Below the pieces are notes generated by a model, which ran no database searches, was not told the DNA's origin, and saw only the letters and a list, made by a program, of their open reading frames with translations. This document shows positions 1-64,000 of a DNA stretch of 64,000 bases, one piece after another; positions within the stretch are counted from its first letter, which is position 1; every line of letters starts with the position of its first letter. This stretch comes from Escherichia coli (GTDB lineage: Bacteria; Pseudomonadota; Gammaproteobacteria; Enterobacterales; Enterobacteriaceae). A program made the translations under genes and the position numbers. The stretch lies in the NCBI RefSeq assembly GCF_044324785.1, contig NZ_CP172127.1. One strand, 5' to 3'.

Positions 1-365
1 AGAAGCGTAGGGCGATAGGCAGTATTTTGAGAAAGCTGTGTGAGTGGAAAAGCGTACGGATTCTGGAAGCAGAGTGCTGCGCAGATCATATCCATATGCT
101 TGTGGAAATCCCACCCAAAATGAGCGTATCCGGCTTTATGGGATATCTGAAAGGGAAAAGCAGTCTGATGCTTTACGAGCAGTTTGGGGATTTGAAATTC
201 AAATACAGAAACAGGGAGTTCTGGTGCCGAGGGTACTATGTCGATACGGTGGGTAAGAACACGGCGAAGATACAGGACTACATAAAGCACCAGCTTGAAG
301 AGGATAAAATGGGGGAGCAGTTATCGATTCCATATCCGGGCAGCCCGTTTACGGGCCGTAAGTAA
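1..365 (+). CDS. tnpA: IS200 transposase TnpA (Y1/HUH family), 3' part; N-terminus lies outside the window
   Basis: ORF 27..365 is open to the window edge. Translation closely matches IS200 TnpA as I recall it, with an HUH motif (HIHMLVEIPP) and the tyrosine region (RGYYVDTVG). Confidence 0.85.
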   Translation, partial: KRRAIGSILRKLCEWKSVRILEAECCADHIHMLVEIPPKMSVSGFMGYLKGKSSLMLYEQFGDLKFKYRNREFWCRGYYVDTVGKNTAKIQDYIKHQLEEDKMGEQLSIPYPGSPFTGRK

Positions 366-441
366 CGAAGTTGAATGCAAATGTCAGATCGTATGCGCCT
401 GTTAGGGCGCGGCTGGTAACAGAGCCTTACAGGCGCATTTG
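1..441 (+). mobile_element. IS200 copy, right-hand portion; left end outside window, right boundary approximate
   Basis: Contains the tnpA 3' part and a subterminal inverted repeat around 388..434 (gcgcctgttagggc ... gccttacaggcgc). The exact end was not determined. Confidence 0.55.
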
Positions 442-465
442 AAAAACCTCCGGCTATGCCGGAGG
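442..465. terminator. Stem-loop at the IS200/ybiC junction; probable ybiC terminator
   Basis: Hairpin cctccggctatgccggagg; a TTTTT run follows it on the minus strand, about 10 bp after the ybiC stop. Confidence 0.45.
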
Positions 466-473
466 ATATTTAT

Positions 474-1694
<1,221 letters not shown>

Positions 1695-1699
1695 GAAAA

Positions 1700-2662
<963 letters not shown>

Positions 2663-2689
2663 TTACGACTCCTTACCTGACTCACATCA

Positions 2690-4840
2690 TTAACGCCGCC
2701 GACGGCGTGGGGATTTCGTTTTTTCTTTCTTTTTAACTATACCTTCAGGGACTTCCGGTTGCTCTATCGGAAATACCGGTAATGCATCCAGTAGCCGCTT
2801 GCCATAATTTTTGGTCAGCAAGCGTTTGTCGTAAATCACCACTTCGCCCCAGCAACCGTGGCTTCGAATCAGTCGCCCAACCTGCTGAATCAGGTTAAAC
2901 GAGGCGCTCGGCAGGCTTTGCACCTCAAACGGATAGCGGTTGAGGCTTTTCAGCCATTCTCCTTCGGTGATCACCACCGGGCTGTCGATGGGCGGAAAAG
3001 CGATTTTGTGGATATGCACCTGGCTGAGCAGATCGCCTTTCAAATCAAGCCCTTCGGCAAATGACTGCAAGCCCACCAGCACGCTACGCTCACCGTTGGC
3101 AACGCGTTTGCGGTGCAGTTCAACTAAACGGTAACGCGGCTGATCGCCCTGCACCAGCAACATCAGGCGTAAATCCGTCACATAGTCGAGAAACCGCTGC
3201 ATCGCCCGTCCGCTGGCAAACAGTACCAACATACCGAGATGTTTTTTGCTCTCCACCTGTTTACGGAAAAAGGCCGCCATTTCGGCAATGTGCTGCTCTT
3301 CGTTGTCGATGGAAGGCTCAACGCGCATCCGGGGAATAACAATTTTGCCCTGTTCGCAGTGGTTAAAGGGCGAATCCAGCGCCACAAAGCGGTCGCCCGC
3401 TTTCTCTTTCAGCCCGCTCATCTCCTGCAAACGCGAAAAACTGTTCAGCGAACGCAAGGTTGCGGAAGTGACAATAATGTGCGGAATACTGCGCCACAGC
3501 AGCCTTTCCAGCTGATCGCTGACACGAATACCCACGCAGTGAAACCAGAGATGCAGCTGCCCTTCGCGCTCTTCCCGCGTCGCCCATTTGGTCACCGGCG
3601 CACCGGAAGATTGCGCCAGAGACGCCAGCCGCCAGAGTTTGCTTTGCGCCTCGAACATCCCCAGCGCGCGGTTCATCTGCAAAATCAACCGATGCAGACG
3701 TACAATGTCATGGCTGCCGGTTTTCTCACTTAAATCGTTAAGAAATAACTCCGCCAGACCACGCAGCATCTCGGTGAGTTTTGCCAGCCGTTGGCAGATC
3801 TCCAGCACTTCATCAGGCAGTTCGCCCATCGCAAAACGGTGCTCTGCCTCCTGCCCGGCAGGCATGTAGAGGTTGAGAATGTTGTTTAACGAGGCGATAA
3901 GCTCATACAACTCTTCACAATGGGCATTCAAACGCTCGGGGATCGCCAGCGGAGGGATGGTCTTCGGGCGAAACTGCTCCATACAGGTAGCGACCAGTTT
4001 CGTGAACAAGTCCAGCTGTAGCCGATACCAGGGCGCGGTGATTTCGGCGCTCATCTCCAGCGCATCCCGTGCCACATCCGGCAGGTGATGACCTTCGTCC
4101 AGCACCAGCAGTAAATTTTTCGGGTCAGGCAATACGGCTTCGCTTTCCATCGCCGCCATCACCAGCGCATGGTTTGCCACTACAACTTCCGCTTCCTGAA
4201 TTTCCCGACGAGCGACAAAAAACGGGCATTCGCGATAGTAATAACAGTTGCGGTTGAGGCAGCTGGCTTTGTCGGTACTCAACCGACGCCAGAGATCATC
4301 ATCAATGGCGATATCCGTATGATCGCGCAGACCATCCCATTTATAAGTGTCGAGATCGCCCTTCAACTTTGCACAACGCTTTTGCTCTTCCTGATTGTTC
4401 GGCGTCAGCTCGTCGTCAAGAAACGCCAGCAGATCCTGTTGCGTGGGTTCAGTACTGGCAAGCGCTGTCAGATTACGCGGGCAAACGTAGCGCCCACGCC
4501 CAAAAGCGGCAGTGAATTTAAGATCGGGAATGATCTTTTTCAGCAATGGTAAATCTTTGCTGTAGATCTGATCCTGCAACGCCACGTTGGCGGTACTCAC
4601 CACCAACGTTTTTTGCTCTTCGCGGGCAATGGCGATGCCGGGAATCAAATAGGAGAGCGTTTTCCCAACGCCGGTGGGTGCTTCAATCGCCAGATGCCGC
4701 CCTTCTTCTCCGGCCAGCGTTTTGGCGACGTCCGCAATCATCTGCCGCTGCGGCGCACGGGGAATAAAGTCGGGGATCTGTTCCTGAAGCGCCTTATACC
4801 AGGCGGCAATTTGCGCTTTAAGCGCGGCGGTTAATGCCAT
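2690..4840 (-). CDS. dinG: ATP-dependent DNA helicase DinG
   Basis: 716-aa ORF with helicase motifs (GVGKT Walker A, DEGH box) and cysteine-containing region; a LexA box lies upstream. Confidence 0.95.
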   Translation of the reverse strand: MALTAALKAQIAAWYKALQEQIPDFIPRAPQRQMIADVAKTLAGEEGRHLAIEAPTGVGKTLSYLIPGIAIAREEQKTLVVSTANVALQDQIYSKDLPLLKKIIPDLKFTAAFGRGRYVCPRNLTALASTEPTQQDLLAFLDDELTPNNQEEQKRCAKLKGDLDTYKWDGLRDHTDIAIDDDLWRRLSTDKASCLNRNCYYYRECPFFVARREIQEAEVVVANHALVMAAMESEAVLPDPKNLLLVLDEGHHLPDVARDALEMSAEITAPWYRLQLDLFTKLVATCMEQFRPKTIPPLAIPERLNAHCEELYELIASLNNILNLYMPAGQEAEHRFAMGELPDEVLEICQRLAKLTEMLRGLAELFLNDLSEKTGSHDIVRLHRLILQMNRALGMFEAQSKLWRLASLAQSSGAPVTKWATREEREGQLHLWFHCVGIRVSDQLERLLWRSIPHIIVTSATLRSLNSFSRLQEMSGLKEKAGDRFVALDSPFNHCEQGKIVIPRMRVEPSIDNEEQHIAEMAAFFRKQVESKKHLGMLVLFASGRAMQRFLDYVTDLRLMLLVQGDQPRYRLVELHRKRVANGERSVLVGLQSFAEGLDLKGDLLSQVHIHKIAFPPIDSPVVITEGEWLKSLNRYPFEVQSLPSASFNLIQQVGRLIRSHGCWGEVVIYDKRLLTKNYGKRLLDALPVFPIEQPEVPEGIVKKKEKTKSPRRRRR

Positions 4841-4854
4841 GAGAAAACCTGAAA

Positions 4855-4874
4855 TACTGTATAAACAGCCAATA
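4855..4874 (-). promoter_or_regulatory. dinG SOS (LexA) box, non-canonical
   Basis: Minus strand reads tattggctgtttatacagta, which is the dinG LexA operator as I recall it, 15 bp upstream of the dinG ATG. Confidence 0.7.
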
Positions 4875-5010
4875 TTGTGGCATTTTTCGGTTTTCAGGGG
4901 TAATGGTTTTTCTGTTTCTGGAAAGCGGCTCGCAATAACGTTTTCTGGAAGTGAGATTTTCCCGCAGCAGAAGAAACATCATTGCGTAGTAAAAGACAAT
5001 GCACGCAGGC

Positions 5011-5292
5011 TTATTGCGCTGGTGGCCATTGCAGGGCGGTATGCAAAACACGCAGTACCGAGAGCGTATCGCCCTCCACTTGGTAGATCAGCACATAATG
5101 CGGTCTGACAACGGCTTCATGAGTGCCAGCGACTCGTCCGGCCCGATACATCTGCGGGCGTTCACAAACCTGTTCCGCAATGGCTTCAAATTGATTATCA
5201 AGGGCAATTGCCGCTTGCGGATTATCTTTACTGATGTATACCATGATTTGCTCCCTGTCAGACAGGGACATTGGCTTCCATTCCAGACGCAT
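5011..5292 (-). CDS. ParE/RelE-family type II toxin (ParE2-like)
   Basis: 93-aa ORF with ParE-like features (C-terminal ...LIYQVEGDTLSVLRVLHTA). Its ATG overlaps the upstream gene's stop as TAATG. Confidence 0.75.
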   Translation of the reverse strand: MRLEWKPMSLSDREQIMVYISKDNPQAAIALDNQFEAIAEQVCERPQMYRAGRVAGTHEAVVRPHYVLIYQVEGDTLSVLRVLHTALQWPPAQ

Positions 5293-5732
5293 TAATCCCC
5301 CTTCAACAAGGCTTTTTTACGGGCAGCAAATAGACTTTTGGCCTCTTCATGAGAGAGCGCTGGGCGTGGATCGTCAATGGCGGCCTGCACCTGCTCTCGA
5401 AACCAGGCATCATACGCGGCAGCTTCATGAGCTCGTTTTAATGCCTCTGCCCTGTCAGGTCGGGTCGTTTTCTTCTGACCATCCGGGTCGTAATTAGAGG
5501 CGTCGACTTCAAACCGGGCAATACCAACATCTTTCAGGTAGTTGACAACCGTTTCCAGCCGTTTGAACAGGCGGATTTGCCGACTGCGTTGTGCTGCAAG
5601 AGGCCGTTCAGTGTGGCCGTATTTCACGGTCAACGACCAGCCTCCCTGGGTGCCAATAACGTGTGCTGCATCCACTACGCCAGACTCAACCAGTTTATGT
5701 AAGGTTGAGTGATCGATCGTTTCTGGTGCCAT
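5292..5732 (-). CDS. Putative antitoxin: roughly 100-aa N-terminal domain of unknown function fused to a PaaA2/ParD-like C-terminal tail
   Basis: 146-aa ORF translationally coupled to the toxin. The C-terminal AYDAWFREQVQAAIDDPRPALSHEEAKSLFAARKK resembles the PaaA2-type ParE-neutralising motif as I remember it; I do not recognise the N-terminal domain. Confidence 0.55.
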   Translation of the reverse strand: MAPETIDHSTLHKLVESGVVDAAHVIGTQGGWSLTVKYGHTERPLAAQRSRQIRLFKRLETVVNYLKDVGIARFEVDASNYDPDGQKKTTRPDRAEALKRAHEAAAYDAWFREQVQAAIDDPRPALSHEEAKSLFAARKKALLKGD

Positions 5733-5760
5733 AATGCGCTAACCTCTTTGTATACAGCAT

Positions 5761-5824
5761 GCAATTTATAATTAAAGATAGCGCAATTAATAATTAAAGA
5801 TAGCGCAATTAATAATAAATTGCA
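5761..5824 (-). promoter_or_regulatory. Putative promoter/operator of the toxin-antitoxin operon: tandem 22-bp direct repeats carrying four AATTGC half-sites
   Basis: aattaaagatagcgcaattaat occurs twice in tandem, with a flanking GCAATT-N7-AATTGC palindrome, 30 to 90 bp upstream of the antitoxin start. Confidence 0.45.
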
Positions 5825-5909
5825 TTTTTTGATCGTAAATTGTCCAGGGTGAAATTGCGGTAGAAAGAGACTTGTTGCGAAGATGCCGGGCATCGCCCGG
5901 CATAAAAAG

Positions 5910-7271
5910 TTACTGCGCAGCGGCAGGTTTACGCGGACGGCGGCGACGTTGTTGTTCGCCTGCCGGTTTGGCATCGCCGAGACGACGAGACGGTTTTTCT
6001 GCAGGTTTTGCGCTTGCAGATTTTGCACCACCTTCAGCGCGGCGTGGTTGCTGTTGACCGCGACCACCGCCTTGTCCACGACCGCCGCCACGTTGCTGGC
6101 GACCATTCTGGATCGGTTCGGCTTTGATTGACGGGTCCGGCTCATAGCCCGGAATCGCAATGCGCGGGATCTCTTTTTTCAGCAGTTTTTCGATATCACG
6201 CAGCAGTTTGTGTTCATCCACACACACCAGCGATAACGCTTCACCGGTGGCTGCGGCACGACCGGTACGCCCGATACGGTGGACATAATCTTCCGGTACG
6301 TTTGGCAGTTCATAGTTGACCACGTGCGGCAGCTCTTCAATATCCAGGCCGCGCGCAGCGATGTCAGTTGCCACCAGTACACGAATATCGCCCGATTTAA
6401 AATCGGCCAGCGCACGGGTACGCGCACCTTGCGATTTATTACCGTGGATCGCCGCACTGCGGATGCCATCTTTATTGAGCTGTTCAGCCAGATGGTTAGC
6501 GCCATGTTTGGTACGGGTAAACACCAGCACCTGCTGCCAGTTCCCTTTCCCAATCATGTGCGACAGCAATTCGCGTTTGCGTTTCTTATCAACAAAGTGA
6601 ACATGCTGGGTCACCTGATCAGACGCGGTATTGCGGCGTGCCACTTCGATTTCCAGCGGGTTGTGCAGCAGTTTTTCCGCCAGGTTTTTAATATCGTCAG
6701 AGAAAGTGGCGGAGAACAACAGGTTCTGGCGCTTCGCTGGCAGCTTAGTCAACACACGACGGATATCGTGGATAAAGCCCATATCGAGCATGCGGTCAGC
6801 TTCATCGAGGACGAGAATTTCAACCTGATCCAGCTTCACTGCATTCTGATGTTCCAGGTCCAGCAAACGTCCCGGCGTTGCCACCAGCACATCAACGCCA
6901 CCGCGCAGCTTCATCATCTGCGGGTTGATGCTGACGCCACCAAACACCACCAGCGAACGAATGTTCAGGTATTTGCTGTAATCACGGACGTTTTCGCCAA
7001 TCTGCGCCGCCAGTTCACGGGTCGGGGTAAGAATGAGCGCACGTACCGGACGACGCCCTTTGGCGTGCGGCTGGCGAGTGATCAGGTGTTGCAACAGCGG
7101 CAGCGTAAAGCCCGCTGTTTTGCCGGTACCGGTCTGGGCACTGGCCATCAGGTCGCGGCCCTCCAGCACCGCAGGGATCGCCTGCTGCTGAATAGGGGTG
7201 GGTTCACGGTAACCCTGCTCGGCAACGGCGCGCAGGATATCAGGGCTTAAACCCAAAGAATCGAAAGACAT
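5910..7271 (-). CDS. rhlE: ATP-dependent RNA helicase RhlE (DEAD-box)
   Basis: 453-aa ORF with DEAD-box motifs ([23 protein letters not shown]) and an Arg/Gly-rich C-terminal tail. Confidence 0.95.
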
Positions 7272-7464
7272 AACTACTCCGAACCGCCCCGACCGTTACC
7301 GGTGTAGTTTTCAGGGAGATACTGAAAAGGAAAATGACAAAAACCACAATGTCATGAGGGAGCGGAGTGTAGCAGTTTTTGTGACGCAGCGCATAAATTA
7401 TCCCTGTGACTGGCGTAGCTAAAATTCTTAGCCATACTGGACAACTCCCCTATGGAGTCATAAT

Positions 7465-7486
7465 CTTAATCAATCATTTGATTAAG
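7465..7486. promoter_or_regulatory. Palindrome in the rhlE-cecR divergent region; candidate CecR (TetR-family) operator
   Basis: cttaatcaa-tcat-ttgattaag, with perfect 9-bp arms, 17 bp upstream of the cecR start. Confidence 0.4.
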
Positions 7487-7502
7487 AATGGACTGTGTGA
7501 TG

Positions 7503-10890
<3,388 letters not shown>

Positions 10891-10898
<8 letters not shown>

Positions 10899-12024
10899 TC
10901 CGATCCTGTCCTGGCGTCGCGTGCGGGCACTGTGCGTCAAAGAGACGCGGCAGATCGTTCGCGATCCGAGTAGCTGGCTGATTGCGGTGGTGATCCCGCT
11001 GCTACTGCTGTTTATTTTTGGTTACGGCATTAACCTCGACTCCAGCAAGCTGCGGGTCGGGATTTTACTGGAACAGCGTAGCGAAGCGGCGCTGGATTTC
11101 ACCCACACCATGACCGGTTCGCCCTACATCGACGCCACCATCAGCGATAACCGTCAGGAATTGATCGCCAAAATGCAGGCAGGGAAAATTCGCGGTCTGG
11201 TGGTTATTCCCGTGGATTTCGCCGAACAGATGGAGCGCGCCAACGCCACCGCACCGATTCAGGTGATCACCGACGGCAGTGAGCCGAATACCGCTAACTT
11301 TGTGCAGGGGTATGTCGAAGGGATCTGGCAGATCTGGCAAATGCAGCGGGCGGAGGATAACGGGCAGACTTTTGAGCCGCTTATTGATGTACAAACCCGC
11401 TACTGGTTTAACCCGGCGGCAATAAGCCAGCACTTTATTATCCCCGGTGCGGTGACCATTATCATGACGGTCATCGGCGCGATCCTCACCTCGCTGGTGG
11501 TGGCGCGAGAATGGGAACGCGGCACCATGGAGGCTCTGCTCTCTACGGAGATTACCCGCACGGAACTGCTGCTGTGTAAGCTGATCCCTTATTACTTTCT
11601 CGGGATGCTGGCGATGTTGCTGTGTATGCTGGTGTCAGTGTTTATTCTCGGCGTACCGTATCGCGGTTCGCTGCTGATTCTGTTTTTTATCTCCAGCCTG
11701 TTTTTACTCAGTACCCTGGGGATGGGGCTGCTGATTTCCACGATAACCCGCAACCAGTTCAATGCCGCTCAGGTCGCTCTGAACGCGGCTTTTCTGCCGT
11801 CGATTATGCTTTCCGGCTTTATTTTTCAAATCGACAGTATGCCCGCGGTGATCCGCGCGGTGACGTACATTATTCCCGCTCGTTATTTCGTCAGCACCCT
11901 GCAAAGCCTGTTCCTCGCCGGGAATATTCCAGTGGTGCTGGTGGTAAACGTGCTGTTTTTGATCGCTTCGGCGGTGATGTTTATCGGCCTGACGTGGCTG
12001 AAAACCAAACGTCGGCTGGATTAG
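10891..12024 (+). CDS. ybhS: ABC-2 family permease YbhS
   Basis: ORF 10885..12024, polytopic membrane protein; synteny. Confidence 0.9.
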
Positions 12025-12034
12025 GGAGAAGAGC

Positions 12035-13141
12035 ATGTTTCATCGCTTATGGACGTTAATCCGCAAAGAGTTGCAGTCGCTGCTGCGCGAACCGCAAACC
12101 CGTGCGATTCTGATTTTACCCGTGCTGATTCAGGTGATCCTGTTCCCGTTCGCCGCCACGCTGGAAGTGACTAACGCCACCATCGCCATCTACGATGAAG
12201 ATAACGGCGAGCACTCGGTAGAACTTACTCAACGTTTTGCCCGCGCCAGCGCCTTTACCCATGTGCTGCTACTGAAAAGCCCGCAGGAGATCCGCCCGAC
12301 CATCGACACGCAAAAGGCGTTACTACTGGTACGTTTCCCGGCTGACTTCTCGCGCAAACTGGATACCTTCCAGACCGCGCCGTTGCAGTTGATCCTCGAC
12401 GGGCGTAACTCCAACAGTGCGCAAATTGCCGCTAACTACCTGCAACAGATCGTCAAAAATTATCAGCAGGAGCTGCTGGAAGGAAAACCGAAACCCAACA
12501 ACAGCGAGCTGGTAGTACGCAACTGGTATAACCCGAATCTCGACTACAAATGGTTTGTGGTGCCGTCGCTGATCGCCATGATCACCACTATCGGCGTAAT
12601 GATCGTCACTTCACTTTCTGTCGCCCGCGAACGTGAACAAGGTACGCTCGATCAGTTACTGGTCTCACCGCTCACTACCTGGCAGATCTTCATCGGCAAA
12701 GCCGTACCGGCATTAATTGTCGCCACCTTCCAGGCCACCATTGTGCTGGCGATTGGTATCTGGGCGTATCAAATCCCCTTCGCCGGATCGCTGGCGCTGT
12801 TCTACTTTACGATGGTGATTTACGGTTTATCGCTGGTGGGATTCGGTCTGTTGATTTCATCACTCTGCTCGACACAACAGCAGGCGTTTATCGGCGTGTT
12901 TGTTTTTATGATGCCCGCCATTCTCCTTTCCGGTTACGTTTCTCCGGTGGAAAACATGCCAGTATGGCTGCAAAACCTGACGTGGATTAACCCTATTCGC
13001 CACTTTACGGACATTACCAAGCAGATTTATTTGAAGGATGCGAGTCTGGATATTGTGTGGAATAGTTTGTGGCCGCTACTGGTGATAACGGCCACGACAG
13101 GGTCAGCGGCGTACGCGATGTTTAGACGTAAGGTGATGTAA
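12035..13141 (+). CDS. ybhR: ABC-2 family permease YbhR
   Basis: 368-aa membrane protein ORF; synteny. Confidence 0.9.
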
Positions 13142-13513
13142 CTTCTTATCTTTCGCCAGCAAAGACACTACCGCCGGGCCGGCAAGGATTGCCAGCCCTG
13201 CAATTGCCAGCAAAAAGTTGTTTTCCAGTACGCGGGACAACAGCCACAGCACAATCAGCGCTGCGCCAAAATACCAGGTCGTAGTCAGCTCTTCCAGCAC
13301 GTCTGCCACCTCACGCCAGCGTTGCTCGGGGTGGCGCTGAAACACCAGCATCATCACTACCGTGACACAATACAGTGCGCATAATCCCACGCCGACGTGA
13401 ACCAGAGTCTTACTCATCCAGCCCACCACCAGCAGCGCCACTACCAGTAAATGCAACATAATCTGCCAGCAACTTAGACCCGTTGCGACACGAACACGTT
13501 GTTGCCACTTCAT
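13103..13513 (-). CDS. ybhQ: Inner membrane protein YbhQ
   Basis: 136-aa hydrophobic ORF convergent with ybhR; synteny. Confidence 0.85.
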
Positions 13514-13645
13514 GGCTTCTCTCCTGAAGAATTTATCTCTACTTACTCAGAGTACCGAACTTTACGGAAAATTCCGTAAGACCGCACCTTTTTGTGACGC
13601 CGACTACACTATTTCAATGAGATAAGAGGCAAAGACAGGAAAATT

Positions 13646-14407
13646 ATGCCCGATCAAACACAACAATTTTCGTTCAAGGTGCTCACCATCAATATTCACA
13701 AAGGCTTTACCGCGTTTAACCGACGCTTCATTTTGCCGGAACTTCGCGACGCCGTGCGTACCGTCAGCGCCGATATTGTTTGCCTGCAGGAAGTGATGGG
13801 CGCGCACGAAGTTCATCCGCTGCATGTGGAAAACTGGCCCGATACTTCGCACTACGAGTTTCTCGCCGACACTATGTGGAGCGATTTTGCCTATGGTCGC
13901 AATGCCGTATACCCGGAAGGGCATCACGGTAACGCGGTTCTTTCACGTTATCCCATTGAACATTATGAGAATCGTGATGTTTCGGTCGATGGTGCGGAAA
14001 AGCGCGGCGTGCTCTACTGCCGCATTGTGCCGCCGATGACCGGGAAAGCGATTCATGTGATGTGTGTACATCTGGGCCTGCGTGAGGCGCACCGTCAGGC
14101 GCAGCTTGCGATGCTCGCCGAATGGGTGAATGAGCTGCCGGACGGCGAACCGGTATTGGTGGCGGGTGATTTCAACGACTGGCGGCAAAAAGCTAATCAT
14201 CCGTTAAAAGTGCAGGCCGGGCTGGATGAGATATTTACCCGCGCCCACGGACGCCCGGCGCGCACGTTTCCGGTGCAATTTCCTCTACTACGACTGGACA
14301 GGATCTACGTCAAAAATGCCAGCGCCAGCGCGCCAACCGCGTTGCCGCTGCGGACATGGCGACACCTTTCTGATCATGCCCCTTTAAGTGCGGAGATTCA
14401 TTTATGA
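13646..14407 (+). CDS. ybhP: Endonuclease/exonuclease/phosphatase-family protein YbhP
   Basis: 253-aa ORF; stop overlaps the clsB start (ATGA). Confidence 0.9.
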
Positions 14408-15645
14408 AATGTAGCTGGCGCGAAGGCAATAAGATCCAGTTGCTGGAAAACGGCGAGCAATATTATCCCGCGGTGTTTAAGGCGATTGGCGAGGCACAAG
14501 AACGCATCATTCTTGAAACGTTTATCTGGTTTGAGGATGACGTCGGCAAACAGCTGCATGCGGCGCTACTGGCAGCAGCGCAACGCGGGGTAAAAGCGGA
14601 AGTCTTGCTGGATGGCTACGGTTCGCCGGATCTCAGCGATGAGTTTGTCAATGAACTGACGGCAGCTGGCGTGGTGTTCCGCTACTACGATCCCCGCCCT
14701 CGCCTTTTTGGTATGCGCACCAATGTGTTTCGCCGGATGCATCGCAAAATTGTGGTGATCGACGCGCGTATTGCCTTTATTGGCGGGTTGAACTACTCCG
14801 CCGAGCATATGTCCAGCTACGGTCCGGAGGCTAAACAGGATTACGCGGTACGCCTCGAAGGGCCGATTGTCGAAGATATTCTCCAGTTTGAGCTGGAAAA
14901 CTTGCCAGGACAAAGCGCGGCACGACGCTGGTGGCGACGTCATCATAAAGCGGAAGAAAATCGCCAGCCGGGAGAAGCGCAGGTATTGCTGGTCTGGCGC
15001 GATAACGAAGAACATCGCGATGATATCGAACGCCACTATCTGAAAATGCTCACTCAGGCGCGGCGGGAAGTGATTATCGCCAACGCCTACTTCTTCCCCG
15101 GCTATCGATTTTTACACGCCTTGCGTAAAGCGGCACGGCGCGGGGTGCGGATCAAACTGATCATTCAGGGCGAACCGGATATGCCGATTGTCAGAGTCGG
15201 TGCACGCTTGCTGTATAACTATCTGGTTAAAGGCGGCGTTCAGGTGTTTGAGTACCGCCGCCGTCCGCTACATGGCAAAGTGGCATTGATGGACGATCAC
15301 TGGGCGACGGTAGGGTCCAGTAATCTCGATCCGCTCAGTTTGTCACTGAATCTCGAAGCAAATGTCATCATCCACGATCGTCATTTTAACCAGACGCTGC
15401 GTGATAATCTGAACGGCATTATCGCCGCAGACTGCCAGCAGGTGGATGAAACCATGCTGCCCAAACGCACCTGGTGGAATCTGACCAAAAGCGTGCTGGC
15501 GTTCCACTTTTTACGCCACTTCCCGGCGCTGGTCGGCTGGCTTCCGGCACACACACCACGTCTGGCGCAGGTTGACCCGCCCGCTCAGCCGACAATGGAA
15601 ACGCAGGATCGGGTAGAAACTGAAAACACGGGGGTAAAACCCTGA
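14404..15645 (+). CDS. clsB: Cardiolipin synthase B (phospholipase D family)
   Basis: 413-aa ORF with two HxK(x4)D motifs ([17 protein letters not shown]). Confidence 0.9.
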
Positions 15646-16601
15646 TGAGTAAATCACACCCGCGCTGGCGCTTAGCAAAGAAGATCCTCACCTGGCTGTT
15701 TTTTATCGCGGTGATTGTGTTGCTGGTGGTCTACGCCAAAAAGGTGGACTGGGAAGAGGTCTGGAAGGTCATCCGCGACTACAATCGCGTTGCGCTGCTT
15801 AGTGCGGTCGGGCTGGTGGTCGTCAGTTATCTGATTTACGGCTGCTATGACCTGCTCGCCCGCTTTTACTGCGGTCACAAACTGGCGAAGCGCCAGGTGA
15901 TGCTGGTGTCGTTTATCTGCTACGCCTTCAACCTGACGCTCAGTACCTGGGTCGGCGGCATTGGTATGCGCTATCGTTTGTACTCCCGGCTAGGGTTACC
16001 GGGCAGCACCATTACGCGGATTTTCTCGCTGAGTATTACCACCAACTGGCTGGGCTATATTTTACTGGCGGGGATTATCTTTACCGCGGGCGTGGTGGAG
16101 CTGCCGGATCACTGGTATGTCGATCAAACTACACTGCGTATTCTCGGCATTGGCTTATTGATGATTATCGCGGTTTATTTGTGGTTTTGCGCTTTCGCGA
16201 AGCACCGCCATATGACCATCAAAGGGCAAAAACTGGTGCTGCCTTCATGGAAATTTGCCCTCGCCCAGATGCTGATTTCCAGCGTTAACTGGATGGTAAT
16301 GGGAGCGATTATCTGGCTGTTACTCGGTCAAAGCGTAAACTATTTCTTTGTACTGGGTGTGTTGCTGGTTAGTAGCATTGCTGGCGTCATCGTGCATATT
16401 CCGGCGGGAATTGGTGTGCTGGAAGCGGTATTTATCGCGCTACTGGCTGGGGAGCATACCTCCAAAGGCACAATTATCGCCGCCCTGCTCGCTTACCGTG
16501 TGCTGTATTACTTTATCCCACTGCTGCTGGCGCTGATCTGTTACCTGCTACTGGAAAGTCAGGCGAAGAAGCTACGGGCGAAAAATGAAGCGGCGATGTG
16601 A
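15645..16601 (+). CDS. ybhN: Inner membrane protein YbhN (lysylphosphatidylglycerol synthase-like TM region)
   Basis: 318-aa polytopic ORF; start overlaps the clsB stop. Confidence 0.9.
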   Translation: MSKSHPRWRLAKKILTWLFFIAVIVLLVVYAKKVDWEEVWKVIRDYNRVALLSAVGLVVVSYLIYGCYDLLARFYCGHKLAKRQVMLVSFICYAFNLTLSTWVGGIGMRYRLYSRLGLPGSTITRIFSLSITTNWLGYILLAGIIFTAGVVELPDHWYVDQTTLRILGIGLLMIIAVYLWFCAFAKHRHMTIKGQKLVLPSWKFALAQMLISSVNWMVMGAIIWLLLGQSVNYFFVLGVLLVSSIAGVIVHIPAGIGVLEAVFIALLAGEHTSKGTIIAALLAYRVLYYFIPLLLALICYLLLESQAKKLRAKNEAAM

Positions 16602-16636
16602 AGTTTAGTTAAGTTCTTTAGTATGTGCATTTACGA

Positions 16637-17047
16637 CTAATGAAAAAAACGCGTATGCCTTTGCCAGACAAGCGTTATCGCTATTGCTGCAAGAATCCCA
16701 AAGAAGCCGATAAAATAGTAATAGAGTGTTAATGCACCTGTAACAGCGCAACGAACCGGACTCCACAATTCTTCGCTATGGCATTTTCCTGCCAGTTCAA
16801 GGAGCTTATTTCGTCCATGCGAGATAATGCCTGACCATAAAACAATCATTAAGCAACTTATTACCCAAATGGGCCGTTCACTCATTAATGCGGCATTCAC
16901 GATGATCACCAGGGCCAACCCTGTCAACGTCATCATAATGATAAAACGGTGAGAACCAGGATCAACATTAAATAATAAACCGGCCAGCATACTGATTAAA
17001 AACATCGCGCCCGCAGTGCTGAACACAAGGATAATGGCAGATACAGG
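16637..17047 (-). pseudogene. ybhM: ybhM C-terminal fragment (BAX inhibitor-1 family), separated from its 5' half by an IS insertion
   Basis: ORF 16637..17086 encodes the C-terminal portion of a BI-1-like membrane protein; its first ~11 codons read out of the IS end. Confidence 0.7.
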
Positions 17048-17089
17048 AAGTGACTGCTCCCCGTCCTGTCGGGCGAGGCTTCCCACTTC

Positions 17090-18259
17090 TTAAGCCGCAA
17101 CCGTCTGTGTGACGGATTTATGCTGGCCTCCATGGGCAGAAACGACGAGTCCCGCCGCTTGTAATTCCAGTATGCCCTTGCGTTTGATGTTGAGCGCCGC
17201 GTTGATATCGCGGTCATGTTCAACTCCACACTCTGGACACTGCCAGATGCGCTTACGTAATGGCATCTCCGACATTTTGTGACCGCAGCAGTGGCAGGTT
17301 TTCGAACTGGCGAACCATTGATCCAGTTTCACCAGATGCACACCTTTCTCTGCTGCTTTATATTCCAGTTTTGTGATGAATCCAGACCATCCAGCATCGC
17401 CTATCGCACGAGCCAGATGGTGATTTTTCATCATATTTGCCGTTTTCAATTTCTCGACAATTACCGCTTGGTTTTCGTCAACAATTGCGCGAGATAACTT
17501 GTGCTGGAAATCGGCACGGGCACTGGCTACCCGTTCGTGAACGGCTGCAAGTTGTATTCTGGCTTTGCGCCTGTTTGCGCTCCCTTTTTTCTTACGGGAC
17601 AGTGCTTTCTGCTTCCGGCGCAGGTTGCGACTTGCATTGATTAGGTGGCGGGGACTGGCAATTTTATTGCCGTCCGATTTGATGACAAAATGCGCCAGCC
17701 CCATATCCAGCCCTGTCACATTTGATATCAGTGCGGGCTTTGCCGGCGCTTCCATCCCGTCGTCACAGAGTAACGACGCGTAGTATTTCCCGGTTGCGCT
17801 GCGGCTCAACGTGATACTTTTCAGCATTCCCGTAATTTCACGATGTAAACGCGCTTCAATCGGCAAGATTTTCGGTATTTTTATCGCACCATCAAGGACT
17901 TTTATGCCAACACAATGATAGCTCGATTGTCTGCCGTGTTTACTTTTAAAGGTAGGTTTACCTGCTTTCAGTTTCGGATTGAAAAAGTTAGAAAAAGCCA
18001 CGTCGAGGTTAATTACCGCCTGCTGCAACGCAATAGAATCATATTCTTTAAGCCATCCATACCGGCGGGATTTCTTCGCCACTGCAAGCAGTGGTTTGAG
18101 GTCTTTACGCGGGTTTAAATTTACGCGGTGCCGCTGGTAAGAATGTTTCTTGATATGCAGAGCTTTGTTGTACGCAAAACGCACTGCACCGAACTGGGCG
18201 TTGATAAATTCAGCCTGTTCTGGTGTCGGGTAGATGCGTACTTTTGTTGCTCTTAACAT
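17090..18259 (-). CDS. tnpB: TnpB (IS605 OrfB family; RuvC-like RNA-guided endonuclease)
   Basis: 389-aa ORF with RuvC-I (GLDMGL), RuvC-II (VIVEKL), a CxxC...CxxC zinc finger (CHCCGH ... CPECG) and RuvC-III (HDRDINAALNI). Confidence 0.9.
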   Translation of the reverse strand: MLRATKVRIYPTPEQAEFINAQFGAVRFAYNKALHIKKHSYQRHRVNLNPRKDLKPLLAVAKKSRRYGWLKEYDSIALQQAVINLDVAFSNFFNPKLKAGKPTFKSKHGRQSSYHCVGIKVLDGAIKIPKILPIEARLHREITGMLKSITLSRSATGKYYASLLCDDGMEAPAKPALISNVTGLDMGLAHFVIKSDGNKIASPRHLINASRNLRRKQKALSRKKKGSANRRKARIQLAAVHERVASARADFQHKLSRAIVDENQAVIVEKLKTANMMKNHHLARAIGDAGWSGFITKLEYKAAEKGVHLVKLDQWFASSKTCHCCGHKMSEMPLRKRIWQCPECGVEHDRDINAALNIKRKGILELQAAGLVVSAHGGQHKSVTQTVAA

Positions 18260-18315
18260 AATCAGCGCTCATTGATATAATGCTTTTATTTTAACACTTT
18301 AGGTGAATATATCAA

Positions 18316-18741
18316 TTGAGTAATCATGATGATTTACTGGCGGGATTTCTCCGCAAACGACACAGTGTCAGTAAGCTGGTTGTGCACCTTATTTTTACGA
18401 CAAAGTATCGACGCAAACTATTCGACAGTCAGATGATCGCTCAGTTGCGTGAGGCTTTTGGCTCCGCTGCGGCAAAGCTTGAATGCGAAATTATTGAGAT
18501 GGACGGGGAGCCAGACCATGTACACCTGCTGGTGGCCTACCCGCCAAAACTGGCGGTCAGTGTGATGGTCAATAATTTAAAATCGGTATCATCACGTTTG
18601 CTACGCCAGCAGAACGCGCATTTACGTATGCAGAGTAAAACGGGGCTTTTGTGGTCGAGATCGTACTTTGTCTGTAGCACCGGAGGGGCAACGATTGAAA
18701 CGCTCAGAGCCTACGTTCAGAGTCAGTCAACACCTGATTGA
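18316..18741 (+). CDS. tnpA: IS200/IS605-family Y1 transposase TnpA
   Basis: 141-aa ORF with an HUH motif (HVHLLV) and a catalytic-Tyr region (SRSYFVCSTGG); divergent from tnpB. Confidence 0.9.
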   Translation: MSNHDDLLAGFLRKRHSVSKLVVHLIFTTKYRRKLFDSQMIAQLREAFGSAAAKLECEIIEMDGEPDHVHLLVAYPPKLAVSVMVNNLKSVSSRLLRQQNAHLRMQSKTGLLWSRSYFVCSTGGATIETLRAYVQSQSTPD

Positions 18742-18813
18742 TCTTTAAAGCCCTGCGGGCTTTTCGCCTTATATCCCCGCCCGCATTGGGCGAGGGTTTA
18801 CGGCGTTTTTCGC

Positions 18814-19113
18814 TAAACTTGCAACGACAATCGCCACCAAAGAGAGTAAAAACAGATATATTACGCCTGCGATGGCGGCATTTATCTTGTTGATATCCTT
18901 ACTTAAGCCATACATACAAAGTAATAATAACCCTATGGCGACATACATTGGTGGTGAATCATATTTGGTTGCCGTAATTTCGAGATACTTAGCTCCCCAG
19001 GCCAGTCCTGCGGTTGCCACCAAACCTAAAGCGGTAATGAGCCATATACCGTTTAATATCCTGGCCTCGTGCTGAAAATCTAATTTATTGCTGTTTTGCG
19101 AGTATGATTCCAT
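18814..19113 (-). pseudogene. ybhM: ybhM N-terminal fragment (BAX inhibitor-1 family), truncated by the IS insertion
   Basis: ORF 18769..19140; BI-1-like N-terminus from MESYSQNSNK to ...VVASL, then 14 IS-derived codons and a stop. Confidence 0.7.
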
Positions 19114-19274
19114 TCTTTTAGTTGTCCTTAGAAAAAACATTAATATTTACCATCAATAAATTTAAAGCCACGCATACAAAATACTTTTTTATTTATGGAT
19201 ACGGAAAACGCTTCCGCTCGCTCATAAGGCATATTTTATACCTGGTACTTGTTAAGTGTCGTTTTTTCGTAAGA

Positions 19275-19300
19275 AAAAATCCCGACACATGGCCGGGATA
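19275..19300 (-). terminator. Rho-independent terminator downstream of ybhL
   Basis: Minus strand reads atcccggccatgtgtcgggatttttt. Confidence 0.5.
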
Positions 19301-19318
19301 TTGATGGTGAAAAAAGAA

Positions 19319-20023
19319 TTAACGGCGGTTGCCGAAGATCCGCAGCAACATCAGGAACAGGTTGATGAAGTCCAGATACAAGGTTAACGCGCCAAGAATG
19401 GAATATTTGCGCAGGTTCGACGTGTCGCGGGTATCAATCTGCTCACCCATATTTTTCAGTTTCTGCGTGTCATACGCCGTCAATCCGACAAAGACAATCA
19501 CGCCGATGTAGGTGACTGCCCACATCAATGCTTCGCTTTTCAGCCAGAAGTTGACCAACGATGCCAGCACAATGCCGATTAACGCCATAAACAGCATATT
19601 GCCAAAGCCGCTTAGATCGCGCTTCGTGGTGTAACCGTACAGGCTCATTGCGCCAAACATCCCGGCAGTAACGACGAAAGTACTGGCGATAGAAGCAGCG
19701 GTATAGACAATGAAAATACTGGAAAGCGTAAGACCCGTCAGCGCCGAATAAAGCATAAAGAGCATCGTCGTCACACCTGCGCTCAGCTTTTGAATCATCG
19801 CTGATAACACAATAACCAATGCTAATTGCGCGATGATCAGACCGATTAAAAAGACACGGTTAGTGAACAACAGCTCCATCACGGCCGCGGAATTAGCCGC
19901 ATACCAGGCAACAAATGCGGTCAGCAACAAGCCAACGGTCATCCAGCCATAGACTTGCGCCATATAAGTTTGCAAGCCAGCCCGGGGTTGTACAATTGAA
20001 TCAGAACGTGGGAATCTGTCCAT
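19319..20023 (-). CDS. ybhL: BAX inhibitor-1 family inner membrane protein YbhL
   Basis: ORF 19319..20104; start trimmed to MDRFPRSD (about 234 aa). Confidence 0.85.
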   Translation of the reverse strand: MDRFPRSDSIVQPRAGLQTYMAQVYGWMTVGLLLTAFVAWYAANSAAVMELLFTNRVFLIGLIIAQLALVIVLSAMIQKLSAGVTTMLFMLYSALTGLTLSSIFIVYTAASIASTFVVTAGMFGAMSLYGYTTKRDLSGFGNMLFMALIGIVLASLVNFWLKSEALMWAVTYIGVIVFVGLTAYDTQKLKNMGEQIDTRDTSNLRKYSILGALTLYLDFINLFLMLLRIFGNRR

Positions 20024-20119
20024 GATGATCTCCTGAAGATATAAGGAATATCTTAAGGATACTGCAAAATGATGAGGCTGTGCATCGACGCAGCGTAAAC
20101 GCATGTACTGAGCGGTGAA

Positions 20120-20150
20120 ATTGCCGGACGCAGCGGTGCCTTATCCGGCT
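20120..20150. repeat. REP-like palindromic unit
   Basis: gccggacgcagcggtgccttatccggc resembles the E. coli REP consensus; lies between ybhL and moaE. Confidence 0.4.
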
Positions 20151-20159
20151 AACAAAAAA

Positions 20160-20612
20160 CTACCAGCGTTTTGCCGCCTGCTGATCGCTCTCCCGAGCTT
20201 CAACCCAGCGGTCGCCTTCCGGCGTGGCTTCACGCTTCCAGAACGGTGCGCGGGTTTTGAGATAATCCATAATAAACTGCCCGGCTTCAAACGCACTGCT
20301 GCGATGCGCACTGGTGACACCGACAAAAACGATTTCATCTCCCGGCCATAATTCCCCGATGCGGTGAATCACCGTGACGCGCCCCAGCGGCCAGCGGTTA
20401 CGCGCTTCATCGACAATTTCTGCCAGTGCTTTTTCAGTCATCCCCGGATAGTGTTCGAGGGTTAATGCTTTGACGCTGTCGCCAAGGTTATGGTTGCGCA
20501 CCTTACCGGTAAAGGTGACTACCGCACCGTCTTCATCACGCTCCGCCAGCCACGGATACTCTTCTCCTACGCTGAATGGCTGCGGGCCGACAACAATTTT
20601 GGTTTCTGCCAT
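20160..20612 (-). CDS. moaE: Molybdopterin synthase catalytic subunit MoaE
   Basis: 150-aa ORF, last gene of moaABCDE. Confidence 0.95.
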   Translation of the reverse strand: MAETKIVVGPQPFSVGEEYPWLAERDEDGAVVTFTGKVRNHNLGDSVKALTLEHYPGMTEKALAEIVDEARNRWPLGRVTVIHRIGELWPGDEIVFVGVTSAHRSSAFEAGQFIMDYLKTRAPFWKREATPEGDRWVEARESDQQAAKRW

Positions 20613-20613
20613 C

Positions 20614-20859
20614 TTAACCTCCGGTTACCGGCGGGAAGAAAGCCACTTCGTCGCCGTCAGTCAGCGGATGGTCAAAACTCACCAGCGTCTGGTTGACGGC
20701 AGCCAGCAATTTGCCATCTTCCAGCGCCAGCGCCCAGCGATCGCTCTGCGCAGCCAGATGTTGGCGTAACGCTTCAACGGTTGGGAAATCCGCAGCCACT
20801 TCGGTTGCATCTGTTCCCACCAACTCGCGCACCTGGGCGAAAAAAAGAACTTTAATCAT
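20614..20859 (-). CDS. moaD: Molybdopterin synthase sulfur-carrier subunit MoaD
   Basis: ORF 20614..20922 trimmed to MIKVLFFAQ... (81 aa) ending in the conserved GG. Confidence 0.9.
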
Positions 20860-21337
20860 CCGCTTCCACCTTAAAGTCACCCGACTTGCCGCCGCTCTTT
20901 GCCAGCAAACGTACCGGACCAATCACCATATCTTTTTGCACCGCTTTGCACATGTCATAAATGGTCAGCGCCGCCACGGAGGCCGCGGTTAATGCTTCCA
21001 TTTCGACACCGGTTTTCCCGGTCAGGCGGCATAAGGTTTCTATACGTACCCGATTGTGCTCCGGCTCGGCCTGTAAATTGACTTCAACTTTGCTGAGCAT
21101 CAGCGGGTGACAGAGCGGGATCAGATCCCAGGTGCGTTTTGCCGCCTGAATACCGGCAATACGCGCAGTGGCAAATACGTCGCCTTTGTGGTGGCGACCA
21201 TCAATAATCATCGCCAGCGTCTCGCTGCGCATGGTGACAAAGGCTTCGGCGCGCGCTTCACGCACGGTTTCCGCTTTGGCGGAGACATCCACCATGTGCG
21301 CTTCGCCAGCGGCGTTGATATGGGTCAGTTGCGACAT
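20852..21337 (-). CDS. moaC: Cyclic pyranopterin monophosphate synthase MoaC
   Basis: 161-aa ORF; synteny. Confidence 0.95.
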
Positions 21338-21339
21338 AC

Positions 21340-21852
21340 TTATTTCTTCAAATGTGGATGGAAATTACACGGACGCGTACGGGCATCCAGCTGCGGCGCG
21401 ATGATATTTTCCCATGCGGTACGGCACGCTTTGGTCGAACCCGGCATGGCGAAAATCAGCGTTTTGTTAGCGACGCCCGCTACCGCACGAGATTGCAACG
21501 TGGAAGTGCCAATCTCTTCAAACGACAACATACGGAACACTTCACCAAAACCTTCAACTTCACGGTCGAACAACGGCAGCAATGCTTCGGGAGCCTGATC
21601 ACCTTCCGTCAGGCCAGTCCCCCCCGTAATCAACACCACTTGTACATCGTCGCTGGCGATCCACGCAGATACCTGAGCGCGAATAGCGTAGCGGTTTTCT
21701 TTCACAATGGCTTTATCGACAACGTGATGGCCCGCTTCTTGCGCCGAATCGCGCAGATAGTGACCGGAGGTATCGTCTTCTTCACCGCGACGATTAGAAA
21801 CCGTAAGAATAGCAATACGGGTCGGGATAAATTCAGTGCTTACCTGACTCAT
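21340..21852 (-). CDS. moaB: Molybdenum cofactor biosynthesis protein MoaB
   Basis: 170-aa ORF; synteny. Confidence 0.95.
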
Positions 21853-21873
21853 CTGATCTCTCCTTTTGACGTT

Positions 21874-22863
21874 TTAGCCGCCAATGTACGATAAGTTTTG
21901 CGTAATACCGGTGTTGTTTTGATGCAGGAAATGGGTCTGTTTCTTCTCCCGCAGCGCCGCTGAAATACGCGCTTCCAGCGCCTGTTGCTGGGTATCGTCT
22001 TCCAGCAGATCGCGCAGGTTAACGCCGCCTTCACCAAACAGGCAGAGATGGAGTTTACCAGTGGAGGAAACGCGCAGGCGGTTGCAAGTGGCGCAGAAGT
22101 CTTTTTCATACGGCATGATAAGGCCAATCTCTCCGGCGTAATCCGGATGACAAAAGACTTGCGCGGGACCGTCGCTGCGTTGACGTAATTGGTGGATCCA
22201 GCCGCGACGCAGTAGCTCGTCACGCAGAACCTGACCAGAGATGTGATGCTTACGGAAGAGCTCGCTGCCCTCGCCCGTTTCCATCAATTCGATGAAACGC
22301 AGCTGGATAGGGCGATGCTGGATCCAGTTCAGAAAGGTGTCGAGCTGATGATGATTAACATCACGCATCAGCACGGTATTGACTTTGACCTTCTCAAAAC
22401 CGGCCTCAAATGCAGCATCGATCCCTGCCATGACCTGGTTGAATTTATCCTGCCCGGTAATGGCATGAAACTGGCGAGCGTCAAGGCTATCAACGCTGAC
22501 GTTGATGCCAGTAAGTCCCGCATCGCGCCAGTTCGCCACATCGCGTTCCAGACGGTAACCATTGGTGGTGACCGCAATCTGGCGGATAGCGTCGTTTTCC
22601 CGCACAGCGACGATGATATCGGTAAAGTCGCGGCGTAAAGACGGCTCACCGCCTGTCAGGCGCACTTTTTCGGTGCCCAGACTGGCAAAGGCGCGCGTAA
22701 CCCGGCGAATTTCATCGACGGTAAGAAAGCCTTTATTGGTGACGCCGCTCGGTTTGTAGCCATCCGGCAGGCAGTAGGTGCAACGAAAGTTACACACATC
22801 AGTAATCGACAGGCGCAAGTAGTAAAACTTACGCGCAAATGCATCAGTCAGTTGTGAAGCCAT
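21874..22863 (-). CDS. moaA: GTP 3',8-cyclase MoaA (radical SAM)
   Basis: ORF 21874..22944 trimmed to MASQLTDAF... (329 aa); CxxxCxxC motif (CNFRCTYC). Confidence 0.95.
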
Positions 22864-22865
22864 GT

Positions 22866-23000
22866 ACACCTTTCCAGATACGGGAGGCGAAGTCATTTCT
22901 TCCTTCGCCCTGGTGGCAATCTTTACGAGCATTGTCACGGCCAAAGCACCGTATCAGTTGACCCAGGTGCAGAGGCTAGAGTGTTTAGTGGTTAAGCCGA
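22866..23000 (-). ncRNA. Moco (molybdenum cofactor) riboswitch candidate in the moaA 5' leader
   Basis: Position immediately upstream of moaA; leader contains GCCUCCC and GGAAAGG elements next to the start codon. The fold was not checked. Confidence 0.45.
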
Positions 23001-23199
23001 TACTAGCGTGTAAATGAGATTTTTACCATCCACACTTTCGCTATGTAATCATGTATATAGCGTCATGATCGTGCTATTTCGCTACAGAATAAGGGAAAAT
23101 GGCGGTTTTACTTTGATATACATCATCAGGAAGGCATAGCGTACATCGTCCTTTAGAGGTAGAAGAAAATAGTTTGTATCCTCAATATTGGCAGGTTAA

Positions 23200-24168
<969 letters not shown>

Positions 24169-24205
24169 CACGAAGCCGGAAGAATATTCCGGCTTCGTCA
24201 TCTTG

Positions 24206-26227
24206 TCACGACGCGGCAATAAACAACTCACGCAGCTGATGCAACTGGTCACGAATTTGCGCCGCTTCTTCGAACTCCAGATTTTGCGCGTGTTGCATCA
24301 TCAGCCCTTCCAGTTCATGGATTTTCTGCTGCAACGCTTTCGGCGACATATCCATCGGCACATTATCCGGCTCAACAATCGGTCGCGCTTTTCCTCTGCC
24401 CTTCGCTTTGGTTTTGGCAATGTTCTGCCCCAGCGCCAGGATATCGACCACTTTCTTGTTCAAGCCCTGCGGCGTAATACCGTGTTCCTCGTTGTACTTC
24501 TGCTGTTTCTCGCGGCGACGTTCGGTTTCGCCAATCGCTTTCGCCATTGACGGGGTGATCTTATCGCCGTAGAGAATCGCTTTACCGTTAACGTTACGCG
24601 CCGCACGACCAATAGTCTGGATCAACGAACGTTCAGAACGCAGGAAGCCTTCTTTGTCGGCGTCGAGGATCGCCACCAGCGAAACCTCCGGCATATCCAG
24701 ACCTTCGCGCAGTAAGTTGATCCCCACCAGCACGTCGAACTCGCCCAGACGCAAGTCGCGGATAATCTCCATACGTTCGACGGTGTCGATATCTGAGTGA
24801 AGATAACGCACGCGCTCGCCGTGTTCTTCGAGATATTCCGTGAGATCTTCCGCCATTCGCTTGGTCAGTGTGGTGACCAGCACGCGTTCGTTAATTGCCG
24901 CTCGCTGACGAATCTCCGATAGAAGATCATCGACCTGTGTCGCCACTGGCCGCACTTCGATAATCGGATCAAGCAATCCGGTTGGACGCACCACCTGATC
25001 CACCACATCGCCGCCGGATTTTTCCAGCTCGTAATTACCCGGCGTCGCCGAAACATAGATGGTTTGCGGCGCTAATGCTTCGAACTCTTCAAATTTCAGC
25101 GGACGGTTATCCAGCGCTGATGGCAGGCGGAAGCCATACTCCACCAGCGTCTCTTTACGCGCCCGGTCACCGCGATACATGCCGCCAATTTGCGGAATGG
25201 TAACGTGAGATTCATCGACCACCAGCAGCCCATCGGCAGGCAGGTAATCAAACAGCGTCGGCGGTGGCTCACCCGGTCCACGACCGGAGAGGAAGCGCGA
25301 GTAGTTCTCAATCCCGGAACAGTAGCCCAGCTCGTTCATCATCTCCAGATCAAACTGGGTACGCTGGGTCAGCCGCTGCTCTTCAAGCAACTTGTTGTTC
25401 TCCAACAGCACTTTGCGTCTGGCGGCCAGTTCTTCTTTGATCTCTTCCATCGCCTGTACGATGCGCTCGCGCGGCGTGACGTAGTGCGTTTTCGGGTAGA
25501 TGGTAAAACGTGGAATAGTGGAAACAATCTGCCCGGTGAGCGGGTCAAATAACGACAATCGTTCCACTTCCTCGTCAAACAGCTCCACGCGAAGTGCAAT
25601 GTCATCCGATTCTGCCGGGAAGATATCAATCACCTCACCACGAACGCGGAAAGTACCACGCTGGAATGCCTGATCATTACGAGCGTATTGCAGCTCCGCC
25701 AGTCGGCGCAGGATCGCGCGCTGATCGATAATCATGCCGACCGTGAGATGGAGCATCATCTTGAGATATAAATCAGGATCGCCCAGACCATAAATCGCGG
25801 AAACAGACGCCACCACAACCACATCACGCCGCTCCAGCATCGCTTTGGTAGCGGACAAACGCATCTGCTCAATATGTTCGTTTACCGAGGCATCTTTCTC
25901 AATGAAGGTGTCGGAACTCGGTACATAGGCTTCCGGCTGATAGTAGTCGTAGTAGGAGACGAAATACTCCACCGCGTTTTCCGGGAAGAACTCTTTCATT
26001 TCGCCATACAGCTGGGCCGCCAGCGTTTTGTTGGGCGCAAGTACCATGGTAGGGCGCTGAAGGTCAGCAATGACATTGGCAATGGTGAAGGTTTTCCCGG
26101 AGCCAGTCACGCCAAGTAACGTCTGGTGCGCCAGGCCATCTTCCAGCCCCTCTTCGAGACGTCGAATCGCCTCTGGCTGATCGCCAGAAGGTTTAAAAGC
26201 GGAATTCAGTTTGAACGGTTTACTCAT
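24206..26227 (-). CDS. uvrB: Excinuclease ABC subunit B
   Basis: 673-aa ORF with Walker A (GVTGSGKT) and a DESH box. Confidence 0.95.
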
Positions 26228-26292
26228 GAGTCGCTACCTGAAGGAGTTGGGCGGGCAGGTATGTAATTTTACTCGTCGTACTTAATTATGCC

Positions 26293-26310
26293 AACAAATT
26301 ATACTGGATA
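26293..26310 (-). promoter_or_regulatory. uvrB SOS (LexA) box
   Basis: Minus strand reads aactgtttttttatccagtataat, a CTGT-N8-CAGT box, about 70 bp upstream of uvrB. Confidence 0.7.
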
Positions 26311-26742
26311 AAAAAACAGTTCCTCACCATAATATTTCTGTTACAGCGTAAACTCCGCTGTCAATCATGAGCAAAATTTACTCTGTGGCGAGATAAAACT
26401 CCGGCCTTACCGGGTTATCCCCAAAGCAACGGCTTTTTTAACATTTGTCAAGATGAGTGATGACAGTTTTATGGCAAGAGATGCCTCTTCAGTGACTGCC
26501 ATTGCAATTATCTAACCAGTTAAAAAATAAAAGATATTTCTTTAAGCCGTCTTTAACGCCAATTCGCGTGCAAGCCGCGTATTCTCTCGCTTGCCTCGTG
26601 TTTTCTAACTCTAATACACATGGTTATCCACAGGAATAGTGGATAACTGTCTGCAGCCCCTATCCCCCGCCGCCTGGGCAATTCCCACATTCATCGCATG
26701 ATGCGGAAGTAAAATTTTTTTCGTGATTATTTTAGAATTTAA

Positions 26743-26794
26743 TTGGTTAAATTGCAGTCAACCGAAGACGCGATCTCGCTCGCAATTTAACCAA
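26743..26794. repeat. Perfect 13-bp inverted repeat (ttggttaaattgc / gcaatttaaccaa) with a 26-nt spacer, downstream of bioD
   Basis: Read directly from the sequence; function unknown. Confidence 0.5.
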
Positions 26795-26805
26795 ATACAG
26801 GATGG

Positions 26806-27489
26806 CTACAGCAAGGCAAGGTTTATGTACTTTCCGGTTGCCGCATTTTCTGGATTTTCTGCAAGCCAGGGGATCTCTCCCAGCAGCGGCGCGGGAATCA
26901 TGCGGGTGAGCGTGGCCATATATTCAGCGTGACGTTTTCCAGGAGGCGTGACATCATTCGCCACCCAACCTGCCAGAGTCAGTCCGGCGTGTTGTATTGC
27001 CTGTGCCGTCAACATCGCGTGATTAATGCAGCCGAGTTTCACGCCAACTACCAGTATCACCGGCAGTTGTTCCTGTGTTACCCAATCCGCAAAAGTGAAA
27101 GTGTCAGAAAGCGGCGTAAACCAGCCGCCAGCACCTTCCACTAACACCCAGTCAGCCTGTTGTTCAAGCGCGCGTAATCCGGCGCTCATTACCAATGATT
27201 CTATCGGCCTGCCCTCTTGTGCGCTGATGATGTGCGGCGAAGTGGGTTCTGCGAAGGTGTAAGGATTTACCGTTGCGTAATCCAGCTGCAGGCTACTGTT
27301 GCGCTGTAACGCCAGCGCGTCACTATTACGTAAGCCTTTCGGGGTCTTTTCGCTGCCAGAGGCGACCGGTTTATAACCTGCCGTCCGATAACCTGCTACC
27401 TTCGCGGCTTGTAAAAGTGCACAACTGGCGACAGTTTTCCCCACTTCGGTATCTGTTCCGGTGACAAAATAACGTTTACTCACGAGCAA
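26806..27489 (-). CDS. bioD: Dethiobiotin synthetase BioD
   Basis: 227-aa ORF with P-loop GTDTEVGKT; the true start may be 2 codons inside. Confidence 0.9.
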
Positions 27490-28231
27490 TTACTCCCAAA
27501 AAAAGATGATACGTCAGAGGATATCGCCCCTGTTGTTGCGGCCAAGCCAGTTGTAATCGCTGCAACTGCGAACGCGTTAATATTCGCGGGTCGCGCCCTT
27601 CATGAAGATGCGTGGCACCGATGCCTTTCAGCGAACGCATGGCACTGAGCGCATCAGCAAACCACAGCGTGATGGGCTGAATATGATGTTGATAATCCAC
27701 GCCGTTCAGCGACTGTTCGATTTCATCTGGCGGTAAAAAGCGATTAGCATGCGGGCGCTCGTCCACCGCCTGCCACGCCTGATGTAATTCAGGGAGCGAT
27801 CCCTGCACCAGCGTGGTAAACGCGACCACGCCTCCGGGGCGCACCACCCGATACAGCTCGCGAAGTGCCGTGGATAAATTACCGCACCACTGTACCGCGA
27901 GATTGCTCCATGCAAGATCGAAGGTTGCAGTCGCTAACGGCAGGGATTCGATATCTCCCGCCAGATAATGGTCTGCGGCATCCTTCTGGCGAGCCTGAAC
28001 AAGCATTGGCGGCGAGAGATCTAACGCCGTCACCTGCGCGTGACGTTCCCGCCAATGGCGGCTCATCCAGCCAGGTCCACAACCCGCGTCCAGTACGTGG
28101 GTGTATTTACGCTGTGGGAGCATTGCCAGTAAGACGTCAGCACTCTGGCGCTGTAACTCTGCGTGTTGCTCATAGTGCGCGGCTGCCCGACCAAATGCCG
28201 CTGCAATGGCTTGTTTATTAACCGTTGCCAT
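27476..28231 (-). CDS. bioC: Malonyl-ACP O-methyltransferase BioC
   Basis: ORF 27476..28270 trimmed to MATVNKQAI... (about 251 aa); SAM-methyltransferase motif LDAGCGPG. Confidence 0.9.
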
Positions 28232-29372
28232 GCAGCACCTCCAGCAGACGGTCGATATCCTGCATTTCATGCGCGGCGGTTAGTGTCAAGCGCAGTCGCG
28301 CAGTACCAGCGGGTACGGTTGGCGGGCGAATCGCCGTGACCCAGCAGCCTTGCTGGCGCAGTTTTTCTGCCAGTTGTAACGCACGGCTGTTATCACCGAC
28401 GATCAATGGCTGGATGGCGCTGCATGAATCAGCCAGCGTAAACGGCAAATCCTGTACTCCGGCACGAAAACGCGCAATGAGTGACACCAGTTTTTCGCGC
28501 CGTGCATCACCCTCATCACAGCGAATGACCGCCAGCGACGCACGTAATGCCTGCGCCTGAGCGGGCGGCATACTGGTGCTGTAGATAAGATGGCGGGCGA
28601 ATTGCAGCAGATAATCCGCCACCGTACTGGAGCAAAGCACCGCTGCCCCGCTGACGCCAAATCCTTTGCCAAAAGTCACCACCAGCAATTCTGGTTTTAC
28701 CTTTTGCAGCCAGCAGCTGCCACGCCCCTGCTCCCCGATAACGCCCGTGCCGTGGGCATCATCAACCATCAACCAGCCATTGTGCTGTTGCGTTACCTGC
28801 TGGATTTCCGCCAGTGGCGCACTATCGCCGTCCATGCTGAACACGCCTTCTGTCACCACCAGTTGCTGCCCCGGACAGGGGGAAGCAAGCAGTCGCGCCA
28901 GATGAGCGACATCGTTATGGGTAAAACGTCGAAGCTGCGACGGGCTTAAACTGGCAGCCTCCAGCAATGAGGCATGGCTAAGCCGGTCGGCAACAATACG
29001 GTCCTCTTTCGCCATCATCGCGGCAATGACTGCCTGATTAGCGGCAAAACCAGAGATAAACAGCAGTGCCCGCGAATAGCCCAGCCACTCGGCCAGTTCT
29101 TCTTCCAGCGCCTGATGTGCCACGCTATAACCGCTGACGTGACCGGAACCGCCGCTACCGACGCCAAATTGCTCCGCTCCCTGCTTCCATGCACGAATGA
29201 TGTCCGGATGATGGCTTAAGCCGAGGTAATCATTGCTGGAAAAGTTCAGATACTGGCGATCATCCGCCACCAGCCAGCGTCCGGCCCCTTGCGCCACTGG
29301 ATAACGGCGACGCAGGGCATCGGCAGCACGCCGCGCATCGAGCGCCGCGTTGATTTTCTCCTGCCAGCTCAT
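28218..29372 (-). CDS. bioF: 8-amino-7-oxononanoate synthase BioF
   Basis: 384-aa PLP-enzyme ORF; synteny. Confidence 0.95.
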
Positions 29373-30409
29373 AGTGCTGCCGCGTTGTAATATTCGTCAG
29401 TGTCCGGGGTCATCAGTGCCTGCTCCAGACGCTGCTGTTGTTCGTTATCCCCTGCCAGCACGGCAGTTTGCTGCGGATTTAGCCCCAGTTTGCGGAACAG
29501 TTGCAGGTCTTTATCTTCTTCCGGATTCGGCGTGGTTAGCAGTTTGCAACCGTAGAAAATTGAGTTAGCCCCGGCCATAAAGCACATCGCCTGAGTCTGT
29601 TCATTCATCTGCTCGCGTCCGGCAGAAAGGCGCACGTATGAGGTCGGCATCATGATCCGCGCTACGGCAATGGTGCGAATAAAATCAAAGGCATCGACAT
29701 CATCGTTATCCGCCAGTGGAGTGCCTTTCACCTTCACCAGCATGTTGATTGGCACGCTTTCCGGCGGCGTCGGCAGGTTTGCCAGTTGCAGTAATAATCC
29801 GGCGCGATCTTTCACCGTTTCGCCTAAGCCCACAATGCCACCTGAGCAGACTTTGATCCCGGCATCGCGCACTTTTTCCAGCGTATCAAGGCGTTCCTGA
29901 TAAGTGCGTGTGGTGATGATATTGCCGTAAAACTCCGGCGAGGTGTCGAGGTTGTGGTTGTAGTAATCCAGCCCGGCGTTCGCAAGGCGCTGCGCCTGAG
30001 ATTCACTCAACGTACCCAGCGTCATACACGCCTCCAGCCCCATCGCTTTTACTCCCTGCACCATTTGTTCCAGGTAGGGCATATCGCGTTCGTGGGGATT
30101 CTTCCACGCCGCGCCCATACAGAAACGTGTTGATCCCGCCGCTTTCGCTTTGCGCGCCGACTCCAGCACCTGTTCAACTTCCATCAGCCGCTCGGCTTCC
30201 AGCCCGGTTTTATAGCGCGAGCTTTGCGGGCAATATTTGCAATCTTCCGGACAAGCTCCGGTTTTAATCGACAGCAAAGTGCTGACCTGCACCTGACGTG
30301 GATCGAAATGCTGACGATGCACCTGCTGCGCTTCAAACAGCAGATCCAGCAACGGTTTTTCAAATAATTCTGTGACTTGCGACAATGTCCAGCGTGGGCG
30401 GTGAGCCAT
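29369..30409 (-). CDS. bioB: Biotin synthase BioB (radical SAM)
   Basis: 346-aa ORF with CPEDCKYC motif. Confidence 0.95.
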
Positions 30410-30451
30410 GGGGCTTCTCCAAAACGTGTTTTTTGTTGTTAATTCGGTGTA

Positions 30452-30490
30452 GACTCGTAAACCTAAATCTTTTCAATTTGGTTTACAAGT
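30452..30490. promoter_or_regulatory. bio operator (BirA binding site) in the bioB-bioA divergent promoter
   Basis: Near-palindrome gtaaacctaaatcttttcaatttggtttac. Confidence 0.7.
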
Positions 30491-30495
30491 CGATT

Positions 30496-31785
30496 ATGAC
30501 AACGGACGATCTTGCCTTTGACCAACGCCATATCTGGCACCCATACACATCCATGACCTCCCCGCTACCGGTTTATCCGGTGGCGAGCGCCGAAGGTTGC
30601 GAGCTAATTTTGTCTGACGGCAGACGCCTGGTTGACGGTATGTCGTCCTGGTGGGCGGCGATCCACGGTTACAATCACCCGCAGCTTAATGCGGCGATGA
30701 AGTCGCAAATTGATGCCATGTCGCATGTGATGTTTGGCGGTATCACCCATGCGCCAGCCATTGAGCTGTGCCGCAAACTGGTGGCAATGACGCCGCAACC
30801 GCTGGAATGCGTTTTTCTCGCGGACTCCGGTTCCGTAGCGGTGGAAGTGGCGATGAAAATGGCGTTGCAGTACTGGCAAGCCAAAGGCGAAGCGCGCCAG
30901 CGTTTTCTGACCTTCCGCAATGGTTATCATGGCGATACCTTTGGCGCGATGTCGGTGTGCGATCCGGATAACTCAATGCACAGTCTGTGGAAAGGCTATC
31001 TGCCAGAAAACTTGTTTGCTCCCGCCCCGCAAAGCCGCATGGATGGTGAATGGGATGAGCGCGATATGGTGGGCTTTGCCCGCCTGATGGCGGCGCATCG
31101 TCATGAAATCGCGGCGGTGATCATTGAACCGATTGTCCAGGGCGCAGGCGGGATGCGCATCTACCATCCGGAATGGTTAAAACGAATCCGCAAAATGTGC
31201 GATCGCGAAGGTATCTTGCTGATTGCCGACGAGATCGCCACTGGATTTGGTCGTACCGGCAAACTGTTTGCCTGTGAACATGCAGATATCGCGCCGGACA
31301 TTTTGTGCCTCGGTAAAGCCTTAACCGGCGGTACAATGACCCTTTCCGCCACACTCACCACGCGCGAGGTTGCGGAAACCATCAGCAACGGCGAAGCCGG
31401 TTGCTTTATGCATGGGCCAACTTTTATGGGCAATCCGCTGGCCTGCGCGGCAGCAAACGCCAGCCTGGCGATTCTCGAATCTGGCGACTGGCAGCATCAG
31501 GTGGCGGCTATTGAAGTACAACTGCGCGAGCAACTTGCCCCCGCCTGTGACGCCAAAATGGTTGCCGATGTGCGCGTACTGGGGGCAATCGGCGTGGTCG
31601 AAACCACTCGTCCGGTGAATATGGCAGCGCTGCAAAAATTCTTTGTCGAACAAGGTGTCTGGATCCGGCCTTTTGGCAAACTGATTTACCTGATGCCGCC
31701 CTATATTATTCTCCCGCAACAGTTGCAGCGTCTGACCGCAGCGGTTAATCGTGCGGTGCAGGATGAAACATTTTTTTGCCAATAA
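30496..31785 (+). CDS. bioA: Adenosylmethionine-8-amino-7-oxononanoate aminotransferase BioA
   Basis: ORF 30385..31785 trimmed to MTTDDLAFD... (429 aa). Confidence 0.95.
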
Positions 31786-31843
31786 CGGGAAGTCAGCGTG
31801 AGGGTTTCTGGCTACACTTTCTGCAAACTAGAAAGGAGGGTTC

Positions 31844-32320
31844 ATGAAACTCATCAGTAATGATCTGCGCGATGGCGATAAGTTGCCGCATCGTCATGTC
31901 TTTAACGGCATGGGTTACGATGGCGATAATATTTCACCGCATCTGGCGTGGGATGATGTTCCTGCGGGAACGAAAAGTTTTGTCGTCACCTGCTACGACC
32001 CGGATGCGCCAACCGGCTCCGGCTGGTGGCACTGGGTCGTTGTTAACTTACCCGCTGATACCCGCGTATTACCGCAAGGGTTTGGCTCTGGTCTGGTAGC
32101 AATGCCAGACGGCGTTTTGCAGACGCGTACCGACTTTGGTAAAGCCGGATACGGTGGCGCAGCGCCGCCGAAAGGCGAAACCCATCGCTACATTTTTACC
32201 GTTCACGCGCTGGATGTAGAACGTATTGATGTCGATGAAGGTGCCAGCGGCGCGATGGTCGGGTTTAACGTCCATTTCCACTCTCTGGCAAGCGCCTCGA
32301 TTACTGCGATGTTTAGTTAA
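31844..32320 (+). CDS. ybhB: YbhB, PEBP/RKIP-family protein
   Basis: 158-aa ORF; synteny. Confidence 0.9.
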   Translation: MKLISNDLRDGDKLPHRHVFNGMGYDGDNISPHLAWDDVPAGTKSFVVTCYDPDAPTGSGWWHWVVVNLPADTRVLPQGFGSGLVAMPDGVLQTRTDFGKAGYGGAAPPKGETHRYIFTVHALDVERIDVDEGASGAMVGFNVHFHSLASASITAMFS

Positions 32321-32326
32321 TCACTC

Positions 32327-32352
32327 TGCCAGATGGCGCTATGCCATCTGGT
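32327..32352 (+). terminator. Hairpin after ybhB
   Basis: gccagatggcgctatgccatctggt immediately after the ybhB stop. Confidence 0.4.
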
Positions 32353-32471
32353 ATCACTTAAAGGTATTAAAAACAACTTTTTGTCTTTTTACCTTCCCGT
32401 TTCGCTCAAGTTAGTATAAAAAAGCAGGCTTCAACGGATTCATTTTTCTATTTCATAGCCCGGAGCAACCT

Positions 32472-33755
32472 GTGAACACATTTTCAGTTTCCCGTCTGGC
32501 GCTGGCATTGGCTTTTGGCGTGACGCTGACCGCCTGTAGCTCAACACCGCCCGATCAACGTCCTTCTGATCAAACCGCGCCTGGTACCTCTTCTCGCCCG
32601 ATTCTGTCGGCAAAAGAAGCGCAGAATTTCGATGCTCAACACTATTTTGCATCCCTGACACCAGGTGCGGCAGCGTGGAATCCTTCCCCGATTACCCTGC
32701 CTGCACAACCTGACTTTGTTGTCGGCCCGGCGGGTACTCAAGGTGTAACGCATACCACGATTCAGGCGGCGGTAGATGCGGCAATTATCAAGCGTACCAA
32801 CAAGCGCCAGTATATTGCCGTGATGCCTGGTGAGTATCAGGGAACGGTATATGTCCCTGCCGCTCCGGGTGGAATTACTCTGTACGGTACAGGTGAAAAA
32901 CCGATTGATGTGAAGATTGGGCTTTCCCTTGATGGGGGCATGAGCCCTGCCGACTGGCGTCATGACGTCAACCCGCGCGGCAAATATATGCCAGGTAAAC
33001 CAGCGTGGTATATGTACGATAGCTGCCAGAGCAAACGCAGCGACAGTATCGGTGTTCTCTGCTCTGCGGTCTTCTGGTCACAAAACAATGGCCTGCAACT
33101 GCAAAACCTGACCATCGAAAACACGCTGGGCGATAGCGTAGATGCGGGTAACCATCCGGCGGTGGCACTGCGTACTGATGGTGACCAGGTACAGATTAAC
33201 AACGTTAACATTCTCGGTCGTCAGAATACCTTCTTTGTCACCAACAGTGGTGTGCAAAACCGTCTGGAAACCAACCGTCAGCCGCGTACTCTGGTGACCA
33301 ACAGTTACATTGAAGGGGATGTGGATATCGTTTCTGGTCGCGGCGCAGTGGTGTTCGATAATACCGAATTCCGCGTGGTGAACTCACGTACTCAGCAAGA
33401 AGCGTATGTGTTTGCACCGGCAACACTGTCTAACATCTATTACGGTTTCCTCGCCGTAAACAGCCGTTTCAATGCTTCCGGTGATAGCGTGGCGCAACTG
33501 GGCCGCTCGCTGGATGTTGATGCTAATACCAACGGTCAGGTGGTGATCCGTGATAGCGCCATCAACGAAGGTTTTAATACGGCTAAACCGTGGGCCGATG
33601 CGGTGATTTCCAATCGTCCGTTTGCGGGTAATACTGGCAACGTTGATGATAACGACGAAGTACAGCGTAATCTGAATGACACTAACTACAACCGCATGTG
33701 GGAATACAATAACCGCGGCGTGGGTAGCAAAGTGGTTGCAGAGGCGAAGAAGTAA
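32472..33755 (+). CDS. ybhC: YbhC, pectinesterase-like outer-membrane lipoprotein
   Basis: 427-aa ORF with a lipoprotein signal (LTACSS) and pectin-lyase-fold-like repeats. Confidence 0.9.
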   Translation: MNTFSVSRLALALAFGVTLTACSSTPPDQRPSDQTAPGTSSRPILSAKEAQNFDAQHYFASLTPGAAAWNPSPITLPAQPDFVVGPAGTQGVTHTTIQAAVDAAIIKRTNKRQYIAVMPGEYQGTVYVPAAPGGITLYGTGEKPIDVKIGLSLDGGMSPADWRHDVNPRGKYMPGKPAWYMYDSCQSKRSDSIGVLCSAVFWSQNNGLQLQNLTIENTLGDSVDAGNHPAVALRTDGDQVQINNVNILGRQNTFFVTNSGVQNRLETNRQPRTLVTNSYIEGDVDIVSGRGAVVFDNTEFRVVNSRTQQEAYVFAPATLSNIYYGFLAVNSRFNASGDSVAQLGRSLDVDANTNGQVVIRDSAINEGFNTAKPWADAVISNRPFAGNTGNVDDNDEVQRNLNDTNYNRMWEYNNRGVGSKVVAEAKK

Positions 33756-33824
33756 AAAAGAAAACCCGATAGTCTGAACCATCGGGTTAATGAAACAGGG
33801 CGCTATATTTCATAGCGCCTTTTT

Positions 33825-36086
33825 TTACATCTGACGGTTTTTATTGAAGTTAATCAAACTACCCGCCTTGATAATCTCGCGTTCTTCAGCAGTCAGACTT
33901 TCCATATAGAGCGTAATCTCTGTTACCGGCGCATCTTCATGGATCACATAACCTTTAAACGTCGTACCCGGATTATCCAGCGCCGCTTTAATGCCAGGGA
34001 TGTAAATGTAATCCCCCACTTCAAACGCTGGTGCTTCCGCCATTTGCAGCGGTAACATCCCCCAGTTGATGACGTTAGAACGGTAGCGTTTAGTCGCGTA
34101 TTCCTCGGCAATATTCGCCAGACCGCCAATCACACGCTGGCAGCTCGCCGCCTGCTCACGCGCAGAACCATCGCCTGGTTTCACCGCATAGACCATGCTG
34201 CCAATTTCAGTTTGCAGCGGATCAATATGCTCCTGACCAGCAATCTGCTTAATGCGCGCAAACACCTCTGTCAGCTCACTGACATTCCCCGCCAGACGCT
34301 GATTTTCCAGCTCAGCAGTCGCTTTACTTCTGCCAACATAACCTGGATCGCGGCGTGACAGGGTAAACTCCGCCAGACCAATCGGATTTGAACGATAAGA
34401 AGATGTTTCACCGGAAGGAATCAGTTCGTCGGTGGTGGTCACTTCGTCGAGGATCTTCGAGCACACTTTGAGGACGATATTGTCAGTCAGCGCACCCAAT
34501 TCCGGCCAGTCTTTAATGTTCGGTCCGTAAATCAGCGGTTGCTGGGTCGCCCCTTTCACAAAGCCCTGATAAACACGGTTTTTATACGGCGTTACATCGA
34601 AGGCGTACTCCGGCACGTTGTCCCAGCAATCCAGCTCGCTGGCAGAGGTTAAATAGCCACCGTTTGCCGCAGTCGCAGCGATGGAACGAGCGTCCATCAA
34701 CGCCACTGCTGACATCTGCCCATTGGCTGGCTTAGAGCCTTCGCGGTTCGGGAAGTTACGCGTGGTGTGGCGAATACTCAAACCGTTGTTGATTGGCGTA
34801 TCGCCCGCGCCGAAGCATGGGCCGCAGAACGCGGTTCTGATGATTGCGCCTGCGCCAATCAAATCTGCTACCACGCCTTTTTTGGCTAAATCCATAAACA
34901 CCGGCTGTGATGACGGGTAAACCGCCAGCGAGAAGGTGTCATTGCCACAGGATTGACCGCGCAGTGCATTCGCCGCCGCGATGACGTTTTCGTAGTTACC
35001 GCCAGAACAGCCCGCGATAATCCCCTGCTGCACTTTCAGGCGACCATTTTCCACTTTATCCAGCAGCGAGAGTTTGGCTTTACCGTGCGCCACGCGTTCG
35101 GACTCAATTTCAATCTCACGCAGAATGTCGGTCAGGTTCTGGTTCAGCGTGTCGATTTCATACACGTTGCTCGGGTGGAACGGCAGCGCAATCATTGGTT
35201 TGATGGCGCTTAAATCAACGCTGATGCAGCCATCGTAGTACGCCATCGGTTGAGGGTTAAGCTGGCAGTAATCCTGGCCGCGACCGTGCAGCGCCAGCCA
35301 GTTATGGACTTCTTCATCGGTTTGCCAGATAGAACTTAAACAGGTCGTTTCAGTGGTCATAACGTCAACGCTGTTACGGAAATCGGTAGAGAGCGCAGCA
35401 ACACCGGGACCTACGAATTCCATCACTTTGTTTTTGACGTAGCCGTTTTTGAACACGGCACCGATGATAGCCAGCGCCACATCCTGTGGCCCCACATACG
35501 GCGCAGGTTTTCCGGTCAGATGCACCGCAACAACTCCCGGATAGTCGATATCCCAGGTGTCATTAAGCAGCTGTTTTACCAACTCACCGCCACCCTCACC
35601 GACTGCCATTGTCCCTAATGCACCGTAACGGGTGTGGCTGTCTGACCCGAGGATCATTTTGCCCCCGCCTGCCATCATCTCACGCATATATTGATGGATG
35701 ACCGCAATATGCGGAGGCACAAAAATACCGCCATAACGCTGAGCTGCCGATAAACCAAAAACATGGTCATCACCGTTAATGGTGCCGCCGACGGCGCAGA
35801 GTGAGTTATGGCAGTTGGTCAGCACATACGGCAGCGGGAAACGTTCCATACCGGACGCTTTAGCGGTCTGTACAATACCAACAAAGGTAATATCGTGAGA
35901 GGCTAATGAATCAAACTTAATTTTAAGTTTATCCATATTTCCGGACGTATTATGAGAAGAGAGAATAGACCAGGCAATAGTGCCTTTTTTTGCTTCTTCT
36001 TTTTTAATTTCGCCGGTGAAATGTTCTTCGGCAATTATTTCGTTATTACTGGCGAGAAACACGCCTTTTTCAGATAACTTGATCAT
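33825..36086 (-). CDS. ybhJ: YbhJ, aconitase-family protein
   Basis: ORF 33825..36110; start trimmed to MIKLSEKG (about 753 aa). Confidence 0.88.
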
Positions 36087-36139
36087 CAAATGCTCCAGAT
36101 ATCTGCGCACCGTGAAGTGCGCAGAAAGATAATAAATGG

Positions 36140-36273
36140 ATATACTCTAAATAATTCGAGTTGCAGGAAGGCGACAAGCGAGTGAATCCCCAGGAGCTTA
36201 CATAAGTAAGTGACTGGGGTGAGCGAACGCAGACGCAGCACATGCAACTTGAAGTATGACGAGTATATTTACA
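36140..36273. repeat. ERIC (IRU) element
   Basis: Contains gtgaatccccaggagcttacat and aagtaagtgactggggtgagcg, which match the two standard ERIC primer sequences as I recall them, within an imperfect ~130-bp palindrome. Confidence 0.75.
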
Positions 36274-37702
36274 GCATGTTCCAGCCGATCAGCATATTCC
36301 ACCACCACACTCCGAGGGTGATATGCACCAGGAAGGTTAATATCGTCAGTACCGCACCGACCAACCACCAGGATTTAATATCGTTGTAACCCACGCCAAA
36401 GATGACCGGACCTGCCGCGCCGCCATAGTGAGTAACCATGCCGCCATAGGAGTTGGAGAACAACAGTGCCAGCGCGGTTAACATTAACGGTGCGCCGGAG
36501 ACGTTCGCCAGCATGGCAAATACCGGTAACATGGCAACGATATAGGCACTACCGGAAGCGAAGAAATAACGCACGATAATGCTGAGGAAAATAATAACGA
36601 AGAAAGCAACGTTACCGTGACCATCAAATGCCAGGTTATTTTTAAAGACTTCAGCTAACCATTCGAAGAATTTCACTTTCGATAATAAGGAGCTTAAGCC
36701 GATAATACCGCCGTACCAGATTAAGGTATTCCAGCCGCCTTTATTTTTAACCACGTCTTCCCAGGTAACGATACCCAGCAGCAGCATAGTCGCCATAACA
36801 ACGATTGCCACGGTGGATTCATCAACCCCCAGTGACTTACTGAAAATCCAGCCCAGTAGCGCCAGCACAAAGACACCGAGCAGCATTTTTTCGCGGATTT
36901 TCATCGGTCCCAGTTCGGCAAGGCCCGCTTTGGCGATGGTTTTGTTATCCACCTTCTTAATTTCTGGCGGATACATGGTGTAAATCACCAGCGGGGTGAC
37001 CAGCAGCATAATGATACCCGGCAATCCAGCGGCCAGCGCCCATCCACCCCAGCTAATTTGCAGGTGCAGAATGTCGTTGATCATTTTCAGCGCCAGAATG
37101 TTCCCCGCCATTGCGGTAAAGAACATATAGCTGGTGGTTTTGGTGACCATGTAAATGGACATCATCAGGTAATGTCCGACACGACGCGGACTTTTTTCCG
37201 GTTCGGACCCCAAAGCCACCGCCACACTGTTGATGATCGGTAACACAATGCCGCCCGCACGCGCGGTGTTAGACGGTGTTGCCGGAGCCAGTACCAGATC
37301 GAGGAATACCGTAACGTAACCCAGACCCAGCGTGGTGTTACCGATTTTACCAATCAGCAGATAGGCTATACGTTTGCCTAAGCCGGTGGTCACAAATGCG
37401 GCGCTTAAGGTGAACGCCGAGAACACCAGCCAGGTGGTACCTGAAGAGTAACCGCTTAATACGGCGGTGGTCTTAAACGCACCGTCGGATAAGTTACCGA
37501 CCACCACCATTGAGGCAGCAACGGCAATTAACAGTACGACAGGTTCCGGGAAAGGCTTGATAACCAGCCCCACAATGGCCGCCAGGTAAATACCAAAAAG
37601 CACCCACGCCAGTTCGCTTAATCCTGCCGGAGCTGGCATAAAGCCAATAATACATGGGATCGCTAATATCAGAATTAGCTTCCATAACGATTTTTTATTC
37701 AT
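36269..37702 (-). CDS. ybhI: YbhI, DASS-family anion transporter
   Basis: 477-aa polytopic ORF; synteny. Confidence 0.9.
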   Translation of the reverse strand: MNKKSLWKLILILAIPCIIGFMPAPAGLSELAWVLFGIYLAAIVGLVIKPFPEPVVLLIAVAASMVVVGNLSDGAFKTTAVLSGYSSGTTWLVFSAFTLSAAFVTTGLGKRIAYLLIGKIGNTTLGLGYVTVFLDLVLAPATPSNTARAGGIVLPIINSVAVALGSEPEKSPRRVGHYLMMSIYMVTKTTSYMFFTAMAGNILALKMINDILHLQISWGGWALAAGLPGIIMLLVTPLVIYTMYPPEIKKVDNKTIAKAGLAELGPMKIREKMLLGVFVLALLGWIFSKSLGVDESTVAIVVMATMLLLGIVTWEDVVKNKGGWNTLIWYGGIIGLSSLLSKVKFFEWLAEVFKNNLAFDGHGNVAFFVIIFLSIIVRYFFASGSAYIVAMLPVFAMLANVSGAPLMLTALALLFSNSYGGMVTHYGGAAGPVIFGVGYNDIKSWWLVGAVLTILTFLVHITLGVWWWNMLIGWNML

Positions 37703-37777
37703 TTAAAATCCTGTTCTTTCTGTATGACTCATACAGAAGTCCTTTATTGATTGTCCTTATCCTGACAACGAATTTTT

Positions 37778-38830
37778 TCAGGGAAGAAAAACTTCACCGG
37801 AAAATATTTTTCTGGTTGTCCGAATAACAGATGCGCGTAACGTCGTGGCATCCTGACCTTCATTACTTAAATGAACGTCGAGCGCACCACTGGGGTGTTC
37901 AATATTGATATTGCCGTATCCTACAGAAGGGACGATTTGTCGGGTGACGGTGCCTTCCAATGCACAACTACTGGAAATGGCAATAGCTCCGGTTATCGCC
38001 AGAGCGCGATGGCAAGAATGCGGCATAAAATAACGCACATTAATTGCTCCGCCTTTCTGCGCTGGAGAAATAAGCACAGGTTTAGGGATAACCATATTAC
38101 TGACATCGCCTAAGCCCATTGCTTTACCCGCTTGTAGACGGATAGATTCAATGCGGGCTAATAATGCTTTGTCAGCATCCAGCTCCGTCGGTAATTCATA
38201 GCCTGTTTTTCCCAGATATTCAGCAGGAATAATAACAACTGGCATCGCCATATCGATACAGGTCACCGGGACATCGTCAAAATAATCAATCTGATTATCA
38301 GTCGGGAAGACTTTTCCGGTTTTGGTTCCGGCGGCATTCAGGAAAGTGAGCGCAACCGGTGCGGCAGTACCCGGTACGCCGTCAATTCTGGCGCTACCCT
38401 CGTACTCGACAACACCATTTGGCGTTTGCACATCAGCTTCGATGAACGTACCCGTATTGACGTTGCGGATACGTACGCGGGTAACTGGCGAAGTCGCTGC
38501 AATCAAACCATTTTCAATGGCGAATGCCCCAACGCCAGACAGCATATTGCCGCAGTTAGGCGTGGTATCGACACGTTGCTCATGGACGATAACTTGAGCA
38601 AACAGATAATCGACATCTGCACGCGGATCGCTGGAGCGGCTAATAATGGCGACTTTACTGGTCAGCGGATTACCGCCGCCAATACCGTCAATTTCCAGAT
38701 CGTTACCGGAACCCATAATTGCCATCAATATTTTATCGCGCTGCGTTTGATCTTCGGGTAAATGTTCCGCTAACAAGAACGCGCCCCTCGAGGTTCCACC
38801 TCGCATCATCACGCAGGGTATTTTTTTCAT
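37778..38830 (-). CDS. ybhH: YbhH, PrpF-family isomerase
   Basis: 350-aa ORF; synteny. Confidence 0.9.
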   Translation of the reverse strand: MKKIPCVMMRGGTSRGAFLLAEHLPEDQTQRDKILMAIMGSGNDLEIDGIGGGNPLTSKVAIISRSSDPRADVDYLFAQVIVHEQRVDTTPNCGNMLSGVGAFAIENGLIAATSPVTRVRIRNVNTGTFIEADVQTPNGVVEYEGSARIDGVPGTAAPVALTFLNAAGTKTGKVFPTDNQIDYFDDVPVTCIDMAMPVVIIPAEYLGKTGYELPTELDADKALLARIESIRLQAGKAMGLGDVSNMVIPKPVLISPAQKGGAINVRYFMPHSCHRALAITGAIAISSSCALEGTVTRQIVPSVGYGNINIEHPSGALDVHLSNEGQDATTLRASVIRTTRKIFSGEVFLP

Positions 38831-38914
38831 AATAATGCCCTCAATTTAAAAACATAACTTATTGCGATATGGTTACATTAAGGGCAAAGCATCTCTAATG
38901 ACTTTAGCTCAACG

Positions 38915-38937
38915 ATTAATAACATTTTTTCATTAAT
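38915..38937. promoter_or_regulatory. ATTAAT-N11-ATTAAT dyad (LysR-type T-N11-A motif) in the ybhH-ybhD divergent region
   Basis: attaataacattttttcattaat, about 75 bp upstream of ybhD. Confidence 0.35.
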
Positions 38938-39013
38938 TTAAGTTGGCTAAATGCAGTTAAAATTTTTAACGGCCAGCCACCCAAAATCGAGGCTTCCATT
39001 TTCCGGAGTAATA

Positions 39014-39967
39014 ATGAAGCATGAATTATCAAGTATGAAGGCATTTGTCATACTGGCAGAGTCCAGTTCATTTAACAATGCCGCTAAATTACTCAATATT
39101 ACGCAACCTGCATTAACGCGAAGAATAAAAAAGATGGAGGAAGATTTACATATCCAACTATTTGAGCGTACAACTCGCAAGGTTACGTTAACAAAAGCAG
39201 GAAAAAGGTTGCTCCCGGAGGCGCGGGAATTAATAAAAAAATTCGATGAAACACTTTTTAATATTCGTGATATGAATGCTTATCATCGTGGTATGGTGAC
39301 GTTAGCGTGTATTCCGACCGCGGTATTTTATTTTTTACCATTGGCAATCGGTAAATTTAATGAGCTGTATCCCAATATTAAAGTGCGGATTCTGGAACAA
39401 GGCACGAATAATTGCATGGAATCGGTGCTGTGTAACGAATCAGACTTTGGCATAAACATGAACAACGTCACAAATTCATCCATTGATTTTACCCCACTGG
39501 TCAACGAGCCGTTCGTGCTGGCCTGTCGGCGTGACCATCCATTGGCCAAAAAGCAGCTTGTAGAATGGCAGGAGTTAGTGGGTTACAAAATGATTGGCGT
39601 ACGCTCCTCCAGCGGCAACCGACTGTTGATAGAACAACAGCTAGCCGACAAGCCCTGGAAGCTGGACTGGTTTTACGAAGTGCGTCATCTTTCGACGTCA
39701 TTAGGACTGGTGGAGGCGGGACTGGGGATTTCGGCGCTTCCTGGTCTGGCAATGCCCCATGCACCCTATTCTTCGATTATTGGTATCCCGCTGGTGGAAC
39801 CGGTTATACGTCGGACATTGGGGATTATTCGCCGCAAAGATGCCGTGCTTTCTCCGGCAGCTGAACGCTTTTTTGCCTTGCTGATTAATTTGTGGACTGA
39901 CGATAAAGACAATTTGTGGACCAATATCGTCGAACGCCAGAGACATGCGTTACAGGAGATAGGTTAA
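39014..39967 (+). CDS. ybhD: LysR-family transcriptional regulator YbhD
   Basis: ORF 38951..39967 trimmed to MKHELSSMKAF (about 317 aa); N-terminal helix-turn-helix. Confidence 0.85.
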   Translation: MKHELSSMKAFVILAESSSFNNAAKLLNITQPALTRRIKKMEEDLHIQLFERTTRKVTLTKAGKRLLPEARELIKKFDETLFNIRDMNAYHRGMVTLACIPTAVFYFLPLAIGKFNELYPNIKVRILEQGTNNCMESVLCNESDFGINMNNVTNSSIDFTPLVNEPFVLACRRDHPLAKKQLVEWQELVGYKMIGVRSSSGNRLLIEQQLADKPWKLDWFYEVRHLSTSLGLVEAGLGISALPGLAMPHAPYSSIIGIPLVEPVIRRTLGIIRRKDAVLSPAAERFFALLINLWTDDKDNLWTNIVERQRHALQEIG

Positions 39968-40007
39968 TACACCGGCGCAGGAGAGACTGCGCCGGGTAAA
40001 TCAGCGG

Positions 40008-41039
<1,032 letters not shown>

Positions 41040-41157
41040 CTAAAATTAGTCGCTTTTGGCGGTGAATGCTGAATTAAAACGCAGAATTTTGTCCGATAGT
41101 GGTATCGGTGTACCATTCGCGCAGACGAAAATTCTTAACCTTAATCTGGAATACGCC

Positions 41158-41976
41158 ATGACCACACGCGTGATTGCTCTCGACTTAGACGGCACCTTAT
41201 TGACCCCGAAAAAGACCTTGCTTCCATCATCGATAGAAGCCCTGGCCCGCGCTCGCGAAGCAGGCTATCAATTAATCATCGTCACAGGTCGCCATCACGT
41301 CGCTATTCATCCTTTTTATCAGGCGCTGGCGCTGGATACACCTGCTATTTGCTGTAATGGCACCTATTTGTATGATTATCATGCAAAAACCGTGCTGGAA
41401 GCGGACCCAATGCCCGTTAATAAAGCCCTGCAACTCATTGAGATGCTGAATGAACACCACATTCACGGTCTGATGTATGTCGATGATGCAATGGTCTATG
41501 AGCACCCGACCGGGCATGTCATTCGCACGTCTAACTGGGCGCAAACCCTGCCGCCGGAACAGCGTCCGACTTTCACACAAGTCGCTTCTCTGGCTGAAAC
41601 GGCGCAACAAGTTAACGCCGTATGGAAGTTCGCCCTGACGCACGATGACCTGCCGCAATTGCAGCATTTTGGTAAGCATGTCGAACATGAACTGGGACTG
41701 GAGTGTGAATGGTCCTGGCACGATCAGGTTGATATTGCACGCGGCGGCAACAGCAAAGGTAAACGTTTGACGAAATGGGTTGAGGCGCAAGGCTGGTCGA
41801 TGGAAAACGTCGTGGCGTTCGGCGATAACTTTAATGATATCAGTATGCTGGAAGCCGCTGGTACAGGCGTGGCGATGGGCAACGCCGATGACGCAGTAAA
41901 AGCGCGCGCCAACATTGTGATTGGTGATAACACCACCGACAGCATTGCCCGGTTCATTTATAGCCACCTGATTTAA
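41158..41976 (+). CDS. ybhA: Pyridoxal phosphate phosphatase YbhA (HAD superfamily, Cof-type)
   Basis: ORF 41056..41976 trimmed to MTTRVIALDLDGTLL (272 aa); HAD motif I DLDGT. Confidence 0.85.
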   Translation: MTTRVIALDLDGTLLTPKKTLLPSSIEALARAREAGYQLIIVTGRHHVAIHPFYQALALDTPAICCNGTYLYDYHAKTVLEADPMPVNKALQLIEMLNEHHIHGLMYVDDAMVYEHPTGHVIRTSNWAQTLPPEQRPTFTQVASLAETAQQVNAVWKFALTHDDLPQLQHFGKHVEHELGLECEWSWHDQVDIARGGNSKGKRLTKWVEAQGWSMENVVAFGDNFNDISMLEAAGTGVAMGNADDAVKARANIVIGDNTTDSIARFIYSHLI

Positions 41977-43035
41977 TCAGGCGGTTATCGACACACTTTT
42001 AATTTGCGCATACAGCCACAGGCCAGGTTTGATCGCCAGTTCATCCCTGGCCCACGGGCTGATACGCGCCCACAGCGTTTTACCGCCGACTTCCAACTCC
42101 ACTTCCACCTGGCCGTTGTCGTCATAACTATTAACAACTTTTGCCCGCAATACGTTACGAATGCTGGTTTGCTGCGGCGGTTGTAAAACCAGCGAGACAT
42201 CGGAAGCCTGAATGCGGATACGTAGCGCAGCTTGCAGCGGTTCGTCCAGCTTATTGACCCACAAATGCTGATCGCCCAGCGCCAGCGCAGTCATCGCGTA
42301 ATGCGGATGATGCTCAAGTACCGTCACTTTCAGAATGCTACTTTGTTGCTCTTTCGGCAGCCACGGATTCATCACGCTACTGCCCCAGACTTCTTCCAGC
42401 GCGCCAAAGGCTTTCACCTGACCGTTTTCCAGTACCATCACTCTGTCTGCCAGATGGAGGATCTCATCCAGCGAATGGCTGACATACAACATCGGAATGT
42501 TGATTTCCCGTGTCAGCCGTTGCAGATAAGGCAACAGTTCGCGTTTACGCGGAATATCCAGTGACGCCAGCGGTTCATCCAGCAACAGCAATTCCGGTGC
42601 TGTCAGCAAAGCCCGACCAATCGCCACGCGCTGTTTTTCGCCTCCGGAAAGACTGCCCGGTAAACGCTCAAGCAACGGTTCAATGCCTAAAAGCGTCACC
42701 AGCTTATCGAACTGATCGACCATGCTTTTCGCCATGCCGTAGCGCAAATTGCCACGCACTTTATAATGCGGAAACAGCCGCGCATCCTGAAACACATAGC
42801 CTACGCGACGCTTTTCCGGCGTCAGGCAGATACCTTTATCGGCGTCATTTAGTACCCGACCATTGAGGACAATCCGCCCCTTTTGCGGACGTGTCAGCCC
42901 ACTGATGGCGTTAATCAGCGAGGTTTTTCCGGCACCAGAGACACCAAAAATAGCGGTGATGCCATTGGCGGGCAGCGTTTCATTAATAGTCAGGCAATGG
43001 TTGCCCAACGTCTGGGAAAAATTCAGTTCCAGCAT
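41977..43035 (-). CDS. modC: Molybdate ABC transporter ATP-binding protein ModC
   Basis: 352-aa ORF with Walker A (GVSGAGKT) and LSGGEKQR signature. Confidence 0.95.
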
Positions 43036-43037
43036 GA

Positions 43038-43727
43038 TTAGCGCCCCGCCCGTTCACGGCTGATTCTGGCCAGCCATTCTGAAATCAACAGGGAGATCAT
43101 CGCCAGCGCAATAGAAATAATACACAGTCTCGCCGCGCCACTTTCCCCGCCGGGAGTCTGGATCAGGGTATACATGGCAGAAGGAATGGTTCGCGTTTCA
43201 CCAGGAATGTTAGAAACAAAGGTTATGGTTGCACCAAACTCACCGAGCGAACGTGCGAATGCCAGTACCGTACCAACAATAATTCCCGGTAAGGTCAGCG
43301 GTAACGTGATAGTAAAGAAAACGCGCCAGCGCCCCGCCCCCAGTGTTCTTGCGGCCTGCTCCAGTTTGATATCAACCCCTTCCAGCGCCAGACGAATCGC
43401 CCGCACCATCAGCGGAAAAGACATGACAGCGGCAGCGAGAACCGCACCGCGCCAGCTAAACGCGAAAGAAAGACCAAACCAGTCATACAGACGTTCACCG
43501 ATAAATCCGCGCCGTCCCATCGAAACTAATAATAAGTAACCGACGACCACGGGCGGTAACACCAGCGGTAGATGCAGTACGCTATCGAGCAGAGCTTTGC
43601 CCGGAAACGTGCAACGTACCAGTAACCAGGCAAAAAAGATCCCAAACGGCAGGCTAAACAGCACAGCCAGGGAAGAAACTTTCAGGCTTAATAAAACTGC
43701 CTGCCATTCTGGATCGGTCAGTATCAT
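43038..43727 (-). CDS. modB: Molybdate ABC transporter permease ModB
   Basis: 229-aa membrane ORF; synteny. Confidence 0.95.
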
Positions 43728-44500
43728 TACTTGGTTGTAAATCCGTAACGTTTAAAGATTTCCGCAGCCTGCGGCCCTTTCAAATAATCATAAAATGCTT
43801 TCACTGTCGCATTGTTATGCCCTTCCACAACAGCAACCGGGTATTCCACTTTTTTATGCGAATCTTCCGGGAAGGTGGCGACCACTTTTACCCCTTTGCT
43901 GGCAACTGCGTCAGAACCGTAAACTATGCCCAGCGGCGCTTCATTGCGTTCGACCAACGCCAGCGCGCCACGAACATCTTCCGCCGGAGCCAGTTTCGGG
44001 GAGAGCGTATCCCATGCGCCCAGTTTTTGCAGTGCTTCTTTCGCATAAATGCCAGCAGGGACATGTTCCGGATCACCAACCGCGAGGCGACCGCCATTCA
44101 GCAGCGAAGTCCAGTTGGTTTTGCTGTCGATGGTGAAATCTTTCTGCTCGCTGGCTTTCGGTGCTACAACGACCAGGCTATTGCCGAGCAGTGTCTGGCG
44201 CGAAGCCGTATCGATCGCTTTTTTATCAACCGCATAATCCATCCATTTCTGATCGGCAGAAATAAACAGATCCGCAGGCGCACCCGCTTCAATCTGACGG
44301 GCCAAAGTAGATGACGAAGCGAAAGAAGAAACCACATCCACGCCTTTCTCTTTTTTATACTGCGTAGCAATGTCCTGCATTGCGTTAGTCAGTGATGCGG
44401 CGGCGAACACCGTGATTTTCCCTTCATCTGCCAGTGCATTGCCAGCAACAGCGAAAGTGAGTGCCGCCCCGGTAAACAAGTTCAACCATTTACGAGCCAT
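43727..44500 (-). CDS. modA: Molybdate-binding periplasmic protein ModA
   Basis: 257-aa ORF with signal peptide; synteny. Confidence 0.95.
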   Translation of the reverse strand: MARKWLNLFTGAALTFAVAGNALADEGKITVFAAASLTNAMQDIATQYKKEKGVDVVSSFASSSTLARQIEAGAPADLFISADQKWMDYAVDKKAIDTASRQTLLGNSLVVVAPKASEQKDFTIDSKTNWTSLLNGGRLAVGDPEHVPAGIYAKEALQKLGAWDTLSPKLAPAEDVRGALALVERNEAPLGIVYGSDAVASKGVKVVATFPEDSHKKVEYPVAVVEGHNNATVKAFYDYLKGPQAAEIFKRYGFTTK

Positions 44501-44519
44501 TGGTAACCCCTTAATCTAA

Positions 44520-44543
44520 CGTTATGTAGGCGTCAATATAACG
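44520..44543 (-). promoter_or_regulatory. ModE operator at the modA promoter
   Basis: Minus strand reads cgttatattgacgcctacataacg, an inverted repeat (CGTTATAT ... ACATAACG), 20 bp upstream of modA. Confidence 0.6.
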
Positions 44544-44625
44544 GCAAGTTCGGAATTTTCCCAGCAGTTATTGCTAACCTTTGTGAGGTAGATAAGAAAA
44601 AATATCGGCAGGAAAAGCAGGAAGT

Positions 44626-44656
44626 TGAGAAAAAGAAAATGCCCGACTAAGCGGGC
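44626..44656 (-). terminator. Rho-independent terminator after acrZ
   Basis: Minus strand hairpin gcccgcttagtcgggc followed by attttcttttt. Confidence 0.45.
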
Positions 44657-44666
44657 ATTCAGGGAA

Positions 44667-44834
<168 letters not shown>

Positions 44835-44944
44835 TCATGAGACTATTCTAACCGCTAAGCACAGAAAAGCACTCCCCTTTTGTGCGGTCAGCTTTGCGTG
44901 GCGTTCGTTTTCCGTCACAATAAGACTTTTGCCAGGATATTGTT

Positions 44945-45733
44945 ATGCAGGCCGAAATCCTTCTCACCCTTAAGCTCCAACAAAAATTATTCGCCGACCC
45001 GCGCCGCATTTCGCTACTAAAACACATTGCGCTTTCCGGTTCCATTAGCCAGGGAGCGAAAGATGCCGGTATCAGCTATAAAAGCGCCTGGGATGCCATT
45101 AACGAAATGAATCAGTTAAGTGAGCATATTCTGGTCGAGCGCGCAACAGGCGGTAAAGGTGGCGGCGGCGCAGTACTGACCCGCTATGGTCAGCGACTGA
45201 TTCAGCTCTATGACTTACTGGCGCAAATCCAGCAAAAAGCCTTTGATGTGTTAAGTGACGATGACGCCCTGCCGCTGAACAGCCTGCTGGCCGCGATCTC
45301 ACGTTTTTCACTGCAAACCAGCGCCCGTAACCAATGGTTTGGCACCATCACCGCCCGCGATCATGATGACGTTCAACAGCATGTTGATGTCTTACTGGCT
45401 GACGGAAAAACACGCCTGAAAGTCGCAATTACCGCACAAAGCGGCGCGCGTCTGGGGCTGGATGAAGGCAAAGAAGTGTTGATATTGCTAAAAGCGCCGT
45501 GGGTAGGCATTACTCAGGACGAAGCTGTCGCACAAAACGCCGACAACCAATTACCGGGTATTATTAGTCATATTGAGCGCGGCGCAGAGCAGTGCGAAGT
45601 ATTAATGGCGCTACCCGACGGGCAAACACTGTGCGCCACAGTGCCGGTAAATGAAGCGACTTCTCTTCAGCAAGGACAGAATGTCACGGCCTACTTTAAT
45701 GCCGACAGCGTGATTATCGCCACGCTGTGCTAA
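44945..45733 (+). CDS. modE: Molybdate-responsive transcriptional regulator ModE
   Basis: 262-aa ORF; synteny. Confidence 0.95.
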   Translation: MQAEILLTLKLQQKLFADPRRISLLKHIALSGSISQGAKDAGISYKSAWDAINEMNQLSEHILVERATGGKGGGGAVLTRYGQRLIQLYDLLAQIQQKAFDVLSDDDALPLNSLLAAISRFSLQTSARNQWFGTITARDHDDVQQHVDVLLADGKTRLKVAITAQSGARLGLDEGKEVLILLKAPWVGITQDEAVAQNADNQLPGIISHIERGAEQCEVLMALPDGQTLCATVPVNEATSLQQGQNVTAYFNADSVIIATLC

Positions 45734-45800
45734 GCGTGTTGACAATTTGTTATGAAACACGTATCCCTGTCAGTAATCGCTGCACAAAATGGGATATAAA

Positions 45801-47273
45801 ATGTCATCGTTGCAAATTTTGCAAGGCACGTTTCGTCTTGGCGACACAAAAACGCTGCAATTGCCTCAGCTAACGTTAAACGCGGGTGATAGTTGGGCGT
45901 TTGTCGGTTCGAATGGAAGCGGGAAATCGGCCCTGGCCCGCGCGCTGGCGGGGGAACTTCCGCTTTTGAAAGGTGAACGGCAAAGCCAGTTTTCCCACAT
46001 CACTCGTCTCTCCTTCGAGCAATTGCAAAAGCTCGTCAGCGACGAATGGCAGCGGAATAACACCGATATGCTCGGCCCTGGCGAAGATGACACCGGACGC
46101 ACTACGGCTGAGATCATTCAGGATGAAGTAAAGGATGCACCGCGTTGCATGCAACTGGCGCAGCAGTTCGGTATTACCGCCCTCCTCGACCGACGCTTTA
46201 AATACCTTTCCACTGGCGAGACGCGAAAAACCCTGCTGTGTCAGGCGCTGATGTCGGAGCCTGACTTGTTGATTCTTGATGAGCCGTTCGATGGCCTGGA
46301 TGTTGCCTCACGTCAGCAGCTGGCTGAGCGACTCGCCTCGTTACATCTGTCCGGTATTACTCTGGTACTGGTGCTCAATCGCTTCGATGAGATCCCGGAA
46401 TTTGTCCAGTTTGCTGGCGTGCTGGCGGATTGCACGTTAGCGGAAACTGGCGCTAAAGAGGAACTGCTCCAACAAGCACTCGTCGCTCAACTGGCGCATA
46501 GTGAACAGCTTGAAGGTGTGCAACTGCCGGAGCCGGATGAACCTTCAGCACGTCACGCCTTACCCGCCAACGAACCGCGCATTGTGCTGAACAATGGCGT
46601 GGTTTCTTATAACGATCGCCCCATTCTTAATAACCTTAGCTGGCAGGTGAATCCAGGTGAACACTGGCAAATTGTCGGGCCAAATGGCGCGGGAAAATCG
46701 ACGTTATTAAGCCTGATTACTGGCGATCATCCGCAAGGTTACAGCAACGATTTGACGCTTTTCGGACGACGTCGTGGCAGCGGCGAAACCATCTGGGATA
46801 TCAAAAAGCATATCGGTTACGTCAGCAGTAGTTTGCATCTGGAATACCGGGTCAGTACTACTGTGCGTAATGTGATTCTTTCTGGCTATTTTGATTCGAT
46901 TGGCATTTATCAGGCCGTTTCGGATCGCCAGCAAAAACTGGTGCAGCAGTGGCTGGATATTCTCGGCATTGATAAACGCACGGCTGACGCTCCTTTCCAT
47001 AGTCTTTCCTGGGGACAGCAGCGTCTGGCGCTGATCGTCCGCGCACTGGTGAAACATCCGACGTTGCTTATTCTCGATGAACCACTACAGGGGCTTGATC
47101 CGCTCAATCGCCAGCTTATCCGCCGTTTTGCTGATGTGCTGATTAGCGAAGGTGAAACGCAATTGTTGTTTGTTTCGCACCACGCTGAAGATGCGCCTGC
47201 CTGTATTACCCATCGTCTTGAGTTCGTGCCGGACGGTGACTTTTATCGCTATGCGCTGACAAAAATAAACTGA
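45801..47273 (+). CDS. modF: ModF, ABC-type ATPase (two ABC domains)
   Basis: ORF 45789..47273 trimmed to MSSLQILQ (490 aa); Walker A motifs GSNGSGKS and GPNGAGKS. Confidence 0.9.
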   Translation: MSSLQILQGTFRLGDTKTLQLPQLTLNAGDSWAFVGSNGSGKSALARALAGELPLLKGERQSQFSHITRLSFEQLQKLVSDEWQRNNTDMLGPGEDDTGRTTAEIIQDEVKDAPRCMQLAQQFGITALLDRRFKYLSTGETRKTLLCQALMSEPDLLILDEPFDGLDVASRQQLAERLASLHLSGITLVLVLNRFDEIPEFVQFAGVLADCTLAETGAKEELLQQALVAQLAHSEQLEGVQLPEPDEPSARHALPANEPRIVLNNGVVSYNDRPILNNLSWQVNPGEHWQIVGPNGAGKSTLLSLITGDHPQGYSNDLTLFGRRRGSGETIWDIKKHIGYVSSSLHLEYRVSTTVRNVILSGYFDSIGIYQAVSDRQQKLVQQWLDILGIDKRTADAPFHSLSWGQQRLALIVRALVKHPTLLILDEPLQGLDPLNRQLIRRFADVLISEGETQLLFVSHHAEDAPACITHRLEFVPDGDFYRYALTKIN

Positions 47274-47440
47274 GTCGGTAATGCTGACTGTACCGGAGGC
47301 GGCCTAAGCGCCCTCTCCGGCCTACAGTTCGACGCATCCAGGCATGAAACCGCGTCTTTTTTTCAGATAAAAAGCGCAATCATTCATAAACCTGCTGTTT
47401 TATAATCACTTAATCGCACATAAAAAAAGGCTAAACTCTT

Positions 47441-47456
47441 GTGTAAACGATTCCAC
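47441..47456. promoter_or_regulatory. gal external operator OE (GalR/GalS site)
   Basis: gtgtaaacgattccac, upstream of the galP1/P2 -10 region (tatgctatggtt). Confidence 0.7.
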
Positions 47457-47534
47457 TAATTTATTCCATGTCACACTTTTCGCATCTTTGTTATGCTATG
47501 GTTATTTCATACCATAAGCCTAATGGAGCGAATT

Positions 47535-48551
47535 ATGAGAGTTCTGGTTACCGGTGGTAGCGGTTACATTGGAAGTCATACCTGTGTGCAATTACTGCAA
47601 AACGGTCATGATGTCATCATTCTTGATAACCTCTGTAACAGTAAGCGCAGCGTACTGCCTGTTATCGAGCGTTTAGGCGGCAAACATCCAACGTTTGTTG
47701 AAGGCGATATCCGTAACGAAGCGTTGATGACCGAGATCCTGCACGATCACGCTATCGATACCGTGATCCACTTCGCCGGGCTGAAAGCCGTTGGCGAATC
47801 GGTACAAAAACCGCTGGAATATTACGACAACAATGTCAACGGCACCCTGCGCCTGATTAGCGCCATGCGCGCCGCGAACGTCAAAAACTTTATTTTTAGC
47901 TCCTCCGCCACCGTCTATGGCGATCAGCCCAAAATTCCATACGTTGAAAGCTTCCCGACCGGCACACCGCAAAGCCCTTACGGCAAAAGCAAGCTAATGG
48001 TGGAACAGATCCTCACCGATCTGCAAAAAGCCCAGCCGGACTGGAGCATTGCCCTGCTGCGCTACTTCAACCCGGTTGGCGCGCATCCGTCGGGCGATAT
48101 GGGCGAAGATCCGCAAGGCATTCCGAATAACCTGATGCCATACATCGCCCAGGTTGCTGTAGGCCGTCGCGACTCGCTGGCGATTTTTGGTAACGATTAT
48201 CCGACCGAAGACGGTACTGGCGTGCGCGATTACATCCACGTAATGGATCTGGCGGACGGTCACGTCGTGGCGATGGAAAAACTGGCGAACAAGCCAGGCG
48301 TACACATCTACAACCTCGGCGCTGGTGTGGGCAGCAGCGTGCTGGATGTGGTTAATGCCTTCAGCAAAGCCTGCGGCAAACCGGTTAACTATCATTTTGC
48401 ACCGCGTCGCGAGGGCGACCTTCCGGCCTACTGGGCGGACGCCAGCAAAGCCGACCGTGAACTGAACTGGCGCGTAACGCGCACACTCGATGAAATGGCG
48501 CAGGACACCTGGCACTGGCAGTCACGCCATCCACAGGGATATCCCGATTAA
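47535..48551 (+). CDS. galE: UDP-glucose 4-epimerase
   Basis: ORF 47493..48551 trimmed to MRVLVTGGSGYIG (338 aa). Confidence 0.97.
   Translation: MRVLVTGGSGYIGSHTCVQLLQNGHDVIILDNLCNSKRSVLPVIERLGGKHPTFVEGDIRNEALMTEILHDHAIDTVIHFAGLKAVGESVQKPLEYYDNNVNGTLRLISAMRAANVKNFIFSSSATVYGDQPKIPYVESFPTGTPQSPYGKSKLMVEQILTDLQKAQPDWSIALLRYFNPVGAHPSGDMGEDPQGIPNNLMPYIAQVAVGRRDSLAIFGNDYPTEDGTGVRDYIHVMDLADGHVVAMEKLANKPGVHIYNLGAGVGSSVLDVVNAFSKACGKPVNYHFAPRREGDLPAYWADASKADRELNWRVTRTLDEMAQDTWHWQSRHPQGYPD
47554..47569. promoter_or_regulatory. gal internal operator OI, within galE
   Basis: gtggtagcggttacat, 19 bp into the galE coding sequence. Confidence 0.65.
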
Positions 48552-48560
48552 GGAACGACC

Positions 48561-49607
48561 ATGACGCAATTTAATCCCGTTGATCATCCACATCGCCGCT
48601 ATAACCCGCTCACCGGGCAATGGATTCTGGTTTCACCGCACCGCGCTAAGCGCCCCTGGCAGGGGGCGCAGGAAACGCCAGCCAAACAGGTGTTACCTGC
48701 GCACGATCCAGATTGCTTCCTCTGCGCAGGTAATGTGCGGGTGACAGGCGATAAAAACCCCGATTACACCGGGACTTACGTTTTCACTAATGACTTTGCG
48801 GCCTTGATGTCTGACACGCCAGATGCGCCAGAAAGCAAAGATCCGCTGATGCGTTGCCAGAGCGCGCGCGGTACCAGCCGGGTGATCTGCTTTTCACCGG
48901 ATCACAGTAAAACGTTGCCAGAACTGAGCGTTGCGGCATTGACGGAAATCGTCAAAACCTGGCAGGAGCAAACCGCAGAACTGGGGAAAACATACCCATG
49001 GGTGCAGGTCTTTGAAAACAAAGGTGCGGCGATGGGCTGCTCTAACCCGCATCCGCACGGACAGATTTGGGCAAATAGCTTCCTGCCTAACGAAGCTGAG
49101 CGCGAAGACCGCCTGCAAAAAGAATATTTTGCCGAACAGAAATCACCAATGCTGGTGGATTATGTTCAGCGCGAGCTGGCAGACGGTAGCCGTACCGTTG
49201 TCGAAACCGAACACTGGTTAGCCGTCGTGCCTTACTGGGCTGCCTGGCCGTTCGAAACGCTACTGCTGCCCAAAGCCCACGTTTTGCGGATCACCGATTT
49301 GACCGACGCCCAGCGCAGCGATTTGGCGCTGGCGTTGAAAAAGCTGACCAGTCGTTATGACAACCTCTTCCAGTGCTCCTTCCCCTACTCTATGGGCTGG
49401 CACGGCGCGCCATTTAATGGCGAAGAGAATCAACACTGGCAGCTGCACGCGCACTTTTATCCGCCTCTGTTGCGCTCCGCCACCGTACGTAAATTTATGG
49501 TTGGTTATGAAATGCTGGCAGAGACCCAGCGAGACCTGACCGCAGAACAGGCAGCAGAGCGTTTGCGCGCAGTCAGCGATATCCATTTTCGCGAATCCGG
49601 AGTGTAA
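48561..49607 (+). CDS. galT: Galactose-1-phosphate uridylyltransferase
   Basis: 348-aa ORF; synteny. Confidence 0.97.
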
Positions 49608-49610
49608 GAA

Positions 49611-50759
49611 ATGAGTCTGAAAGAAAAAACACAATCTCTGTTTGCCAACGCATTTGGCTACCCTGCCACTCACACCATTCAGGCGCCTGGCCGCGTGAAT
49701 TTGATTGGTGAACACACCGACTACAATGACGGTTTCGTTCTGCCCTGCGCGATTGATTATCAAACCGTGATCAGTTGTGCGCCACGCGATGACCGTAAAG
49801 TTCGCGTAATGGCAGCCGATTATGAAAATCAGCTCGACGAGTTTTCCCTTGATGCGCCCATTGTCGCACATGAAAACTATCAATGGGCGAACTACGTTCG
49901 TGGCGTGGTGAAACATCTGCAACTGCGTAACAACAGCTTCGGCGGCGTGGACATGGTGATTAGCGGCAATGTGCCGCAGGGTGCCGGGTTAAGTTCTTCC
50001 GCCTCACTGGAAGTCGCGGTCGGAACCGTATTGCAGCAGCTTTATCATCTGCCGCTGGACGGCGCACAAATCGCGCTTAACGGCCAGGAAGCAGAAAACC
50101 AGTTTGTTGGCTGTAACTGCGGGATCATGGATCAGCTAATTTCCGCGCTCGGCAAGAAAGATCATGCCTTGCTGATTGACTGCCGCTCACTGGGTACCAA
50201 AGCAGTCTCCATGCCGAAAGGTGTGGCTGTCGTCATCATCAACAGTAACTTCAAACGTACCCTGGTTGGCAGCGAATACAACACCCGTCGTGAACAGTGC
50301 GAAACCGGTGCGCGTTTCTTCCAGCAGCCAGCCCTGCGCGATGTCACCATTGAAGAGTTCAACGCTGTTGCGCATGAACTGGACCCAATCGTGGCGAAAC
50401 GCGTGCGTCATATCCTGACTGAAAACGCCCGCACCGTTGAAGCTGCCAGCGCGCTGGAGCAAGGCGACCTGAAACGTATGGGCGAGTTGATGGCGGAGTC
50501 TCATGCCTCTATGCGCGATGATTTCGAAATCACCGTGCCGCAAATTGACACTCTGGTAGAAATCGTCAAAGCTGTGATTGGCGACAAAGGTGGCGTACGC
50601 ATGACCGGCGGCGGATTTGGCGGCTGTATCGTCGCGCTGATCCCGGAAGAGCTGGTGCCTGCCGTACAGCAAGCTGTCGCTGAACAATATGAAGCAAAAA
50701 CAGGTATTAAAGAGACTTTTTACGTTTGTAAACCATCACAAGGAGCAGGACAGTGCTGA
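49611..50759 (+). CDS. galK: Galactokinase
   Basis: 382-aa GHMP-kinase ORF. Confidence 0.97.
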
Positions 50760-51793
50760 ACGAAACTCCCGCACTGGCACCCGATGGTCAGCCGTACCGA
50801 CTGTTAACTTTGCGTAACAACGCAGGGATGGTAGTCACGCTGATGGACTGGGGTGCGACTTTACTTTCAGCCCGTATTCCGCTTTCCGATGGCAGCGTCC
50901 GCGAGGCGCTGCTCGGCTGTGCCAGCCCGGAATGCTATCAGGATCAGGCCGCGTTTCTGGGGGCCTCTATTGGTCGTTATGCCAACCGTATCGCCAATAG
51001 CCGTTATACCTTTGACGCTGAAACCGTGACGCTTTCGCCAAGTCAGGGCGTTAACCAGCTGCACGGCGGCCCGGAAGGGTTCGACAAACGTCGCTGGCAG
51101 ATTGTGAACCAGAACGATCGTCAGGTACTGTTTGCCCTGAGTTCAGATGATGGCGATCAGGGCTTCCCGGGTAATCTCGGTGCGACGGTGCAATATCGTC
51201 TGACCGACGATAACCGTATCTCCATTACTTATCGCGCCACAGTTGATAAACCTTGCCCGGTGAATATGACTAATCACGTCTATTTCAATCTTGACGGCGA
51301 GCAGTCTGACGTGCGCAATCACAAGTTGCAGATTCTGGCGGACGAATATCTGCCGGTTGATGAAGGCGGCATTCCGCACGACGGCCTAAAATCTGTCGCC
51401 GGAACGTCTTTTGATTTCCGCAGCGCCAAAATCATCGCCAGTGAGTTTCTTGCCGACGACGATCAGCGCAAAGTGAAAGGTTACGATCACGCGTTCTTGT
51501 TACAGGCCAAAGGCGATGGCAAGAAAGTGGCGGCGCATGTCTGGTCAGCAGATGAAAAATTGCAGCTGAAGGTCTACACCACCGCTCCGGCTCTGCAATT
51601 CTACTCCGGCAACTACCTCGGCGGCACACCGTCGCGGGGAACCGAACCTTACGCCGACTGGCAAGGGCTAGCTCTGGAAAGCGAGTTTCTGCCGGACAGC
51701 CCGAACCACCCTGAATGGCCGCAACCGGACTGCTTCCTGCGTCCTGGCGAAGAGTATTCCAGCCTGACGGAATATCAGTTTATTGCTGAGTAA
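50753..51793 (+). CDS. galM: Galactose mutarotase (aldose 1-epimerase)
   Basis: 346-aa ORF overlapping the galK stop. Confidence 0.95.
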
Positions 51794-51797
51794 TGTT

Positions 51798-51819
51798 AAG
51801 CCCTCGTCATGAGGGCTTT
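51798..51819 (+). terminator. Hairpin after galM
   Basis: aagccctcgtcatgagggcttt; the following U-run is weak. Confidence 0.35.
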
Positions 51820-51944
51820 ATCCTCATATTGTTCAAATCACCAGCAAACACCGACATATTTGCAACTCAATATTCACAACAACCTTACACTGCGACACTA
51901 TTTTCGCTATGGTTATGCGTAAGCATTGCTGTTGCTTCGTCACG

Positions 51945-51970
51945 GCAATATAATGAGAATTATTATCATT
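51945..51970. promoter_or_regulatory. Fur-box-like sequence in the gpmA promoter
   Basis: gcaatataatgagaattattatcatt, an AT-rich hexamer array of GATAAT type. Confidence 0.45.
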
Positions 51971-51995
51971 AAAAGATGATTTGAGGAGTAAGTAT

Positions 51996-52748
51996 ATGGC
52001 TGTAACTAAGCTGGTTCTGGTTCGTCATGGCGAAAGTCAGTGGAACAAAGAAAACCGTTTCACCGGTTGGTACGACGTGGATCTGTCTGAGAAAGGCGTA
52101 AGCGAAGCAAAAGCAGCAGGTAAGCTGCTGAAAGAGGAAGGTTACAGCTTTGACTTTGCTTACACCTCTGTGCTGAAACGCGCTATTCATACCCTGTGGA
52201 ATGTGCTGGACGAACTGGATCAGGCATGGCTGCCCGTTGAGAAATCCTGGAAACTGAACGAACGTCACTACGGTGCGTTGCAGGGTCTGAACAAAGCGGA
52301 AACTGCTGAAAAGTATGGCGACGAGCAGGTGAAACAGTGGCGTCGTGGTTTTGCAGTGACTCCGCCGGAACTGACTAAAGATGATGAGCGTTATCCGGGT
52401 CACGATCCGCGTTACGCGAAACTGAGCGAGAAAGAACTGCCGCTGACGGAAAGCCTGGCGCTGACCATTGACCGCGTGATCCCTTACTGGAATGAAACCA
52501 TTCTGCCGCGTATGAAGAGCGGTGAGCGCGTAATCATCGCCGCACACGGTAACTCGTTACGTGCGCTGGTGAAATATCTCGATAACATGAGCGAAGAAGA
52601 GATTCTTGAGCTGAATATCCCGACTGGTGTGCCACTGGTGTATGAGTTCGACGAGAATTTCAAACCGTTGAAACGCTATTATCTGGGTAATGCTGACGAG
52701 ATCGCGGCGAAAGCAGCGGCCGTTGCGAACCAGGGTAAAGCGAAGTAA
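51996..52748 (+). CDS. gpmA: 2,3-bisphosphoglycerate-dependent phosphoglycerate mutase
   Basis: ORF 51981..52748 trimmed to [17 protein letters not shown] (250 aa). Confidence 0.95.
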
Positions 52749-52770
52749 ACGTCATTCGCTTAAAAATGAG

Positions 52771-52802
52771 AAAGCCGACTGCAAGTGAGTCGGCTTTTTT
52801 GT
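52771..52802 (+). terminator. Rho-independent terminator of gpmA
   Basis: aaagccgactgcaagtgagtcggctttttt. Confidence 0.6.
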
Positions 52803-52829
52803 TTGTCGTTGCTAACAATGGAGCACATT

Positions 52830-52870
52830 GCCTGATGCGACGCTGCGCGTCTTATCAGGGCTGCAAACGT
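52830..52870. repeat. REP element
   Basis: gcctgatgcgacgctgcgcgtcttatcaggg between the convergent gpmA and aroG. Confidence 0.5.
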
Positions 52871-52895
52871 ACAGTCATGGCGATTCGACTATAAA

Positions 52896-53948
52896 TTACC
52901 CGCGACGCGCTTTTACTGCATTCGCCAGTTGACGTAACAGAGCATCGGTATCATCCCAGCCAATGCAGGCATCGGTGATGCTCTTGCCATAGGCCAGCGG
53001 TTCCCCACTCTCGAGGCTCTGATTGCCTTCCACCAGATGGCTTTCCACCATCACGCCAATAATGGCCTTTTCGCCACCGGCAATCTGCTGGCAAACGTCA
53101 GTACAAACATCCATCTGCTTTTTGAATTGTTTGGACGAATTAGCATGGCTGAAATCGATCATCACCTGTGCTGGCAGGCCTGCTTTGTTCAGCCCTTCTT
53201 TCACTTCAGCAACGTGCTTCGCGCTGTAGTTAGGCTCTTTACCGCCGCGCAGAATGATATGGCAATCGCCGTTACCGCTGGTATTCACAATCGCCGAATG
53301 CCCCCATTTCGTTACGGACAGGAAGCAGTGCGGCGCACCGGCGGCATTAATGGCATCGATAGCCACTTTAATCGTACCATCAGTGCCATTTTTGAAGCCT
53401 ACCGGGCAAGAAAGCCCTGATGCCAGTTCGCGGTGCACCTGCGATTCCGTAGTACGTGCGCCAATTGCGCCCCAGCTCATCAGGTCAGCGAGATATTGTG
53501 GGGTGATCATATCCAGGAATTCACCCGCCGCTGGCAGACCGCTGTCGTTAATATCGAGCAGCAATTTGCGGGCAATACGCAGACCGTCGTTGATCTGGAA
53601 GCTGTTATCCATATGCGGATCGTTAATCAGCCCTTTCCAGCCCACCGTAGTACGCGGCTTTTCAAAATAGACGCGCATCACGATTTCCAGCTCATCTTGC
53701 AGCTCTTCACGCAGCGTCAGCAAGCGAGCGGCATACTCTTTAGCCGCGACAGGATCATGAATTGAGCACGGACCAATCACCACCAACAGGCGATCATCAT
53801 TACCTTTCAGGATTTTATGGATCGCTTTTCGGGCATGGGCGACCGTATTCGCGGCATTTTCAGTAGCGGGGAATTTTTCCAGCAATGCGACAGGAGGAAG
53901 TAACTCTTTGATTTCTTTGATGCGTAAATCGTCGTTCTGATAATTCAT
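52896..53948 (-). CDS. aroG: Phe-sensitive DAHP synthase
   Basis: 350-aa ORF; synteny. Confidence 0.95.
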   Translation of the reverse strand: MNYQNDDLRIKEIKELLPPVALLEKFPATENAANTVAHARKAIHKILKGNDDRLLVVIGPCSIHDPVAAKEYAARLLTLREELQDELEIVMRVYFEKPRTTVGWKGLINDPHMDNSFQINDGLRIARKLLLDINDSGLPAAGEFLDMITPQYLADLMSWGAIGARTTESQVHRELASGLSCPVGFKNGTDGTIKVAIDAINAAGAPHCFLSVTKWGHSAIVNTSGNGDCHIILRGGKEPNYSAKHVAEVKEGLNKAGLPAQVMIDFSHANSSKQFKKQMDVCTDVCQQIAGGEKAIIGVMVESHLVEGNQSLESGEPLAYGKSITDACIGWDDTDALLRQLANAVKARRG

Positions 53949-54018
53949 GTCTGTTCCAGTGTTGCCATACTTATCTTAGTGAATGCAATACTTCCAATCT
54001 ATATCTTCCGTCAGAATG

Positions 54019-54036
54019 TGTAAACGGGGTTTTACA
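54019..54036. promoter_or_regulatory. TyrR box at the aroG promoter
   Basis: tgtaaacggggttttaca (TGTAAA-N6-TTTACA). Confidence 0.6.
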
Positions 54037-54263
54037 CTATGAACGGATTAATCCTGGAATTAGCAAGAAAAACGCCAGATTGTCGCGAAAAACGAGATCT
54101 CTCCTACAATTTCTAACTGTAACTCCTTTGTTTGTTAATTATTTCAAGATTCTCTGCTGGGTATCTTTGCCTGGCTGAAATCTTAAACCATTGCCTTATA
54201 TTCACCTGCAAATGCACTGTTGGAAGAGGTTATCCGACATAACGACCATAACAGGAGCATCCT

Positions 54264-54644
54264 ATGAAAATGACAAAACTGGCCACACTATTTTTGACTG
54301 CCACTCTAAGCCTTGCCAGCGGTGCCGCACTGGCTGCCGATAGCGGAGCGCAAAGCAATAACGGCCAGGCAAACGCCGCAGCTGATGCGGGCCAGGTAGC
54401 CCCTGATGCCCGTGAAAATGTCGCGCCAAATAACGTCGACAATAACGGGGTAAATACCGGTTCTGGCGGCACAATGCTGCATCCGGATGGTTCTTCAATG
54501 AACAATGACGGCATGACCAAAGATGAAGAGCACAAGAACACCATGTGCAAAGATGGTCGCTGCCCGGATATCAATAAAAAAGTCCAAACCGGTGATGGCA
54601 TCAACAATGATGTCGATACCAAAACCGACGGTACCACGCAGTAA
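54264..54644 (+). CDS. ybgS: YbgS, secreted Gly/Asn/Asp-rich protein
   Basis: 126-aa ORF with signal peptide; synteny. Confidence 0.85.
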
Positions 54645-54757
54645 CCCTGCGAAATAGCCAATAATGGGAGAGCGGAGTCTCTCCCTTTTAATTTTTCCCT
54701 TCTAAAAGCAGTATGATGTCATAAAGTTAAGTGAGAATAATTAAGGGATGACTCGTC

Positions 54758-55693
54758 ATGGCGCACTCACACACTTCCTCACACCTGCCAGAAGATAATA
54801 ATGCTCGTCGCTTGTTGTATGCTTTCGGCGTGACTGCCGGGTTTATGCTCGTAGAAGTCATTGGTGGTTTTCTTTCCGGTTCTCTGGCATTGCTGGCCGA
54901 TGCGGGTCATATGTTGACCGATACTGCCGCCCTGCTTTTCGCCCTACTCGCCGTGCAATTTTCACGTCGACCTCCCACCATTCGCCACACTTTCGGTTGG
55001 CTAAGATTGACCACGCTCGCAGCATTTGTGAATGCTATCGCCCTGGTGGTGATTACCATTTTGATTGTCTGGGAGGCGATAGAACGCTTCCGCACACCGC
55101 GTCCGGTCGAGGGCGGCATGATGATGGCAATTGCCGTGGCTGGGCTGTTGGCAAATATACTTTCTTTCTGGTTACTTCATCACGGCAGCGAAGAGAAAAA
55201 CCTCAACGTGCGAGCAGCGGCACTGCATGTGCTCGGGGACCTGCTGGGTTCGGTTGGGGCTATTATTGCCGCGTTGATTATTATCTGGACCGGCTGGACA
55301 CCTGCTGACCCCATTCTCTCAATACTGGTGTCGCTTCTGGTTCTGCGTAGCGCGTGGCGACTGTTGAAAGATAGCGTGAATGAATTACTTGAAGGTGCAC
55401 CGGTATCGCTGGATATCGCCGAACTGAAGCGTCGTATGTGCCGGGAAATCCCGGAAGTCCGCAATGTGCACCATGTACATGTATGGATGGTAGGCGAGAA
55501 GCCGGTGATGACGCTGCATGTGCAGGTGATCCCGCCACACGATCACGATGCCTTGTTAGATCAGATCCAACACTACCTGATGGATCACTATCAGATTGAG
55601 CACGCCACTATTCAGATGGAATATCAACCTTGTCATGGGCCAGACTGCCACCTGAATGAAGGGGTGTCTGGCCATTCACATCATCACCATTAA
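54758..55693 (+). CDS. zitB: Zinc efflux transporter ZitB (cation diffusion facilitator)
   Basis: 311-aa ORF with His-rich N- and C-termini. Confidence 0.93.
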
Positions 55694-56409
55694 TGGGACA
55701 GCGCGCGTGAACCTCTTTCGCGTGCGCTGTTGATCCACATCCGGCTGCCGTTGAGGGCAATAAAGGTCAGGATGATGTACTCCAGAGACATGGCGTAAAC
55801 GCCCTGAAGTGCAAAAATAACGACGCTAATCACGTTAATAATCACCCACAACAGCCAGTTTTCCACATACTTACGCGTCATCAGAATCATTGCCACGATA
55901 GATAACACCATCATACAGGAATCCCAGAACGGGAAAGCGTCCGGTTGCAGTTCAGGCATCGCAACCTGTAATCCTAATGCTTGCATGATCATGACTGCCA
56001 CGCGGGTCAAAAATGCAAACACCGGATTGATAAATACCGTCATCAGACCAATCGAAACAACGCAAACCGCTAACCAGCTTAGCGCCTTCGGCAATGGCAA
56101 CCAGCGAATTTTCAACTCCGCCTCGTTCTGACTGGTTTGTCGCGACCACGCATACCAGCCGTAAATATTCGCGGCAAAGAAAAACACTTGTAAGAGCAGG
56201 CTGGCATACAGCTGAATCTGAAAGAAAATAATGCCAAACAAGGTGACGTTGATCAGGCCAAAGAAGTAGTTGCTGATCTTCTCCAGACTGGCAAGGCCAA
56301 TACACAGCAACCCGGCGATCGTGCCTACCGCTTCGATCCATGAGAGATCATAACCGCCTGCTCCTATTGGTATATGTACCAGGATATTCTGCACACTAAA
56401 AAAATCCAT
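55690..56409 (-). CDS. pnuC: Nicotinamide riboside transporter PnuC
   Basis: 239-aa membrane ORF downstream of nadA. Confidence 0.93.
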
Positions 56410-56446
56410 CTTTCCCCCAAAGCGTAACGTTACGCCTTATTATTCG

Positions 56447-57490
56447 TTATCCACGTAGTGTAGCCGCAAAATACAGCATACGATTGAGCGGCACTAGCGC
56501 CCTCTCTCGCAGCCTTTCATCAACATGAACCTCGTGATTGCTTCCTTCCTGTTCTAATGCCTCTGCGATGGCCTGAAGGCCATTCATGGCCATCCACGGA
56601 CAATGCGCGCAGCTGCGGCAGGTTGCACCCTCACCTGCGGTTGGTGCTTCCAGTAACTCTTTATCTGGCACCGCCTGCTGCATTTTGTAGAAAATACCCC
56701 GATCGGTTGCCACAATAATCCTCTGATGTGGCAATGTTTTCGCAGCAGCGATCAGTTGACTGGTGGAACCGACCGCATCCGCCATATCGACAATAGCGTG
56801 TGGTGATTCTGGATGCACCAGTATGGCAGCATCCGGGTATTCTTCTTGCAAGCGGGTTAACGCCTGAGTCTTAAATTCATCATGCACAATGCAGGCACCC
56901 TGCCAGCATAAAATGTCTGCGCCCGTCTGTTTTTGCACGTAACGCCCCAGATGTTTGTCGGGTGCCCAGATGATTTTTTCACCCAAACTATCCAGATGAT
57001 CAATAAGTTCGACGGCAATGCTTGAAGTTACCACCCAATCTGCCCGCGCTTTTACCGCAGCAGAAGTGTTGGCGTAGACGACGACAGTATGATCGGGATG
57101 GGCATCGCAAAATACGTTAAATTCTTCAACAGGGCAGCCGAGATCCAGTGAACATTCAGCCTGAAGTGTCGGCATCAGAATTGTTTTTTCCGGACTGAGA
57201 ATTTTGGCGGTTTCTCCCATAAATCTCACCCCAGCGACTAACAACGTAGAAGCGGGATGCTTTGCACCGAAGCGCGCCATTTCCAGAGAATCAGAAATAC
57301 AGCCACCGGTTTCTTCTGCCAGTTGTTGAATTTCGGGATCGGTATAGTAGTGGGCAACCATCACCGCATTACGTTCTTTTAGCAGACGTTTTATCTTCTC
57401 GCGGTAATACGCTTTTTCATCAATGCTTAACGGCGTCGGCTTCGGGGGGAAAGGATAAATCGCCGTGTCTGGATCAAACATCACGCTCAT
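56447..57490 (-). CDS. nadA: Quinolinate synthase NadA
   Basis: 347-aa ORF; synteny. Confidence 0.95.
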
Positions 57491-57562
57491 CTTACCATCT
57501 CGTTTTACAGGCTTAACGTTAAAACCGACATGAGCGTAATATTCGCTGTTATCGGTGAAATT

Positions 57563-57580
57563 TGTTTTATATGCTAAACA
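57563..57580 (-). promoter_or_regulatory. NadR operator at the nadA promoter
   Basis: Minus strand reads tgtttagcatataaaaca (TGTTTA-N6-AAAACA), about 70 bp upstream of nadA. Confidence 0.55.
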
Positions 57581-57706
57581 AGATAGTCGAATGGTGGGGA
57601 AAAGTCACTCGAATTACGCCTAATTCCACCGACGTAGAGTTGCTTGCAAAGTAAGCTCTGAAGATGTCATCAGGTTACAAAGTGAAATTGAGGATGCCTG
57701 AATAGC

Positions 57707-57737
57707 CAAAAAGCGCCTTTAGGGCGCTTTTTTACAT
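57707..57737 (-). terminator. Second copy of the tRNA-operon terminator hairpin, part of a duplicated unit
   Basis: aaaaagcgcctttagggcgcttttttacat, identical to the copy at 57863..57892. Confidence 0.5.
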
Positions 57738-57862
57738 TGGTGGGTCGTGCAGGATGACTCGCTTCGCTCGCCCTTCGGGCCGTCGCCGCGAGCGGCTCCG
57801 TTGTTTCGCTGCGCTCAACTCAAACCTGCTGCAGGTTCGAATCTTTGAGTATCGCAGATAGC
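57738..57862 (-). repeat. Degenerate tRNA-Lys-derived unit: 17-nt copy of the tRNA-Lys 3' end, then diverged sequence
   Basis: tggtgggtcgtgcagga is identical to the 3' end of the adjacent tRNA-Lys genes; the rest is no longer tRNA-like but keeps a T-arm-like ctgcaggttcgaatc. Confidence 0.6.
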
Positions 57863-57893
57863 AAAAAAGCGCCTTTAGGGCGCTTTTTTACAT
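57863..57893 (-). terminator. Rho-independent terminator of the lysT tRNA operon
   Basis: Hairpin gcgcctttagggcgc flanked by A/T runs, immediately 3' of the last tRNA. Confidence 0.65.
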
Positions 57894-57969
57894 TGGTGGG
57901 TCGTGCAGGATTCGAACCTGCGACCAATTGATTAAAAGTCAACTGCTCTACCAACTGAGCTAACGACCC
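57894..57969 (-). tRNA. lysQ: tRNA-Lys (UUU)
   Basis: 76-nt reverse complement matches E. coli tRNA-Lys with anticodon loop cuUUUaa and CCA end. Symbol assigned by position in the cluster. Confidence 0.93.
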
Positions 57970-58002
57970 CTTGCGGGATTATGCTGCTTTAATCATTCAG
58001 GA

Positions 58003-58078
58003 TGGTGGGTCGTGCAGGATTCGAACCTGCGACCAATTGATTAAAAGTCAACTGCTCTACCAACTGAGCTAACGACCC
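58003..58078 (-). tRNA. lysZ: tRNA-Lys (UUU)
   Basis: Identical 76-nt tRNA-Lys sequence. Confidence 0.93.
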
Positions 58079-58126
58079 ATACGGGTGTTACCTGAAAGAT
58101 TTCTACTCGGAACCAATCTTTAAAAT

Positions 58127-58224
58127 TGGTGGGTCGTGCAGGATGACTCGCTTCGCTCGCCCTACGGGCCGTTGCTGACGCAACGTTATCCTTCACGCTT
58201 AACATCTGAGTTTGATGTTAAAAT
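58127..58224 (-). repeat. Spacer unit with a 17-nt tRNA-Lys 3'-end stub and a conserved hairpin
   Basis: tggtgggtcgtgcagga followed by tgactcgcttcgctcgccctacgggccgttgctgacgcaacg... Confidence 0.6.
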
Positions 58225-58300
58225 TGGTGGGTCGTGCAGGATTCGAACCTGCGACCAATTGATTAAAAGTCAACTGCTCTACCAACTGAGCTAACGACCC
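58225..58300 (-). tRNA. lysY: tRNA-Lys (UUU)
   Basis: Identical 76-nt tRNA-Lys sequence. Confidence 0.93.
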
Positions 58301-58303
58301 GAG

Positions 58304-58379
58304 TGGTGGGTGATGACGGGATCGAACCGCCGACCCCCTCCTTGTAAGGGAGGTGCTCTCCCAGCTGAGCTAATCACCC
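58304..58379 (-). tRNA. valZ: tRNA-Val (UAC)
   Basis: Reverse complement is gggtgattagctcagctgggagagcacctcccttacaaggagggggtcggcggttcgatcccgtcatcacccacca. Confidence 0.93.
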
Positions 58380-58430
58380 GATACTGCGCTGGATACTACA
58401 AACTACTTCCACCGAACCCACCGTAATTAG

Positions 58431-58506
58431 TGGTGGGTCGTGCAGGATTCGAACCTGCGACCAATTGATTAAAAGTCAACTGCTCTACCAACTGAGCTAA
58501 CGACCC
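58431..58506 (-). tRNA. lysW: tRNA-Lys (UUU)
   Basis: Identical 76-nt tRNA-Lys sequence. Confidence 0.93.
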
Positions 58507-58508
58507 GG

Positions 58509-58584
58509 TGGTGGGTGATGACGGGATCGAACCGCCGACCCCCTCCTTGTAAGGGAGGTGCTCTCCCAGCTGAGCTAATCACCC
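58509..58584 (-). tRNA. valT: tRNA-Val (UAC)
   Basis: Identical 76-nt tRNA-Val sequence. Confidence 0.93.
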
Positions 58585-58619
58585 GATACTACGCTGGATA
58601 CTACAACTAACTATGTTAG

Positions 58620-58719
58620 TGGTGGGTCGTGCAGGATGACTCGACTTCGTCTCGCCCTTCGGGCCGTTGCTGATGCAACGTTATCCTTCACGTTTTACTA
58701 CCGCTTCCACCTTAGCGAT
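58620..58719 (-). repeat. Spacer unit with a 17-nt tRNA-Lys 3'-end stub and a conserved hairpin
   Basis: tggtgggtcgtgcagga followed by tgactcgacttcgtctcgcccttcgggccgttgctgatgcaacg...; closely similar to the unit at 58127..58224. Confidence 0.6.
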
Positions 58720-58795
58720 TGGTGGGTCGTGCAGGATTCGAACCTGCGACCAATTGATTAAAAGTCAACTGCTCTACCAACTGAGCTAACGACCC
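58720..58795 (-). tRNA. lysT: tRNA-Lys (UUU)
   Basis: Identical 76-nt tRNA-Lys sequence; first gene of the operon. Confidence 0.93.
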
Positions 58796-58913
58796 ACTTT
58801 TTCGTTGCTTTCGGTTTGTTTGATATCCCGTGGCAACGGCGGCATATATTACTGATTTCAGACTTGAGCGCAACAAAAATTTCGATGTAGATCACTCAAC
58901 TGCTTATGATTCG

Positions 58914-58952
58914 CACGACACGACCAGAAATAATGCGACTTCTGGTCGTGTG
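58914..58952 (-). terminator. Hairpin downstream of cpoB
   Basis: cacgacacgaccagaaataatgcgacttctggtcgtgtg, about 10 bp past the cpoB stop. Confidence 0.45.
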
Positions 58953-58959
58953 TTATGCA

Positions 58960-59751
58960 TTACATCGCGTTCAGACGTTTTTGCGCCTGTTTAGCGCCAT
59001 CAGTACCAGGATATTTACTGATAACCTGCTGGTATACGGCTTTCGCTTTTGCGGTGTCACCTTTGTCCTGCATGATGACGCCGACTTTAAACATCGCATC
59101 TGCAGCCTTTGGTGACTTCGGATAGTTTTTCACTACCGAAGCAAAATAGTACGCCGCATCATCTTTTTTACCCTTGTTGTAGTTTAACTGACCCAGCCAA
59201 TAATTGGCGTTTGGCAGGTAAGTTGAATCAGGGTAATTTTTGATGAAATTCTGAAATGCCACCATTGCGTCATCCTGGCGGGATTTATCCTGCACCAGCG
59301 CAATAGCTGCATTGTAATCCGTGTTTGCATCACCGCTTTTCACCGGCGCGCCAGCATTCGCAGTACCAGCATCAGCTGTCGGCGTCGTTGATGCCGCCGC
59401 ACCGCTTTGATCACCGCTGGTTGATTGCGCCGCTGCACCACCGCTGCTGAGGCTGTCGATCTGCAACAGGATCTGCTTTTGCCGCTCCACGACCTGATTC
59501 AGTTGATACTGATTTTCCTGAATCTGACCGCGCAGGGAATCAATATCGGATTGATTATCAGAGAGTTGTTGCTGGAGTTGGGTTAAAAGCTGGCTGTGAG
59601 CATTTGAAATACGCTCAAGTTGAGTGACGCGGTCTTCGACCGAGCCTGAGCCGACACTACTGATTGGTGCCTGAGCAAAAGCGGCCCAGGGGGCCGCTAT
59701 ACCAACCAGTAACGACAGACTCAATAGTTGATGTCTGAAGTTACTGCTCAT
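58960..59751 (-). CDS. cpoB: Cell division coordinator CpoB (YbgF), TPR-repeat periplasmic protein
   Basis: 263-aa ORF with signal peptide, coiled coil and TPR repeats, downstream of pal. Confidence 0.93.
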   Translation of the reverse strand: MSSNFRHQLLSLSLLVGIAAPWAAFAQAPISSVGSGSVEDRVTQLERISNAHSQLLTQLQQQLSDNQSDIDSLRGQIQENQYQLNQVVERQKQILLQIDSLSSGGAAAQSTSGDQSGAAASTTPTADAGTANAGAPVKSGDANTDYNAAIALVQDKSRQDDAMVAFQNFIKNYPDSTYLPNANYWLGQLNYNKGKKDDAAYYFASVVKNYPKSPKAADAMFKVGVIMQDKGDTAKAKAVYQQVISKYPGTDGAKQAQKRLNAM

Positions 59752-59760
59752 GCAATTCTC

Positions 59761-60306
<546 letters not shown>

Positions 60307-60316
60307 TTAATTATTA

Positions 60317-61609
60317 TCACAGATACGGCGACCAGGCAGGGAATTTGACCTGTCCATCAGTTGCCGGAAGACGCGCTTTGAAACGCCCATCTGTAGAAAC
60401 CAAATTCAGCACGGATCCCATCCCCTGAGAAGAGCTGTAGATTACCATAGTGCCGTTAGGTGCCAGACTTGGCGTTTCATCCAGGAACGTGGACGACAGA
60501 ACTTGTACGCCTCCCGTTGCCAGATCTTGTTTGGCAATGTGCTGCTGCCCACCATTGGAGCTGACCATTACCATAAATTTACCGTCGCTGCTGACATCCG
60601 CATCCTGGTTCTGCGAACCTTCCCAGGTAATACGTTGTGGCGCACCGCCGTTGATATTCACTTTATAAACCTGTGGACGACCGGCCTGGTCAGAAGTAAA
60701 TGCCAGGTTCTGGCTGTCCGGGAACCAGGTCGGTTCGGTATTGTTACTGCGACCATCCGTCACCTGGCGGATCTGACCAGAAGCCAAATCCATTACGTAC
60801 AGGTTCAGACTACCGGTTTTCGACAAGGCGAATGCCAGTTTGCTGCCGTCTGGCGAGAATGCAGGTGCACCGTTGTGACGCGGGAATGAAGCCACCTGAC
60901 GTACAGCGCCATTTGCCAGCGTTTGGATGACCAGCGCGGAACGACCGCTTTCGAAGGTCACATAAGCCAGTTTAGAACCGTCTGGTGACCACGCCGGAGA
61001 CATCAGCGGCTGCGGTGAACGGTGAACGACAAACTGGTTGTAACCGTCATAGTCAGATACGCGCAGTTCATACGGGAACTGACCGCCGTTGGTCTGAACA
61101 ACGTAGGCAATACGGGTACGGAACGCACCTTTAATGCCGGTCAGTTTTTCAAACACTTCATCACTGGCGGTATGACCAGCATAACGCAGCCACTGCTTGT
61201 TCACTTTGTACGAGTTCTGAGCAAGTACAGTACCCGGTGCGCCGCCAGTGTCAACAAGTTGATAAGCAACATTGTAAGAACCATCCGGATTCGGAGTGAC
61301 CTGACCGACAACTACAGCGTCAATACCCAGCGCAGACCATGCAGCTGGTTGTACTTCCTGCGCACTACCCGGCTGCTGTGGCAGACGAGCGCGATCTAAC
61401 GGATTAAATTTACCGCTGTTACGCAAGTCAGCAGCAACGATACCGCCAATATCTTCAGGTGCCGCACCAGGACCCGCCCACTGGAAAGGAACAACGCCAA
61501 TAGGACGACCGGAATCTACACCGCTGTCGATCACAATGCGGACTTCAGCATGCAGAACTGATGCCCACAGTATGAGAAAACCAAATGCTACTCGTAATGC
61601 CTGCTTCAT
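60317..61609 (-). CDS. tolB: Tol-Pal system periplasmic protein TolB
   Basis: ORF 60317..61612 (430 or 431 aa) with signal peptide and beta-propeller. Confidence 0.95.
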
Positions 61610-61741
61610 CATATCTCCCTTATCTGGACCGATGGCCCACGATAATTTAGCAGAATGTTAACAAACTAAAATACACAAAACTACCAGAACCCCGTGGCAA
61701 CCGGAGCCTGATGTTGACCGTCGGAACAGTCAGCATCGCGA

Positions 61742-63007
61742 TTACGGTTTGAAGTCCAATGGCGCGTTTTTGAACACTTCATATACTGCCTGGCTTGGTG
61801 GTTTCGGGATCTTCGCAAGTTTAGCTGCTGCCAACGCAGCCTGACAAAGTGCGGGATCGCCACCTTCAGGTTTGATATCCAGTAACATACCATCGGGTGC
61901 CAGTTTTATGCGCAGCGTACAGGTTTTGCCTGCATAGGACGATGCGTCATAGAACTTACTTTCGATAGCAGATTTAATCTGCCCGGCATAGTTATTGATA
62001 TCGGCCCCTGATGCGCCATTGTTTTTAGTATTACCACTCCCGGCTGGCGAAGCATTGTTCCCTTTCGCCCCTCCCCCCGTTTTCGGTGCATTCTTACCAG
62101 AGCTTAGCTCACCGAAAATATCATCTGCCTCTGCGGCCGCTTTTGCTGCAGCGGCTTTTTCAGCTGCTGCTTTTGCAGCTGCCGCTTTTTTGTCTGCGGC
62201 GGCTTTTTCTGCCGCTGCTTTCTTATCAGCTGCTGCCTTTTCAGCAGCCGCTTTTTCTGCTGCTTTTTTGTCGGCTGCAGCTTTCTCTGCTGCCGCTTTC
62301 TTATCAGCTGCAGCCTTTTCAGCAGCCGCTTTCTTCTCAGCTTCTGCCTTGGCTTTTTCAGCAGCTTCAGTTGCCGCTTTCTTTCTTGCTTCAGCTGCAG
62401 CTGCTTCTGCCGCTTCCGCTTTCTTCTTCAGTGCCGCCGCGGCTGCCTCGGCTTTTTTCTGCGCTTCGGCTGCGGCTTTGGCGGCTTCTGCTTCTGCTTT
62501 TTTCTTCGCGTCTGCAGCCGCTTTCTTCGCAGCTTCTTCCGCAGCTTTAGCATCCGCTTCGGCCTTCGCTTTAGCATCTGCCGCCGCTTTCGCTGCCGCC
62601 TCTTCCGCTTGCTTCTGCTTTAACTCGGCCTGTTTTGCGGCTTCTTCAGCCTGCTTTTTCTGCTCCTGAGCCGCTAACCGCTCTTTCTCAAGTTGCTTCA
62701 GGCGTTCCTGTTCAGCCGCTTGTTTCTCACGCAGTTCTTCAGCAGCCTGCTGTTCCTTCATCTTGCGCTGCTCATCAGAACGCTTCGCGCTTGATTCCTG
62801 GCTTTGCATGCGTTTGTACTGCTCAACTACCGCACCTGAATCAACCATGACAGCGTCGATGGACGAACCACCGCCGCCTCCGGCTGAAGCTTCTATATTC
62901 TCATCGAACGAACTCCAGATCAGCGCCGCAAATAAGATGACATGCAGCACTGCTGAAATAATTATCGCCCGCTTGAGCTTGTCGTTTTGTTCGGTTGCCT
63001 TTGACAC
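61742..63007 (-). CDS. tolA: Tol-Pal system protein TolA
   Basis: 421-aa ORF with N-terminal TM anchor, long Ala/Lys/Glu-rich helical domain II and C-terminal domain III. Confidence 0.95.
   Translation of the reverse strand: MSKATEQNDKLKRAIIISAVLHVILFAALIWSSFDENIEASAGGGGGSSIDAVMVDSGAVVEQYKRMQSQESSAKRSDEQRKMKEQQAAEELREKQAAEQERLKQLEKERLAAQEQKKQAEEAAKQAELKQKQAEEAAAKAAADAKAKAEADAKAAEEAAKKAAADAKKKAEAEAAKAAAEAQKKAEAAAAALKKKAEAAEAAAAEARKKAATEAAEKAKAEAEKKAAAEKAAADKKAAAEKAAADKKAAEKAAAEKAAADKKAAAEKAAADKKAAAAKAAAEKAAAAKAAAEADDIFGELSSGKNAPKTGGGAKGNNASPAGSGNTKNNGASGADINNYAGQIKSAIESKFYDASSYAGKTCTLRIKLAPDGMLLDIKPEGGDPALCQAALAAAKLAKIPKPPSQAVYEVFKNAPLDFKP
62100..62700. repeat. Degenerate tandem coding repeats in tolA domain II
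   Basis: Repeated gcagc/ctgc-rich units encoding the KAAAEKAAADKKAAAE periodicity; they generate long spurious plus-strand ORFs. Confidence 0.7.
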
Positions 63008-63071
63008 TCTCGGTTTCCAAAAACTGTTCGCCTGTTACCCGCTCTCTTTCAAGCAAGGGAAACGCAGATGT

Positions 63072-63500
63072 TTAGATAGGCTGCGTCATTAAACCAACCG
63101 ATTTCACACCCGCACTATGTAACAAGTTCAGTGCTTTAATTATTTCATCGTAAGGCACATCTTTTGCGCCACCGATCAGAAAGACCGTTTTCGGGTTGGC
63201 CTTGAAACGGCTGGACACTTCCGCCACCACCTGCTCTGGTGGTAAACGCTCCAGGCGATCTTTCTCAACCACCACGGTGTACTGACCAATACCAGACACT
63301 TCAACAATCACTGGCGGATTATCGTTACTGCTCACCGCCTGTGATTCAGTAGCGTCTGGCAGATCGACCTCCACGCTCTGGGTGATGATGGGCGCTGTCG
63401 CCATAAAGATCAGCAACAGCACCAGCAGTACGTCCAGCAACGGTACAATGTTGATTTCGGACTTGAGATCGCGACGACCCCGTCCACGCGCTCTGGCCAT
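63072..63500 (-). CDS. tolR: Tol-Pal system protein TolR
   Basis: 142-aa ORF; synteny. Confidence 0.95.
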   Translation of the reverse strand: MARARGRGRRDLKSEINIVPLLDVLLVLLLIFMATAPIITQSVEVDLPDATESQAVSSNDNPPVIVEVSGIGQYTVVVEKDRLERLPPEQVVAEVSSRFKANPKTVFLIGGAKDVPYDEIIKALNLLHSAGVKSVGLMTQPI

Positions 63501-63503
63501 GGC

Positions 63504-64000
<497 letters not shown>

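Follow-up and report, generated by a model that had tools for sequence, protein, structure and literature searches.

The long spacers of the lysT-type tRNA operon of Escherichia coli very probably contain members of the RtT RNA repeat family, which stand behind the tRNA-Lys genes of this cpoB-nadA operon and are lost and gained at 18-nt repeats; this is the reading that best explains the observations taken together. The family identity of the units, their anatomy, the conservation of their core and the polymorphism bounded by repeats are regarded as demonstrated. The RtT element is already known and catalogued, given its annotation in Klebsiella pneumoniae and the reports on Pasteurellaceae, and its function is unproven.

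Organization of the operon and its spacer units

The DNA analysed is a stretch of 64,000 nt from E. coli, referred to here as the window. On its minus strand, at 57894-58795, both ARAGORN and the Rfam tRNA model call seven tRNA genes, which follow each other as Lys, Val, Lys, Val, Lys, Lys, Lys (Table 1). These five tRNA-Lys and two tRNA-Val genes make up the lysT-type tRNA operon of E. coli, which lies between the ORFs of cpoB (58960-59751) and nadA (56447-57490). In K-12, the operon is transcribed as one RNA of approximately 1100 nt (PMC4176162). No promoter was found in the operon region by the promoter/terminator scan.

Over the operon segment, the window is 100% identical to strain N3, which is its best match, and the two differ by one base at position 57444 in the nadA ORF (minus strand), in a run of 6 G in the window versus 5 G in N3. 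The nadA gene is intact in the window and is annotated as 'frameshifted' in N3; the difference is due to faulty assembly of the homopolymer in N3 or to a genuine pseudogene of that strain. The CpoB/ybgF intercistronic RNA thermometer is found at the pal-cpoB junction (Rfam 142 bits, 59722-59860, minus strand). The whole operon is bracketed by an inverted match of 18 nt (83%), one side of which is in the trailing unit (57804-57821) and the other upstream of the first tRNA (58861-58878); it may be due to chance.

Table 1. Coordinates of the tRNA genes, RtT-like units, spacer remainders and terminators of the operon (+ strand coordinates of the window, listed in transcript order).
Feature	Position	Strand	Evidence or remark
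tRNA-Lys(UUU), first operon gene, lysT equivalent	58720..58795	-	ARAGORN; Rfam tRNA 79.2 bits
RtT-like unit S1, 100 nt, variable 5' part	58620..58719	-	Rfam RtT 60.2 bits; repeats; fold z = -2.8
S1 closing-helix 5' strand CGUGAAGGAU	58683-58692	-	Fold
S1 hairpin 1	58665-58680	-	Fold
S1 hairpin 2 (hairpin 3 next)	58654-58664	-	Fold
S1 stub, 18 nt of tRNA-Lys	58620-58637	-	Exact match
Y1, S1 spacer remainder, 35 nt	58585..58619	-	Entire spacer of strains without unit S1
tRNA-Val(UAC)	58509..58584	-	ARAGORN
tRNA-Lys(UUU)	58431..58506	-	ARAGORN
Empty site S3, 51-nt spacer	58380..58430	-	K-12-like strains: 149 nt = 98-nt unit + same 51 nt
tRNA-Val(UAC)	58304..58379	-	ARAGORN
tRNA-Lys(UUU)	58225..58300	-	ARAGORN
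RtT-like unit S5, 98 nt	58127..58224	-	Rfam RtT 55.0 bits in context; fold z = -3.5
S5 5' hairpin, 8 bp, UUAACAUC/GAUGUUAA	in 58127..58224	-	
S5 closing-helix 5' strand	58188-58197	-	
S5 hairpin 1	58170-58185	-	
S5 hairpin 2	58159-58169	-	
S5 stub	58127-58144	-	
Y5, S5 spacer remainder, 48 nt	58079..58126	-	Entire spacer of strains without unit S5
tRNA-Lys(UUU)	58003..58078	-	ARAGORN
Empty site S6, 33-nt spacer	57970..58002	-	K-12-like strains: 132 nt = 99-nt unit + these 33 nt
tRNA-Lys(UUU), last operon gene	57894..57969	-	ARAGORN
Intrinsic terminator hairpin and U-run after last tRNA, AAAAAAGCGCCCUAAAGGCGCUUUUUU	57863..57888	-	Read from sequence; repeat analysis
Trailing full-length RtT unit, ending in tRNA-Lys stub 57738-57755	57738..57862	-	Rfam 46.7 bits, model positions 1-130
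Second terminator copy, duplicated along with trailing unit, 156-nt repeat period	57708..57733	-	Repeat 98% identical over 54 nt

In transcript order, the spacers between the tRNA genes measure 135 (58585-58719), 2, 51, 3, 146 (58079-58224) and 33 nt. Each of the long spacers carries a module of approximately 100 nt that begins at the base directly after the CCA of a tRNA-Lys and whose last 18 nt, the stub, exactly repeat the 3' end of tRNA-Lys. This copy (TGGTGGGTCGTGCAGGAT on the + strand) occurs eight times in the window and zero times in shuffles, with five of the occurrences placed in the tRNA-Lys genes and the other three being the stubs listed in Table 1. A block of 39 nt, made of both hairpins (GCCCnnCGGGC and CGTTGCTGAnGCAACG) together with TTATCCTTCACG, is found at 58159-58197 and again at 58654-58692, with an expected number of zero, and its two copies differ by one base per loop.

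The tRNA-derived part of a unit is restricted to its last 18 nt; neither ARAGORN nor the Rfam tRNA model recognizes a cloverleaf with D, anticodon and T arms in the units, their calls being limited to the seven genes. On the minus (sense) strand, the hairpins of the units are not followed by the U-run that would make them intrinsic terminators, and the terminator scan flags them on the antisense strand only, with a weak T-run. Open reading frames run through the units on the minus strand at 58041-58205, 58103-58183 and 57732-57818; their coding potential was rejected and they were judged to be non-coding.

A further unit trails the last tRNA gene, between two terminator copies that are 98% identical, and is annotated by RefSeq/PGAP as 'RtT sRNA' in strain N3. 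A terminator after lysQ has been described (PMC4176162). Neither of the terminators at 57863-57888 and 57708-57733 was flagged by the promoter/terminator scan, probably because A/T runs lengthen the stem. The closing helix of the internal units is absent from the trailing unit of the window, as judged from the mismatch marks in the Rfam alignment and from the MFE fold. Some trailing units of Pseudenterobacter and Kosakonia are composites of 229-230 nt with a second, nested RtT core (GACAAAAUUGUCGGGAACAAUUUUGAAC...); composite units were found at L027 5144-5372, L075 5163-5621, L078 5287-5516 and L089 5165-5393.

The initial annotation of this DNA had described the two long spacers with their tRNA-Lys 3'-end copy and hairpins, and these are real, with the corrections that the copy has 18 nt, not 17, and that the first spacer starts at 58585, not 58586. 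It had also described the 33- and 51-nt gaps as devoid of the unit, and indeed no RtT-like unit is found in them. Its inventory of two internal units was right as far as it went and missed the third, at 57738-57862, with the duplicated terminator; the units were not recognized as RtT.

Family identity of the units

The gathering score of the Rfam model of RtT RNA (RF00391) is 45 bits, and the three units of the window exceed it on the minus strand, with 60.2 bits at 58620-58788, 55.0 bits at 58127-58293 and 46.7 bits at 57738-57863. For the internal units, the scores above the threshold are obtained in context, where the upstream tRNA supplies the missing 5' half of the model across a 44-nt insertion. 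When the internal S5 spacer is scanned alone, it scores 43.4 bits (E 9.5e-8), just below the threshold of 45, and the match is 5'-truncated and covers model positions 46-130, indicating that the internal units are a short form without approximately 45 nt of the 5' half. The trailing unit covers model positions 1-130 unaided by a tRNA. Full-length Lys-type units are found in Dryocola and Buttiauxella and bridge the long and short forms. In K-12, five RtT matches are located in the lysT-type operon and four at tyrT, the latter with 133-137 bits. The core that is common to the tyrT and operon units consists of CGUUGC-loop-GCAACG and GCCC-GNA-GGGC, followed by GAGU-AUCC and then by the tRNA stub. 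Sub-threshold Rfam matches to YrlA, Plastid-ycf2, AgrB and TYMV_upPK were dismissed, given that they overlap tRNA genes or AU-rich hairpins.

The RtT RNA (rttR) and the 178-bp repeats of the tyrT-tyrV operon are reportedly the subject of the work of Bosl and Kersten in 1991 and of Egan and Landy in 1978. Like the RtT of tyrT, the units described here are placed directly behind a tRNA gene, with which they would be co-transcribed, and come in tandem or multiple copies; they carry an 18-19-nt copy of the 3' end of their own tRNA, close with a helix formed by a 5' strand and the stub, and share the common core. The lysT-type units differ in that the stub comes from tRNA-Lys and not from tRNA-Tyr, in that the closing 5' strand is CGUG versus GGGG, and in that there is no Tpr reading frame, while the internal ones are a short form of approximately 100 nt that lies between tRNA genes and not just after the last one.

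In K. pneumoniae, four clustered features of 166-170 nt are annotated as 'RtT RNA' and have RNA-seq signal (PMC4147364). The source names no operon, and the size of these features suggests that they belong to the same operon as the units studied here. In Pasteurellaceae, RtT members adjoin Lys- and Asn-tRNA genes (PMC4986893). The repeat was first described in the tyrT operon. The only published claim of a cellular function, made in 1991 and relayed by the same paper, is that over-expressed tyrT RtT RNA alters the amino-acid starvation (stringent) response (PMC4986893).

Predicted RNA fold

The MFE folds of the units show a closing helix around three small hairpins, with z values of -2.8 to -4.9, and the same fold is obtained in the precursor context; S1 displays the helix and all three hairpins (z = -2.8). 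The closing helix is formed by CGUGAAGGAU with AUCCUGCACG, the latter being the first 10 nt of the stub, and spans 10 bp with 9/10 positions paired. In the predicted fold, the unit ends in a single-stranded ACCCACCA tail. By this modelling, the unit is an autonomous RNA-folding module of approximately 100 nt, with a variable 5' hairpin and a closing helix that is predicted to hold three hairpins inside.

Across 88 units, the closing helix is 89-90% paired and the whole structure 94% paired, versus 26-45% when the partners are slid. Over the sets of units compared, the pairing of the structure is 94-95%, and compensatory change is seen in six pairs. The 5' hairpin of the UUAACAUC type is 99.6% paired with three covarying pairs (35 units), and hairpin 3 alternates between GGC/GCC and GAC/GUC. 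The closing helix shows no variation among the Lys-type units, and its A.G mismatch is conserved. In the tyrT units, the helix is made of GGGGAAGGAU/AUCCUUCCCC, indicating that the 5' strand varies in step with the stub, a covariation of the closing helix that amounts to one Tyr-versus-Lys comparison and not to a statistical test.

Variation among E. coli strains

The locus was retrieved with a two-flank query from 59 genomes, spaced evenly by rank (not at random) among 5,426 complete E. coli genomes, and 17 representative loci were extracted and parsed for their architecture. At least 17 values of the inter-flank distance were found among the 59 sampled genomes. In the 17 parsed loci, every spacer behind a tRNA-Lys is dimorphic, with a long and a short form of 135 and 35 nt at site S1, 149-150 and 51 nt at S3, 146 and 48 nt at S5, and 132 and 33 nt at S6. 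At all four sites, the long spacer equals a body of 81-83 nt plus the stub plus exactly the short spacer, which means that the indel is bounded by the direct repeat of the tRNA 3' end and the stub.

A census of the 5,426 complete genomes with 40-nt position-specific queries, taken from the 5' parts of the units, found unit S5 in about 4,062 genomes (75%), S1 in 3,549 (65%), S3 in about 2,309 (about 43%; identity bands of at least 95%) and S6 in 1,799 (33%). The trailing unit, which has a period of 156 nt including the terminator, is present in 0, 1 or 2 copies among strains. The number of units per locus ranges from 0 to 6, with five in K-12, three in the window and zero in several strains, and the operon is without any unit in 13 of the 59 sampled genomes. 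Loci with 0 SNPs over 2.9 kb of flanks are found that nonetheless differ in architecture. No site was seen to have cleanly acquired a unit that it formerly lacked, and losses together with tandem copying of the trailing unit are enough to derive all E. coli patterns seen.

Identical tRNA genes in tandem can recombine unequally, with tyrT/tyrV as the classical case. Such recombination explains the loss of whole tRNA genes in some strains and probably the Lys-Val block duplication of Escherichia, whereas the gain and loss of units differ from it in proceeding via the 18-nt stub repeat and not via the 76-nt genes. The number of tRNA genes ranges from 5 to 7, with 7 being typical, and two O157:H7 strains have 5 versus 6. 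The S3 spacer of K-12-like strains (L001 2309-2457), compared with 58585-58619 and 58127-58224 of the window, is mosaic-like, with an S5-type unit and stub followed by an S1-like tail. From its sequence, this mosaic fits a Lys-Val block duplication in Escherichia that would have taken place via unequal crossover at a stub. The seven-gene layout is also seen in Kluyvera and Pseudocitrobacter.

These results support the proposal of the initial annotation that spacer units are present or absent between strains, given the census at four sites and the diversity of locus lengths. The route that it had proposed, recombination between identical tRNA genes, does not agree with the breakpoints, which fall in the 18-nt repeat of tRNA 3' end and stub and not in whole genes. 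Its expectation of a variable tRNA copy number is correct, with 6 or 5 genes in 5 of the 59 sampled genomes, as a separate event that is rarer than the unit indels. It had named invariant spacers and a conservation that ends with the stub as what would refute it; the spacers vary, and the conservation reaches far past the stub, so that its proposal is not refuted by this test.

Conservation across Enterobacteriaceae and identity of the stub

Loci anchored on CpoB were collected from 80 Enterobacteriaceae species, where draft assemblies frequently break within this operon, and 119 units were extracted. The same operon is found across the 80 species, usually as Lys-Val-Lys-Lys-Lys, with spacers that are dimorphic throughout, and several species, indeed many of the 80, have no unit in it. 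The type of the 5' region correlates with the position in the operon across genera, indicating that the units are old and that the absences are mostly losses. In pairwise comparison, the identity averages 0.87-0.88 in the 60-nt core and 0.95 in the stub, whereas it falls to 0.49 in the 5' region and to 0.40-0.55 in the spacer remainder.

Citrobacter has two tRNA-Lys variants, with U-A or G-C at acceptor pair 4:69, which makes it possible to ask which gene the stub resembles. The stub is that of the immediately upstream tRNA in 10/10 units, including 3/3 cases where the upstream and downstream genes differ. As read from these sequences, the match is most simply accounted for by conversion between the two repeats, which would copy the variant of the gene into the stub, with selection for the match as a possible alternative. 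In Citrobacter sp. wls619 (L069), both tRNA-Lys genes read GGGTCGT...ACGCCCC, which gives a U-C mismatch in the acceptor stem and may be due to a collapsed or chimeric assembly of the two variants. Some S5 and S6 stubs of E. coli (L007-L010, L012 and L016) have point changes (ACGACACACCA, ACGACCTACCA, ACGAGCCACCA and ATCTTGC) in units that are still present; within the species, the agreement of stub and tRNA is thus not strictly perfect.

Maintenance, processing and possible roles of the units

The architecture of the spacers suggests that the two 18-nt repeats mediate the loss of units, by slipped-strand or recombinational deletion, and that unequal exchange occasionally duplicates units; the same interaction of the repeats would keep the stub from diverging from the upstream tRNA. 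Co-transcription of the units with the tRNAs is likely. By analogy with what has been published for tyrT rtT, RNase P would cut the next tRNA and exonucleases would trim the unit to its tRNA-like CCA, so that a structured by-product RNA is probably released. Any single copy of the unit appears to be dispensable. A comparable case is the 3'ETS of glyW-cysT-leuZ, which, according to what is said of the work of Lalaouna et al. in 2015, acts as an sRNA sponge. It is alike in being a piece of precursor, spacer or trailer, that could persist after processing and act as RNA, while the RtT units differ in being repeated, in carrying a copy of the tRNA end and in being variably present.

According to the published work on this operon, the tRNAs are separated by RNase P, which proceeds from the 3' end, and cleavage of the long spacers by RNase E is seen only in the absence of active RNase P (PMC4176162). 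The spacers of 133-150 nt are treated there as plain spacers, with the repeats going unmentioned, and no released spacer RNA is reported from its Northern analysis (PMC4176162).

It is possible, although rather unlikely, that the units are functionless, self-perpetuating debris of recombination in the tRNA operon, whose uniformity is owed to gene conversion, both among the copies and with the tRNA 3' end, and not to selection on an RNA. Every copy is dispensable, with 0-6 per locus and 13/59 E. coli genomes and several species without any, and the architecture varies between strains with identical flanks. The stub follows the variant of the upstream tRNA, as conversion would yield, and the most variable part of the unit, the 5' region, is also its position-specific part; the conservation of the core could come from gene conversion and not from selection. 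What does not sit well with this explanation is the way in which the units change, given that the 5' hairpins have diverged and are nonetheless 99.6% paired, with compensatory changes, that hairpin 3 switches from GGC/GCC to GAC/GUC, and that the closing 5' strand is fitted to the Tyr stub in one family and to the Lys stub in the other. In addition, conversion alone leaves unexplained how a homogenized core stands beside a drifting 5' part and spacer remainder.

An action of the units in cis on tRNA maturation is unlikely. The stub and closing helix would here imitate a tRNA end and direct the action of RNase P, RNase E or a 3'-exonuclease on the polycistronic precursor, or set its order, a proposal close to the suggestion of the initial annotation that the hairpins may be processing sites. 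In line with this, the 10-bp helix of the unit is followed by an authentic tRNA 3' end, then A-CC, and the stub matches the upstream tRNA. The 3'-end-first work of RNase P on the operon and the ability of RNase E to cut long spacers point in the same direction (PMC4176162). However, operons without units are common and evidently yield the same tRNAs, the spacer cuts by RNase E occur only under inactivation of RNase P (PMC4176162), and the hairpins are without any mapped cleavage site.

A broader proposal, to which we give little credence, is that the RtT units are not debris but selected mimics of tRNA ends, with a cloverleaf topology, a stub that is kept matched to the upstream tRNA, as in Citrobacter, and a 5' strand that was re-fitted when the element moved from tRNA-Tyr to tRNA-Lys, and that they act on tRNA maturation or surveillance. 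If this were true, the targets could be the order of RNase P cleavage, the 3' exonucleases or CCA repair, or enzymes that attack tRNA ends and for which the unit would be a decoy, and the copy number of a strain (0-6 in the operon) would tune the activity.

It is very improbable that the stubs are scars of attachment sites, left by mobile elements that were once integrated in tRNA-Lys 3' ends and later deleted. Such integrations usually leave direct repeats of a tRNA 3' end behind, and the partial tRNA genes at the borders of integrated elements resemble the stubs in that the repeat adjoins an intact gene (PMC9897764). In contrast with those borders, the insert is a conserved structured module of approximately 82 nt (81-83 nt between the repeats) without an island, an integrase or an integrase ORF. 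The same structured core is present at four to five sites per operon, in tyrT and in 80 species, at matching positions across genera. Phage and plasmid collections hold no genuine matches; those obtained were misfiled chromosomal contigs or short fragments, and carriage by mobile elements was rejected. The reading is effectively refuted.

Finally, it is hardly credible that the units encode a small basic peptide like the Tpr of the tyrT repeat, given that the Arg-rich frames RRRPEGRAKR and RQQRPVGRAKR, although in the same frame as Tpr (RRQRPEGRS), start with TTG or GTG within hairpin stems, that the 54-aa ATG ORF through unit S5 continues into the next tRNA-Lys, that the start region of Tpr is deleted from the short units, that unit subtypes differ by core indels of 1-3 nt, and that substitutions preserve helices and not codons.

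Significance

The significance of identifying the spacer units as RtT repeats is modest, because a catalogued element is re-identified and no new kind of system is added. The lysT-type operon is among the structurally more unstable small loci of E. coli, which matters for assembly, typing and comparisons of tRNA dosage. Its spacers of 133-150 nt are conserved folded modules that end in a tRNA 3' end, and this could affect how processing intermediates are interpreted. RtT has been without an established function since 1991, and the combination of a conserved core, easy loss and a stub that tracks the tRNA makes of it a defined and testable puzzle.

Follow-up and report, generated by a model that had tools for sequence, protein, structure and literature searches.

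In-frame repeat units and stalk-length alleles in the domain II coding region of Escherichia coli tolA

Does the repetitive part of tolA differ in length from one Escherichia coli strain to another and, if so, which part of it is really a repeat, how do its units come and go, and what could this mean for the stalk that it encodes? The question is raised by the window analysed here, a stretch of 64,000 nucleotides of E. coli DNA (contig NZ_CP172127.1 of RefSeq assembly GCF_044324785.1), in which a first-pass annotation had marked a repetitive tolA domain II coding region and anticipated length polymorphism between strains, with possible effects on colicin and phage uptake. The answer suggested by this work is that domain II contains an array of in-frame units which, very probably, recombine mainly via RecA and so yield functional TolA alleles of different stalk length. 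The finding of length polymorphism is correct but ordinary, as the repeat polymorphism of tolA was already published in 2012 (Zhou, Vanoirbeek, Aertsen and Michiels, Res Microbiol 163:316; Zhou, Michiels and Aertsen, PLoS One 7:e47766, PMC3477136), and those two papers describe the phenomenon along with how it arises and the phage and detergent phenotypes that go with it.

The locus is TolA by every membership feature tested, so that the earlier call of the region as tolA domain II was right, on the grounds of profile matches, identity to K-12 and operon context. The 421-aa protein scores 554 bits against the NCBIfam TolA equivalog NF007065 (cut-off 213), 308 bits against TIGR02794 (cut-off 59.45) and, with its last 95 residues (325-419), 130.9 bits against the Pfam TolA C-terminal family PF06519 (cut-off 25); it is matched by PDB 9k49_H over residues 1-421 (E 2.6e-227) and aligns as identical to the TolA of E. 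coli K-12 (WP_000030637.1). At the nucleotide level the two genes differ at 10 sites, all of them synonymous third-codon positions between 62045 and 62771; nine of these 10 sit in domain II (residues 79-280). The closest database match to the tolA of the window is that of strain Ecol_316 (99.9-100% identical), and the window is accordingly not K-12 DNA. The gene stands in the order tolQ-tolR-tolA-tolB-pal-cpoB on one strand (Table 1), and the RefSeq annotation at matching E. coli loci agrees with this Tol-Pal gene order. The three domains of TolA are all there: an N-terminal transmembrane helix with the S-H-L-S motif (S18, H22, L29 and S33 in the translation, with S18 and H22 invariant in an alignment of 36 TolA sequences), a long alpha-helical stalk of domain II made of 40% Ala, 19% Lys and 15% Glu, and a globular domain III. 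Domain III binds TolB, colicins and the phage protein g3p; no length variation was seen in it or in its linker among the alleles examined. On the plus strand there is an open reading frame of 224 aa (61995-62669), an Ala/Phe/Ser-rich mirror of the GCN-rich tolA repeat, which was rejected as a gene because it lies within a gene with an experimentally known product.

Table 1. Positions in the window of tolA, its parts and its neighbours.
Feature	Position	Strand	Remarks
cpoB/ybgF	58960-59751	minus	TolA_bind_tri and TPR
pal	59761-60306	minus	OmpA family
tolB	60317-61612	minus	TolB_N and PD40
tolA coding sequence	61742-63007	minus	GTG start; 421 aa and stop
Linker and domain III, residues 311-421	61745-62077	minus	Pfam; PDB 3qdr, 2x9a, 1tol, 1s62
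Domain II, residues 48-310	62078-62866	minus	between glycine linkers G43-47 and G311-313
Tandem array proper, residues 225-293	62129-62335	minus	13 in-frame units, imperfect, each 15 or 18 nt
Last two units, TR12 and TR13, residues 284-293	62129-62158	minus	kept in 17/17 alleles examined
Two 78-nt higher-order copies, five units each	62258-62335 and 62180-62257	minus	68/78 identical
Degenerate upstream units, residues 194-224	62336-62428	minus	KKKAEAAEAAAAEAR, KKAATEAAE, KA, KAEAE; sometimes in deletions
Remainder of interval, residues 103-193	62429-62701	minus	Ala/Lys/Glu/Gln-rich, helix-coding; weak 24-nt periodicity
tolR	63072-63500	minus	Pfam ExbD/TolR
Partial ORF in tolQ position, at the window edge	63504-63926	minus	tolQ annotated there in matching RefSeq records

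The repetitive interval, 62100-62700, encodes TolA residues 103-303, inside the C-terminal half of domain II, and residue composition confirms its description as Ala/Lys/Glu-rich coding sequence (about 47% Ala, 21% Lys and 15% Glu; ranges 44-51%, 21-22% and 14-16%). The further claim, that all of it is a degenerate tandem array, holds by both TRF and autocorrelation for 62129-62335 only, periodicity being weak in the rest; the true array occupies only a third of the interval. TRF reports arrays with periods of 15, 30, 33 and 78 nt at 62130-62350, the best being a 78-nt unit in 2.0 copies (88% match, score 255), and merely low-scoring rows of 12 and 24 nt at 62449-62609. Autocorrelation in the array reaches 0.69 at lag 15, 0.67 at lag 33 and 0.74 at lag 78 nt, with z values of 4.6-5.8 (5.8 at lag 15, 5.5 at lag 78) that none of 1000 codon shuffles attained. 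For residues 103-224 (62336-62701) the one signal among 18 lags tested is at 24 nt (z 3.3, 1/1000 shuffles), and because this weak signal stands alone, that part is not a clear array: it codes for helix with a biased composition and includes a few degenerate units.

The 13 units of the array belong to the types KKAAAE, KAAAD, KKAAE, KAAAE, KKAAAA and KAAAA and, parsed by codon, run KKAAAE, KAAAD, KKAAAE, KAAAD, KKAAE, KAAAE, KAAAD (units 1-7) and KKAAAE, KAAAD, KKAAAA, KAAAE, KAAAA, KAAAE (units 8-13), each with a DNA sequence of its own. The array is, by definition, an in-frame intragenic VNTR. No homogenisation of the units at the DNA level, of the kind left by recent duplication or gene conversion, was found: permuting synonymous codons leaves the autocorrelation the same (z at most 1.8; any excess at lag 78 is slight), and the regularity of the DNA repeat therefore does not go beyond what the protein repeat requires. 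The best homology is at the 78-nt offset, with exact runs of 20 and 17 nt, the former being the longest exact direct repeat of the region (62313-62332 and 62235-62254), and the two 78-nt copies are likely to be the substrate of events that add or remove 78 nt, i.e., five units. At the opposite end of the array from the degenerate upstream units, TR12 and TR13 overlap the end of domain II (residues 280-313) reported to bind CpoB/YbgF (PMC8928145).

The prediction that TolA length would differ between strains proved real, both in database samples and in individually fetched alleles, and repeat number is clearly not identical in all strains. A 1551-nt query (tolA and flanks) was run by megablast against 5,426 complete E. 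coli genomes, of which 5,425 matched, and two samples were taken in even steps down the BLAST ranking, one of 59 full-length rows and another of 60 rows (n=119). The span of the window, 1551 nt, was found in 40 of the 59 rows of the first sample; the others differ by +15, -15 (two rows), -18, +33 (two), -33 (two), +39, +45 (five), -51, +78, -81 (two) and -111 nt, all of them multiples of 3. With a 441-nt query for the array, 41 of the 60 rows of the second sample had the span of the window, and +12, +24 and -78 nt appeared as additional lengths. Altogether 81 of the 119 sampled rows (about 68%) have the length of the window and about 32% differ from it, although these are allele frequencies in a clonally biased database of complete genomes and not population frequencies. 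Using BLAST identity bands as an exact census of alleles was discarded, as they mix partial alignments, SNPs and indels together. For two of about 5,430 tolA matches the record is labelled a plasmid, and no match exists in one or two genomes; these could be misassigned replicons, duplications or deletions.

Seventeen alleles from other strains were fetched and compared with the window (18 sequences in all). Every one of the 17 is in frame and annotated as an intact coding sequence, and they encode proteins of 384, 392, 394, 395 (two alleles), 404, 410, 415, 416, 421, 425, 426, 429, 432, 434, 436 and 447 aa. The natural range in these 18 sequences is thereby 384-447 aa, or 6 to 18 canonical units. 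The variation is sharply localised: indels at the DNA level are confined to 62174-62497 (residues 171-278), and mostly to 62174-62383, no allele has an indel in the first 170 or last 143 residues of the protein alignment, and the remaining two thirds of tolA are indel-free in the 18 sequences. The length alleles look lineage-associated. The +45-nt allele (16 units, 436 aa) recurs in the human clinical isolates S3, 875, H105, GN05056 and Esc14, and O157:H7 records carry a rearranged -51-nt allele. Beyond E. coli, a homology search with TolA (8000 candidates scored) gave shorter TolAs of 253-385 aa from Photorhabdus, Xenorhabdus, Providencia, Proteus and Sodalis, as well as some chimeric metagenome proteins; low-complexity words dominated this search, and the 8000 scored candidates yielded no cluster of intact, full-length E. 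coli TolA.

The anatomy of individual alleles shows what is gained and lost. Indels are usually whole units in register, and hybrid units (A, E, F) mark the junctions of deletions: unit 11 is duplicated in strain D8, in-register losses of 15 or 33 nt have left hybrid units in UTI89 and A11, and PEC178 is left with 6 units, including a hybrid of units 3 and 10. Changes of 78 nt in either direction are over-represented among the length changes of tolA, with one natural +78 allele (L006) and two natural -78 alleles (L014 and L018) in the set. Z1323PEC0014 reached 18 units by clean duplication of the five-unit 78-nt block, whilst CEA212U and AF57 each lack one 78-nt block with different junctions and in different backgrounds, which indicates independent -78 events. 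The 16-unit alleles of S3 and DETEC-P881 look like the product of +78 followed by -33. Some changes reach beyond the array, as the degenerate upstream units were also lost in O157:H7 and APEC E19025, and L011 and L017 share a 6-nt deletion at 62399-62404; further non-canonical changes are +12 nt in L016 and a residual -3 in the alignment of L012. In JSWP006 (L015, NZ_CP147083.1) a 392-aa TolA results from an 87-nt in-frame deletion (62411-62497) flanked by two KKKAEA direct repeats and placed entirely upstream of the 13-unit array.

Such changes seem to have happened repeatedly. If the 957 nt outside the array are taken as a flank haplotype, that of K-12 is found unchanged with alleles of 421, 394 and 410 aa, and that of UTI89 is common to the 416-, 447- and 395-aa alleles; the flank of the 384-aa allele differs from the K-12 haplotype at two sites. 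The occurrence of several lengths on identical flanks implies that length changes are recurrent and would outpace point substitutions at tolA, a statement which is comparative in nature and not the measurement of a rate.

This picture agrees with what was published, where the authors count 13 imperfect repeats, 15 or 18 bp long, and mention less conserved ones upstream (PMC3477136). In a survey of 234 isolates by PCR and sequencing, as it is summarised in PMC3477136 (citing Res Microbiol 163:316), copy numbers run from 8 to 16, with 13 copies in 66%. The suspicion that the array is prone to slippage and recombination is borne out by the experiments of the same authors: contractions occur at a frequency of about 6.9e-5, fall to 15% of that in recA, rise 3.3-fold in a uvrD background and are unaffected by mutS, the predominant event is a deletion of five repeats, and repeats 12 and 13 are never involved (PMC3477136). 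Among isogenic strains carrying 2-39 units, higher copy number brings higher deoxycholate tolerance, across four orders of magnitude, tolerance of high salt at pH 5 is best at 6-13 units, and phage fd plates on every variant other than the 13-unit allele at 28-43% of its level on that allele (PMC3477136), so that the expected effect on phage infection has been vindicated for filamentous phage. Between that work and the present set there is no difference in kind. The 13-unit length is modal in both (66% versus about 68%), five-unit (78-nt) changes stand out in both, neither ever shows loss of the last two units and upstream units are sometimes involved; here, however, the range is slightly wider (6-18 units, 384-447 aa, versus 8-16) and one allele, that of JSWP006, has its deletion wholly upstream of the array.

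Put together, these data are best accounted for by the following mechanism. The stalk of domain II links the proton-driven TolQR motor of the inner membrane to domain III, which engages TolB-Pal, group A colicins and the g3p of filamentous phages at the outer membrane. Misaligned pairing between units would add or remove whole units whilst preserving the reading frame, and such pairing would be most ready between the two 78-nt five-unit blocks. The events would be mostly RecA-dependent unequal recombination, with a smaller RecA-independent fraction, and their outcome would be a family of functional TolA alleles whose stalks differ by 5-6 residues per unit. Because its units are quite diverged at the DNA level, the array is a modest substrate for recombination or slippage and not a classic high-frequency contingency tract.

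Another interpretation is that the region is mere Ala/Lys/Glu low-complexity coding sequence, in which indels arise independently of units and length variation is selectively neutral. This would fit the weak periodicity outside 62129-62335, a DNA repeat identity not above what the protein repeat requires, the few non-canonical indels (+12 and -6 nt) and the ability of colicin killing to tolerate domain IIs of very different length and composition (PMC10666116). It seems very unlikely even so, given that the signals at lags 15, 33 and 78 beat all 1000 codon shuffles, that the majority of indels comprise entire units or blocks, in register and joined by hybrid units, that they fall only in 62174-62497 and spare the other two thirds of the gene in the 18 sequences, that among isogenic copy-number variants deoxycholate tolerance varies by orders of magnitude and fd plating about 3-fold (PMC3477136), and that in two independent collections the 13-unit length is the modal one, with a share of about two thirds. 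Less probable still is that the length differences are assembly artefacts, with repeats collapsed or expanded by assemblers, as the clearly faulty NIPH17_0020 record (L013), with its garbled Ala-rich part of tolA, and three metagenome proteins (P0001, P0003 and P0062) that are chimeric or frameshifted in or near the array might suggest, since the 17 other alleles are all intact and in frame, lengths recur in independent assemblies (+45 in five rows; -81, -33, +33 and -15 in two rows each), an array of 207 nt with units unique in sequence is easy to assemble, and 8-16 copies were obtained by PCR and sequencing from the 234 isolates, as reported in PMC3477136 (citing Res Microbiol 163:316).

The faulty records have some features of their own. 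In NIPH17_0020 (NZ_AP024560.1, locus 1023-2214) tolA carries an annotation as two pseudogene fragments over a span of 1192 nt, with about 400 nt of the Ala-rich domain II out of frame and flanks near-identical to those of the window; its garbling probably reflects a consensus or assembly error limited to the repeat and not a natural null allele. Among the metagenome proteins, P0003 switches to foreign sequence inside KAAAE units, P0062 couples an N-terminal portion of foreign origin to a TolA C-terminal end, and P0001 has its C-terminus read through, plus an upstream deletion; all three are likely to come from chimeric or frameshifted short-read contigs.

If in-frame units do recombine into functional stalk-length alleles, as argued above, it is natural to ask what part of the protein changes. 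Domain II has been modelled as a long helical hairpin which extends under the proton-motive force to TolB-Pal (PMC8928145), and the length of this domain across Proteobacteria ranges from 110 to 335 residues (PMC12204202). For the 421-aa allele AlphaFold2 predicts a helix at 5-34, helices at 57-169 and 175-291 and a folded C-terminal domain, and for the 384-aa allele helices at 57-174 and 181-260; domain III of the prediction superposes on 3qdr, 2x9a and 1tol (the latter a g3p fusion) at TM 0.53-0.96, normalised by target length. The structure searches matched domain III only, and no solved structure covering domain II was found in them. Read from model summaries without coordinates and at a pTM of 0.28, the hairpin would have its two predicted helices matched in the 13-unit allele, at 113 and 117 residues, whilst in the 6-unit allele the predicted break stays put and the second helix is down to 80 residues. 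Copy number may, in these models, alter the second long helix only, and hence the reach, or parking position, of domain III. In JSWP006 the deletion removes residues 171-199, including the predicted interhelix break (170-174). It is tempting, if rather doubtful, to go further and suppose that copy number sets the length of the returning helix, that the alleles tune the parking of domain III and its force or reach, and that those of particular lineages are adaptive settings. If that were true, the 16-unit alleles of clinical isolates or the rearranged ones of O157:H7 would be settings of envelope robustness (e.g., for bile tolerance) and not neutral drift.

As for the colicin effect suspected at the outset, no colicin data for repeat variants were found in the literature. 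Domain II chimeras of varied length and composition were all colicin-sensitive, only the complete deletion of domain II having abolished killing; the rigidity of domain II tunes both outer-membrane stabilisation and the kinetics of colicin E9 import (PMC10666116). Given the chimera data, a large colicin effect of alleles within the natural range is unlikely.

The stalk of TolA has an analogue in the Ton system, where domain II of TonB, with its Glu-Pro/Lys-Pro repeats, is also a periplasm-spanning spacer, varies widely in length between species (PMC12204202) and is partly interchangeable with domain II of TolA (PMC10666116). Nevertheless, TonB domain II is a polyproline-II helix, unlike the alpha-helix of TolA, with which it shares no sequence similarity, and TonB serves another motor (ExbBD) and other outer-membrane partners. 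At the DNA level, the tolA array resembles the VNTRs and contingency loci of bacterial envelopes in having a unit which is a multiple of three, a copy number that varies between strains and changes that seem to outpace point substitution, with phenotypic consequences. It differs from contingency loci in that its units have diverged at synonymous sites and that its changes occur at a rate of about 1e-5 to 1e-4 and are RecA-dependent; in addition, tolA is a housekeeping envelope gene and not a phase-variable surface antigen, and changes in its length modulate function, with none of the on/off switching of contingency loci.

The idea that stalk length matters, and its first tests, date from the 2012 publications. 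What this work adds is confirmation in 5,426 genomes, with the 13-unit length again at about two thirds, a slightly wider natural range (6-18 units), an allele with an upstream deletion, a map of indels on the window, and the realisation that the DNA repeat shows no regularity beyond what the protein repeat imposes. Since domain II transduces force across the periplasm in the Tol-Pal system, its variable stalk offers a ready-made allelic series for studies of how reach and rigidity act on the stabilisation of the outer membrane, on tolerance of bile salts and on the parasitic uptake of colicins and filamentous phages.
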